45,426 nucleotides of DNA from IMG/VR virus record IMGVR_UViG_2595698887_000001. One strand, written 5' to 3'. Numbering within the stretch: the first letter of the stretch is position 1; each line of letters starts with the position of its first letter. The position numbers and the translations under genes were made by a program. Below, in pieces: positions 1-45,426 of the stretch. A model generated the notes under the pieces. That model saw only the letters and a list, made by a program, of their open reading frames with translations. It was not told the DNA's origin and did no database searches. The stretch is from a virus (lineage: Duplodnaviria; Heunggongvirae; Uroviricota; Caudoviricetes).

Positions 1-2
1 GC

Positions 3-287
3 GGTGGTTCAGTGGCTTGGGCCGATATCACAGGTAAGCCCGCGACGTTCCCGCCTGTAATTGGCACAACTGCAACCACAGCAAAAGCTGGTAACTATGT
101 TCCAGCATGGTCTGAAATCACTTCCAAACCAACAACTTTCGCTCCAGTACCTGCTACTGCTTCTGTAGTTGGTGGTGTGAAGGCTGCTGCAACTCAGGCT
201 GCTTCTACAGCAACTGATGTGGCTGGACTAGTGACAGACTTTAACGCACTGCTGACCAAACTTAAAGCCGCTGGTATCATGCTTTAA
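3..287 (+). CDS. Head fibre / capsid decoration protein (5' truncated)
   Basis: Frame is open from base 3 (GGSVAWADITGK), so the true start lies outside the window. Two WxxITxKPxTFxP repeats. C-terminal ATDVAGLVTDFNALLTKLKAAGIM resembles the capsid-anchoring helix of phage head-fibre proteins. Confidence 0.6.
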   Translation, partial: GGSVAWADITGKPATFPPVIGTTATTAKAGNYVPAWSEITSKPTTFAPVPATASVVGGVKAAATQAASTATDVAGLVTDFNALLTKLKAAGIML

Positions 288-292
288 TATAC

Positions 293-316
293 AGGCCCTT
301 CGGGGCCTTTTATTTT
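293..316 (+). terminator. Intrinsic terminator
   Basis: AGGCCC-TTCG-GGGCCT followed by TTTATTTT, just after the head-fibre stop. Confidence 0.8.
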
Positions 317-714
317 AAGAGTGGTTTAACACCCGCTTCCATGTTCACGTTTACCATTGGCTCTTTACCATCTTTATAATATGTGCAGATGTATGCCCCT
401 TTAAAACCTTGGGTTCCATACAGGATTGCAACATCATTCAGATATTGATATCCTTCAGTTTGTTCCGTGATCTCATTCATCTCCCCAGTCTGCACTACGG
501 ATACGCCGGGTTTGAATGCCTTACGAAATGCTTGATCACAAGATAGACGTACAAGTCGATGAATGCTCGCTGTCTTTTCTTCTTTCGATAACCAGCTTGT
601 CTCAATAGACCGCAGGTTGTCCTGATCTGGGTGCTTCATGATATAGGTGGTAGTGACCAAAGCTGCAACAACAGCACCAACAACTAATGCAACAATCCCC
701 TTAGTATTCTTCAT
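310..714 (-). CDS. Membrane-anchored hypothetical protein, antisense to the structural operon
   Basis: 134 aa. SD AGGAG before ATG. N-terminal hydrophobic helix (GIVALVVGAVVAALVTTTYI), two Cys, and its own promoter. Confidence 0.8.
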   Translation of the reverse strand: MKNTKGIVALVVGAVVAALVTTTYIMKHPDQDNLRSIETSWLSKEEKTASIHRLVRLSCDQAFRKAFKPGVSVVQTGEMNEITEQTEGYQYLNDVAILYGTQGFKGAYICTYYKDGKEPMVNVNMEAGVKPLLK

Positions 715-746
715 AAAATGTTCTCCTGTATTCGTTAATTACCATT

Positions 747-774
747 ACGATAACACATTAGATCAGTCTGTCAA
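747..774 (-). promoter_or_regulatory. sigma70-type promoter for 310..714
   Basis: Minus strand TTGACA-16 nt-TATCGT, with TG at the extended -10 position. Confidence 0.6.
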
Positions 775-783
775 GCGTTTTTA

Positions 784-813
784 ATGACAAATAGAATCTT
801 TTATGATAAGATA
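784..813 (+). promoter_or_regulatory. sigma70-type extended -10 promoter, divergent from the minus-strand promoter
   Basis: ATGACA(784-789)-17 nt-TAAGAT(807-812), preceded by TGn (TGATAAGATA). Confidence 0.6.
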
Positions 814-848
814 TTGATTAATAGAAGAGCAATCCAACAGGAGCGAAA

Positions 849-1367
849 ATGACAGACCAAGAAATTATTGATTATATTCGACTGCTCCTTGGGTCAATTC
901 CTCCAGAGGTCTTGCCTGATGAAACCATTTTGGCATTCCTTGCAATCGAAAAGGTAAAGGCTAACTGGCCTAATCCTGATTCAACCCCTTGCGACATGTG
1001 GCGTGTTATTTACAACACAATGATTGATGTCGTTCGTTGGTTAATCCTGCAAGAAGTTAACTCTGGTGAAGCATCTATCACAGAACGTCTGGAAAAAATC
1101 GGTGACGAGACTATCCAGGTCAAAGGTGGCTCCACATACCAGAACTGGAAAGACTTCCTTGACTGGTTGCAGGCAAACCCCGATTATGTGAATGATTGCC
1201 TCAGCGCGGTATCAAGTTTAGTCATTGTTGGCGGTGTACGTCAAGATGAATATCTTCGCGTCAAAAGGAATCCGAACTCAAGAGGTCCTTTCGATGTAGC
1301 AGGCATTGTACCCCAGACTGGTGTACCGGGAATCCCTCGCAGATACCCTCACCGCTGGCCTCGTTAA
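849..1367 (+). CDS. Putative head-tail adaptor (neck protein)
   Basis: 172 aa, SD AGGAG. Position between head and sheath genes; ERLEKIGDETIQV resembles adaptor proteins. Confidence 0.6.
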   Translation: MTDQEIIDYIRLLLGSIPPEVLPDETILAFLAIEKVKANWPNPDSTPCDMWRVIYNTMIDVVRWLILQEVNSGEASITERLEKIGDETIQVKGGSTYQNWKDFLDWLQANPDYVNDCLSAVSSLVIVGGVRQDEYLRVKRNPNSRGPFDVAGIVPQTGVPGIPRRYPHRWPR

Positions 1368-1385
1368 TTATCCTTCGCTTGATCG

Positions 1386-1415
1386 TTGATTTTGCTAAGA
1401 TAATGTGGTAAAATA
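1386..1415 (+). promoter_or_regulatory. sigma70-type extended -10 promoter
   Basis: TTGATT(1386-1391)-17 nt-TAAAAT(1409-1414), with TG at 1406-1407. Confidence 0.7.
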
Positions 1416-1426
1416 CCTAAACGGAT

Positions 1427-1909
1427 GTGGCTATGAGACCAAAATTCACAAGTAAGCAAGATCTGAGCCAGTTAGAGAACTTCTTCAAAGCTACCAAAGT
1501 GCTTGATTATCGTCAAGTATCATACGGTTACTATGATGACCCTCACTACTCAGGTCTTAATACTGCGACTCTCGCAGCGATTCACCAAGAGGGCTGGAAC
1601 GGGCTACCTGCTCGTACTTTCATGACCAGCGCCGCAGTTGCCTTCAACAAGGAACTAAACAAGCTACAAAAAGATCTGTTTGCATATCTCGCAATGGGCG
1701 GTCAGAACCTGACACCAATCCTTAACCGGATCGGTAAGGCCGGGGCGAGAAAAATCCAATTCGTGATCGACACCGGACTTTTCCCTCACAACACAGTATC
1801 TGATGCCTGGGCTGATGTCAAGGGATTCAAAGAGGCGATGTTCCATTATGGAGACCTCAAAGAGTCCACGACATTCAGAATTTCAAAAGGTAAAGATTCG
1901 GGGGTATAA
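1427..1909 (+). CDS. Neck / tail completion protein
   Basis: About 160 aa (start GTG 1427 or ATG 1433). LATLAAIHQEG...LPARTF and LFHYGDLKESTTF resemble myophage neck proteins. Confidence 0.6.
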   Translation: MAMRPKFTSKQDLSQLENFFKATKVLDYRQVSYGYYDDPHYSGLNTATLAAIHQEGWNGLPARTFMTSAAVAFNKELNKLQKDLFAYLAMGGQNLTPILNRIGKAGARKIQFVIDTGLFPHNTVSDAWADVKGFKEAMFHYGDLKESTTFRISKGKDSGV

Positions 1910-2343
1910 TGGCAGGTTACAGACTTATTGGCAAAAACAAACTGATCCCTCGCCCAACGTTTGTTGGACGACACAGAGAATACGCCAAAGTGGATATGGA
2001 TAACCCATTTGAAAACCAGGGCATTCAAATTGACTATGAAGAATTTGATGTGCTTGAGTGCGTTGTCCAGCCCCTTACAGGTAAGGCAGCAAGAGATTAC
2101 ACGACTCAACTGATGCAGGAAGGTGGGAGACAGTATGACTCCTTCACGGTTTACTCCTCAGTTATGCTACGTGGCCCGGTAGAGGGTTCTAATGAACTTG
2201 CTGACCAAATCAAGCTAATGAATTCCCGTGGGGAAATGGTGTGGTTCACTGTAATCAAGTCTGATGCTTATCAGACCACAGGTGTTGCACGTTTCCGCGC
2301 TTACGTAGTGTCTGTTCCTGAAGGGACCAACGGAGGAGTTTAA
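1909..2343 (+). CDS. Putative head-closure protein
   Basis: 144 aa, stop/start overlap with both neighbours. VVQPLTG and beta-rich pattern; synteny. Confidence 0.55.
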   Translation: MAGYRLIGKNKLIPRPTFVGRHREYAKVDMDNPFENQGIQIDYEEFDVLECVVQPLTGKAARDYTTQLMQEGGRQYDSFTVYSSVMLRGPVEGSNELADQIKLMNSRGEMVWFTVIKSDAYQTTGVARFRAYVVSVPEGTNGGV

Positions 2344-2873
2344 TGGCAGATTTCACCAATTCAGATGAGATCTTTGATGCCCTGACAAAGACAGTCGGCT
2401 CCTTCTGTAAAGAGACCACAGGCCGAAAAGTAGTTCTTGCAGGTGAAGATGAGATCCCTAAAGTAGATGGTGAATTCATTCTTGTAGACCTTACAGCAGT
2501 TGACCAGATTGACTGGCAGGCTGATGAAGGTTTGGATGTCAACGGTAATGCAACGACTATTCACAACTATGAGGTTGTGTATACGCTCACAGCATATCGT
2601 GGAAAAGCTCCAAGCGCCCTCAGCAGGGTTTTACAGGCGATGAACTTACCATTCATTTACGATAAATATTTTCCGACCAATTCTCCTTTTGCATACTCAT
2701 CCTCTTCAACGATTTCTCGTCTGAGAGTGCCTCTGAATGTGCAGAAGTTCGAAAACCGTGCTGTGGTGCTGATTACGTTCAACGTATGCTTCATCGAAAC
2801 AGACACTGGGGCTTTCGAGGACCTGGAGAAGATCAACGCTCAACTCGTTTATCACTTCCCGGCTCAAGACTAA
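2343..2873 (+). CDS. Putative tail terminator protein
   Basis: 176 aa immediately before the sheath gene; C-terminal FENRAVVLITFNV pattern; synteny. Confidence 0.6.
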   Translation: MADFTNSDEIFDALTKTVGSFCKETTGRKVVLAGEDEIPKVDGEFILVDLTAVDQIDWQADEGLDVNGNATTIHNYEVVYTLTAYRGKAPSALSRVLQAMNLPFIYDKYFPTNSPFAYSSSSTISRLRVPLNVQKFENRAVVLITFNVCFIETDTGAFEDLEKINAQLVYHFPAQD

Positions 2874-2885
2874 AGAAAACCACTC

Positions 2886-2983
2886 GGTTATTGATAAGCA
2901 TTCGCTTATTAGTGATCGTATAAGAGGGCTTCGGCCCTCATAATACAGCACAAAGAGGTGCTGGTCAATAACTGTATGTACAG
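2886..2983 (+). other. Predicted multibranch RNA structure in the sheath leader
   Basis: Closing stem GGTTATTGA/TCAATAACT encloses three hairpins: TAAGC-ATTC-GCTTA, GAGGGC-TTCG-GCCCTC, CAGCAC-AAAGAG-GTGCTG. Folded by eye only. Confidence 0.45.
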
Positions 2984-3003
2984 AAATAAAGAAGAGGAAA
3001 CCG

Positions 3004-4416
3004 ATGGCTTATAATGATAAGGTGGTTGACGTTACGGTCACGCTTGGTACTCAACCAATCGACACCAAAGGGTTTGAAACCCCGCTGTTCCTGGCTATCC
3101 ACAACGTCTTCCCTGAACGTTTTCGCGCGTATACCGAACTCGATCAGTTAGTAGATGATGGATTCGCTCCAGGTTCCCCAGCTTATGTCTTCGCAACAAA
3201 AGCATTCGCTGGTACATTCCGTCCTCAGTACCTGATGGTTGGTCGTCAAGGCTTCACTAATACCATCGTGGACTTCACTGGACAGGTCAATACCGACCCT
3301 GAAGCGCCTGTAGCCCTGAACGTAGTTTCCGGGGCTTATCAGACCAGCGTTATTGTGGCGGTAACTGGTGCATCTACCCCAACCAGTATTGCTACCGCTC
3401 TGGTAGCATCTCTGAATGGTGATGCAACACTGACCACTGTTTTAACTGCAACTGCAAGCGCAGGTGTGGTAACAATCGCCCCTAAGAATGGTGGTACATT
3501 CAGCGTCGGTCGCGACAGCGGGAACATGACTATCAGCAACACCACAAATGAAACTGTGTCGTCTGTTCTTCCTCAGATCCTGACTGCAACTGAGAACTGG
3601 TACTTCCTGAGCACCGAATCTCACACCAACGCATCCATCCTTGCTGCCGCTGCGTTTGCTTCTGCAAACTACAAGCTACATGTGTATGCAACTGCTGATG
3701 AACTGGTTAAGACTGCTGGTAGCAACTCCATTGCTAACCAACTGAAAGCACTCCAGTACGATACCTCTATCGGTATGTATGATCCGCTTGCGGATAGCGC
3801 ATTCTCTGAAGGTGGTATCATCGGTGCAATGGCTTCCAACGATCCTTCTTACGGTGACTCTATTCACCTGAAGACAATGGAAGGTGTAATTGCTCCTACT
3901 CTGAGCGCTACCGACCGTATGACCATTTGGGGACAAAACCTGAACTTCTACCGTATGATTAACGGTGTTGGTTCTTTCTACGAAGGTAAGTGTGCCTCTG
4001 GCAACTACGTAGACGTTGTTCGTTTCGGTCACTGGTTGAAATTCCGCACAGAAGAAAGCGTGTTTGGTTACATGTCTCGTCGTTCTAACATGGGTCTCTC
4101 CATGAAGATGAGTGATGACGATCTGCCAAACCTGAAGTCTGTGATGATGAACAACCCAATCAACGTTGGTATCTCCAATGGTTCAATCCTAACAGGATAC
4201 GATGACGTTAACAAGGTGTTCTACGATCCGGTAATCACAATTCCGCTTCGTGCATCCATCCCAACTAACGATCTGGCTGCTCGTACTCTGAACAACGTGA
4301 AAGTGGAACTTGTGTACAACACACCACTGCACTTCGTTAAGATCCGCATGACCGTTCTGTTAGATAAAACAGGGTCTAGTTCCGGAAACGGTCAGACTGT
4401 AACAGCAGGAGTGTAA
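3004..4416 (+). CDS. Contractile tail sheath protein (DUF3383-type)
   Basis: 470 aa. KVVDVTVTL...GFETPLFL, LKTMEGVIA, NLNFYRMINGVG...EGKCASGNYVDVVRFGHWL match sheath motifs. Confidence 0.9.
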   Translation: MAYNDKVVDVTVTLGTQPIDTKGFETPLFLAIHNVFPERFRAYTELDQLVDDGFAPGSPAYVFATKAFAGTFRPQYLMVGRQGFTNTIVDFTGQVNTDPEAPVALNVVSGAYQTSVIVAVTGASTPTSIATALVASLNGDATLTTVLTATASAGVVTIAPKNGGTFSVGRDSGNMTISNTTNETVSSVLPQILTATENWYFLSTESHTNASILAAAAFASANYKLHVYATADELVKTAGSNSIANQLKALQYDTSIGMYDPLADSAFSEGGIIGAMASNDPSYGDSIHLKTMEGVIAPTLSATDRMTIWGQNLNFYRMINGVGSFYEGKCASGNYVDVVRFGHWLKFRTEESVFGYMSRRSNMGLSMKMSDDDLPNLKSVMMNNPINVGISNGSILTGYDDVNKVFYDPVITIPLRASIPTNDLAARTLNNVKVELVYNTPLHFVKIRMTVLLDKTGSSSGNGQTVTAGV

Positions 4417-4419
4417 TAA

Positions 4420-4893
4420 ATGAATACAGCTATCCTAACACCGTATGCTTACGACCCTAAAAAAGTCAAGCTATACCTGATGACTCAGCGTGTTACTGGA
4501 TTTGCCGCAGATACCAAGATCGTCGTTGCTCGTAACGAAGATAACATCATCCCCCACATGGGGGTTGATGGTGAGCTATCCGCTGCACTGTCCCGTAACC
4601 AATCTGGTGTTATGACAGTTTCTCTCCAGAACACCGCTTCTTGGAACGGAAACTTCGCAAACTGGCAGAAACAAGCCTCTATCACCGGGCTGATCTTCTT
4701 CCCTGTCCTTCTTGAAGGTTCTCAGGGGATGGGTCTCAGCACTATCGGTTGGATTCAGAAACAACCAGACCTGACCTATGGTACAGAAGTGGGACAGATG
4801 GACTGGGAAATCGGTATCCTCGACGCTTGGTTAAGCCCAGATACTCTGTCTTCCGCAGGCTTCGGTCTTGCTGGTCTTGCAGGTATCGTATAA
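4420..4893 (+). CDS. Tail tube protein (DUF3277-type)
   Basis: 157 aa after the sheath gene. YDPKKV, TGFA, MGVDGE, VSLQNTAS and WIQKQPD...G motifs. Confidence 0.85.
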   Translation: MNTAILTPYAYDPKKVKLYLMTQRVTGFAADTKIVVARNEDNIIPHMGVDGELSAALSRNQSGVMTVSLQNTASWNGNFANWQKQASITGLIFFPVLLEGSQGMGLSTIGWIQKQPDLTYGTEVGQMDWEIGILDAWLSPDTLSSAGFGLAGLAGIV

Positions 4894-4968
4894 GTGTTTC
4901 GTGTGCCACATGGACGTGGCCTTTCACACACGTAAGGATCTCTCAATCTCAAAGACGCAGGAGCGTAC

Positions 4969-5442
4969 ATGAATATCAGACCAACAACTGAAATCGACCT
5001 CGCAGGTCACAACTTTGTTATCACGCACTGGTCCCCTTCCAAGGTTATGAAAAACCTTCCGAAGATCGGTCGTTATGTAGCAGTCCCTATGGCAACCATC
5101 TCTGGTTCCATGATGACTGGAGGCCAGAACCTATCTGACGCTCTCCCAACTGCTATTCTATACCTCTTTGAACAGATGGAGCAAGATGATATCGAAAAAC
5201 TTTTCGCATTGATTCTTGAGGATGTATCCGTTGATGGTATGGCGGGTAAAGTAGATATTGATGCTCTGTTCCAAGATAAAATGTTAGACCTCATTAAGCT
5301 TGTTGCTAAAGTTCTGGAGATCAACTACGGCTGTTTTTTCACGAAAGACGGTTTCGCAGACCTTCAGGGACTTCTGGGACGCCTGGGACAGACCCATCAA
5401 GTGAATACGGTGGATCAGGCGACGGAAGTGGCAGCGGAGTAA
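4969..5442 (+). CDS. Tail assembly chaperone (G-like)
   Basis: 157 aa between tube and tape measure genes; SD GGAG; LEINYGCFF motif. Confidence 0.8.
   Translation: MNIRPTTEIDLAGHNFVITHWSPSKVMKNLPKIGRYVAVPMATISGSMMTGGQNLSDALPTAILYLFEQMEQDDIEKLFALILEDVSVDGMAGKVDIDALFQDKMLDLIKLVAKVLEINYGCFFTKDGFADLQGLLGRLGQTHQVNTVDQATEVAAE
5334..5340 (+). promoter_or_regulatory. Predicted -1 ribosomal frameshift heptamer T TTT TTC
   Basis: In-frame X XXY YYZ heptamer (tgT TTT TTC). The -1 frame is open from 5310 to the stop at 5718-5720. Confidence 0.7.
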
Positions 5443-5720
5443 CACCGTCCAAAATTTCGAAAGTCGTCCTGAGAGCTATGGAGTATGCAAAGAAAAATAG
5501 CTCACTGACTTGGTTCGATTACTTGTGGTGTCGTGCTCTGAAAAGTTTCAAAGGGGAATCTTATATGTCCCTTGAACATGCGGATATGGCCTATCTGCTC
5601 AGGCTGAATGAATTTCTTGATGTGGAAGAGTTTGTCAACGATGTCCACGAGAGAGAGGAAGAAAGTAAAGCAAAAGCTGCTCAAGCCGCTAGCAAGCCGC
5701 GCCGTGGTAGAAGAGGTTAA
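5340..5720 (+). CDS. Tail assembly chaperone T-like extension (G-T fusion of about 250 aa)
   Basis: The -1 frame reads HERRFRRPSGTSGTPGTDPSSEYGGSGDGSGSG...MEYAKKNSSLTWFDYLW. No clear SD precedes ATG 5478. Confidence 0.7.
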   Translation, partial: HERRFRRPSGTSGTPGTDPSSEYGGSGDGSGSGVTPSKISKVVLRAMEYAKKNSSLTWFDYLWCRALKSFKGESYMSLEHADMAYLLRLNEFLDVEEFVNDVHEREEESKAKAAQAASKPRRGRRG

Positions 5721-5725
5721 TCTCA

Positions 5726-5758
5726 AGCCGGGTTCCTTTTCGGGAACCTGGCTTTTTT
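5726..5758 (+). terminator. Intrinsic terminator
   Basis: AGCCGGGTTCC-TTTTCG-GGAACCTGGCT followed by a T-tract. Confidence 0.75.
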
Positions 5759-5773
5759 ATTGAGAGGAAATCA

Positions 5774-8167
5774 ATGGCGAACATTATTGTAACCCAGACA
5801 GTCAACAAAGTCACATGGGACGTGGACAAGACCTCTTTTGGTCGTGCCATGAAAGCTGTGAAGTCTTTGAAGACAGAATGGGAAAAAGCTGGTAAGGCAT
5901 TCTCTGCCAGCAAGTCAGACCCCGCAGCAGCACTAAAGCGTTCAGCAATGCAAGCTCGCCTTGTCAACAAAAGACTGCAACAGACTGAACGTGCTGAACA
6001 AGCAAAGACCACGGCTCACAACATCGCTATGGCGAAGAAAGAGGCTCGTGCTCGTGAAGCAATTGATAAGATCCAGAGAGCACGTAGAAAGCAAGCAGTA
6101 TCACAGCTTACCGCAAGACGTTCGCCGGAGTCCCAAGCTGATTATAATGGGTTAAAGGCTCGTTTACGTCAAATGGAAAAAACGGGTGGTGGTTACGGAA
6201 CTAACCCCGCAATCTCTGCTGCACGTCAAGCCGCTCTGCAAGAAGAACTGGCTCGTCGTGCTAAATCTGGAAACTCTTCCGGGATGGTCGGTAACTCAAC
6301 GATGTCAGACCCTTCTGTAATTGCTCGTCAGAACAGAGCGATGCAGCAGAGTGTACAACGTGAGCAAGCTAAGGCCTCTAAAGAGCAGATCCGTGCTCGT
6401 GAACAAGCCCGTAAGAAACAAGAAGCCGAAGACCTTCGTTATTCTCGTTACCTTGCTGGTAAAGAATCCACTGTAGCTAACGCTGCTGTACGTCTTCGTG
6501 CTAAGTACGGCGATAACTACGCAAGCAAGCTTAAGGGTTACGATTCCATGAAGGAACGTTTCCTTGACAGCAACACCATGAAGTCTTCTAACTTCCGTGC
6601 TGAACTGGCTGCTATGGAGACTGGGCTTCGCAAAGCAAACATGAACACCCTGTCCTTGACAGATGGGCTGAAGAACCTGCGTAGCACACTGATCAGCGTA
6701 ACCGCTGCTTACGGAGCATTCAATGCTGCGGCAAGTGTTGTTAAAACAGGTCAGTTCTTCCAGGGGATGGAAGCGACAATGCTGATGGTCTCCGATGATT
6801 CCGCAGAGGCAGGTAAGCGTCTGAAGTTTGTTCGTGATCAATCTTACCGTCTAGGTCTTGACCTCAAGGTAGCTGCACAGGGTTATACCCAAATGGCTAT
6901 CGCTGCGAACGGTGTACTGACTAAATCACAGAACGATGAACTTTTCAAGGCATTTTCTGAATACTCCACAGCCCTTCAGGTTGACCCGGTTAAATACCAA
7001 CGTGGTATTACGGCGATCCAACAGATGATGGGTAAAGGTCAGATCATGGCTGAAGAACTGAAGCAACAGCTTGCCGAAGGTATCCCCGGTTCTTTACAGG
7101 TGTTCATTAAGGCATCCCAAGAAGCTTTCAATGACTCAACCATCGACGTTACCAAGATGCTGGACATGATGCAGAAAGGTGAACTGAAAGCTGCCAAAGT
7201 CCTTCCGTTTGTAGCCAAGTATTACTCTGAGGCTGCGAACAAGGGTGGTGCTCTTCAGAAAGCTCTGCAAGGTAACCGTGTTGCAATGCAACGTCTGACA
7301 TTAACATGGATGGACTTCCAGAACAAGATCTTCCAAAGCGGGTTTGGGGAATCTCTGACAAGTGCGTTTAACGAGCTTGCAAAAATCCTTGACTCAAACG
7401 GACCTTTGGCTCAGAATCTGGGGCAATTCTTTGCTGGATTCACCGATGGTTTCATGGAGATGGTGTACACCGTATACAACACATTCGTCCTGATCCAAGG
7501 CATCATGGAACGTTATATCCCGATCTTCCGTAAGAACGGTGAAGAGCTTTCCTCTGCTTGGAAATGGGTTGGTTGGGGAATGGGTGCTCTATTCTTCGCT
7601 TCAGCACTTATCCGAGTATTTAACATCCTTGCCAAAATTGCTGGGCTTTCCGGAGCACTCAGCTTCCTGAAGACCATCTTTGGTGGCCCGGATGATGAGG
7701 AAGGTGGTGGCGGTGATGGTAAGAACAAGAAGGGTAAAGGCCCTCGTTTCAGTAAGCTTGGTAAGGCCGCTCGTTGGTTAGGTCTCTACGGGCTTATTGC
7801 CGGGGAAAGTATGATTGCTGGGGACTATGTGTTTGACAAGGCACAGGACTACAGCGATTCTACTTACGGCACTGAGACTACCGCAGGTGGTAACCTTAAG
7901 AAAAACTCTTGGATGGGCCAGACTTGGGACTTCATTACCGGACAGAGATCAATGACTGACCAGCGCAGACTTGATTACCTGAACCAGAATGGTATGGTTC
8001 CTGGACCAGCCGGGGCAGCAACTCCTCCGATGGTCATTCCGACTGAACCTGTTAGTGGTGAGATTACGATCAAAATCGACGCAGGTGAAATGAAGAACAT
8101 GATTGACCAGCAGATTGAAGCTGCGAACATGGGTAACATCAACCTAATCCTTGGTGTTCCTCAATAA
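5774..8167 (+). CDS. Tape measure protein
   Basis: 797 aa, Ala/Lys/Gln-rich helical. Tape-measure motif MMGKGQIMAEELKQQLAEGIPG; hydrophobic segment near the C-terminus. Confidence 0.9.
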   Translation: MANIIVTQTVNKVTWDVDKTSFGRAMKAVKSLKTEWEKAGKAFSASKSDPAAALKRSAMQARLVNKRLQQTERAEQAKTTAHNIAMAKKEARAREAIDKIQRARRKQAVSQLTARRSPESQADYNGLKARLRQMEKTGGGYGTNPAISAARQAALQEELARRAKSGNSSGMVGNSTMSDPSVIARQNRAMQQSVQREQAKASKEQIRAREQARKKQEAEDLRYSRYLAGKESTVANAAVRLRAKYGDNYASKLKGYDSMKERFLDSNTMKSSNFRAELAAMETGLRKANMNTLSLTDGLKNLRSTLISVTAAYGAFNAAASVVKTGQFFQGMEATMLMVSDDSAEAGKRLKFVRDQSYRLGLDLKVAAQGYTQMAIAANGVLTKSQNDELFKAFSEYSTALQVDPVKYQRGITAIQQMMGKGQIMAEELKQQLAEGIPGSLQVFIKASQEAFNDSTIDVTKMLDMMQKGELKAAKVLPFVAKYYSEAANKGGALQKALQGNRVAMQRLTLTWMDFQNKIFQSGFGESLTSAFNELAKILDSNGPLAQNLGQFFAGFTDGFMEMVYTVYNTFVLIQGIMERYIPIFRKNGEELSSAWKWVGWGMGALFFASALIRVFNILAKIAGLSGALSFLKTIFGGPDDEEGGGGDGKNKKGKGPRFSKLGKAARWLGLYGLIAGESMIAGDYVFDKAQDYSDSTYGTETTAGGNLKKNSWMGQTWDFITGQRSMTDQRRLDYLNQNGMVPGPAGAATPPMVIPTEPVSGEITIKIDAGEMKNMIDQQIEAANMGNINLILGVPQ

Positions 8168-8170
8168 TTT

Positions 8171-8193
8171 AAAGGGGCTTCGGCCCCTTTTTT
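8171..8193 (+). terminator. Intrinsic terminator
   Basis: AAAGGGGC-TTCG-GCCCCTTT followed by TTT. Confidence 0.85.
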
Positions 8194-8194
8194 A

Positions 8195-8224
8195 TTGTTT
8201 TATCTCAAGATTTATGATAAAATC
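8195..8224 (+). promoter_or_regulatory. sigma70-type extended -10 promoter for baseplate genes
   Basis: TTGTTT(8195-8200)-17 nt-TAAAAT(8218-8223), with TG at 8215-8216. Confidence 0.6.
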
Positions 8225-8248
8225 GTAACATGTATAATGGGAGGACTC

Positions 8249-9121
8249 ATGGCATTTGTATCCAACAACCAGTCCAAACCGCAACAGGGCAAGGCCACGG
8301 CTAACGTCGAGAAAAAGGTCAACACAGCCCAGGAAGCCAGCGGTGAGGTGCAATATACGCTCTTCGCCAGTGGTCTTAACTACGGCGGTAGAAACGTAGA
8401 ACTAAAGGACAAAAACTACACCAACGACCTCGCGATCATTTTCGACGTTGTTGAACAACACTCTTACACACGCACAGTTGATAAAACATCATATGCTGTT
8501 GAAGAAAAGGTAAAATTCAGTGACCACGGTGTTATTGAGGACGGTAAATTCTCTTTCAGTGCCAGAGTCAACTCATCTCCTGTTTATCTGATCGAAAACA
8601 ACTACCTCGACAAAGATACTGACGATCAAAACCCGGTTGCATCTCGTCGTCCAGAGAAAGCTTTGGAGATCCTTGAGAGATTGATCACTGATCGTCAGAT
8701 TGTAACCCTTGTTACTGAAGACAAGATCATTGAGAACTATATCCTTACCTCGATGGAAGCCGCTCGTAGCAACTCTGATGGTGCTGCTCTGGTGTTCCAG
8801 CTTGAATTTACGGAGTTCCGTACATTCACCCTTGGTAAGACAGCCCTTGCAACAGTGTACTCCGACCCTAAAAAGTCTGGTGGTAAGACCAAGCAGAAGG
8901 GTTCTCAACAATCTTCAGCAACAGACAACGAAGTTGAAGTAACAGCCCGACGCACTAAATTTGCAGGCCCAAACAAAGATGGCTGGCAAAGGATTGCTGA
9001 AGCTATGGACTCAGGCAACTTCACCAAGCAAGACCAGGTTATCGGCACACTTACCCCAGATGGTAAAATTCGTGGTGCTGACGGGTCTATCATGGACTAC
9101 AACAAAGCAGTGGGGAAATAA
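8249..9121 (+). CDS. Baseplate / tail tube initiator-like structural protein
   Basis: Start reassigned to ATG 8249 (SD GGAGG). Follows the tape measure gene; SYAVEEKVKFSDH motif resembles tube-initiator/Dit-like proteins. Confidence 0.6.
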   Translation: MAFVSNNQSKPQQGKATANVEKKVNTAQEASGEVQYTLFASGLNYGGRNVELKDKNYTNDLAIIFDVVEQHSYTRTVDKTSYAVEEKVKFSDHGVIEDGKFSFSARVNSSPVYLIENNYLDKDTDDQNPVASRRPEKALEILERLITDRQIVTLVTEDKIIENYILTSMEAARSNSDGAALVFQLEFTEFRTFTLGKTALATVYSDPKKSGGKTKQKGSQQSSATDNEVEVTARRTKFAGPNKDGWQRIAEAMDSGNFTKQDQVIGTLTPDGKIRGADGSIMDYNKAVGK

Positions 9122-9471
9122 TGTCAGCTATTACTTTCTCATGGGACATTGACGGGTTCGCTGACCAGACCATGCGTGTGGTTCTGGACAGTCAGACCTA
9201 TGAAATGCGCTTCCAATGGAACGAACGAGATGAGTCTTGGCTCGTTTCCTTTGGTGATGTTGGTCAAACGCCAACAATCTCTTTTAAACTTACAACAATT
9301 TTCGACATCTTTGCCCCTTTCAAATACCTGGAGAATATCCCGTCCGGGCAACTGCGTGTCTTTTCTTTTACACAGTCAACCAAACGCGTTGGTAGATACA
9401 ATATCGGATTCCTGTCTGACTTGCAACTCCTTTATTCATCTCCTGACGAAGAGTTAACTGGCGAGGAGTAA
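9121..9471 (+). CDS. Small baseplate component
   Basis: 116 aa. VVLDSQTYEMRFQWNERDESW is typical of the small myophage baseplate protein preceding the hub. Confidence 0.6.
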   Translation: MSAITFSWDIDGFADQTMRVVLDSQTYEMRFQWNERDESWLVSFGDVGQTPTISFKLTTIFDIFAPFKYLENIPSGQLRVFSFTQSTKRVGRYNIGFLSDLQLLYSSPDEELTGEE

Positions 9472-9473
9472 TC

Positions 9474-10463
9474 ATGCCTTCTTACAGAACACGAACATTC
9501 AAACTCACAATCGGCAAGCCCGTGTACATCGGGCAAAAGCCGACTAACATCTCTGACTACACCAACCAAAACACGAAAGATGCGTATGTCGTCAGCAACG
9601 AAACTGGCGCTGCAAACATCGAGTTTGAGGTGAAGAAAGATAACTCAAAAGACCCTAACAAGGGGTATGTTACCCTTTACAACCTGTCTGATGAAACAGT
9701 AAGTTATCTCGATGCTAACCAGCGTGAGTCAATTGCCATTGTTCTGGAGGCAGGTTTTGATGGGGAAAACCAGACAATCTTTTCCGGGACAGTTGAATTT
9801 GTTCAGGATAAATGGGATGGACATACTCGTCAGACGAAGATGATCCTTGGTGATGCAACCACTAACATTATGACGGCTAAGACTGCGAGATCTTACAAGA
9901 AAGGAACGCCTATGGACACGGTGCTTAACGATCTTGTTTCCGACTTGAAACTCCCTATTGGTAAGGTGGTTAAGTTCGGTAATCAAACTCTCCAACAGTC
10001 GATGGCCTTTACCGGAAACGCTGCAAACAACCTTGAACGCCTAGCAAAGAACACGGGTTCTACTTTTAGTGTTCAAGATGGTGCTGTGTATTGGACCACA
10101 CAGGGTAAGCGTTTCCGTAATGCTGTTTTTGAAATCAGTGCGGAATCCGGGATGCACGACTCACCAACCCCACAAAACCCGGAACCAGCAAAACGCCGCC
10201 TTGAGAAAAAGAAGAAGTCTAAGAGCAAGCCAAAGACCAGCAAGGGTCCTAGCCGTGCTGAGATCAAGGAAGACGCTGGGCTTGTTGTGGTAACAGAATT
10301 GAACGGTGCGATCATTCCTGAAAGCACGATTTATTTAAAAAGCCAGAAATACACAGGCTTCTACAAGGTAGTTTATCTAACCCATAAAGGTCAGCTTGAA
10401 GGTGGCGATTGGGTGTCTGAAATCGGCCTTGCTGAAACCCGTGGCGGTATTGTGGAGGAATAA
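9474..10463 (+). CDS. Baseplate hub protein (gp27/Mu gp44-like)
   Basis: 329 aa. IEFEVKK...VTLYNLS...LEAGFDG...IFSG pattern; position before the spike gene. Confidence 0.75.
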   Translation: MPSYRTRTFKLTIGKPVYIGQKPTNISDYTNQNTKDAYVVSNETGAANIEFEVKKDNSKDPNKGYVTLYNLSDETVSYLDANQRESIAIVLEAGFDGENQTIFSGTVEFVQDKWDGHTRQTKMILGDATTNIMTAKTARSYKKGTPMDTVLNDLVSDLKLPIGKVVKFGNQTLQQSMAFTGNAANNLERLAKNTGSTFSVQDGAVYWTTQGKRFRNAVFEISAESGMHDSPTPQNPEPAKRRLEKKKKSKSKPKTSKGPSRAEIKEDAGLVVVTELNGAIIPESTIYLKSQKYTGFYKVVYLTHKGQLEGGDWVSEIGLAETRGGIVEE

Positions 10464-11164
10464 TGGCATCAATTCAACGTATGGATGCTGCACTAAACCA
10501 ATGGTTTGCTCGTCAGGCTCGTGATATCCACACAGGCCTGAGAGCCAGGGTTGTGGATGTGGATTATAGTGTACCATCCGCAACCGTACAACCACTGGCT
10601 TCAACTAACTTCGATGATGGCACCGTAGACGCTTATCCTGCTGTTTTTGATGTTCCCCTGTCCATGCCTTCGGCTAACGGGGGAAAAGCTCGCCTGACGC
10701 TTCCTGTGAAGCCTGGTGACGTTGTAGGGCTATCATTCTCTGAACGTAATGAGGGTGATGCAAACGACACGACAACTCACGGACTTTTCCCTGGTTGGTC
10801 AATCATCGGTGTACACAGCGATGGAAACGCGATGACCATCCACCCGGACAATGTGGAGTTATGGAACGACACTGTTCATTTCTCAATGACCCCGGATGGA
10901 GACTTTACTCTAACAGGTCCTCAAGGAACTTTCAAGGTAGACAAGTCTGGTCAAATGCAATTCACAAATGGTGCTGCAACCTTGACAGCAAAGACCGATG
11001 GTAATATCGAAATGAATGGTGCAAAGATCACCCCTGACGGGAACTTAATCACCGCCCGTGGCGTTAACATGAATGATTTCTATGATTACTTCATGCGACA
11101 CACCCACCACTACACATGGACGGACGGCTCTGGTCAGAGTGATACTGCCCGACCTAACGCATAA
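10463..11164 (+). CDS. Baseplate central spike (phi92 gp138 / gpV-like)
   Basis: 233 aa. OB-fold N-terminus (ARVVDVD...ATVQPL...VPLSMP...LTLPVKPGD), beta-helix repeats and a C-terminal HxH iron site (RHTHHY). Confidence 0.85.
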   Translation: MASIQRMDAALNQWFARQARDIHTGLRARVVDVDYSVPSATVQPLASTNFDDGTVDAYPAVFDVPLSMPSANGGKARLTLPVKPGDVVGLSFSERNEGDANDTTTHGLFPGWSIIGVHSDGNAMTIHPDNVELWNDTVHFSMTPDGDFTLTGPQGTFKVDKSGQMQFTNGAATLTAKTDGNIEMNGAKITPDGNLITARGVNMNDFYDYFMRHTHHYTWTDGSGQSDTARPNA

Positions 11165-11173
11165 GGGGAATAA

Positions 11174-11791
11174 ATGGCAACTCTTTATTCTGACCTTCTA
11201 ATGGACCCGGTTACTGGAGACCTTGATGTCTCCACGGGTCTTCAGATCATTGAGTCCAACCAGACAAGCCTCCGTCAAAGACTGTGGCTTCGCTTCAATA
11301 TCTGGGCTGGAAACTGGTATTTCGATGAGACCTTTGGTTTCCCATACCGAACATATCTGAGCAAGAAGGTAATGAAAACCGTCCTTGACAACAAGATCAA
11401 GGAAGTAACCCGTCTTGAGCCTGATGTGCTTGAGATCACCTCATTCCACTCTTCAATGGATCGCACCACACGTAGCTATCAAGCCTTCTTCGAAGTAACA
11501 ACCAAAGAACAAGAGGTTGTAAGACTTGCTTTCGTAGGACAGGATGAGTATTATTACCCAATCCCTGATGAAGGTGCAACGGTTCTTTGTGACGACGATG
11601 GTTGGATTACGTGGGCTAACAAGCTTTACTACCTGATCAACTTCCGTCTGCCTCGCACTGGCGATGCTACATGGTGGAACACCTGGGCTGGTACGGATAT
11701 TGATAACCCAATTCCGGTCGGTAGCCTGATGGATGACAAGAACAACGTCATCACCACTGAAGATGGCAAGTCCATTAACCGTAACCACTAA
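11174..11791 (+). CDS. Baseplate wedge subunit (gp25-like) with C-terminal extension
   Basis: 205 aa. SLRQRLWLRFNIWAGNWYFDETFGFPY is a typical gp25-like pattern. Confidence 0.7.
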   Translation: MATLYSDLLMDPVTGDLDVSTGLQIIESNQTSLRQRLWLRFNIWAGNWYFDETFGFPYRTYLSKKVMKTVLDNKIKEVTRLEPDVLEITSFHSSMDRTTRSYQAFFEVTTKEQEVVRLAFVGQDEYYYPIPDEGATVLCDDDGWITWANKLYYLINFRLPRTGDATWWNTWAGTDIDNPIPVGSLMDDKNNVITTEDGKSINRNH

Positions 11792-11801
11792 GGGGTAAAT
11801 A

Positions 11802-12473
11802 ATGGCAGATGTTGCATTTCCAACAGTGAAGGTCTCTGACCTTCCTACTGCCGTCACCGTTTCCGGTGGCGATTTTGTTGTTACCGACCAGTCAGATACT
11901 ACCAGAAAAGCCTCCCTGGATACGATTGTTTCCAAAATGAGCTTGACAAGAGTGGTATTCTTTGCTGAAGGTGGATACCTTGAATCTAAGAAGGACCTCG
12001 CTTTCTTTGCGACTGACGGCAAGTATTACACATGGAACGGTACTTATCCAAAGACAATTCCAATGGCTTCTTCCCCGGCAACAACCGGGGGTATTAGCTC
12101 TAACGCGTGGCAGGAGTTTGGTGCCAGTGGTGGTAGCTCAACAGGGAAAGTTGTAAATCTTGGCAATGTCCAAGGGACAGCAACATGCAACCTGACACTT
12201 GGAGATACCTTCATTGCTAACCTTACGGCAGGGCAGTGTGTGGTTGGTATCACTAATCCATCCACGGCACAGGGTGTCTCTCAAGTATTCACCCTTTCCT
12301 TGACTCAGGGTACGGGTGCAAACCTTGTATCTTGGCCCAGTAACATCAAGTGGAATTATGGACGACTACCAGTTCTTTCATATAAAACCGGGGTGCGAGA
12401 CATCTTCCAGTTCGTCACTTATGACGGGGGAAATACATGGTTCGGCTCCCTCATTATGGCAGGAGTTGAGTAA
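11802..12473 (+). CDS. Tailspike adaptor protein
   Basis: 223 aa. N-terminal anchor is paralogous to that of 15272..17410. C-terminal LTQGTGANLVSWP domain; no catalytic domain visible. Confidence 0.65.
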   Translation: MADVAFPTVKVSDLPTAVTVSGGDFVVTDQSDTTRKASLDTIVSKMSLTRVVFFAEGGYLESKKDLAFFATDGKYYTWNGTYPKTIPMASSPATTGGISSNAWQEFGASGGSSTGKVVNLGNVQGTATCNLTLGDTFIANLTAGQCVVGITNPSTAQGVSQVFTLSLTQGTGANLVSWPSNIKWNYGRLPVLSYKTGVRDIFQFVTYDGGNTWFGSLIMAGVE

Positions 12474-15262
12474 TGGCAAAGTTAAGCCACAACATTGATA
12501 ATGTGTTTCAGTTGATCGACGGACACATTCAGTTTCTTCAGAGAAACACCGGAGAGACAATCGATCCTACGGTTCAGCACTACATCCTGAACTTGCAAAA
12601 TGTTCTGGCTAACAACCGCCACTTCATCAACTGGACGGCGCAGGAAGCCCAACCAAATGGTGACGCAACAACCGAGGGACAGTCAGTGCTGATCCTTGGA
12701 TGTGCTTATGCGTACCTCGCGTCTAATGACCCGAAATACCTTGAACTTGCAGAGGCCTATTGGCAGGCATATATTGACTGGTTCTTTGCTGGTCAGCCAA
12801 TCCCAGATCCTCCTGCGGTATATCGTCCTAACTGGATCATTAACGGAAAGGAACCCCGTCTTGCTCACTACCCTCTCACCGACGATGGATACCCGACCCA
12901 CGGGGGATTCAAGGGCAGCGTGATGTCTTGGACAAACGGAAGAACCCTGATCCCTCATGGTGCTCCTAATTGGGGAGAATACCTTGACAAGGCCTGGTTT
13001 GCTTTTGACGGCAACCTTGGTTGGAACTCTGTCAACGCCACGGTGTACAAAGAAAACCCGGATGGAAGTACCAACTGGGATGAGTACGGGTCACAGTGGG
13101 ATGTAGACTGGATTATTGACCGTCTGGGCCGTAAGGTTGACTGGGATGGTAACATTCTCGAAGAAGGTCTTCCCGAATCTCAGTGGGGGACTGTTCAACT
13201 GAAGGATACCACAATCACGGGTAATTACAAGTTCAACTATGCGACATGTAACCCTGTTGAGCATGGTGGATACCTGATGGGTAGAAACACCATGTGGCAC
13301 AACCGCCCGGTTAACGTACCTATTGAGATGGGCTTCCAGGATAACGCCTCTGACGCAGAGACTTGGTGGTGTGATGCGAACTACGTGATGTACCAGATCA
13401 CGGGGGAAAGAAAATACTGGCTTTGCTGGCAGTCTTCACTGATCGTCTGTGATAACTATTCCGACATTGACCGTTTCGATAAGTTCTTCCGTAAGTCAAC
13501 ATTCGCGACAATCCCATTCACCGATGGGATCAGCTATGACTACTCATACCCGTCAACGGCAGTTCCTCAGTATTCTCGCGATTCTGATGGGTATATTGGT
13601 ATTCGTCAAACTGTAGCAGCGCAAACTACCCTTGAGCAACAGGCTATTTGGTTCCGTGTTGACGGCACTTCAAAGCTCCGTGTTCAGTTCTCAGGGAAAG
13701 ATGATGCTGGCAATGGTCTGTTATTCAGACCAGAGCTTGATCTTAATAAAACAAAATCTGAAACCGGAAGAGTGACCTACCGTTGTGGTCTCCCACGCGG
13801 TACAGACTCTATCGTTTCTATGGACATCCCTCTCTCCAACTTCGTGAGACTAACCCCTCCGGGTGGTGGCAGTTACATTGTAGCAGACCCACGTATTGTT
13901 GTCGATTGGGGATCTAACACGGTTATTGACTTCCAGTACCAGACAGGCATTCTTGGGAGAATCAATGACCAGGCCTGTACGCTTGTGACTGATGCAGACG
14001 GTGGATGCACTATTGGTTTCTGGTTGACAGATACCGAGACCGCTGATCTCTCAGCGTTCACATATCGTTCTTATGCAGATAATTTTAACATCACAATCAC
14101 AGATGACAATCTGTGGAGATGGTGGGCTATGGTTCCTGCGACCAACGGGGATTGGACAACGCTTCAGTTGTCTCCGTCTAACTTTGTACTTAGCAGTTAC
14201 CAACCAGACCACCCGGAAACAGATCCTAAACCAAACCAGATCAGTCTTCACAACCTGAAGCAGATCAACTTGGCACCGGATACAGACCCGGTTGATGGTG
14301 TTAGCGCGAAGATCGATTGGTATTGTATCAACGCAGTTCCTGAGTTATACACCTCCACAGGTGGTGACGACTACACGATGTATTTCCGTATCACCGTGTC
14401 CGGGGACAACGCATACAATGCTAAACTGGGCGACTGTACGATCATCGACTACAAGCTTAACAGCCTGTATTACACTCCGGGATTGATTCCATTCTCCAAC
14501 ATTAGTGACCCTAACACGGCGCTTTATGATGGGTGGCGTGGTCTTCCATACCCAGGGTATCAGTACCCAACCCTGTACTGCTTCAAGGGCCAGAGTATCG
14601 ACTGGACAAGATTGAATAGTACGATTGACTTCCTGTACGACTCACAGATGTGGTTTTATAACACATTCCACCCCGTCATGCCAGGACCTATGGCACAGGC
14701 ATTTGTATGGGACCGTTGGGATGCCCGTAAATATGGTCAACCAAACACCTTCACCATGAAACACTGGAACGAGAAGGCGTGGGACGGTTATGAGGCGCGT
14801 GCATTCTTTTGTGTGTGTCGTTGCATCTATGAACTCTCTCAGCGGGGTGAGGCCATTCCTAGCAAGCTATTTACTGTTGCGAAGAACTGGGTTGATTACC
14901 TGAAGTGGTTCCAAGACAACAATGAGGGTCGTACCCCTACAATCTTTAACCCTGATGGTACTGTTCTGGCACCAGAGGATGACTTTACAAGCCATATGTC
15001 GGCGCTATTCATGGGAGGTTGTTCAATTCTGGGAATGGCAGGTATGCGTGATCGCATTCCTAATATCGACATGGTGGCAGAGCGTTGTTTCAGCCTAATC
15101 CAGGAGAACTACATCATTCTTACTGCCAATCACCCGATGAATGGTAGCTGGTCTGTTGCTCCTCGTGCAGATACTGATAACGGGATGTTCTTTGGCTTCC
15201 ACGCCGGGGAACTGTTACGAGGATTTGGGCTGTATGCTATGTACAGAAACCTTACAAGATAA
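12473..15262 (+). CDS. Putative virion-associated glycoside hydrolase, GH8-like barrel with inserted beta domains
   Basis: 929 aa. ATTEGQS (E68) and DNASDAETWW (D294) parallel the TTSEGQS and SNSASDGDVW motifs of GH8 BcsZ, recalled from memory. Confidence 0.6.
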   Translation: MAKLSHNIDNVFQLIDGHIQFLQRNTGETIDPTVQHYILNLQNVLANNRHFINWTAQEAQPNGDATTEGQSVLILGCAYAYLASNDPKYLELAEAYWQAYIDWFFAGQPIPDPPAVYRPNWIINGKEPRLAHYPLTDDGYPTHGGFKGSVMSWTNGRTLIPHGAPNWGEYLDKAWFAFDGNLGWNSVNATVYKENPDGSTNWDEYGSQWDVDWIIDRLGRKVDWDGNILEEGLPESQWGTVQLKDTTITGNYKFNYATCNPVEHGGYLMGRNTMWHNRPVNVPIEMGFQDNASDAETWWCDANYVMYQITGERKYWLCWQSSLIVCDNYSDIDRFDKFFRKSTFATIPFTDGISYDYSYPSTAVPQYSRDSDGYIGIRQTVAAQTTLEQQAIWFRVDGTSKLRVQFSGKDDAGNGLLFRPELDLNKTKSETGRVTYRCGLPRGTDSIVSMDIPLSNFVRLTPPGGGSYIVADPRIVVDWGSNTVIDFQYQTGILGRINDQACTLVTDADGGCTIGFWLTDTETADLSAFTYRSYADNFNITITDDNLWRWWAMVPATNGDWTTLQLSPSNFVLSSYQPDHPETDPKPNQISLHNLKQINLAPDTDPVDGVSAKIDWYCINAVPELYTSTGGDDYTMYFRITVSGDNAYNAKLGDCTIIDYKLNSLYYTPGLIPFSNISDPNTALYDGWRGLPYPGYQYPTLYCFKGQSIDWTRLNSTIDFLYDSQMWFYNTFHPVMPGPMAQAFVWDRWDARKYGQPNTFTMKHWNEKAWDGYEARAFFCVCRCIYELSQRGEAIPSKLFTVAKNWVDYLKWFQDNNEGRTPTIFNPDGTVLAPEDDFTSHMSALFMGGCSILGMAGMRDRIPNIDMVAERCFSLIQENYIILTANHPMNGSWSVAPRADTDNGMFFGFHAGELLRGFGLYAMYRNLTR

Positions 15263-15271
15263 GAGGAATTA

Positions 15272-17410
15272 ATGGCAGATCTATTACCTACCGTCAAGAT
15301 TTCGGACCTACCGACCGCGACGGATTCTTTCGAGGGAGATTTTCTGGTTGTTGACCAGTCGGATGCTACACGTAAATCCACATGGTCAAGCCTGTTTTCT
15401 CGCTTCGGTGTTATGCGTATGTTCTCATTCCAGGATGGTGGTACGCTGACTTCCGCTAAGGACCAGGTAATTGACCGCACAACTAACAAGGTGTATCAGT
15501 GGACGGGTGCTTATCCTAAGCTGGTTCCTGCTAACTCAACCCCGGAAAGCACCGGGGGTGTTGGTACTGGAGGGTGGTCAGTTAACGACCCTTCTCTCCG
15601 TGGAGACCTTGCTGGGATCAATGGGTCAACTTACGTTGGTGGTCCTGCTGGTACGGTGGCACAATCCCTTGACGGGTTTGTAACACCTTCTCAGTTTGTT
15701 GGAAAATACCCATCAACAACTGAAGCAGTAACCGCAATGGTTGCTTATGCGAAAACCAACAAGAAAGCTATTCTGGCTTGGGGCTGGGAACTGACACTTG
15801 AGACAAGTGTTTACATCGACGGTGTGGAGTGGTATGGTGGTGCTTTCAACCAGTCAGGTGGTAACCGCTACATGTACTTGTCAAACAGTACGTTCCGTTG
15901 GACTACCTTTACAGGTGTTTGTACCCGTCACTATGGTGGACGACTTATCATCACTGATTCTGCTTGGTTAAACAACACCAACACAGCAGCAATGCTGATT
16001 CAGGCACTACCTGTTGATGGTACAATTGACATTCTTGACAGTGATTTCCGTGGATGTAAATACGGTATCCTGCAACAAGGTACTGGTGCTCTGATCACCC
16101 GCGCTCGTTTTGCTCGACTGAACTTCAATGATTTGACAGGTGATGCGATTGAGTGTAACGTTGTTAACCGTCACTACAAAGCAGGTGGCTTGACCATCGA
16201 AGATATCAACATTGACAATATCAACAACACAGACAACTCTCCTAACTGGGGTATCGGTATCGGTGTTGCGGGTCAAGGTCCATACGGTGCTAACGCTTCC
16301 GATGACCAATATGTTAGTGGGATCATCATTCGTAACGTCAAGATGCGTCGTGTACGTCAGTGTATCCACTTCGAACTTTGCCGAGATTTCAAGGTGGAGA
16401 ACGTAGAGGTCTACCCGGACGCTTCCGTTTCTAACGGTACACTTCTGGCATCGGGCGGTGTTGTTTGCTACGGCTCTAAAGACTTCATCATTGATGGTGT
16501 TCGTGGAGAGATGGTTAATGGTGCAACACGCTTCATCTATTTTGGGTGGGGTGTTAACGCCGGGACATATGCTGCTCCGTGTCGTGACTTTACGTTGAGA
16601 AACGTTAGAACCCACACCGGGCTGGTAGACATCCCTGTGAGTGCCAGAGATGACTGGACCAACACTGTAACGGTTGAGGATGTCGAGTGCGACACCTTCA
16701 AATACCGTGGTCTTGTTTCACGTCTTCGTCTTGCAGACATCCGTTGCAACCTCTTTGATGGTATCGGTGACTACGAGGCAGGTCAAGGTGAGGCAGGTGG
16801 GGCTATGAAACGCTGGGCTTGGTGTTCTGCCGAGATCCTGAATATCAACAGCCTTGATGCTAACGGTGTTGCTAACGGTAGTTTTGGACAGGTTGGCTTC
16901 GACCACGTTACGACTTACGGTTGTAACTTCGACGTAGTTCAACACTCCAAGACAAACGGTAACCGTGGTGTTACGCTGTTGAACGCTGGGAACATTTACA
17001 TCGCTGATAACGATCTTTTCCCGCAAGGTAAAGAGTTCGTGAAGGGCGACATCATTCTTAAAAAGACTGGTGGTTTGTTCGTGGTTGAAACAGGCGGTTC
17101 CTACATTGAAGCAAATGACTTTATCCGTGCTACAACGGTTGGGTCTAAGACCATTCAATGTGCTGCTGATTCCGGAGTAAGTCAGCCCTGGGCGACCCGT
17201 GCATTTAAATCCGCAGGTCTCCAGTTGACTATCCCAGGCGCAGGCGCTGGAGGGGCAGATCTGAAGACAACCGTCATCCGTGCTCCATACCAAAACGGGG
17301 CTTGGACAACACCGTTCTATCTGGATATTGCTGATCCTATTCAGACAGCAACCCCGGATAATACGGCGCTTGTTTCAACAAACCCGGTAGTATACAGCGA
17401 AAGGACTTAA
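15272..17410 (+). CDS. Colanic-acid-degrading tailspike (WcaM-like beta-helix)
   Basis: 712 aa. Tailspike N-terminal anchor; FNDLTGDAIECNV, NWGIGIGVAG and RQCIHFE parallel WcaM FSDLQGDAIEWNV, NWGIGIGLAG and RQLIHVE (recalled). Confidence 0.8.
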   Translation: MADLLPTVKISDLPTATDSFEGDFLVVDQSDATRKSTWSSLFSRFGVMRMFSFQDGGTLTSAKDQVIDRTTNKVYQWTGAYPKLVPANSTPESTGGVGTGGWSVNDPSLRGDLAGINGSTYVGGPAGTVAQSLDGFVTPSQFVGKYPSTTEAVTAMVAYAKTNKKAILAWGWELTLETSVYIDGVEWYGGAFNQSGGNRYMYLSNSTFRWTTFTGVCTRHYGGRLIITDSAWLNNTNTAAMLIQALPVDGTIDILDSDFRGCKYGILQQGTGALITRARFARLNFNDLTGDAIECNVVNRHYKAGGLTIEDINIDNINNTDNSPNWGIGIGVAGQGPYGANASDDQYVSGIIIRNVKMRRVRQCIHFELCRDFKVENVEVYPDASVSNGTLLASGGVVCYGSKDFIIDGVRGEMVNGATRFIYFGWGVNAGTYAAPCRDFTLRNVRTHTGLVDIPVSARDDWTNTVTVEDVECDTFKYRGLVSRLRLADIRCNLFDGIGDYEAGQGEAGGAMKRWAWCSAEILNINSLDANGVANGSFGQVGFDHVTTYGCNFDVVQHSKTNGNRGVTLLNAGNIYIADNDLFPQGKEFVKGDIILKKTGGLFVVETGGSYIEANDFIRATTVGSKTIQCAADSGVSQPWATRAFKSAGLQLTIPGAGAGGADLKTTVIRAPYQNGAWTTPFYLDIADPIQTATPDNTALVSTNPVVYSERT

Positions 17411-17415
17411 ATAAC

Positions 17416-17438
17416 AAGGGGCTTCGGCCCCTTTTCTT
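17416..17438 (+). terminator. Intrinsic terminator
   Basis: AAGGGGC-TTCG-GCCCCTT followed by TTCTT. Confidence 0.8.
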
Positions 17439-17448
17439 ATTATAAGCC

Positions 17449-17478
17449 TTTATAATTAAATCACAATATGATAAAATA
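17449..17478 (+). promoter_or_regulatory. Extended -10 promoter for the second baseplate block
   Basis: TGATAAAATA at 17469-17478; weak -35 TTTATA 17 nt upstream. Confidence 0.55.
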
Positions 17479-17518
17479 GCAACATCTTAGAGCAAAAATC
17501 TAGCAAGAGGAGGCGTTC

Positions 17519-19012
17519 GTGGCTGCTCAATATGGATTAAACGACTACGGCTTTGCGATCCCATCCCTTGATGATCTAATCGCAGATACAAAGCAGTCAC
17601 TAATCCGAACTTTCGGTGAGAACTTCAACACACAGTCAAACACTATTGTTGATAAGCTTACCACAATTCTGAATGAAAGGGAGTACCAGTTAATCCTTCT
17701 GGCTGCGGCTGTGTATTCTGCACAGACCCTTGCAGGTGCTGAAGGTATTTACCTGGATGAACTGCTTGGTCGTCGTGGTATTTATCGTCGTGGGAAAACA
17801 AGAGGCTCCGGTACGGTGCAGATGGTTGTAAACAACACTGTGCCATACAACATGATTTATAGTGCTGCAACATACAGCATTGACAGTGGTAACTTCGTAC
17901 TTAACCAGGACACCCCGGTAGCTGGTAATATCCTTGCACAGCAAATCCTGAACCCGGACTGGGTGCTTGGTAATTACACCTTCCAAATGATGAACCAGAA
18001 TGATGGTACAACCAAGACAATGGCTCTGACCCTGAGTAACAAAACGCCTAATAGCGCTCAGATGAATGCCTTCATGTCTTCCATCAAAGACTTCATCATC
18101 CAGAACACCACGCAGTTGAACGAAGACAGAATCTTCATTGACTCAGCAAACGGTGCTCTGTATATTGGTTACGATGCCAGTAAGAAAATGATCGGGCTTA
18201 ACAGTCGTGTTGATTTCCGTTCTTCCCCGGTAATCGGTCAGAGAACAATCACGATGGATGTTATCGCCTCTGAAGCTGGTGAGATCTCTCGTGAAGCCAA
18301 CACAGTAACAAACATCAGCCCAACACCAAGTGGCTTTATCAGTATGACAAACATGACCGCATTTAACGATGGGTCAGATGTAGAAACAGACACAGACTAC
18401 AAGGTCCGTGCTGCCAACAGTACCGCTGCTGGCGCTGCTGCTACCCGTCCTGCTGTTATCTCCGCTGTTCTCAACGTAGAGGGTGTGAGCAAGGTCCGTG
18501 TGTTCTCCAACAACACAGGATCAACTGATCAGTACGGTGTTCCTGCATATAAATTCGAAACCGTGGTATATGGCGGATCAACTGAGGATATCAGTCAAGC
18601 ACTTTATAACACAATCGCGCTGTCAAACGCAACCTATGGGAACGTCTTCTATGACATCACTACCGAGGATGACCAGACAGAACGTATTTTCCACAGCAAA
18701 GCACAGGCCCGTGAACTTGCTATTCGAGTTCGTTACAAGGGTAAGCTCCTGTCTGTGACAGAGCAGAACACTATTAAGGATGCTTTGAAGGCAGTCGTTG
18801 ACCCGCTCAACATTGCAGACACCCTGTATAACATCCAGTTGGTTTCTGCGGTAGGTTCTTCAATCTCCCCTGGACGATTCACCCAACTGTTTGTGGATGT
18901 AAAGAACGTTGGTCAGCCAGACAGTTCTTACACCAACAGTGATGTGGTAGCCGGGATGACAGAAGTGTTCGCACTGGATACGGACGACATCACCTTCCAG
19001 CAAATCATCTAA
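17519..19012 (+). CDS. Baseplate wedge protein (baseplate J-like)
   Basis: 497 aa, GTG start with SD GAGGAGG. AEGIYLDELLGRRGIYR, GSDVETDTDYKVR and VEGVSKVRV motifs. Confidence 0.85.
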   Translation: MAAQYGLNDYGFAIPSLDDLIADTKQSLIRTFGENFNTQSNTIVDKLTTILNEREYQLILLAAAVYSAQTLAGAEGIYLDELLGRRGIYRRGKTRGSGTVQMVVNNTVPYNMIYSAATYSIDSGNFVLNQDTPVAGNILAQQILNPDWVLGNYTFQMMNQNDGTTKTMALTLSNKTPNSAQMNAFMSSIKDFIIQNTTQLNEDRIFIDSANGALYIGYDASKKMIGLNSRVDFRSSPVIGQRTITMDVIASEAGEISREANTVTNISPTPSGFISMTNMTAFNDGSDVETDTDYKVRAANSTAAGAAATRPAVISAVLNVEGVSKVRVFSNNTGSTDQYGVPAYKFETVVYGGSTEDISQALYNTIALSNATYGNVFYDITTEDDQTERIFHSKAQARELAIRVRYKGKLLSVTEQNTIKDALKAVVDPLNIADTLYNIQLVSAVGSSISPGRFTQLFVDVKNVGQPDSSYTNSDVVAGMTEVFALDTDDITFQQII

Positions 19013-19022
19013 CGAGGTAAGC

Positions 19023-19655
19023 ATGGCAGATTATCTAAAGGATGTCAACCACATCCATACTCTGCCAGATTTCGTTCAAGGAGGTATTGATTACCTCCCT
19101 GGCGATTTTCTGAAAGAGAAAGAAAACCTTGTCAAGTTCATGACAGTATATCTCGAAAGACTTAAGGCAGTTGACGAAATGTGGGTCAACTTGTCTGAAG
19201 GTAGATTACTGAAGAATGCGACTGGTGTCAACCTCGATGAGATTGGTAAGCAGGTCGGGATCGAACGTAATGGTCTTAGCGATATGAACTATCGTGCGAT
19301 CATCATCATCCTTCTTGCAAGTGCTGCAAAGCATGGTACAAGACCAGAGGTTATTGACACGCTCGATCAATTGTTCGGGACTGGTAATTTCACCACGTAC
19401 AAAGGTGACAACTACCGTTTCGACATCAACATTTCCAAGACATGTTTTGAACTGGAGACTGCTCTCCAGGAGATCCAAGATATGTTGCCTATGCCTACCC
19501 ACCTAAGACTTACAGAGTCCAGCGGTACGGCTTTTGGTTTCTCAGGTGATAAGTATGCACTTGGGTTTGGTTCAATCCACTCAGGTGGTCGTACAGGTGA
19601 AGGTGGCCTTGCACACCTGACATACACGTCTGATGAAGAGAATACCTTGATTTAA
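19023..19655 (+). CDS. Baseplate wedge protein (gpI-like)
   Basis: 210 aa. ATGVNLDEIGKQVGIERNGLSD motif; follows the J-like gene. Confidence 0.75.
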   Translation: MADYLKDVNHIHTLPDFVQGGIDYLPGDFLKEKENLVKFMTVYLERLKAVDEMWVNLSEGRLLKNATGVNLDEIGKQVGIERNGLSDMNYRAIIIILLASAAKHGTRPEVIDTLDQLFGTGNFTTYKGDNYRFDINISKTCFELETALQEIQDMLPMPTHLRLTESSGTAFGFSGDKYALGFGSIHSGGRTGEGGLAHLTYTSDEENTLI

Positions 19656-19666
19656 GGGAGATAACA

Positions 19667-20779
19667 ATGGCAGCGCCAACAGTACCTATTGAAATTTGGG
19701 CCTATGGGAACATTGTCCTCCCTAATACCCACGAGTTAAACAAATCCCGCCCTATTGATGACCTTTGGAACAAAGGTTGGGATATGGGTGAAAAACCTTC
19801 TTGCGAAGAGTTCAACTATGTGTTAAACATGGTTACCGCATGGGCTAAGTATATTACGGGGGAACAGATCCCCGGTCTTGATAGCCGATTCCTGCGTGTT
19901 ACTCAGAACCTTGCCGATGTACCTAACAAGGCTACTGCTCGTACAAACCTCGATGTGTGGAGCAAGGGAGAGTCTGACACGCGTTATGTGAATGTGTCTG
20001 GTGACACTATGACCGGGAACCTTTCTGTTCCTCGTTTAGATTTGCAGGCATCTTCTTCTGACTTTGCCTACATCACCACAACTAACCCAGCGTCTGACTG
20101 GACATACTTTGATTTTGTTCTTGGCGATAATCCAGGGACGGCAGGGTCTTCCGGTGTTGATACAATGCGTTTCCGCTTCACACCTTCTGGTGGTAGCATC
20201 TTTAACATGATGGAACTGAACGCTATCAGCGCTACTGCTGCTCTGTGTCGTGTAACAGGTAACATCATCGCGAGCGGAAGTATTCAGGGTTCTTCAATGA
20301 CAGCAACCTCTGCAACTTTCACGAACGGTACAGTTAGCAACACCTGGACGGTAAACACCCTTCAGTCAACAACAACCCGCGCAACTAACGTTGTGGCTAC
20401 AAACAACGTATCCACCGGGACGCTGAACGTAAGCTCAACAACCACAACTGCTAACCTTGTTGTCCAGAACAACAGTGCAACGGTCGGTGGTCGTCACGTT
20501 GTCCGTGCTGTGAACGGTAACACTGCTGATGGTAACGGTAACGTAACAATTTCCCTGCCACCACAAGGTGTTCAGGATGTTCGTCTGGGTTCCGAGATCT
20601 CTACGAACCGTTATTCCCTCGGTAACGAATCCTTTGTGTATCGTGCCCCAGGCGGGTGTGTTGTGACAGGTTTTAACATCTGGTCAAAATCAGGTAACAA
20701 CGACGAATTCCGTGATATGTATTCTCGCCCAATCCAGAAGTATATCAACGGCGGTTGGTACACAATCGGACAGCTATAA
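19667..20779 (+). CDS. Short tail fibre protein
   Basis: 370 aa. Baseplate-attachment N-terminus (KGWDMGEKPSCEEFNYVLN). C-terminal VQDVRLG...RPIQKYINGGWYTI is a P2 gpH / Mu S-type tip. Confidence 0.8.
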   Translation: MAAPTVPIEIWAYGNIVLPNTHELNKSRPIDDLWNKGWDMGEKPSCEEFNYVLNMVTAWAKYITGEQIPGLDSRFLRVTQNLADVPNKATARTNLDVWSKGESDTRYVNVSGDTMTGNLSVPRLDLQASSSDFAYITTTNPASDWTYFDFVLGDNPGTAGSSGVDTMRFRFTPSGGSIFNMMELNAISATAALCRVTGNIIASGSIQGSSMTATSATFTNGTVSNTWTVNTLQSTTTRATNVVATNNVSTGTLNVSSTTTTANLVVQNNSATVGGRHVVRAVNGNTADGNGNVTISLPPQGVQDVRLGSEISTNRYSLGNESFVYRAPGGCVVTGFNIWSKSGNNDEFRDMYSRPIQKYINGGWYTIGQL

Positions 20780-20790
20780 CAGGAGGCTAA

Positions 20791-21306
20791 ATGGTACACC
20801 TTAAGAATGTGGAGATCTATACTCCTGAGAAAGTACCTGAAGAACTCGCAACCTACGGGGTGATGTTCTTTAGATCTGAGGATGGTCAGGATTTTTATGA
20901 GGCCATCAAAGACATGAAAGAAGACACAATGAAGGTCTTATACGCAGACGGTATTGTAACAGGGTTTTCCCTTGATGCAAGCTCTCTGTATCCACCGGGT
21001 GCCTCTCTCATCGAGGTCCCCCTGGATAAAATTCCTGCGGATCTTGAACTTGGTCGGAAATATCTCTTTGATGCAAAGACTCTCAAATTCAAAGTCAACC
21101 CTGACTTCTTGACAAGGGATCTTGACATCCAGAAGCAAAACCTGCTGGCACTGGCGAACGATAAGATCGCTCAGTATCAGGACAAGGTGGATCTGGAGAC
21201 CGCTACCAAGGGGGAAGTAACCGCCCTTAAGAACTGGAAAGCCTATAGAATCAAAGTTCGTGAAGCGACTGACGTGGGTTCTCTACCAAAACAACCACGC
21301 GTGTAA
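20791..21306 (+). CDS. Tail fibre assembly chaperone (Tfa-like)
   Basis: 171 aa. FRSEDGQDFY at the N-terminus; LKNWKAYRIKV...LPKQP at the C-terminus. Confidence 0.8.
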   Translation: MVHLKNVEIYTPEKVPEELATYGVMFFRSEDGQDFYEAIKDMKEDTMKVLYADGIVTGFSLDASSLYPPGASLIEVPLDKIPADLELGRKYLFDAKTLKFKVNPDFLTRDLDIQKQNLLALANDKIAQYQDKVDLETATKGEVTALKNWKAYRIKVREATDVGSLPKQPRV

Positions 21307-21315
21307 GGAGCTAAC

Positions 21316-21630
21316 ATGTCCATTGATCTATTTGCTATCCTGAAAGCTGTCTGGGGCGTTATCACGTTTGTCCTGATTGGTGTCCTTAGAATCACATACT
21401 CCGATTACAAAAAAACGCAAGAACGCCTTGATGAACTTGATAAAGATATCATAAGGATTAAGGCAGAGATGGTCACAAAAGAGAAACTGGATGAGATTCT
21501 GGATAAGAAACTCAAGACCGTTCGTGATGACGTTTCAGAATTACGTAAGGACATCAAAGAAGATGTGGGCGACCTGAGAGCAGACCTGAGCAATCAGTTT
21601 AAAATGCTCATGGAGCGTCAACTTAGATGA
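21316..21630 (+). CDS. Single-TM coiled-coil protein (possible holin/antiholin)
   Basis: 104 aa; one hydrophobic helix followed by a charged heptad coiled coil. Confidence 0.5.
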   Translation: MSIDLFAILKAVWGVITFVLIGVLRITYSDYKKTQERLDELDKDIIRIKAEMVTKEKLDEILDKKLKTVRDDVSELRKDIKEDVGDLRADLSNQFKMLMERQLR

Positions 21631-22100
21631 TAAGTTCAGCACTGTATTTTATTTGCTTTGCAGTGCTGCTGCTTAACGCTGACAAGGGAATACGGATCAT
21701 GTCTATTTTTGGTATGATCCATATTCTTTTAGAGAATGCACTGTACTGGTGGTTCTCTGCACACGGCGTTTATTTTGATTTGTCATTGTATATGACCCTG
21801 TGTTGGTTGCTCGACATCGCCCTTTTATTCGGTACAGCGTGTGTATTGTCGGGATGGAAGAAGAAGTTGACACTTTCGGTGTCGGTTCCGATACTCTTCT
21901 GCCAGATAATAGTCATGCAATTTCCATTCCTCTTACCATTTGCATTGAACTTTGTCATCAACTCGTCATATCAAACCTTAATGGAGGTGCTGATTCTTTG
22001 TGCTTCTTTCAAGGATAACACAATCAAAGAGTGGGTCAAGACTGCAACAGTGGTAAGCCTCGTGGTTCTTGCAAGGTTCCTACCCATGTTAGTTCATTGA
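21627..22100 (+). CDS. Multi-pass membrane protein
   Basis: 157 aa with about 4-5 hydrophobic segments; ATGA overlap with the previous gene. Confidence 0.6.
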   Translation: MISSALYFICFAVLLLNADKGIRIMSIFGMIHILLENALYWWFSAHGVYFDLSLYMTLCWLLDIALLFGTACVLSGWKKKLTLSVSVPILFCQIIVMQFPFLLPFALNFVINSSYQTLMEVLILCASFKDNTIKEWVKTATVVSLVVLARFLPMLVH

Positions 22101-22115
22101 GAATCTTGAGGAAAT

Positions 22116-22385
22116 ATGTTAAAATCAATAATGAAATTTATGAAAGACCTTGTTAGATCCCCGGTTGATCCGGATAAGGCCTCACACACAAAGTTCTGGA
22201 GCAATATCGGCCTGGCAGCTATGACCGCAGTATTCCTTTATTGGGGATTCAAAGGCACGTTGACAGAGTGGTACATGTGGGTTTATGCACCCACTGTTGC
22301 TGCCCCGCAACTTATCAGTAAACTCATCTCTCTTCGTTGGGGCGTAACAGAAGCCCAGCGTGAAGATCAAAAGTCAGACCAATAA
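22116..22385 (+). CDS. Putative holin (DUF2644-like)
   Basis: 89 aa, two TM helices, charged termini; ASHTKFWSNIG resembles the SHSKLWANVA motif of that family (recalled). Confidence 0.5.
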   Translation: MLKSIMKFMKDLVRSPVDPDKASHTKFWSNIGLAAMTAVFLYWGFKGTLTEWYMWVYAPTVAAPQLISKLISLRWGVTEAQREDQKSDQ

Positions 22386-22395
22386 GGAGACTCTT

Positions 22396-24204
22396 GTGGC
22401 AGATATGACTCAATTTGAACAGGCTGTTGATCAGGTTATCGAAGACTCTGAACGCCTGCACAAAGTTGTCAACGGAACGGCTTCTGAAACTGTTGTTACT
22501 GAAGATGGTAGCACCATCCCAACAGTTCGTAAAGCTCTTCTCGACAACTTATTTTTTAAGACACCGCCTATTCCTTGGGTAGCCGGGTCTCAGGCAACGG
22601 TCTTTAACCAGCTTTACGCATTCAACGGTACAAACGGTGTCCAGTGGTGGTATGCACCTGGTGCAACAGCAACTACTCCTGTAACTCTGCCTGCAAACCC
22701 ATCTACCAGTGTTAACTGGAGACTGTATAATGATGCGGCTGCGATGGCTTCCATCTATGCCCCTATCAACAGTCCGATCCTGACTGGTAACCCGCAGGCT
22801 CCAACCCCTGCTGCAAACAGCAACAGTACCACTATTGCAACAACAGCCTTTGTGACAACAGCAATTGCAAGCGCACTGTCCAGCATCTCTGGTGGTAGCG
22901 TTACTTTTGCAAACGTGACTGTCTCTGGGGCAACAACCCTGAATACCCTTACCGTCAACGGGACAACTACGTTAAACGGTCCGGTGAACGCAGACAACTC
23001 TACGGGTCGTTTCCAGAACCTGATTTTGACTAAGCAGGCTTCCAGCCTGACATTTGTCTACACAGATGCTGCTAACCCAACATTCTTCAAGACACGCCTT
23101 GATCCTTACGCGATCCAGACCCACAACCTGCAAACAGATATTATTGTCAACGGTACAGTTTCCGCTGATGACACCACAATGTCAATGACAGGTGTTGGTA
23201 ACAACGTCTTCGACTATGTTTATATCCGTGGTAATAACGCGAAAGATGTCTCTGCTCCACGACTGAAAGTTTCAGGGATGACTGAGGTAGAGAACCTTCA
23301 CATCACAGGCTCTGTAACTGGTTTAAGCTTCAGTGTGAATGGCTTAGATATCAGCCCTAACTCTGTAACAACCACAGCAGGTATCACCGTAGGTTCCGAC
23401 CTGCAAGTGAACGGGTCTGCAACACTGGGTAACACCACAGTTTCCAGCCTTGAAGTGATCAACACCCTCAAGGTCGATGGTTCTACAACCCTTGTTGACT
23501 TCACAGCTTCAAGTGGTACAATCACTGGACCCTTCACTGTTGGTGGTCTAAGCAACCTGAATGGTGGTTTCACTACCGGATCAGCTAATGGATCAATCGG
23601 TGGTAATCTCTCCGTGACTGGTTCAACAGAGCTTCTTTCCGGGCTGAATGTAACTGGGGATGTTGCAATCAATGGTAACCTATCAGCGACTGGCGATGTC
23701 AACCTGAACAACGGTTCCGGAACAACAACGGTGAACAACCTTGTTATCCAGGGTACTGTGACAGGGCTGACAGTTGACCTGACAGGACAATCTGTTAGTG
23801 TTGCCTCTTTGACTGCTACAGGATCTGTTACGGCTGCTACTCTTACTGTGCAGGACACAGCAGACCTTCCTAATGCCCGTGTTGGATTCCTGACGCTGGT
23901 TGCGGAAGACGTTGAGAGTTCTACTGCGAACTGGACCCCAAGCGGGACATCAAACATCTATACGGTCTTGGTTGACGCAAACCTGACAATCGGTGCATGG
24001 CCTTCTCCACCAAACGCATTCTCTGCAATGATTTACTTGACCCAGGATGCAACCGGAGGGCACACGGTAACACTTGACCCTAACTATCTGGTGCTTAACA
24101 GCGAAACAATCAACCAGACAGCGGGTTCTGTGACTATTCTTCAGCTTACCTATAACGGTGTTGAAGATGGGGTTATCGACACAGTGATTGTTCGTCGTCC
24201 ATAA
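22396..24204 (+). CDS. Long tail fibre
   Basis: GTG start at 22396 with SD AAGGAG. Thr/Gly/Val-rich triple-beta repeats, SNSTTIATTAFV fibre motif, C-terminal LTQDATGGHTV domain. Confidence 0.8.
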   Translation: MADMTQFEQAVDQVIEDSERLHKVVNGTASETVVTEDGSTIPTVRKALLDNLFFKTPPIPWVAGSQATVFNQLYAFNGTNGVQWWYAPGATATTPVTLPANPSTSVNWRLYNDAAAMASIYAPINSPILTGNPQAPTPAANSNSTTIATTAFVTTAIASALSSISGGSVTFANVTVSGATTLNTLTVNGTTTLNGPVNADNSTGRFQNLILTKQASSLTFVYTDAANPTFFKTRLDPYAIQTHNLQTDIIVNGTVSADDTTMSMTGVGNNVFDYVYIRGNNAKDVSAPRLKVSGMTEVENLHITGSVTGLSFSVNGLDISPNSVTTTAGITVGSDLQVNGSATLGNTTVSSLEVINTLKVDGSTTLVDFTASSGTITGPFTVGGLSNLNGGFTTGSANGSIGGNLSVTGSTELLSGLNVTGDVAINGNLSATGDVNLNNGSGTTTVNNLVIQGTVTGLTVDLTGQSVSVASLTATGSVTAATLTVQDTADLPNARVGFLTLVAEDVESSTANWTPSGTSNIYTVLVDANLTIGAWPSPPNAFSAMIYLTQDATGGHTVTLDPNYLVLNSETINQTAGSVTILQLTYNGVEDGVIDTVIVRRP

Positions 24205-24211
24205 TATCAAG

Positions 24212-24238
24212 GGCTGTCTTCGGACAGCCTTTTCTTTA
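24212..24238 (+). terminator. Intrinsic terminator
   Basis: GGCTGTC-TTCG-GACAGCC followed by TTTTCTTT. Confidence 0.7.
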
Positions 24239-24248
24239 GGAGGTTTTA

Positions 24249-25952
24249 ATGTTTCCTATTCCAAGCCTGTTCCTGCTAATGGCAGGTGGTGGTACAACAC
24301 CACTGCCTCCTGGCGGGGTGAAAAAGATCGCTTTCTCCAGAGAACAAACGTCTGGTGTAAAAAGATCTATGGCTATTCTTCTAACAGACGGAAGACTCTA
24401 CACCCAAGGTGATAATGCCTGGGGTGAATGTGCAGATGGGACGACAAGCCCATTCTATGATCATTGGAAACTTGCTGCAAGCAATGTAGCAGATGTTTTC
24501 GGTGTTGGAAAGGCTTTTGTAGTAAAATACAATAGCGGGGGCTGGCAATACGCTGGTGACCAAGGCCAGTTCACAGGCTCAACGTCTAATATGATGGCAT
24601 GGACAAGCTTCCCGTCTTCAATTACGGGCACTGTTAATCTGGCGAATCTTGTTAGTGTGGTTGGTGGGGGTGGTAATACCCTTTGGATCATGAGTAACGG
24701 AACCCTCTACGGGAGTGGTCCTAATGCAAACGGATGCCTTGGGTCGGGCAACTCAAACCCTATCCCAACACCACGCACAATCAGCACCTCTTGCATACGT
24801 GCTTTTGGTCTTAATGCTTGCGTAACCTACCTCAATAACGTAGGTGTTCCTCGTGTTTGCGGGTCTACTTACGGTATCAATGGCTCATTTACACCAATCA
24901 CCAGTTTCGCAAGTGTAACATTCCCAGGGGCCACCGGAACAATCTATGCAAAAGAGTGGATGTGCAACGAAGACAACACGATTGCGATTGCCTCTGCTGG
25001 TGCGTCTGATACCGATCATTATCTGTATACTCGTGGCATCACAACAAACAACGCAACGTACACAAAAGTTAGCGGATTCGGTCCATTCACAACATTCCGT
25101 GTCCTGGATGGTGGTCAGTCGAGATTCTTTATTGCTGACGATGCTCTGTATGCGTTGGGGGATTCGCAGAGAAACCTCGGACTTGGAGACACCACCACTT
25201 CGGTTACAGTCCCTACTGTGATTCCTGTTCCTACTGGCGCAGATTGGGATCTTAGCAAGTTGACTTTTGTTGCCGAAATGAAGGGCGATAACATGTCTCA
25301 AGGCGCGACACTTGGACACTGGATGGTTTATGACGGTAACCTGTTCTATACGGGTAGTCCAAAAGGCTTCTTTGGCAGTACAACAATTGTAGGAAAATTC
25401 ACAAACGTGCCAGAAAACTCCTTCGAAGGTATACGTGCCGACTCTATCACCACAGGGTCTATCGGCGTGGCGATTGTTGGTACTACTAAACAGCTTACGT
25501 GGTCTATCGACCCACCTGGTGCTGAAATCTATGACCTACAGTTTAGCTCAAGCCATCCAGAGTTTGCAACAATTGATGCGAATGGTCTTATGACCTTCGT
25601 TGCTGAGGGTGGTTTTGATATCACCATGACAGCGAAGACAGGGACAAGTGCAACAACCTTGACAGATACTTCAGGTGGTTATGTTTCAACACTTGGAATG
25701 GCTACTGATAGCCTTTCTGCGATGACTGTTGGTGAGACAAAACAGCTTGTTTATACGGTCACACCAGCGGGTGTTGAGAACTTGGATGGTTACTCGATCA
25801 CCTTCTCCAGTGAAGATCCTGCGGTAGCAACCGTAAGCCCTACAGGACTGATTACCGCAGTTGCTGACGGAGGAACTCGTATCCACGCAACAGCAGCAGT
25901 TCAGACTGTAACAGCAGACGATAGCTCTTATCTGTCAGTGAACGCTCCATAA
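24249..25952 (+). CDS. Fibre-associated protein with RCC1/BLIP-II-like repeats and two Ig-like (Big_2) domains
   Basis: 567 aa. Repeats DGRLYTQGDNAWGECADG and NGTLYGSGPNANGCLGSG; two VGxTKQL...FSSxxPxxATx...G domains. Confidence 0.75.
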   Translation: MFPIPSLFLLMAGGGTTPLPPGGVKKIAFSREQTSGVKRSMAILLTDGRLYTQGDNAWGECADGTTSPFYDHWKLAASNVADVFGVGKAFVVKYNSGGWQYAGDQGQFTGSTSNMMAWTSFPSSITGTVNLANLVSVVGGGGNTLWIMSNGTLYGSGPNANGCLGSGNSNPIPTPRTISTSCIRAFGLNACVTYLNNVGVPRVCGSTYGINGSFTPITSFASVTFPGATGTIYAKEWMCNEDNTIAIASAGASDTDHYLYTRGITTNNATYTKVSGFGPFTTFRVLDGGQSRFFIADDALYALGDSQRNLGLGDTTTSVTVPTVIPVPTGADWDLSKLTFVAEMKGDNMSQGATLGHWMVYDGNLFYTGSPKGFFGSTTIVGKFTNVPENSFEGIRADSITTGSIGVAIVGTTKQLTWSIDPPGAEIYDLQFSSSHPEFATIDANGLMTFVAEGGFDITMTAKTGTSATTLTDTSGGYVSTLGMATDSLSAMTVGETKQLVYTVTPAGVENLDGYSITFSSEDPAVATVSPTGLITAVADGGTRIHATAAVQTVTADDSSYLSVNAP

Positions 25953-25953
25953 C

Positions 25954-25983
25954 AAAAAGGCTCCCTATTGGGAGCCTTTCTTA
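25954..25983. terminator. Bidirectional terminator at the convergence of the two gene blocks
   Basis: AAAAAGGCTCCC-TATT-GGGAGCCTTTCTT, with T-tracts on both strands. Confidence 0.85.
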
Positions 25984-25984
25984 T

Positions 25985-27166
25985 TTAGATACAGTGGATG
26001 AAGTTACGACCATACGGTAACCCGATTGGGGCAAAGGGGATATCATCGTCGAAGTCCATTGGAGGAGCATCGTCGAAATCAACAGGCGGTGCCTCAACCG
26101 TACCGCTCAGAGGCTCCTGTACGGGCTGTGACGGCTTCTGAGCTTCTTCCTGCGCGGTTGCACTGGCATAGGCATAGAACGTCGCTGCAAGGGCATACGC
26201 TTCGCGTGTTGCCTTCTCAAGTTCCTCTGCGTCGATAGTCTTGCCTTTAACAGCAATTGTCGTTACAGCAAACTTAACCGCATTGCCAACCGTCTGACCG
26301 ACATCCTTACCTTCAGTCTCTGACAGTTCTTTGATCAGTTTGGTTGTGACATCATGCACCACCTTACCAGCAGCCTCTACATCACCCTTAAAGCCGGAGA
26401 GCTTCAGGTTAACAAGGGCATTCATAGCATGACCAGCAGACACGCCGACAGGATCATAAGGTGTACGCTTACCTTTACCACCTGCTCCACCACCTTGACC
26501 AACAGGGCCATAAGCCTTGAAGCTATTGATGATATTGCCAGTTCCCAGATCAACGAATGCCGCCAGACGACCACCTACAGATACTTCTGCCAGTTGCTCA
26601 TCAGAGAGGACTACACGACCCTCGCCCTGTTTCTCATCGTTCACAACTGCAACGTTGCCTTCGATAGACAGGATTTCACCGTAGATCTTAGCACCCTTTC
26701 CACCGCCAGACTGTGCAGGAGCACTTGACTGCTGAGGGGCGGCATCTGCCGGGGCGTCAACCAGGATCTTGATGTCCTTCTTCTTGCCCTGATAAGAGGT
26801 ATTGGTTTTACCATCTTTCTCATAGGTCTGTTTCTGCACTGGATAGATGGAGATCTCTGCACCCGGTAATAGATCTTTATAGCTACCGTCAGCCTGCTTC
26901 ACCTGGAACTGGTTTTCGTATTTCAGGTTCTTAACTTCACCTTCACCGAAAGACACAAACTCATCAACGCCACCTGCGGTAAGCAGGATAGAGTAGCGGT
27001 GAGTTGAGGAAATAGTTTTCCCCGCATTAGGACCCTTGTTGATGTGGGTTACCTTAGCAGAACCATCAGCGTTGATACGCTTGATGAATACACGCTTGAT
27101 CACACCTTTAGCTTTCAGTGCAACAGAATCATCAGCCGGGTTCACTACTTCAGTAATTACGCTCAT
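25985..27166 (-). CDS. Putative single-stranded DNA-binding protein
   Basis: 393 aa from ATG 27166 (SD AAGGAG). Beta-rich N-terminal domains, Pro/Gln linker, PPMDFDDDIPF acidic tip plus a 15-aa extension. Confidence 0.65.
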   Translation of the reverse strand: MSVITEVVNPADDSVALKAKGVIKRVFIKRINADGSAKVTHINKGPNAGKTISSTHRYSILLTAGGVDEFVSFGEGEVKNLKYENQFQVKQADGSYKDLLPGAEISIYPVQKQTYEKDGKTNTSYQGKKKDIKILVDAPADAAPQQSSAPAQSGGGKGAKIYGEILSIEGNVAVVNDEKQGEGRVVLSDEQLAEVSVGGRLAAFVDLGTGNIINSFKAYGPVGQGGGAGGKGKRTPYDPVGVSAGHAMNALVNLKLSGFKGDVEAAGKVVHDVTTKLIKELSETEGKDVGQTVGNAVKFAVTTIAVKGKTIDAEELEKATREAYALAATFYAYASATAQEEAQKPSQPVQEPLSGTVEAPPVDFDDAPPMDFDDDIPFAPIGLPYGRNFIHCI

Positions 27167-27179
27167 TCTCTCTCCTTTA

Positions 27180-27530
27180 TTACTTAGTTTCTTCAGTCTG
27201 GGTTTCAGTATTAACACCCAGAAGTCTATCAACAATCAGGTCTTCAACCTGGCTCAACAGGTTCATCGCAAAAGAGGATGCACCGTTCAGTTGCAGCAGG
27301 TTATTACGATGACCACGAACCCATGCTAAAGCGTCTTCAACAGTGCCGTATTGACCGCTGTTGATAACTTTGAGCATTTCATCACGCATACGATCAGACC
27401 CGATGAATTGACTCATCTGAGCGCCAGCGCTTGAAAGAAATACAACGGTTCCGAACTGAGCCTCATCGAGGTCAAGGAAGTGTAGTTGTTCAGGTTGTTT
27501 GTCGATAGGGGTTACATCTTCAGTCATCAA
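27180..27530 (-). CDS. Hypothetical protein co-transcribed with the SSB-like gene
   Basis: 116 aa, SD GGAGG; first gene after the promoter at 27555-27583. Confidence 0.75.
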   Translation of the reverse strand: MMTEDVTPIDKQPEQLHFLDLDEAQFGTVVFLSSAGAQMSQFIGSDRMRDEMLKVINSGQYGTVEDALAWVRGHRNNLLQLNGASSFAMNLLSQVEDLIVDRLLGVNTETQTEETK

Positions 27531-27554
27531 TCCTCCATTTATGAGTGAACGGGT

Positions 27555-27583
27555 ATATTACCCGTTTACACTCGGTATGTCAA
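27555..27583 (-). promoter_or_regulatory. sigma70 promoter overlapped by an inverted repeat
   Basis: TTGACA-17 nt-TAATAT. Palindrome AACGGGTA-TAT-TACCCGTT at 27548-27566. Confidence 0.75.
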
Positions 27584-27589
27584 TAGCTT

Positions 27590-27796
27590 TTAGCGCTTTT
27601 TCTTCAGCTTTTCAATGATGCTCGCAACACCCGCCACCCCAAAAACACCAAGGATGAAAAGCACGATCACACCGATAATAAAGGCAATACCGAAGTAAAG
27701 CGGCAGAAGAACAAGCCACCAAGACCACGCGATCACACCACACAGTTTGAGTGTGATGAATACCAGCGCTAATAGCGCCATAAAACCAATTTTCAT
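27590..27796 (-). CDS. Small membrane protein
   Basis: 68 aa. LVFITLKLCGVIAWSWWLVLLPLY is a common phage membrane motif; basic C-terminus. Confidence 0.75.
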   Translation of the reverse strand: MKIGFMALLALVFITLKLCGVIAWSWWLVLLPLYFGIAFIIGVIVLFILGVFGVAGVASIIEKLKKKR

Positions 27797-27811
27797 TTTA
27801 TCTCCTATTGG

Positions 27812-28024
27812 TTACGGATACATCCACGATGGGATAGAGGAACTTCCGACAACAACAGAGCCGGAAGTTGCATGAGCACTTAATAGACTGCCGTCCTCCA
27901 CATCTATTACCAGCGGTCTCTGTGTTGTGGCCTGTAGGCCGCAGCATGAACACTCGATATTCTTAACATAGTCCTCAACCACAGCCTCTGTTTTGTGCAG
28001 ATGAGGACACCAAAAAGTTGTCAT
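27812..28024 (-). CDS. Hypothetical Cys-containing protein
   Basis: 70 aa from ATG 28024; CPHLH and CSCC; fills the gap between neighbours. Start uncertain. Confidence 0.45.
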   Translation of the reverse strand: MTTFWCPHLHKTEAVVEDYVKNIECSCCGLQATTQRPLVIDVEDGSLLSAHATSGSVVVGSSSIPSWMYP

Positions 28025-28029
28025 CTGTT

Positions 28030-28602
28030 TCAATCGCAACTCCCGCTGTAAGAAGAGCTTGAATCGCAAGACGAATACGAATCGTTGCTGCTTGAGTGAC
28101 TCGATGTATGATGTGTGTATGTGTCGCTGATCGTTGTTGTGTTGATGAACACAGCATCATCATTTCGACGACGATAACTATCATCATCAGAAACAACACG
28201 GCTCCGTGGTGGTGCTGGAGGAGCAGGTGGCCTGTTCTTAGACGCAGTTACTGCTCTCTTTAACTCTTCTGCCTTCAATGGCTTTGCATTGGGTCCAGGA
28301 GATGTTTTAACGGCTGTATTTGCTCGCTCCACATCTTCCTTCATCCACTCCCTGATACGTTCTTCCCGGCCCTCTGTGACCAGCTTCATTTTGGCAACAT
28401 CTTCAACCGCCCGTCGAGCTATATCACTAAGCTCTTCCTTTGAAAGAGGTCGCAGTTTGTATTCATAGTCGCCATTTGGGTCACGACCCTTTAAGATCTT
28501 AACCTCAGAGGTTTGAGACACCGTGGTTGTGTTCCCATTCCCAACAGTAACAATGGTGTTGCCACCGAAGATACCCGCTAACCACTTAAAGAATTTACCC
28601 AT
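28030..28602 (-). CDS. Hypothetical protein with Pro-rich and Ser-rich C-terminal tail
   Basis: 190 aa; amphipathic N-terminus; ends SSHSSSNDSYSSCDSSSSYSGSCD. Confidence 0.75.
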   Translation of the reverse strand: MGKFFKWLAGIFGGNTIVTVGNGNTTTVSQTSEVKILKGRDPNGDYEYKLRPLSKEELSDIARRAVEDVAKMKLVTEGREERIREWMKEDVERANTAVKTSPGPNAKPLKAEELKRAVTASKNRPPAPPAPPRSRVVSDDDSYRRRNDDAVFINTTTISDTYTHHTSSHSSSNDSYSSCDSSSSYSGSCD

Positions 28603-28898
28603 TATTGCTCCCGCATCTCAAGAATTTCTGTGATGGATGGTACGGCGTGAACACCAACCTGTGTCAGTAAGTCTTTAAAGAACTTATAGATGAAAAGCCC
28701 TTCTTGACTTGTGTGATGCCACTGGTCAATAGCGAAAACCCTTCTACCTTCCTCTGACCACATATACTTATAGCAAATCTCCTTTGCTTCATTACGGTCA
28801 ACACCTAGAAGCTGTGCGAAGACCCCGTGCGGGTCACTGTGTGGTGCGCCATAGGCTGCTGACCAAGCGTTGCCTACATCGGTATCATACTTACTCAT
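28602..28898 (-). CDS. Hypothetical protein
   Basis: 98 aa with overlapping start/stop junctions; contains DPH...RNEAKEICY. Confidence 0.75.
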   Translation of the reverse strand: MSKYDTDVGNAWSAAYGAPHSDPHGVFAQLLGVDRNEAKEICYKYMWSEEGRRVFAIDQWHHTSQEGLFIYKFFKDLLTQVGVHAVPSITEILEMREQ

Positions 28899-29178
28899 AA
28901 AACTCCTCCAGAACTTTCCAGATTGTATTCAGTTCCCCACCAGACATCAAGCTCCAGATTACCATGTCCTGATAACCCTTACGGCAAACATCTATCTGAC
29001 GGAAAGCTCGATGGAACTCAGCAGGACTATCGTACTCGACTGGCAAGTTGTCCACATTATCCTGGAAGTATTGCAGAACCAACTTCTCCTCCAGGTTGGG
29101 GAGTTCCACACCTGTCTCTAAACTTTTTTCGTACATCCTTACAAATTTCTCACCAGTACGTTCTGACTTCATAACCAT
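28891..29178 (-). CDS. Hypothetical protein
   Basis: 95 aa, operon-packed. Confidence 0.65.
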   Translation of the reverse strand: MVMKSERTGEKFVRMYEKSLETGVELPNLEEKLVLQYFQDNVDNLPVEYDSPAEFHRAFRQIDVCRKGYQDMVIWSLMSGGELNTIWKVLEEFYE

Positions 29179-29540
29179 TCGCCAGTCTCCATTTGTTTTG
29201 GTGTCAGGGTTTTCACATTGTTGTCATCAACTGGTGCGAACCCAACCACAGGCTTGAAGCAACGCTCTTTCTGTGCATCGAACACATAGAACGCCTCTAC
29301 CGCCGCAGGCTTAGAGCACGTTGTCCAGTGACGCTTATACATCCCGTACCCATCAAGATAGGTCCCAAGGAAGTTAAACAACGTACCACCAACACCGACC
29401 ATTAGCGCGATTGCAACGACATATCCTTTCCACGTACTCCGGAAAGCGGCAACTAAAGCCCAAAGCAACATCATTGCATACATAATAACGCCTGGAACCC
29501 AGTTGTTGTGCATGGCGAGCCATTCCCAAAATCCAATCAT
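29169..29540 (-). CDS. Membrane protein
   Basis: 123 aa, two N-terminal TM helices then a CxC-containing domain; SD GGAGG. Confidence 0.7.
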   Translation of the reverse strand: MIGFWEWLAMHNNWVPGVIMYAMMLLWALVAAFRSTWKGYVVAIALMVGVGGTLFNFLGTYLDGYGMYKRHWTTCSKPAAVEAFYVFDAQKERCFKPVVGFAPVDDNNVKTLTPKQMETGEWL

Positions 29541-29543
29541 TCC

Positions 29544-30113
29544 TTATCCTCCAAAAGATGAGCGACTGCTCACAGAGCTACCAAAACCACCACGAGAAGA
29601 TGTGGTGCTACGAGAAACCGTTGTACGAGGAGACTGCACTGTTGGCTTTGCAGCAGAGCTTGTCACCTTGAACGTTTGACCAGGACGTGCATTGTAGCTA
29701 CGGAACTTGTTGTCCATATACTGACCTGAACGATCCTGATACAGCGGTGCTGAATGATAACCGGAATTCATGCTGTTACCCATCATGTACCCCATCATCA
29801 ACGGCATCCACGAAGAACCACCATCTGAACTGCTTGGGTTGTGTCGGCACTGATCACCGAACTCAGCGTAGCAGTCAGAGTAAGTAGCATAGCGCGGTGC
29901 TGTTTCATTTGCAACCTTTTCTGCTTCTTGTCTTGCTGCACGACACTGATCCGGTTTGTGCGTGTCTGCAATACACTCATCAACATTTTTGTACATCTTC
30001 ATGTCAATGTCTGCTTGCTCACAACCTGCAACCGTGATTGCCACCGCAAAAGGCAGGGCATAGCGCCCCACCTTCCGGAAAGCATTCTTATTGATATGCT
30101 TTGTTCTTTTCAC
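29544..30113 (-). CDS. ygiB: YgiB-like lipoprotein (DUF1190)
   Basis: MKRTK...FRK, lipobox-like VAGC, APRYAT..DC.AEFG..C, WMPLMMGYMMG and SRGGFG all parallel enterobacterial YgiB (recalled). Confidence 0.85.
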   Translation of the reverse strand: MKRTKHINKNAFRKVGRYALPFAVAITVAGCEQADIDMKMYKNVDECIADTHKPDQCRAARQEAEKVANETAPRYATYSDCYAEFGDQCRHNPSSSDGGSSWMPLMMGYMMGNSMNSGYHSAPLYQDRSGQYMDNKFRSYNARPGQTFKVTSSAAKPTVQSPRTTVSRSTTSSRGGFGSSVSSRSSFGG

Positions 30114-30127
30114 TTATCCACCCTTAC

Positions 30128-30307
30128 CTAAACTAATGAGGGCATCACTGCAACCAGTGCGCCAGCGACCATCCCGATAAACATGCCGCCACCAACTAAC
30201 CAACCAAAATCCCCTGTTCCAAACTTGAGGCCACCGCAGAACGCCGTAAGCACAGAACAGACAGTAATTAAAAGAAATACACTTATGAATACCAGAACCT
30301 GTTTCAT
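30128..30307 (-). CDS. Small two-TM membrane protein (absent from the ORF track)
   Basis: 59 aa, MKQVLVFISVFLLITVCSVL...GMFIGMVAGALVAVMPSLV. ATGA overlap with the pnuC stop; SD GAGG. Confidence 0.65.
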   Translation of the reverse strand: MKQVLVFISVFLLITVCSVLTAFCGGLKFGTGDFGWLVGGGMFIGMVAGALVAVMPSLV

Positions 30308-31011
30308 TTTGATCCCTCTTTACGCCACTTGTAAGCACCATACACAGAGTTTAGCAGGAAAGTGACCCACATTGCAAGGTTTGCTGCTCCAGCACCTTCG
30401 TGGTGTAACGTCAGGTTAACCCACATACCCACCGCAACGATATTCACGATGATCCACACATACCACTGTTCGGCATAACGAGTCATCATTAAGTATGTTG
30501 CCAGCACTGACAAAATGGCTGTCGCTGCATCAGGGCCGGGTAAGGAGCCTTTCAACAGGGAGATACCCTCTGCATACAAACCAATCACGATCAGTGTACC
30601 AATACCCACCAACCAGCGTTGTTTTGTGGTCAGATAGTTCTTGATAACGTCTGCACGTTCACCGTCAGCAGAAACGTTCAGCTTACGCGCCCAGATAATC
30701 CCACCGATTACCTGCATCGGGGTGAATAGGACGGTATACATGATCGTTTCTCCATACAGTTTGTACGTGAATGACACATACGCATACAGCACTGTTGCGA
30801 TGAAGCCCCAATAGTAACTGGAAAGTTTACCTTTCGCAACCAAAATCGCACCAACGATACCAGTTACGGAAGAGATAAACTCCACCATCGTACCACCAGT
30901 CACAATAGAGACTGTCGCGATGGATGCGGAACAGATCAGAAGCCAGAGGTATTCAAGTTTTGTCCAACCATAGAAGTCTGTCCAGGTTGTTTTTACGTAT
31001 AGATTCATCAT
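30304..31011 (-). CDS. pnuC: Nicotinamide riboside transporter PnuC
   Basis: 235 aa from ATG 31011 (SD AGGAG). Multi-pass; LVAKGKLSSYYWG, YKLYGE and MMTRYAEQWYVWIIVNIV motifs. Confidence 0.85.
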   Translation of the reverse strand: MMNLYVKTTWTDFYGWTKLEYLWLLICSASIATVSIVTGGTMVEFISSVTGIVGAILVAKGKLSSYYWGFIATVLYAYVSFTYKLYGETIMYTVLFTPMQVIGGIIWARKLNVSADGERADVIKNYLTTKQRWLVGIGTLIVIGLYAEGISLLKGSLPGPDAATAILSVLATYLMMTRYAEQWYVWIIVNIVAVGMWVNLTLHHEGAGAANLAMWVTFLLNSVYGAYKWRKEGSK

Positions 31012-31031
31012 GTAATCTTTTCTCCTGTTGT

Positions 31032-31262
31032 TTATCGGATACGAACTTCGTCTAACGAGATAGACTTTAGCCCATATTTTTCTGGTTGTCCAGCAAATTC
31101 TTCTTCGGTGTAGCAAAAAGACCAAGAACTCCCACGGGCATCAAACATCTCAAATCTGGCATCATACGGATGACGAGCCTCGATGCAGACGTAGAAGTTT
31201 CCGAGAGACATACCATCCTTCGTCTGTTGGTTCATACCGAAGGTGAAGTAGTATTTATTCAT
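31032..31262 (-). CDS. Hypothetical protein
   Basis: 76 aa from ATG 31262 (SD AGGAGG); YYFTFG motif common in phage proteins. Confidence 0.7.
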   Translation of the reverse strand: MNKYYFTFGMNQQTKDGMSLGNFYVCIEARHPYDARFEMFDARGSSWSFCYTEEEFAGQPEKYGLKSISLDEVRIR

Positions 31263-31542
31263 GATTTCCACCTCCTGCCCGGCGCACTACAATTCGGCAC
31301 TCTTCCATGAGGCTATTTGTGTGGTCTTCTGGTATGTTTGCCTTGATACGCCATGCTTCATACTCTGCCAGCAAACGCTCCATACAACTTAGTAAATCAG
31401 GTGAGGCAGCAATAAGTCTTGCATTGGCGCGGGTTTCTTCATAACCAACAAGACAACACTTTGCAATTTTTATTTCATGCAGAATTCCAGTTCCAACCTC
31501 AGACCCATCGTTTGACCAAGGGCCGGGTGTGTGTTTAGCCAT
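31255..31542 (-). CDS. HTPGPW-family hypothetical protein
   Basis: MAKHTPGPW...ANARLIAASPDLL, a widespread phage family. Confidence 0.75.
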   Translation of the reverse strand: MAKHTPGPWSNDGSEVGTGILHEIKIAKCCLVGYEETRANARLIAASPDLLSCMERLLAEYEAWRIKANIPEDHTNSLMEECRIVVRRAGGGNHE

Positions 31543-31873
31543 TTTGACTCCTTTGTTTAGCCCATTCAATTGCCGCAAGTATCACGTCGCAGTGACATGC
31601 TACTTCTTTGTTCGGCTGTTTACAGAAGCATACAAGGTCTTTACCGTCCAAGTCAAGCAGATCTTGAATAGTTATTTTGCCTACGCGGATCTGTTGCCAT
31701 AACCAGACACGATATCTTTCAATTGTGGCCCCACGAGGCTCATCTTTCGACAGCTTGAATGGATTGGCAAACTTGGATTGTTTCAGGCCGAGGTGGGGCA
31801 TTGCTCGCCCCATGTACTCAGCATTCTCAGGTATCACTTTACCGATATGGTAGAAGTTGAGCACCTTAGCCAT
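31535..31873 (-). CDS. DUF4326-like protein
   Basis: YMGR...SKFANPF...IERYRVWL...LDGKDLVCFC...CHCDVI motif set. Confidence 0.75.
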   Translation of the reverse strand: MAKVLNFYHIGKVIPENAEYMGRAMPHLGLKQSKFANPFKLSKDEPRGATIERYRVWLWQQIRVGKITIQDLLDLDGKDLVCFCKQPNKEVACHCDVILAAIEWAKQRSQNG

Positions 31874-32297
31874 TTTTATCCATCCGGCTATGAAGCTCTG
31901 CTGACATTTCCTTGACCCACTGAGTGATTGAAACACCCTCATACTCATCTGTTAAGCTGGAGTCTTTCAGCAACCAAATGATCGCATTGCGAAGATGCTC
32001 ATCCGACATATGGGTGATCCGGACAACATTTCCCTCTTGGGTTTTCCAGACCAGAATCTGCTCTTGCTTTTCAGGCTTTGGAAGCACATCATACCCAGCA
32101 GGGGCAATCATAATGCCGTTGCAACCACACAGGCAGCGAGTGATCATCTTTTCCTGCTCCAGTTGCGTGAGAGAGATATCCACAACCATAGGACTGAGGC
32201 CCAGTGCCTCTTCGATCACGTAGTGAAAAGTCCATGCTTCAGTCTTCTCCAGATCCTCTTTCAAAAACTGGAGGATTAATAGATTAACGCGATCCAT
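31866..32297 (-). CDS. Hypothetical protein with possible N-terminal winged HTH
   Basis: 143 aa. IEEALGLSPMVVDISLTQLEQEKMITR; C-terminal WKTQEG...MSDEHLRNAI motif. Confidence 0.65.
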   Translation of the reverse strand: MDRVNLLILQFLKEDLEKTEAWTFHYVIEEALGLSPMVVDISLTQLEQEKMITRCLCGCNGIMIAPAGYDVLPKPEKQEQILVWKTQEGNVVRITHMSDEHLRNAIIWLLKDSSLTDEYEGVSITQWVKEMSAELHSRMDKNG

Positions 32298-32298
32298 C

Positions 32299-33372
32299 TT
32301 ATTCTCCTTTAATATTCAGCAATTTACGGACAGCTTCTTCTGCTTGTTTGATCCTATCTTCGTAACTGTTGCCTTGAATGGCTACTACTTGGCACTTATT
32401 ATAATAGTAGTTGACCATACATTCAAGCGTTCTGTTAGTTTCTTCTCGTTTTTCTGGCGTATCTTGTAAACGCAGGGGATCTGCAACCCACGGAACCTCT
32501 GGAGTGAGGTACAGAATGAGATCGTAAAAATTCTCTCCCTCTTCAAGATTCAAAGCGTGGAACAGTCTGTCGCCGTGCTCAATCTTACCCGCACAGATAC
32601 CGGAGAAGTGCGTGATCAGGTTTGTGGTGTCGGAGAACATCACCCCGCGATCACCCCACCCAGCCACCTCCATCTCCTTCAGGCGATGCTCCATTGCAAT
32701 ACGCAGGTAATCCTCACGGGTCATTGCAAACTCGCTTGAATGATACTCACGCTCACAAATCAGTCTTCCGATCTCAGGAATCCAGGCAGCGCCGAATGTG
32801 TGCGCTAAGTGTTCGGTCATGGTGGTTTTTCCCGTGCTTTCTACACCGATGATAGCTACCTTCTTAATGAAGCGCTTACGTGCAGGCCACGACAAGTGGT
32901 AGAAATTCTTGTACGGGTCATTACGGATCATCGTGGCAGAAATGGGGACAGCTTTACGTTCTGCGTCGATAACAACATGCTTCGCTTCAGGGAAGAACTC
33001 ACTGAAGTAAGACTCATACTCCGGCTCAGAAGAGAAAGCAAAGTCGTACTTAACGAACGGCTGCTTTTCACGGATCAGTTTTGCGTATGCGGCACCGCCT
33101 TCAGGGTATCCTGGGATGTTCGACTCATCAACGTAGTCAACCTTCACGTTGTCCAAGCCCTCATCGGCAATAACATCCAGCAGGTCACGATAGCGATCAG
33201 CAAGCCCCAACTTTGGACGAATCCACCCTGGTTGTGCATCTACAAATTTCTGATCATAGGACAGGAACAGGTACAGAACACTTACCTGAGATGCAGCTTT
33301 GACAATGAAATTAATATGCCCGTTAGTCAGTGGCGCAAATTTTCCGAAGATGAGGCCGCGCGTCATAGTCAT
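32299..33372 (-). CDS. nadR: NadR-like NMN adenylyltransferase / ribosylnicotinamide kinase
   Basis: FGKFAPLTNGH (T/HxGH), VPISATMIR, Walker A GVESTGKTT, FSDTT and WVADPLR; no N-terminal HTH. Confidence 0.9.
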   Translation of the reverse strand: MTMTRGLIFGKFAPLTNGHINFIVKAASQVSVLYLFLSYDQKFVDAQPGWIRPKLGLADRYRDLLDVIADEGLDNVKVDYVDESNIPGYPEGGAAYAKLIREKQPFVKYDFAFSSEPEYESYFSEFFPEAKHVVIDAERKAVPISATMIRNDPYKNFYHLSWPARKRFIKKVAIIGVESTGKTTMTEHLAHTFGAAWIPEIGRLICEREYHSSEFAMTREDYLRIAMEHRLKEMEVAGWGDRGVMFSDTTNLITHFSGICAGKIEHGDRLFHALNLEEGENFYDLILYLTPEVPWVADPLRLQDTPEKREETNRTLECMVNYYYNKCQVVAIQGNSYEDRIKQAEEAVRKLLNIKGE

Positions 33373-33641
33373 TTGTTTTTCTCCATTTCTTCAACAGCGT
33401 TTGTGAGGATAATCACTTGCTGTTCCATTTTAGAAACTGCCACTTGCAACTCTGCAATTTTCACTTCAATTTCTGCTGCCTCTTTCTTCGCCTTTGCTCT
33501 TTCCAGACCCTGTTTGTAGGCATCCAGCATATCAGTATTGCCTGCATCTGTGATCCTTTTTGCCAAGGTATCCGTATAAAACTCCGTTGCTTGTGCAGAG
33601 CAAGAAAGTGCGAGTAACGCGGCAAGGATAATCTTTTTCAT
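33369..33641 (-). CDS. Putative secreted coiled-coil protein
   Basis: MKKIILAALLALSCSAQA signal-peptide pattern. Confidence 0.7.
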   Translation of the reverse strand: MKKIILAALLALSCSAQATEFYTDTLAKRITDAGNTDMLDAYKQGLERAKAKKEAAEIEVKIAELQVAVSKMEQQVIILTNAVEEMEKNK

Positions 33642-33643
33642 GA

Positions 33644-33961
33644 TCAACCCTTCTGGCATTTGTAGACTTGTGACACACGAGTCACAGACTTTTTGGTTGG
33701 ATTGATAGATGACCCCTGATACCAGCGAGACTCTTCGCTCAGAACATTACCTACCTGAGCATCCTTTTTAGGGATCACGGTGTCGATACAGGTTTCCCCC
33801 ATGCTGTCCTTCATGTGGGACCAAATGCTCAGAGAGAAACGCTCGATCTTATTGCAGACCTCAACCTTGCACATAGGTTCGGTTTGGAAATCCTCATCTT
33901 CTTCCGCATGGGCGGTTGCAACAAAAGCCATAGTCAGCAGAGCAATAGTTAATTTTTTCAT
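33644..33961 (-). CDS. Putative secreted Cys-containing protein
   Basis: MKKLTIALLTMAFVATAHA signal peptide; four Cys. Confidence 0.75.
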   Translation of the reverse strand: MKKLTIALLTMAFVATAHAEEDEDFQTEPMCKVEVCNKIERFSLSIWSHMKDSMGETCIDTVIPKKDAQVGNVLSEESRWYQGSSINPTKKSVTRVSQVYKCQKG

Positions 33962-33994
33962 TTGAATCTCCTCTTGAGATTATTTGTTCAGGGT

Positions 33995-34201
33995 TTAGTA
34001 ACGAGACCACTTCACGCGACCACCGTCGCAGATCAGCTTGTTCTCAACGACAACACCATCAGCACTGTTTGCGAGGCGTTGTTCACCGTTAGGTTTACAA
34101 TTATGGGTGACGGTATCTGCGATGTCAACAACAATAAACACCGCAACAACAATTATTCCGACAATCACCAGGGGTTTAATCCAAGGCATGTGACCACGCA
34201 T
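33995..34201 (-). CDS. Small membrane-anchored protein
   Basis: 68 aa from ATG 34201 (SD AAGGAG); one TM helix and two Cys. Confidence 0.65.
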   Translation of the reverse strand: MRGHMPWIKPLVIVGIIVVAVFIVVDIADTVTHNCKPNGEQRLANSADGVVVENKLICDGGRVKWSRY

Positions 34202-34211
34202 TTTATTCTCC

Positions 34212-34406
34212 TTACCAGTTTGAGGCATCGACAATCATTGCACCGAAAATCAGCACAATGACTTCAATCATGAACATAGAGAGTCCACCACCCAGAATGT
34301 CGTTAGTTTGTTGCTGATAATCTGCTGTATAAGCAAGACCAAGCGTTGTGAGCATTGTCAGTGCCATAAGGCACAGGACAGCACAAATAAAGTGCGAAAG
34401 TTTCAT
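34212..34406 (-). CDS. Small two-TM membrane protein
   Basis: 64 aa from ATG 34406 (SD GGAGG). Confidence 0.65.
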   Translation of the reverse strand: MKLSHFICAVLCLMALTMLTTLGLAYTADYQQQTNDILGGGLSMFMIEVIVLIFGAMIVDASNW

Positions 34407-34431
34407 AGTTCCTCCGTTATTAACTCCCATA

Positions 34432-34460
34432 ACAATAAAGCCCCTCAACCGTGAAGTCAA
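34432..34460 (-). promoter_or_regulatory. sigma70 promoter nested in a terminator-like hairpin
   Basis: TTGACT-17 nt-TATTGT; inverted repeat arms AAAGCCCCT / AGGGGCTTT at 34437-34468. Confidence 0.7.
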
Positions 34461-34472
34461 GGGGCTTTTGGA

Positions 34473-34871
34473 TTATTTTTTAAGTCCAACAATCCAGGTC
34501 AACACGTTGTCTGGTAATTTGTTGATGGTTTTGTACATCTCCACTTCGTCCTTAGTGAGGACGCGGATATTCTCATCAACACCCACATTATTGTGGTAAT
34601 CGAAATCAGCATCTCTCTCAATTAAGGTCAGATAATTCCCCTCGCCGGACTCTGGAACATTTCGATGATGTTTAGACCAGTAACGTTCAGCGATAAATAG
34701 ATCCCCTTTTCGATCCCCCGCTAACTTGACGATAAACTTATTCATAAGCTTATCACGAAGAATTATAGACAGGGCATGGGGGTCCAAACTATCAGCCACC
34801 CGGAGGACCTCAGCATCGCCCAGCTCCACATCCACGGTTTGCACCGTGGTTTGTGTACCTTTTACTTTCAT
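34473..34871 (-). CDS. Hypothetical protein
   Basis: 132 aa, operon-packed. Confidence 0.7.
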   Translation of the reverse strand: MKVKGTQTTVQTVDVELGDAEVLRVADSLDPHALSIILRDKLMNKFIVKLAGDRKGDLFIAERYWSKHHRNVPESGEGNYLTLIERDADFDYHNNVGVDENIRVLTKDEVEMYKTINKLPDNVLTWIVGLKK

Positions 34872-35068
34872 GCCTTGTCTCCCAACAGACCTGGAGGGAC
34901 AGGAAGATCCTGCCAGTGAGTTGCCTCAAGATCACTCCTAAAGTCCCCGTCATCCCAGCGACCATCTGGTCTCAGGAAGGCAATCCACATATTTTCATCA
35001 TCGGTGATCAGCACGTACTTACCTGCCTGCGGCAGGCTGTCTTTGCATGAAATCCACTCTGTATTCAT
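34868..35068 (-). CDS. DUF551-like protein
   Basis: WISCKDSLP...VL...ATHWQDLPVPP motif. Confidence 0.8.
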   Translation of the reverse strand: MNTEWISCKDSLPQAGKYVLITDDENMWIAFLRPDGRWDDGDFRSDLEATHWQDLPVPPGLLGDKA

Positions 35069-35082
35069 AATCTTCTCCTCTT

Positions 35083-35096
35083 GGGGCCGAAGCCCC
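35083..35096 (-). other. cUUCGg hairpin without a U-tract
   Basis: Minus strand GGGGC-TTCG-GCCCC, directly followed by AAGAGGAG (SD). Confidence 0.55.
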
Positions 35097-35102
35097 GTTG
35101 AA

Positions 35103-37817
35103 TTAATGACATTCAGCCCAGTTCTTACCAGTCAGATAAGCTCCTGTGATATGAACCGGAGAACCCATCATCTTAGCGGCTTTCTCGACACATTTCACAA
35201 CCATCTCACCAACAGGGCAATACTGAATCTGAATCTTACCATCTTCGCCAAAGATACCTTCGTATACGGTTTTGCCGTCAGCATCTTTAACCTTTTCGCC
35301 ATTCTCGTCCTTGACCGCTTTTCTCCACTCGTGACCGTCGAATACACGGCCCTTTGCTTCCCACTCTTTGACAAAGGCGGTAGCCTCTTCAAGAGTATCG
35401 AATTTCCATCTCTTCAGATACTTTTCCGGAACCTGAAGCTGGTATTCATCGTGGTAGTAAATTAGACGGCGAACGTCATCATCGTACCAACCACGCTTGA
35501 TCAGTTCCCAGTGCAGCAGGATACCAACCAAGTCGAACAGAGAAGCACCACCGTTCTGCTGGTAAGCATTCAGGAGTGAGTGCTTGGAGCGAGTCCAGAT
35601 CTTACGTCCATCTAAGCCAGGAATATAGCGTTTCCCGGTAGCTTCCCAGAAGTTTTCCAGCCATTCTTTACGGCCTTTCAACCCAAAGTTACTATCCCAG
35701 AAAGCATCAATTACCGCCTGTGCTTTATCGAGGGAGATGTTGAGCATCGCAGCAATCTTCGCTGCCTGAGCACCATACATGATACCGTATGTTACACCCT
35801 TACCACCGTTACGAGTAACGAGTGTCCCGGATGCCTTGGTATATGCCTCGGCGTTTCGTGCGTGAGCATCTCCACTCTCCATTATACGCAGATATTCACC
35901 GCCGTCAAACTGATATGCACCCCATGCGGCGATCATACCTTCAAGGTTAGAACCGTCAATACCAACCTGGTAATAACCATCGGTCACACCCCACAGACCA
36001 CGCATTTCTTTACCGAGCAGTACCTTCGGGTCTGGCTTAGGCATGTTTGCACAGATGGTGTGCTTACAGCGCCCGGTGTTCGTGATCCCAGAGAAACGTG
36101 CAGGGAGTTTACCATCAATCGCCAAGCGAGGGTGATTCAGCAACCCTGTGTCGTTCTTGTCCTCATCAATCGGGTCGAGAACAGATCGACGGTTACGCAG
36201 TGACAGCCACTTAACAATCTGTTTAGCCAAGTGAACATCAATACGTTCGAGGTTCGGACACAACTTCCCAAAGTTATCTTTCAACTGAGGGGATGTTGGG
36301 AGCATACGCGCCTTACGTCTGAACTTCTTGAAGATCTCCGCATAGCCTTTCTCCGAGCCGTGACGGTGATCGAACTTCCTTTCAGAGATGTTGAACTTCT
36401 CATCACTGTTATTTAAGTGCTCTATAATCAGAGACTTATACTCGGACTCTCCCAGTTCCTCGATATACTTCCTGACCAACTCATCGATCTCAGGATCGGT
36501 ACGTGCCTTTTTGAACTGATCCTTAGTAACATCCTTGACACGCCACAGCGTAGGCTTCCAGTTGGCATCACGGATCAGGTACTTCTTGATGTCGTCCTGG
36601 TTCGAGATTTTCATCGGAACCATCAGATCAGGCATCTTCCCATTACGAAGGTCTTCTTTGGCCTTTTCCATCAAATCCGGAGGCAGAGGCACAAGGGTGT
36701 TCTCTTTCTGACGCTGCTCACGAATGTAGTCGCCAAAGTGCATAGGGTCTTCAACACCGTTCTGGAGGCAATAGCGCTCACCTGCTGCACTCACCTCACC
36801 ATTCCCTTTGAACGCCGTCTTTGGTGGTCCTTTGAACTCCAAAGCTTCACGGTTAACCGGATATCCCAGCTTGTACTGGAGCCAGTTCCACCCGTGGTGA
36901 GAGATGTTCCCTGCCCCGTCGAACGGGTTAGCCGGGAACTTAGGTTGTTGAGATTTCGTCATTTCCTTTAACGGAAGTAACGGCTCAACTTCCTCTTCAA
37001 TCTCCTTCATCATCACATCAATGCGATCACGAAGTTTCTCAGCCTCATACTTATTGAAAGGCACACCCTGAATCTCTTGCTCAACCATCAGGTAATCAGT
37101 AAGCATACGACGACGAAGAGCATTTTTCCAGTTGATCTGACGGAGACCTTCTGGCTTGTCGGTATACATGAACTGCTTGTCATCAGGCCAACGAGCACCA
37201 GTGGATTCATCAATCAATGCTTTCCACGTTAGTTCGTTGATCAGCACGTCTTCCCACACACGGTTAACGTATTCCCAGAGTGGTTGGTTACGCCAGTCAT
37301 CGATCTGCACTTTTTTGTTTGCTACACGATAACCCCAGGCCATCAAACCATGCGGTCCCACACGGTCCCTGCGTCCGGTAACCGGGTTTAGTACAGAATC
37401 AGGGCAACCGTTAGGCAACGGGCGGTCAGGGTACAGAACACGGCTCATTGATAATGTGTCGTACAGATTCACCTGGGTGTCCCCAATGGTGCCAAGACAC
37501 TTAGGATCTTTGAACATGTTGTATTCAATGCCCGACAGCTTGTTCCACAAACGCAGGTCGTAACCAAACAAGTTGTGACATGCAATTCCACGGCAAGTTT
37601 TCAGGAACGCCTCAAGCTCATCATATGAGCGGATCGTGAGATTGGCTTCGGTCTTGCTCTTGGCAAATGTCACTGCACTATCATACTCTGGGTGTGCTGG
37701 ATCTAAAAACAGATTCCAGTTGTTAACGCCGTATTCCTTGAGCAGGGTACAGTGGTACTTCGTTACTTCATCTAACAGACCATCAGCTTCGTTGTCCGTT
37801 ATAAACAAACCTTTCAT
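35103..37817 (-). CDS. DNA polymerase, family A, with 3'-5' exonuclease
   Basis: 904 aa from ATG 37817 (SD AGGAGG). ExoI ITDNEAD, ExoII HNLFGYD, motif A GIDGSNLE, motif B RNGGKGVTYGIMYG, motif C YHDE. Confidence 0.95.
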   Translation of the reverse strand: MKGLFITDNEADGLLDEVTKYHCTLLKEYGVNNWNLFLDPAHPEYDSAVTFAKSKTEANLTIRSYDELEAFLKTCRGIACHNLFGYDLRLWNKLSGIEYNMFKDPKCLGTIGDTQVNLYDTLSMSRVLYPDRPLPNGCPDSVLNPVTGRRDRVGPHGLMAWGYRVANKKVQIDDWRNQPLWEYVNRVWEDVLINELTWKALIDESTGARWPDDKQFMYTDKPEGLRQINWKNALRRRMLTDYLMVEQEIQGVPFNKYEAEKLRDRIDVMMKEIEEEVEPLLPLKEMTKSQQPKFPANPFDGAGNISHHGWNWLQYKLGYPVNREALEFKGPPKTAFKGNGEVSAAGERYCLQNGVEDPMHFGDYIREQRQKENTLVPLPPDLMEKAKEDLRNGKMPDLMVPMKISNQDDIKKYLIRDANWKPTLWRVKDVTKDQFKKARTDPEIDELVRKYIEELGESEYKSLIIEHLNNSDEKFNISERKFDHRHGSEKGYAEIFKKFRRKARMLPTSPQLKDNFGKLCPNLERIDVHLAKQIVKWLSLRNRRSVLDPIDEDKNDTGLLNHPRLAIDGKLPARFSGITNTGRCKHTICANMPKPDPKVLLGKEMRGLWGVTDGYYQVGIDGSNLEGMIAAWGAYQFDGGEYLRIMESGDAHARNAEAYTKASGTLVTRNGGKGVTYGIMYGAQAAKIAAMLNISLDKAQAVIDAFWDSNFGLKGRKEWLENFWEATGKRYIPGLDGRKIWTRSKHSLLNAYQQNGGASLFDLVGILLHWELIKRGWYDDDVRRLIYYHDEYQLQVPEKYLKRWKFDTLEEATAFVKEWEAKGRVFDGHEWRKAVKDENGEKVKDADGKTVYEGIFGEDGKIQIQYCPVGEMVVKCVEKAAKMMGSPVHITGAYLTGKNWAECH

Positions 37818-37872
37818 GTTCCTCCTATGCAAGGTGGGCTTGACTGTATCGTCGCCCACCTATCAGTTGGTG

Positions 37873-38388
37873 TTATTGATCCGGGTCAATACTCATTTCT
37901 TTTAACCTCTTATGCTCCTTTGTGTGACATTTTGAGCAGAGCCACTCCACTGAAAGCCAGTGTATTTCTTCATAAGAATGGTGATGTCCATGCAGAACCC
38001 TTTTCATACCACAGTGCTCACAAAGAGATGGTTTTTTCAACTTTCCATCTCTTACTGCATTGTTAACTGCACTGTGGGCCTTGTACTTGTTCGGATTCTT
38101 GACTCTATACCTCTTTATTCCTTCAAGGTGATTCTTCTTTCCAATCTCTGTCTGAGAGTACAGTTTTGCTTTTAGAACCCGGTGCGGTAATTTGTTCCTC
38201 TTTTTGTCGAACTCACGGTAATAATCAATTTTCGAGGACCTGTTCTGCCTGACATCTTTTTTGTTGCATTCTTTACATTTGTTTACATGACCATCAGCCA
38301 TTTGCGGGTGTTTGTAAAACTCAGTGAGGGGTTTCTCAACCCCACACTTAAAACACACCTTACAGGGCATAGATTGCATGATTTGCAT
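37873..38388 (-). mobile_element. Free-standing HNH homing endonuclease
   Basis: CFKC and KCKEC zinc knuckles; CEHC...HGHHHSY...WLCSKCHTKEH. AT-richer than its flanks; overlaps the primase 3' end. Confidence 0.85.
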
Positions 38389-40420
38389 ATTGTAAACCTA
38401 TAGGGGCAAATGGTGTATCGTTATCAAAGTCCTGTGGGTTAGGAAGCTGAACAGGAGCATCCATAACAGGCGCTGGTACGTTGACCTTGCCTACCGGAGT
38501 CTCAAGTTGCAGAGATTGAATCATACCTTCAGGGCGAAGCATAACCACCCCATCAAGTTTGAACATCCCATCTTCCCATACCCAACCAGACGCATCAGTG
38601 AATTGTCCGTTTTCATCCATGATCATAGTGTCAGCGACACCAAGTTTTTTGTGTGGGCGGTTCTTCATTACAACCACACGCACACGTCCACGAGAGCGGT
38701 CTGGTAGCTCTTCTGGCTCAACACCCAATACAATCCAGGATAATTGTTCCAGTGCAGCAGAACCACGCAGATCTTCTTTACGTACAGGATACCAGAAAGG
38801 CAACATGTTGCCGTCTTTGTCCTTCGGTAGCTGAAGTTCTTTACGCTTCATGTGGCTAATGCTGAGAATGAACACATCGTACTGCTTACAGAATGCAGCA
38901 AGCTCGGTCATGATGTTGTCCAGGTCTCGACGTTCGTTATCAGATTTGAGGCCGGAGATAACCATACTCAGGTGGTCAAGGATAATCCACTTACAACCAT
39001 CCAGGAATACCATCTGTTTCAGCTTCTGAATCAACTGATCCGTAGGGATAGAGCCGAAGTGATCAAAGATCTTGATCTTGTCTTCCTTGATCCAGCGTTG
39101 GTGAATCTCCAGGTGCTGCTCTTCGGTTAGGAACTGCTCAGGGTCTGCAACGAAAGCTTTAGGGTCAACCTTCAACTCCTCAGCGTACAGGCTGTTTACA
39201 GACTCTTCCTCATCCTCTTCCAGACGAATGATCGCAACCTTTTCATGTTCAGTCCAACCATCAAGACGAGGGATGCTCATATCTCGAAGATAGTTCACAA
39301 TGGCATACTCGATCTTACGTGAGATTGTTGACTTACCACCACCAGACGGGCCAGTTAGTGTCCACAACTCACCAGTGCGAGGACCTTTGGTTAACTCATA
39401 AAGACGAGGCATACCTGGTAACGGAACACCATCTTTCTTCTTCTTGCGAAGGTTTTCAATGGTAATGTTGCTCAGGCTGATCAGCTTGTCAGGGACATAG
39501 CGGTCTTCTGCCTTGGAGAACATGTTCCAGATCTCACGACCCTTACCAGCATCGTACATGTCACGAACGTCTTTTACCCCGGCAGGGTCATTTCGCTCAT
39601 TAGGGTAACGTGCCACAAAGATGTTGTCTGTCAGCAGGAATGCTGCCACATCGTCTGTTGCTTCCTTACCTTTCTTGACCTTACGTTCCTTTTCCAGAGC
39701 GGTTGCTTCATCGTTATCAAAACCGAGAACAACCTTCTCATAGCCACGAATGAACTTCTCGTTGTTGGCAAAGGTATCTACTGCGTTGGCTGTGCCGCAG
39801 TTTAATCCGACAAATGGTAATGTCGGAACACCTGCAACCTCTTCACCGTTCTGAATAGAGGCGATACCTTTCAGAACGCTTGCAGCCCAATCCTTAACAC
39901 CCTTCGGTGCATTAGGGCTTGCTTGCAGAGCTTTCACAAACTCAAACCCTGCCTGCCAACCAGCGGTAACATCACCCTCACCCTCTACGATGAAGATCTG
40001 TTTACGACCCGCACCCATAGCGGCTTCGTGTTGACCGAAGAACTGTGAAGCGGCCTTAACAGTCCCCACCACAGAGAAGTGACCTTTCTTCTCTTTTGGC
40101 AGAGTCCAGTCACGTTTTTTATATCCAGTCAGCTTACCGTATTTGTCGTAATATGGCAAATAGGTGGCTGTGATCGTCACACCGTCACTTGGGGATACGG
40201 ATGAACGGATCTTAAAATATTTTGCTGCGTCGAGAGAGAGACTCATTTCAGGAACTGGCAGAATGCGGGTGCCATTGACTACAGATTCCAGGGTCTCTTC
40301 TTCACGTTGCTGATAACTCACTCTTCCTCCACGATTGCCTTTACTTCCAAAATTCTGTGCTTTCGGGTTCTCCTGTCCACCTTGTCGGTAAGCAGCCCAA
40401 TCCGGACCATTTCCCATCAT
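38360..40420 (-). CDS. Primase-helicase (T7 gp4-like TOPRIM plus DnaB-type helicase)
   Basis: 686 aa. IVEGEGD and GFDNDE (TOPRIM), Walker A GPSGGGKS, IILDHLS, LRGSAALEQLS, VMKNR. Confidence 0.95.
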   Translation of the reverse strand: MMGNGPDWAAYRQGGQENPKAQNFGSKGNRGGRVSYQQREEETLESVVNGTRILPVPEMSLSLDAAKYFKIRSSVSPSDGVTITATYLPYYDKYGKLTGYKKRDWTLPKEKKGHFSVVGTVKAASQFFGQHEAAMGAGRKQIFIVEGEGDVTAGWQAGFEFVKALQASPNAPKGVKDWAASVLKGIASIQNGEEVAGVPTLPFVGLNCGTANAVDTFANNEKFIRGYEKVVLGFDNDEATALEKERKVKKGKEATDDVAAFLLTDNIFVARYPNERNDPAGVKDVRDMYDAGKGREIWNMFSKAEDRYVPDKLISLSNITIENLRKKKKDGVPLPGMPRLYELTKGPRTGELWTLTGPSGGGKSTISRKIEYAIVNYLRDMSIPRLDGWTEHEKVAIIRLEEDEEESVNSLYAEELKVDPKAFVADPEQFLTEEQHLEIHQRWIKEDKIKIFDHFGSIPTDQLIQKLKQMVFLDGCKWIILDHLSMVISGLKSDNERRDLDNIMTELAAFCKQYDVFILSISHMKRKELQLPKDKDGNMLPFWYPVRKEDLRGSAALEQLSWIVLGVEPEELPDRSRGRVRVVVMKNRPHKKLGVADTMIMDENGQFTDASGWVWEDGMFKLDGVVMLRPEGMIQSLQLETPVGKVNVPAPVMDAPVQLPNPQDFDNDTPFAPIGLQYANHAIYAL

Positions 40421-40426
40421 CTCTCC

Positions 40427-40573
40427 TTAGAATGGCTTAACTACTACAGCTACATACCAATTACCGTCAACGGTGATCCCGCCACTAATGTGGTAACCCT
40501 TTTCAAAATAGGCATTCAGTCGGGCTTCAAGATCCTTGATGTCACGACACTGAAGGATTTGTACATTTTTCAA
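40427..40573 (-). CDS. Small protein, DUF1737-like (absent from the ORF track)
   Basis: TTG start with SD AGGAGG; 48 aa MKNVQILQCRDIKDLEARLNAYFEKGYHISGGITVDGNWYVAVVVKPF; exactly fills the gap. Confidence 0.65.
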   Translation of the reverse strand: MKNVQILQCRDIKDLEARLNAYFEKGYHISGGITVDGNWYVAVVVKPF

Positions 40574-40581
40574 CTACCCTC

Positions 40582-41274
40582 CTACTTGTTTTCTTGATAG
40601 AAAGCCTCTGCAAAACCACGAGGCGTACAGCTACGGATGTTCTTAGTCTTGATAGACTTGCCACCACACTTTTTCCATCCGGGATTATCTTTGTGCAATT
40701 CCTTCACAGGAAGCTTTGTGGGCTGTTTTGCACCATTACCCATCCAAATACACGTCTTCTTGTTGTAAGCGTCTTGTGGAGGGTATACATGCGGATACAG
40801 AGGGTGTACGTCATCAGGAGGAAGATACCCGCCGTAATCCTTTGGATCAAACATGTAGTCTGGTTTGCGATACATCGACGAGAGAACACCAACCGGGTTC
40901 TCAAAAGCCCAAGGAACGCCGCATTCATTACCCAATTTCTCTACCAGCAGGCATAACTCCATCGCTTCCTTCTGGAAGTTAGGGTTAGCAGCGCGTTTTT
41001 TAGCCCAATGTCTTGAACCTGCATTGGTTAGGTGAGTACACTCTGGGAAGCCAAAGACGAGGTGAACACCTTCACCAACCATCTCCGCGATCTCTGATGC
41101 TTGTTCGTTGGTTTTGTCATGGAAAAACCACATACCAACCTTAACCAGATTCCCTTCCCGGTGGATACCGGGGGAATGCTGACCATCAAATGTCCAGACT
41201 TCATAGCCAGCCCTCAACCAAGGCTGTGCCATTACAGAGGTGTAATCATAAAGAATTATGATCTTCTTTGTCAA
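40582..41274 (-). CDS. Putative DNA cytosine-C5 methyltransferase, short phage type
   Basis: GFPECTHL (motif IV-like Cys), FENPVG (motif VI-like), YNKKTCIW (motif VIII-like); motif I divergent. Confidence 0.6.
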   Translation of the reverse strand: MTKKIIILYDYTSVMAQPWLRAGYEVWTFDGQHSPGIHREGNLVKVGMWFFHDKTNEQASEIAEMVGEGVHLVFGFPECTHLTNAGSRHWAKKRAANPNFQKEAMELCLLVEKLGNECGVPWAFENPVGVLSSMYRKPDYMFDPKDYGGYLPPDDVHPLYPHVYPPQDAYNKKTCIWMGNGAKQPTKLPVKELHKDNPGWKKCGGKSIKTKNIRSCTPRGFAEAFYQENK

Positions 41275-41284
41275 TAAACCCCCT

Positions 41285-41566
41285 TCAATGAAGAACAGAA
41301 CCGCTGTTTACCGGAACGACAGTCCCATTTTCCAGCTTGTACTTTTGCTCAGGTGAGCGTTTCTGATGGTCAGTTTCACCGCCAATCATCATGGCAATGC
41401 TGTGCTTAGTTCTGACCAGGGTGTAGTTCAGATACCCGTCTGCTTCATGCTGTGACACGATGGTAAAACCTTCGTCCAGCAGTTCAGCCAATTCTGATTC
41501 GATATCCGCTTTTTCTCGTTCACTGATCTTGAACTCAACCAGACGGACAGTGTTCTTTCCAGCCAT
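41285..41566 (-). CDS. Hypothetical protein
   Basis: 93 aa, SD GAGGAG. Confidence 0.7.
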   Translation of the reverse strand: MAGKNTVRLVEFKISEREKADIESELAELLDEGFTIVSQHEADGYLNYTLVRTKHSIAMMIGGETDHQKRSPEQKYKLENGTVVPVNSGSVLH

Positions 41567-41847
41567 TAAAAGCTCTCCTCTCTTTCAAAGCAACCTTCAA
41601 TTTCTGCATTACGCAGATGTTCACGTAGGTGATGGTACAGGACATTATTTGGAATGTCAACGTAGATCTGGGTGGTGCTTTTGAATACAGCATAATACTC
41701 TAACTCCTGAAAACCGTTGTAGTCCCAGTCGCTCTCTTTACTGTAAAAGTCTGGTTTCTGAACAGTATAAAGTGCTTCTACCACCACAGCACCGTGATCA
41801 GGATGATCGTATTCAAACTCGATCTCTACTTTCTGTGGTTTAATCAT
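41566..41847 (-). CDS. Hypothetical protein
   Basis: 93 aa from ATG 41847 (SD GAGGG). Confidence 0.7.
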   Translation of the reverse strand: MIKPQKVEIEFEYDHPDHGAVVVEALYTVQKPDFYSKESDWDYNGFQELEYYAVFKSTTQIYVDIPNNVLYHHLREHLRNAEIEGCFEREESF

Positions 41848-42163
41848 TATCAGCACCCTCGTAACGGGACATCGTTAATTGTGTGATGCCAAGAGCCACA
41901 GGCTCAGTAGTATCCACCACAAAGGTAACAGTCAGATCATCTGTAGATTTAGAATCACTCAGATCCACAACGATGAAGTCTCCCACTTCCGGTGCGTCAG
42001 CGCCCATGTCGAGGAAAACAACAGCCTCAGCATACTCACCATCACCGATCACACGGAGGGTAATATCGTTACCAGGCCCACGGGTGGTAAAGTCGTATAC
42101 ACGCACCTGCTTAGGTGCTTCATCTTCTTTGGCAAACAGCCAGTTAAACAGCTTTTTCAGCAT
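41840..42163 (-). CDS. Hypothetical protein
   Basis: 107 aa, acidic, amphipathic N-terminus; SD AAGGAG. Confidence 0.7.
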   Translation of the reverse strand: MLKKLFNWLFAKEDEAPKQVRVYDFTTRGPGNDITLRVIGDGEYAEAVVFLDMGADAPEVGDFIVVDLSDSKSTDDLTVTFVVDTTEPVALGITQLTMSRYEGADND

Positions 42164-42323
42164 TCTTCCGCTCCTTCAGTTCATTCTCGATATCGTTCAA
42201 ACGATTCCATGCTTCAAGCTCTGCCTGTTGCATCTCGTCGTGATAATCGCGAGCAACGTCACGCAGTTTTAATAGCTTCTCTGTGGAAACCTTGCTCAGG
42301 TCAGTAAAGTCTTCAACCTGCAT
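42144..42323 (-). CDS. Small coiled-coil protein (absent from the ORF track)
   Basis: 59 aa MQVEDFTDLSKVSTEKLLKLRD...ENELKERKNAEKAV; SD GAGGAG. Confidence 0.65.
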   Translation of the reverse strand: MQVEDFTDLSKVSTEKLLKLRDVARDYHDEMQQAELEAWNRLNDIENELKERKNAEKAV

Positions 42324-42324
42324 T

Positions 42325-42834
42325 TTATTCTCCTTCTTTGTTTACAAGACCATCATCAAATGGAATACCGAAGTATTCACTATTCAGGTCATCGCAGAAT
42401 TCTACCCATTTTTTCTGGGATTTAATACCACTACCATCGTTGCCCCATTTCTTGTCGCGCTGGATAGCGACTTGCTGGACAATGCGGTTAGTCAGGGCGA
42501 ACGCCATACGATTGCTCATACGACGAAGTGGGTTACCACGATAATCACCAGCATTGTGCATATGCACCGCATCTTCCAAGGAAAAGTGCATCGGAAGAGA
42601 GGTGATATCGTTGTTGAATGCACGGACGTAGCCGAAACGACCATCGGTGATGTTAGGATACTCAGGCAAACGACGAGGGACGTAACCAAAGGCAGACATC
42701 ATCTCGTCAAGAGAGGCCATTTGGATGTGAACGGTGTCCATTGCCTTTTCTGCACGGAGACCGGACATTGAGTTCCAGTCTTCAATTTCCTTACGGAATT
42801 TTTTAGCCAACTCTAAACGAGAAAATGATGCCAT
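42325..42834 (-). CDS. Hypothetical protein
   Basis: 169 aa, SD AGGAG. Confidence 0.75.
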   Translation of the reverse strand: MASFSRLELAKKFRKEIEDWNSMSGLRAEKAMDTVHIQMASLDEMMSAFGYVPRRLPEYPNITDGRFGYVRAFNNDITSLPMHFSLEDAVHMHNAGDYRGNPLRRMSNRMAFALTNRIVQQVAIQRDKKWGNDGSGIKSQKKWVEFCDDLNSEYFGIPFDDGLVNKEGE

Positions 42835-42845
42835 GATTTTATCTC

Positions 42846-44156
42846 CTATTTGCCAGGGAAAGTTCTTTCGTAGAAGTCTACAATACGTTGGTCAACAATG
42901 ATATCTTTTTCTTTGACCTTACGCAAGAGTCTTAAACCGTTTGCTGTTGTCGCACGACTGAAGGCAACATATGCCATTCCAGGTGCGAATGCGCCATACC
43001 CAAAGTCTATATTAAGTAGCGGCAATGTCAAGCCCTGAGCTTTATGAATTGTCACCGCCCATCCAAGACGAATGGGGAGAGCACGATACTCACCAATGGT
43101 GATCTTCTCCAACTCTTCAGTGACAGTTCCATCAGGATTACGAACCTTGATCGGGTTGTATTCAACATTCTCCCACACATGAGGCTCAACATCAACAACT
43201 TTCCCACACTCAAGACGGACTTTGATACCCTCTTTTCCAAGCTCAATCACTTCACCACGAGAACCGTTGACATATTCAGGCTCTTCAAAACCTTTCGGGT
43301 CATTCACAGTGATCATTACCTTAGCCCCTTCCTTCAGATACAACTCCTCCGGGACAGGTTTTTGGGTAAAATCACCCTGCTTCTTCGCAGTGTAGAGCAC
43401 CGGAAGTCCGGGAACCTCTTCAAAACGCTTCCGGTTGACCTTTTCCGCAGCAGCATTCGTAGATGTGATGGTGATTGCGTCAGGTATTGCTTCTCCACCA
43501 CGATAGCAAACACCGTTCAGTTCTCTCACAATCTCCGGAATACGTTGACCACGACGAAGCAGGTTAAGAATATCGGAAAAGCGACGGCTGTTCTGACGAT
43601 AAATCTTCTCAAGAAGCACCGGGTAAGGGTTAAGCTCTTGCCAGGTATCAGAGAAACAACACAACTCCGTTGGGTGGAACTGGAAATACATCTCCTTCTC
43701 CGCATCTGTGAGTACAGGCGGGTTCTGGAAGAAGTCTCCGAACATACAGATCTGCAAACCACCAAAAGGTTTGTTTGGTTGTCTACGTGCAGCACGGCAC
43801 TTCATGTCCATTTCCCACAGCTTGTCAGCACGGAACATACTGATCTCATCAATGATGATAATCTTTAATGCTTTACTTTTCAGCAGTCTTTTTACTTTCG
43901 GCTTTAGTTCTTCAGCATCTTTCTGAGTCGCAACACCCATTGATAATCTAAACGCCCGGTGAGCCGTCATACCATCAACGTTAATGGCAGCAGCCCCCGT
44001 AGGGGCTACAGTTAAAACGGAACCAGCGTAAAGAGATTGGATGGTCTTAATGGTGTAGCTTTTGCCACTACCTCCGGGACCCGTAACGAATACGTTGTCA
44101 CCGGACATGATAGCACCAAGGGCTGCTTCAACGCCCACACCAAAATCAGACATCAA
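42846..44156 (-). CDS. SF1B DNA helicase (Pif1/Dda/RecD-like)
   Basis: GPGGSGKS, IIDEISM, GDFFQNPPV, LEKIYRQ, AVTIHKAQGLT and YVAFSR. Confidence 0.9.
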   Translation of the reverse strand: MMSDFGVGVEAALGAIMSGDNVFVTGPGGSGKSYTIKTIQSLYAGSVLTVAPTGAAAINVDGMTAHRAFRLSMGVATQKDAEELKPKVKRLLKSKALKIIIIDEISMFRADKLWEMDMKCRAARRQPNKPFGGLQICMFGDFFQNPPVLTDAEKEMYFQFHPTELCCFSDTWQELNPYPVLLEKIYRQNSRRFSDILNLLRRGQRIPEIVRELNGVCYRGGEAIPDAITITSTNAAAEKVNRKRFEEVPGLPVLYTAKKQGDFTQKPVPEELYLKEGAKVMITVNDPKGFEEPEYVNGSRGEVIELGKEGIKVRLECGKVVDVEPHVWENVEYNPIKVRNPDGTVTEELEKITIGEYRALPIRLGWAVTIHKAQGLTLPLLNIDFGYGAFAPGMAYVAFSRATTANGLRLLRKVKEKDIIVDQRIVDFYERTFPGK

Positions 44157-45424
44157 TCCTCCTTAGTTTCTTCTTCCAGATAGATTTCTTCCAGGATCTC
44201 TCCTGCTGAACCGATGACCAGTACATCGGGAGCACCAACTGGTTTCGGGGTTCCTGTCAACACCTCATAACGACAGCAACGGCACTTCTGCTGGTTGTAG
44301 TCGTAAGGGACACTTACAACATCAGCCGGGTTTACAGCTACTTCGATCAGGTTATTACCTGCGAAGCCGCCTGCGTATTCCAGAGAGGCAATGTGCAGAC
44401 CTTGGCTACAAGAGACACGAGGGTTATCTTCGACCATGTTTCGTGGCATAGAGATAATCTGGCCTTTGTAGTTAGGAACCTTCCCGGTGCGAGTATCACG
44501 AGGACCATTACTGGTGTTTGTGATCTTTTTATACGCCTTAACATCACCATTTTCAAGGATCTCAAGATCGTTGTGCTGAATGAAGTCATACAGCATTTTC
44601 ACAGAAGCATAAGACGGGTTGTGCATCAGCTTCTGCATGAACTTCACATAGCGCTCATCGAAAGTATCATTGTCGATATCGTTGAGGATACGTTTTGCAA
44701 GAGTGGTCTCTTGCTTCTGCCCGTGCCAGTACAGAACACCATCAAGAAGCTTCAAATCTGGACCGAGATCAACAACCTTTTCTGCCTTGAACTCTTGACC
44801 TGCACAGATCAGTTCGATAGCACCCTGAATGTCGCCTTCAATCAGTAACAGACCCACATCTGGGAAGATCGCATTGTCGCGGTTGATCGTGTACTGGTGA
44901 CCAGTCGGCATCGAGATGCAGACGTTACCAGGAGTCATGATGACCACAGGTTCTTTCTTCTCAGTCAGTTCCTCAACCAAGTGCGGAGAGGCATCAGCTT
45001 TCTCCACAACCACATTTACAGGAACTTTATGCGGTTCAGGTAACAGTGTGACTGTTGCTTCAATATGCAGATCGGTTACTTCGAAAGTAACTTCCCAGCG
45101 TTTGCCCTGCTTACCGAGATCCTTTACCACACCCTCGTGCTTGTCGCGACCGTCAGAGGTTTTTGCATGGTCAATAATCTTAGCATTCTTTTTGCCCTTT
45201 GCAAAGTCACGGGCTTCACCACGACTTGCAAAGAACATAGAGGACTGAGCAGGAACGGCTTCAGAGGTGAAGCTCATATCCACTTTAGGGGGCTTGGAAG
45301 ACCCTTGGCTATCTTTCGGTACAACCATCCAGCGCCCGTCAGTAACATGACTGCCGCGATCAACAACCTTCATCCCCTCTGCATTGGCAGCTTCTCGTGC
45401 CGCCTTACGGCTAGAAAATACATT
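44153..45424 (-). CDS. rIIB: RIIB lysis-inhibition accessory protein (5' truncated)
   Basis: NPSYASVKMLYDFI, VKAYKKI, CSQGLHIASLEYA and VNPADVVSVPYDYNQQKCRCCRYEV. Frame stays open beyond ATG 45373 to the window edge. Confidence 0.9.
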   Translation of the reverse strand, partial: NVFSSRKAAREAANAEGMKVVDRGSHVTDGRWMVVPKDSQGSSKPPKVDMSFTSEAVPAQSSMFFASRGEARDFAKGKKNAKIIDHAKTSDGRDKHEGVVKDLGKQGKRWEVTFEVTDLHIEATVTLLPEPHKVPVNVVVEKADASPHLVEELTEKKEPVVIMTPGNVCISMPTGHQYTINRDNAIFPDVGLLLIEGDIQGAIELICAGQEFKAEKVVDLGPDLKLLDGVLYWHGQKQETTLAKRILNDIDNDTFDERYVKFMQKLMHNPSYASVKMLYDFIQHNDLEILENGDVKAYKKITNTSNGPRDTRTGKVPNYKGQIISMPRNMVEDNPRVSCSQGLHIASLEYAGGFAGNNLIEVAVNPADVVSVPYDYNQQKCRCCRYEVLTGTPKPVGAPDVLVIGSAGEILEEIYLEEETKED

Positions 45425-45426
45425 AC

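What the first reader, a model, noticed from the sequence alone, without database searches (positions are those of the whole stretch)
38360..38431. Same 23-residue C-terminal tag on primase-helicase and SSB: candidate masked-SSB-tip tagging system
Seen: the primase-helicase ends DFDNDTPF-APIGLQYANHAIYAL and the SSB-like protein 12 kb away ends DFDDDIPF-APIGLPYGRNFIHCI. 13 of 23 residues are identical, exactly 15 residues follow the PF in both, and both end hydrophobic with Ile four from the end. Among the 12 identical residues in the first 15 positions, 6 use different synonymous codons, so conservation is at the peptide level rather than from a recent DNA duplication. The two proteins are otherwise unrelated. 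Established: bacterial SSB partners bind the DDDIPF tip through its free terminal Phe carboxylate, and T7 gp4 and gp2.5 both use acidic tails to dock on the polymerase. Inference: this phage puts one modular signal on two replisome proteins. It could be a cap removed by a protease at PF/AP to unmask an SSB-type tip at a set time, a shared docking peptide, or a degradation/localisation tag.
Basis: partly seen in the sequence, partly recalled or inferred. Interest (0 to 1): 0.9.

Follow-up and report, generated by a model that had tools for sequence, protein, structure and literature searches.

The report
Mobile 15-residue cap on SSB-type tips
Both replication proteins do end in the same 23-residue tail: the SSB docking tip, which both have by descent, plus a conserved and apparently undescribed 15-residue cap that is present or absent among near-identical phages and reached the primase-helicase inside a homing-endonuclease cassette.

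Summary
The primase-helicase (38360..40420, minus strand) ends DFDNDTPF+APIGLQYANHAIYAL. The SSB-like protein (25985..27166, minus strand) ends DFDDDIPF+APIGLPYGRNFIHCI.

The tail has two layers:
- **Tip.** The acidic x-P-F tip is the usual end of both protein families.
- **Cap.** The 15-residue cap is a separate 45-bp in-frame module lying exactly between the Phe codon and the stop.

The nearest relative, Enterobacter phage EC152 (98% identical), lacks the cap on both proteins. All four combinations occur in related phages, so this is not an obligate two-protein system.

On the primase-helicase the cap arrived as one 537-bp block with an HNH endonuclease gene (37873..38388), whose start lies 29 nt inside the cap. 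This endonuclease family sits almost only at the 3' ends of genes ending in x-P-F.

The cap is still not junk:
- It is on many HNH-free prophage SSBs, including one allele family in about 7% of complete E. coli genomes.
- It was 15 residues long in 95 of 95 cases.
- It shows purifying selection (pN/pS 0.32; three invariant residues, each with 3-5 synonymous codons).
- It is near-fixed, without the overlapping HNH gene, on Mydovirus primase-helicases.

Its partner and function are unknown, and I found no paper or solved structure. Earlier agents of this scan reported the same cap on about 20 other genomes.

The parts
38360..40420 (-). Primase-helicase gene (686 aa, DnaB_C/AAA_25 domain)
   Evidence: orthologue annotated as DNA primase/helicase in EC152.
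38408..38431 (-). Acidic tip DFDNDTPF, the usual C-terminus of this helicase family
   Evidence: 117 of 120 homologue clusters end ...D-x-P-F at this point; EC152 and PVP-SE1 stop here.
38363..38407 (-). 15-codon cap APIGLQYANHAIYAL (stop codon at 38360-38362)
   Evidence: absent from EC152, 4MG and LNA4; present with the overlapping HNH gene in L091 and KE23 and, as a 17-residue variant, in L100.
37873..38388 (-). HNH (beta-beta-alpha-Me) homing endonuclease gene with an N-terminal CxxC...CxxC zinc finger; its ATG lies 29 nt inside the cap
   Evidence: PHROG 2340 'endonuclease', E 3e-48; invariant C/H columns; AlphaFold2 pLDDT 96.8; weak Foldseek matches to Hpy99I, T5 SciA, Cap5, McrA and GVE2 HNH.
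37872..38408 (.). Inserted cap+HNH block (about 537 bp) that replaces 12 bp (taatccattcga) of EC152
   Evidence: The flanks are nearly identical to EC152; the only substitutions next to the block are the third positions of the P and F codons.
25985..27166 (-). SSB-like gene (393 aa from the ATG; the TTG ORF runs to 27235)
   Evidence: homologues annotated as ssDNA-binding protein in KpS11 and Mt1B1_P17.
26033..26056 (-). Tip DFDDDIPF, identical to the E. coli SSB C-terminus
   Evidence: PDB chains of E. coli SSB end ...PPMDFDDDIPF.
25988..26032 (-). 15-codon cap APIGLPYGRNFIHCI with no HNH gene downstream
   Evidence: An exact 45-nt indel against EC152, lying between the Phe codon and TAA.
25981..26013 (-). 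Ten-codon remnant in the endonuclease frame (MVVTSSTVSK*), resembling the N-terminus of the SSB-linked HNH of phage Mt1B1_P17 (MVETSCIASKVCFKCG)
   Evidence: Read and compared.
26036..26105 (.). Cluster of 14 substitutions against EC152 just 5' of the SSB cap, with none in the 125 nt 3' of it
   Evidence: consistent with a short conversion tract from a diverged donor.
35103..37859 (-). DNA polymerase gene next to the cassette (context)
   Evidence: ORF; EC152 orthologue annotated as DNA-directed DNA polymerase.

Best explanation
SHOWN. The 23-residue tag has two layers. The acidic D-x-D-x-P-F tip is the usual C-terminus of both the SSB-like protein and the primase-helicase in this phage group. 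The next 15 residues are a discrete, horizontally exchanged 'cap', consensus [AS]-P-[IV]-[GT]-L-[QP]-[YF]-x-x-[HN]-x-[IV]-[HY]-x-[ILV]. It is encoded by 45 bp inserted exactly between the Phe codon and the stop. The cap is widespread on SSBs of enterobacterial phages and prophages and is kept by selection on the peptide. A family of HNH endonuclease genes sits at the 3' ends of genes that end in the tip, and in the capped alleles it overlaps the last 29 nt of the cap.

INFERRED, how it got here. The endonuclease cuts alleles that lack it near the tip codons, and repair copies cap plus endonuclease gene from a donor. Because SSB and primase-helicase share the tip codons, the cassette can land on either gene. 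In this window the helicase still carries the whole cassette. The SSB carries a cap-only allele with a ten-codon endonuclease-frame remnant, which fits later loss of the endonuclease gene.

INFERRED, what it does. The cap removes the free terminal Phe carboxylate that SSB partners need. It most likely changes which proteins these tails dock, as a permanent mask or partner switch aimed at a host protein. A phage-specific pro-peptide system is less likely.
For: Tip is the usual end:
- 117 of 120 primase-helicase clusters and about 95 of 120 SSB-like clusters end at PF.

Cap is a discrete indel:
- The SSB differs from 98%-identical EC152 by an exact 45-nt indel.
- The helicase differs by a 537-bp cap+HNH block.

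Link to the endonuclease:
- The same 29-nt overlap is seen at the SSBs of rV5, ACG-M12, morffagbaw, Mt1B1_P17, PsgM04F and ABPH49, and at the helicases of L091 and KE23.
- In IMG/VR loci carrying this endonuclease, about 60 of 66 upstream ORFs of 80 aa or more end in an acidic x-P-F tip followed by 0 to 36 extra residues.
- The sampled upstream genes are PF00436 SSBs or a DnaB-like helicase.

Cap is selected:
- 74 capped SSB loci (72 of them prophage-type, none with this endonuclease downstream) give 27 prophage-type DNA alleles with pN/pS 0.32.
- A1, P2 and L5 are invariant, each with 3-5 synonymous codons, and the tip has pN 0.
- The motif follows PF and gives a 15-residue tail in 95 of 95 cases.
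- A profile search finds 44 clusters at the 50% identity level with tip+cap, on protein bodies of very different sizes.

Cap is kept without the overlapping endonuclease gene:
- About 26 Mydovirus records have it on the helicase, and KpS11 has it on both proteins.

No single phage partner:
- The genes next to capped prophage SSBs are Rad52, ERF, Sak4-like or HNH_3.
Against: Nothing here shows the endonuclease cutting or homing.

The endonuclease tree puts the helicase-linked genes in a different clade from the SSB-linked capped ones. So the cap is not inherited with one endonuclease lineage, and the order of events (cap first, or cassette first) is open.

Cap-only alleles are clean 45-nt insertions. 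A precise loss of the endonuclease gene would have to use only the TAA...TAA microhomology.

No binding partner was found.

The tip stays under very strong selection inside capped proteins. That fits unmasking by a protease as well as it fits a tip+cap unit.
Confidence: 0.6

Rival explanations
1. One reading: a dedicated tagging system in which the cap is a pro-peptide, cut at PF/AP by a protease at a set time to expose an SSB-type tip on both replisome proteins.
For: The cap is selected as a peptide and has a fixed length. The tip beneath the cap has pN 0 across 22 DNA alleles, as expected if it is eventually exposed and used. Ala-Pro directly after Phe is invariant.
Against: No protease travels with the cap; its carriers share no accessory genes. 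EC152 lacks both caps, and all four combinations exist among relatives, so the two tags are not a coupled system. The helicase cap in this lineage is a recent endonuclease-borne insertion.
Confidence: 0.12
2. Neutral scar: the extension is only read-through of the host gene into the leader of an inserted endonuclease cassette and has no function of its own.
For: Other members of this endonuclease family leave unrelated extensions of 1, 4, 5, 10, 22 or 36 residues after PF. The Gly-Leu-Gln-Tyr codons supply the endonuclease's Shine-Dalgarno-like AGGT and its ATG. The usual helicase end is uncapped.
Against: Prophage alleles without the endonuclease gene and without the ATG (LPF instead of LQY) keep the peptide through many synonymous changes, and keep exactly 15 residues. 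Mydovirus keeps the cap on the helicase after loss of the first endonuclease ATG (TAT to TAC).
Confidence: 0.1
3. The cap is a gain-of-function peptide: either a docking motif for a conserved host protein or a C-terminal degron that shortens the protein's life. The hexapeptide P-[VI]-[GT]-L-[PQ]-[FY] resembles the QLxLxL sliding-clamp-binding motif of Hda (QLSLPL) and Pol IV (QLVLGL). The degron reading rests on the non-polar end and on a resemblance to Lon and ClpXP tags. Both comparisons come from my own knowledge.
For: The N-terminal half is strongly conserved across very different protein bodies and phage types, which points to a common host partner. The last residue and the Ile or Val at position -4 are always hydrophobic.
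Against: The defining Gln of the clamp motif is replaced by Pro. The cap never occurs away from the tip (95 of 95), which is odd for an autonomous motif or degron. No test was possible.
Confidence: 0.18

Closest known systems
SSB-Ct: the C-terminal acidic tip of E. coli-type SSB (...PPMDFDDDIPF-COOH), the docking peptide for chi, ExoI, RecQ, PriA, RecO, DnaG and others
   Same: The SSB-like protein carries the identical nine residues PMDFDDDIPF, and the helicase carries a close variant, DFDNDTPF. In most relatives these are the true C-termini.
   Different: Here 15 residues follow the Phe, so the free alpha-carboxylate used in the solved complexes (my own knowledge) is missing. No PDB chain contains the cap.
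Phage T7 gp4 and gp2.5 acidic C-terminal tails ending in Phe, both of which dock on the T7 DNA polymerase (my own knowledge)
   Same: A primase-helicase and an ssDNA-binding protein of one phage end in the same kind of acidic, Phe-terminated tail, next to a family-A polymerase gene.
   Different: The tips are of the E. coli SSB type (x-P-F). They are capped in this phage, and the cap also occurs in prophages that have no polymerase of their own.
Free-standing homing endonuclease genes of T4-like phages (seg and mob genes), which spread between near-identical genomes and co-convert flanking markers (review PMC2988022, listed; not read in detail)
   Same: An HNH gene is present or absent at one intergenic site between near-identical phages. 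It overlaps the end of an essential gene, and at the SSB locus a patch of substitutions lies beside the insertion.
   Different: This family targets one peptide-coding motif, the tip codons, in unrelated genes and phage families. It carries a selected 15-codon extension of the host protein with it.
C-terminal degradation tags such as the ssrA tag (my own knowledge)
   Same: A short, non-polar, genetically portable C-terminal peptide.
   Different: It is genome-encoded rather than added by tmRNA, is always fused to the acidic tip, and no proteolysis data exist.

Membership tests
SSB-Ct acidic tip | Acidic run followed by I/T-P-F | tested here: met
   DFDDDIPF and DFDNDTPF; matches the E. coli SSB chains in the PDB.
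SSB-Ct acidic tip | Phe is the last residue, with a free carboxylate | tested here: not met
   Fifteen residues follow in both proteins. The feature is met in EC152 and in most homologues.
SSB-Ct acidic tip | Binds SSB-interacting proteins | not testable with these tools
OB-fold ssDNA-binding protein (for the 393-aa protein) | OB-fold DNA-binding domain | tested here: inconclusive
   No Pfam hit. The AlphaFold2 model has two beta-barrels. Foldseek hits to HIN-200, RPA and SSB are weak (E 6e-4 to 3e-2, TM below 0.4).
Free-standing HNH homing endonuclease | HNH / beta-beta-alpha-Me nuclease domain | tested here: met
   PHROG 2340 (endonuclease) at 3e-48 and endonuclease VII PHROGs; invariant C123, C126, H135, H136, C151, H155, H159. 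The fold hits to Hpy99I, SciA, Cap5 and McrA are weak, E 0.1 or more.
Free-standing HNH homing endonuclease | Present or absent at the same site in otherwise near-identical genomes | tested here: met
   Window against EC152, 4MG and LNA4.
Free-standing HNH homing endonuclease | Cuts the allele that lacks it and is copied in by repair | not testable with these tools
   Needs enzyme assays or mixed infections.
Free-standing HNH homing endonuclease | Co-conversion of flanking sequence | tested here: inconclusive
   Fourteen substitutions in the 70 nt 5' of the SSB cap, but only two beside the helicase cassette.
Sliding-clamp-binding motif (QL[SD]LF / QLxLxL) | Gln at position 1 | tested here: not met
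   Position 1 is an invariant Pro.
Sliding-clamp-binding motif (QL[SD]LF / QLxLxL) | Hydrophobic residues at positions 2, 4 and 6 | tested here: met
   [IV], L and [FY].
ssrA-like C-terminal degron | Non-polar C-terminal residues that cause proteolysis | not testable with these tools
   The ends are ...IYAL and ...IHCI; there are no stability data.

The most novel reading that the evidence does not exclude
The cap is a switch specific to mobile genetic elements. It turns the universal SSB docking tip on phage, prophage (and, by earlier scan notes, plasmid and ICE) replication proteins into a different signal: either hiding their ssDNA complexes from host SSB-partner nucleases, RecO-dependent RecA loading or SSB-sensing defences, or recruiting one particular host factor. 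A homing endonuclease family that homes to the tip codons acts as its vector, moving a functional peptide tag between unrelated proteins.
Probability: 0.3. Interest if true: 0.8.

Novelty: new variant of a known kind. Interest (0 to 1): 0.62.

Why it matters
The SSB C-terminal tip is among the best-studied protein hubs in bacterial DNA metabolism, and its free terminal Phe is taken as essential. A conserved, selected 15-residue cap over that tip appears to be undescribed. It is common on phage and prophage SSBs, including one allele family in 384-411 of 5,426 complete E. coli genomes, and it is also on primase-helicases.

- If the cap changes partner choice, it would show how mobile elements separate their own ssDNA handling from the host's, and it would give a ready-made peptide pair (tip against tip+cap) for pull-downs.
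- The endonuclease family is of interest in itself. It appears to target a conserved peptide-coding motif in unrelated genes, and it shows how a selfish gene can spread a short functional tag.

Tried and rejected
- **Pfam** found nothing for the SSB-like protein or the HNH protein at E up to 0.01.
- **Papers.** A full-text search for the cap strings found nothing. The HK620 Sak4/SSB paper (PMC5928155) concerns an uncapped NDYPPF tail. A search for homing endonucleases at ssb genes gave nothing specific.
- **Solved structures.** A PDB profile search found only bare tips.
- **Folding back.** AlphaFold2 of the SSB-like protein gave a disordered tail, pLDDT 35-50 for residues 341-393, so there is no support for the cap folding back on the body.
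- **A single phage-encoded partner** is rejected: the genes next to capped prophage SSBs belong to different families.
- **A coupled two-protein system** is rejected: all four cap combinations exist.
- **An autonomous cap motif** was looked for: in all loci held, the motif never occurs without a preceding PF.
- **Whole genome.** None was held for the window.
Full report
**1. What is in the window**

The minus-strand ORF 38360..40420 encodes a 686-aa protein with a DnaB_C/AAA_25 helicase domain. It ends ...PQDFDNDTPFAPIGLQYANHAIYAL. The minus-strand ORF 25985..27235 (probable ATG at 27166) ends ...PPMDFDDDIPFAPIGLPYGRNFIHCI.

- 13 of 23 residues are identical.
- 15 residues follow PF in both.
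- Ile is fourth from the end in both.
- Six of the 12 identical residues in the first 15 positions use different codons.

A six-frame scan finds the motif nowhere else in the 45 kb.

The window comes from a member of the Vequintavirinae (Seunavirus-like). It is 98% identical to Enterobacter phage EC152 and 93-96% identical to Escherichia phages 4MG and LNA4.

**2. The tail has two layers**

The tip is the usual end of both families.
- Of 120 primase-helicase cluster representatives, 117 end at an acidic x-P-F tip and only three carry the extension.
- Of 120 relatives of the SSB-like protein, about 95 end ...DDDIPF and about 25 carry an extension of 15, rarely 16, residues.

The nearest relative, EC152, ends both proteins at Phe.
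- At the SSB locus the two phages differ by an exact 45-nt indel between the Phe codon and TAA, and the downstream sequence is identical.
- At the helicase locus, 537 bp holding the 15 codons plus an HNH endonuclease gene (37873..38388) replace 12 bp of EC152. The flanks are almost identical.

I call the 15 residues the cap.

**3. The two caps are not coupled**

| Cap on | Phages |
|---|---|
| Both proteins | this window, KpS11, BIS47, SalP219 |
| SSB only | PVP-SE1, VLCpiM5a |
| Helicase only | KpS8, DP |
| Neither | EC152, 4MG |

In the phage collection, 30 of 76 records that match the helicase tail run through the cap. Four are Salmonella or Escherichia phages and about 26 are Mydovirus.

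**4. The link to a homing endonuclease**

The HNH ORF starts 29 nt inside the helicase cap. Its Shine-Dalgarno-like AGGT lies in the Ile-Gly codons, its ATG lies in the Tyr codon, and the cap's TAA lies inside the endonuclease's Cys-Lys codons.

Phage rV5 has the same layout at its SSB gene. Its cap APVGLQYGKSRIHAL overlaps the endonuclease gene gp208 by 29 nt, and the N-terminal zinc-finger region of gp208 is 58% identical to the window's protein.

The same cap-plus-overlap arrangement recurs widely:
- at the SSB genes of T1-like phages (ACG-M12, morffagbaw, ESh4);
- at those of phi92-like phages (Mt1B1_P17, nieznany, PsgM04F);
- at the SSB gene of Acinetobacter phage ABPH49;
- at the primase-helicases of L091, KE23 and L100.

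In 80 IMG/VR loci that carry a homologue, about 60 of the 66 upstream ORFs of 80 aa or more end in an acidic x-P-F tip. The tip is followed by 0, 1, 4, 5, 10, 15, 17 or 22 extra residues; 36 follow in the phage-collection record MW202512 (L096). The sampled upstream genes are PF00436 SSBs or a DnaB-like helicase.

The protein belongs to PHROG 2340 (endonuclease). Its conserved Cys and His columns are typical of zinc-bound HNH nucleases. It folds confidently (pLDDT 96.8), but the fold matches to beta-beta-alpha-Me nucleases are only weak.

So this endonuclease family specialises in the 3' ends of genes that end in the SSB-type tip. That explains how one cassette can sit on two otherwise unrelated genes.

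**5. The cap is not a read-through accident**

- A search of viral contigs found about 70 canonical OB-fold SSBs of 150-190 aa on 40-50-kb prophage-like contigs. They end MDFDDDIPF plus exactly 15 residues, for example APVTLPFPRHAIHAI or APIGLPYPRHAIYVI, and none has this endonuclease downstream.
- Twenty-seven distinct DNA alleles give pN/pS 0.32. Ala1, Pro2 and Leu5 are invariant, each with 3-5 synonymous codons. The tip before the cap has pN 0.
- One allele family is present in 384-411 of 5,426 complete E. coli genomes.
- A profile search of 1.84 billion representatives found 44 clusters with tip+cap, on protein bodies from about 130 to 480 aa.
- In every locus held, the motif follows PF and leaves a 15-residue tail, 95 of 95.
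- KpS11 and Mydo keep the cap on the helicase with no overlapping endonuclease gene. The first endonuclease ATG has been lost through a synonymous TAT-to-TAC change. Five of the eight differences from the window's cap are synonymous.

**6. The likely history here (inference)**

- *Helicase.* The cassette is recent: its flanks match EC152 apart from the third positions of the Pro and Phe codons.
- *SSB.* The cap-only allele keeps an endonuclease-frame remnant, MVVTSSTVSK*, which resembles MVETSCIASKVCFKCG of the phi92-type SSB-linked endonuclease. The cap of that phage, APIGLQYGRNFLHCF, is also the closest to the window's.
- *Further traces.* KpS11 keeps a further remnant after its stop codon. 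Fourteen substitutions against EC152 cluster in the 70 nt upstream of the SSB cap.

These points fit import by recombination with a capped donor, followed by loss of the endonuclease gene.

They do not settle the order of events. The endonuclease tree places helicase-linked and SSB-linked genes in different clades, and rV5 pairs the same leader with a different nuclease domain. So the leader and cap also move by recombination between endonuclease genes.

**7. Function**

Nothing here shows what the cap binds.
- The tail is predicted to be disordered.
- No solved structure contains the cap.
- No paper containing the cap strings was found.
- The genes next to capped prophage SSBs are Rad52, ERF, Sak4-like or HNH_3, and carriers range from lambdoid prophages to 150-kb myoviruses. 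The common factor is therefore the enterobacterial host, not a phage partner.

My ranking of the readings, all by inference:

| Reading | Rough probability |
|---|---|
| Permanent mask or partner switch of the tip towards a host protein | 0.35 |
| Gain-of-function docking motif or degron | 0.18 |
| Pro-peptide unmasked by a host protease | 0.12 |
| Neutral scar | 0.10 |

The strong selection on the buried tip keeps the pro-peptide reading alive.

**8. Relation to earlier work in this scan**

After reaching these conclusions I looked up earlier notes. About 20 other windows carry the same 15-residue cap after DDDIPF. Their follow-up agents independently reported three things: the cap is conserved, it is tied to an HNH gene, and no function or publication is known. 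One of them had already seen it on a class of primase-helicase.

This window adds four points:
- a clean natural comparison with EC152, which lacks both caps;
- proof that the two caps assort independently;
- the block nature of the helicase cassette;
- the remnant evidence at the SSB locus.

Noticed in passing
L105-L170 (IMG/VR loci carrying the same endonuclease family): Many environmental SSBs upstream of this endonuclease end ...DIPF plus one extra residue (N, S, K or D) before the stop. The Phe/stop junction may therefore be the insertion point even where no 15-residue cap is present.
   Followed up: partly
L009:3744-4367 (rV5 gp208): It has the same N-terminal zinc-finger leader as the window's HNH (58% identity over 48 aa), but the rest of the protein is unrelated. 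This indicates domain shuffling among these endonucleases.
   Followed up: partly
L096:304-741 (MW202512): The SSB reading frame runs 36 residues past DDDIPF into the endonuclease gene, with no similarity to the cap. This is a true read-through case for comparison.
   Followed up: no
L095 (Kashira) and L098 (Amme-3): The endonuclease sits directly after ...DDSCPF* or ...DSDVPF* with no cap. In Kashira its start codon lies inside the host gene's own acidic tail; in Amme-3 it overlaps the stop codon as TGATG.
   Followed up: partly
P0040-P0077, P0088-P0102, P0108 (primase-helicase homologues): Many rV5-like primase-helicases are about 975-998 aa instead of about 666 aa. One carries intein or homing-endonuclease Pfam domains (PF05203, PF05204, PF14528). 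PVP-SE1 has an I-HmuI-like HNH gene inside a split primase-helicase gene. The gene is a hotspot for mobile elements.
   Followed up: no
window 30304-33372: A PnuC-like transporter ORF and a NadR-like ORF lie a few genes apart on the minus strand, suggesting a phage nicotinamide-riboside route to NAD. The identification is by eye from the translations.
   Followed up: no
H198 (NZ_CP026085.1, E. coli DH5alpha record): A capped prophage SSB allele (99.8% identical to L089) is present in a DH5alpha genome record. It may belong to the phi80-derived prophage of that strain, which would make an easy laboratory source.
   Followed up: no
L017:1645-2169: In some prophage loci an HNH_3-domain gene lies immediately upstream of the capped SSB gene. 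This is a second, unrelated endonuclease family at the same gene.
   Followed up: no
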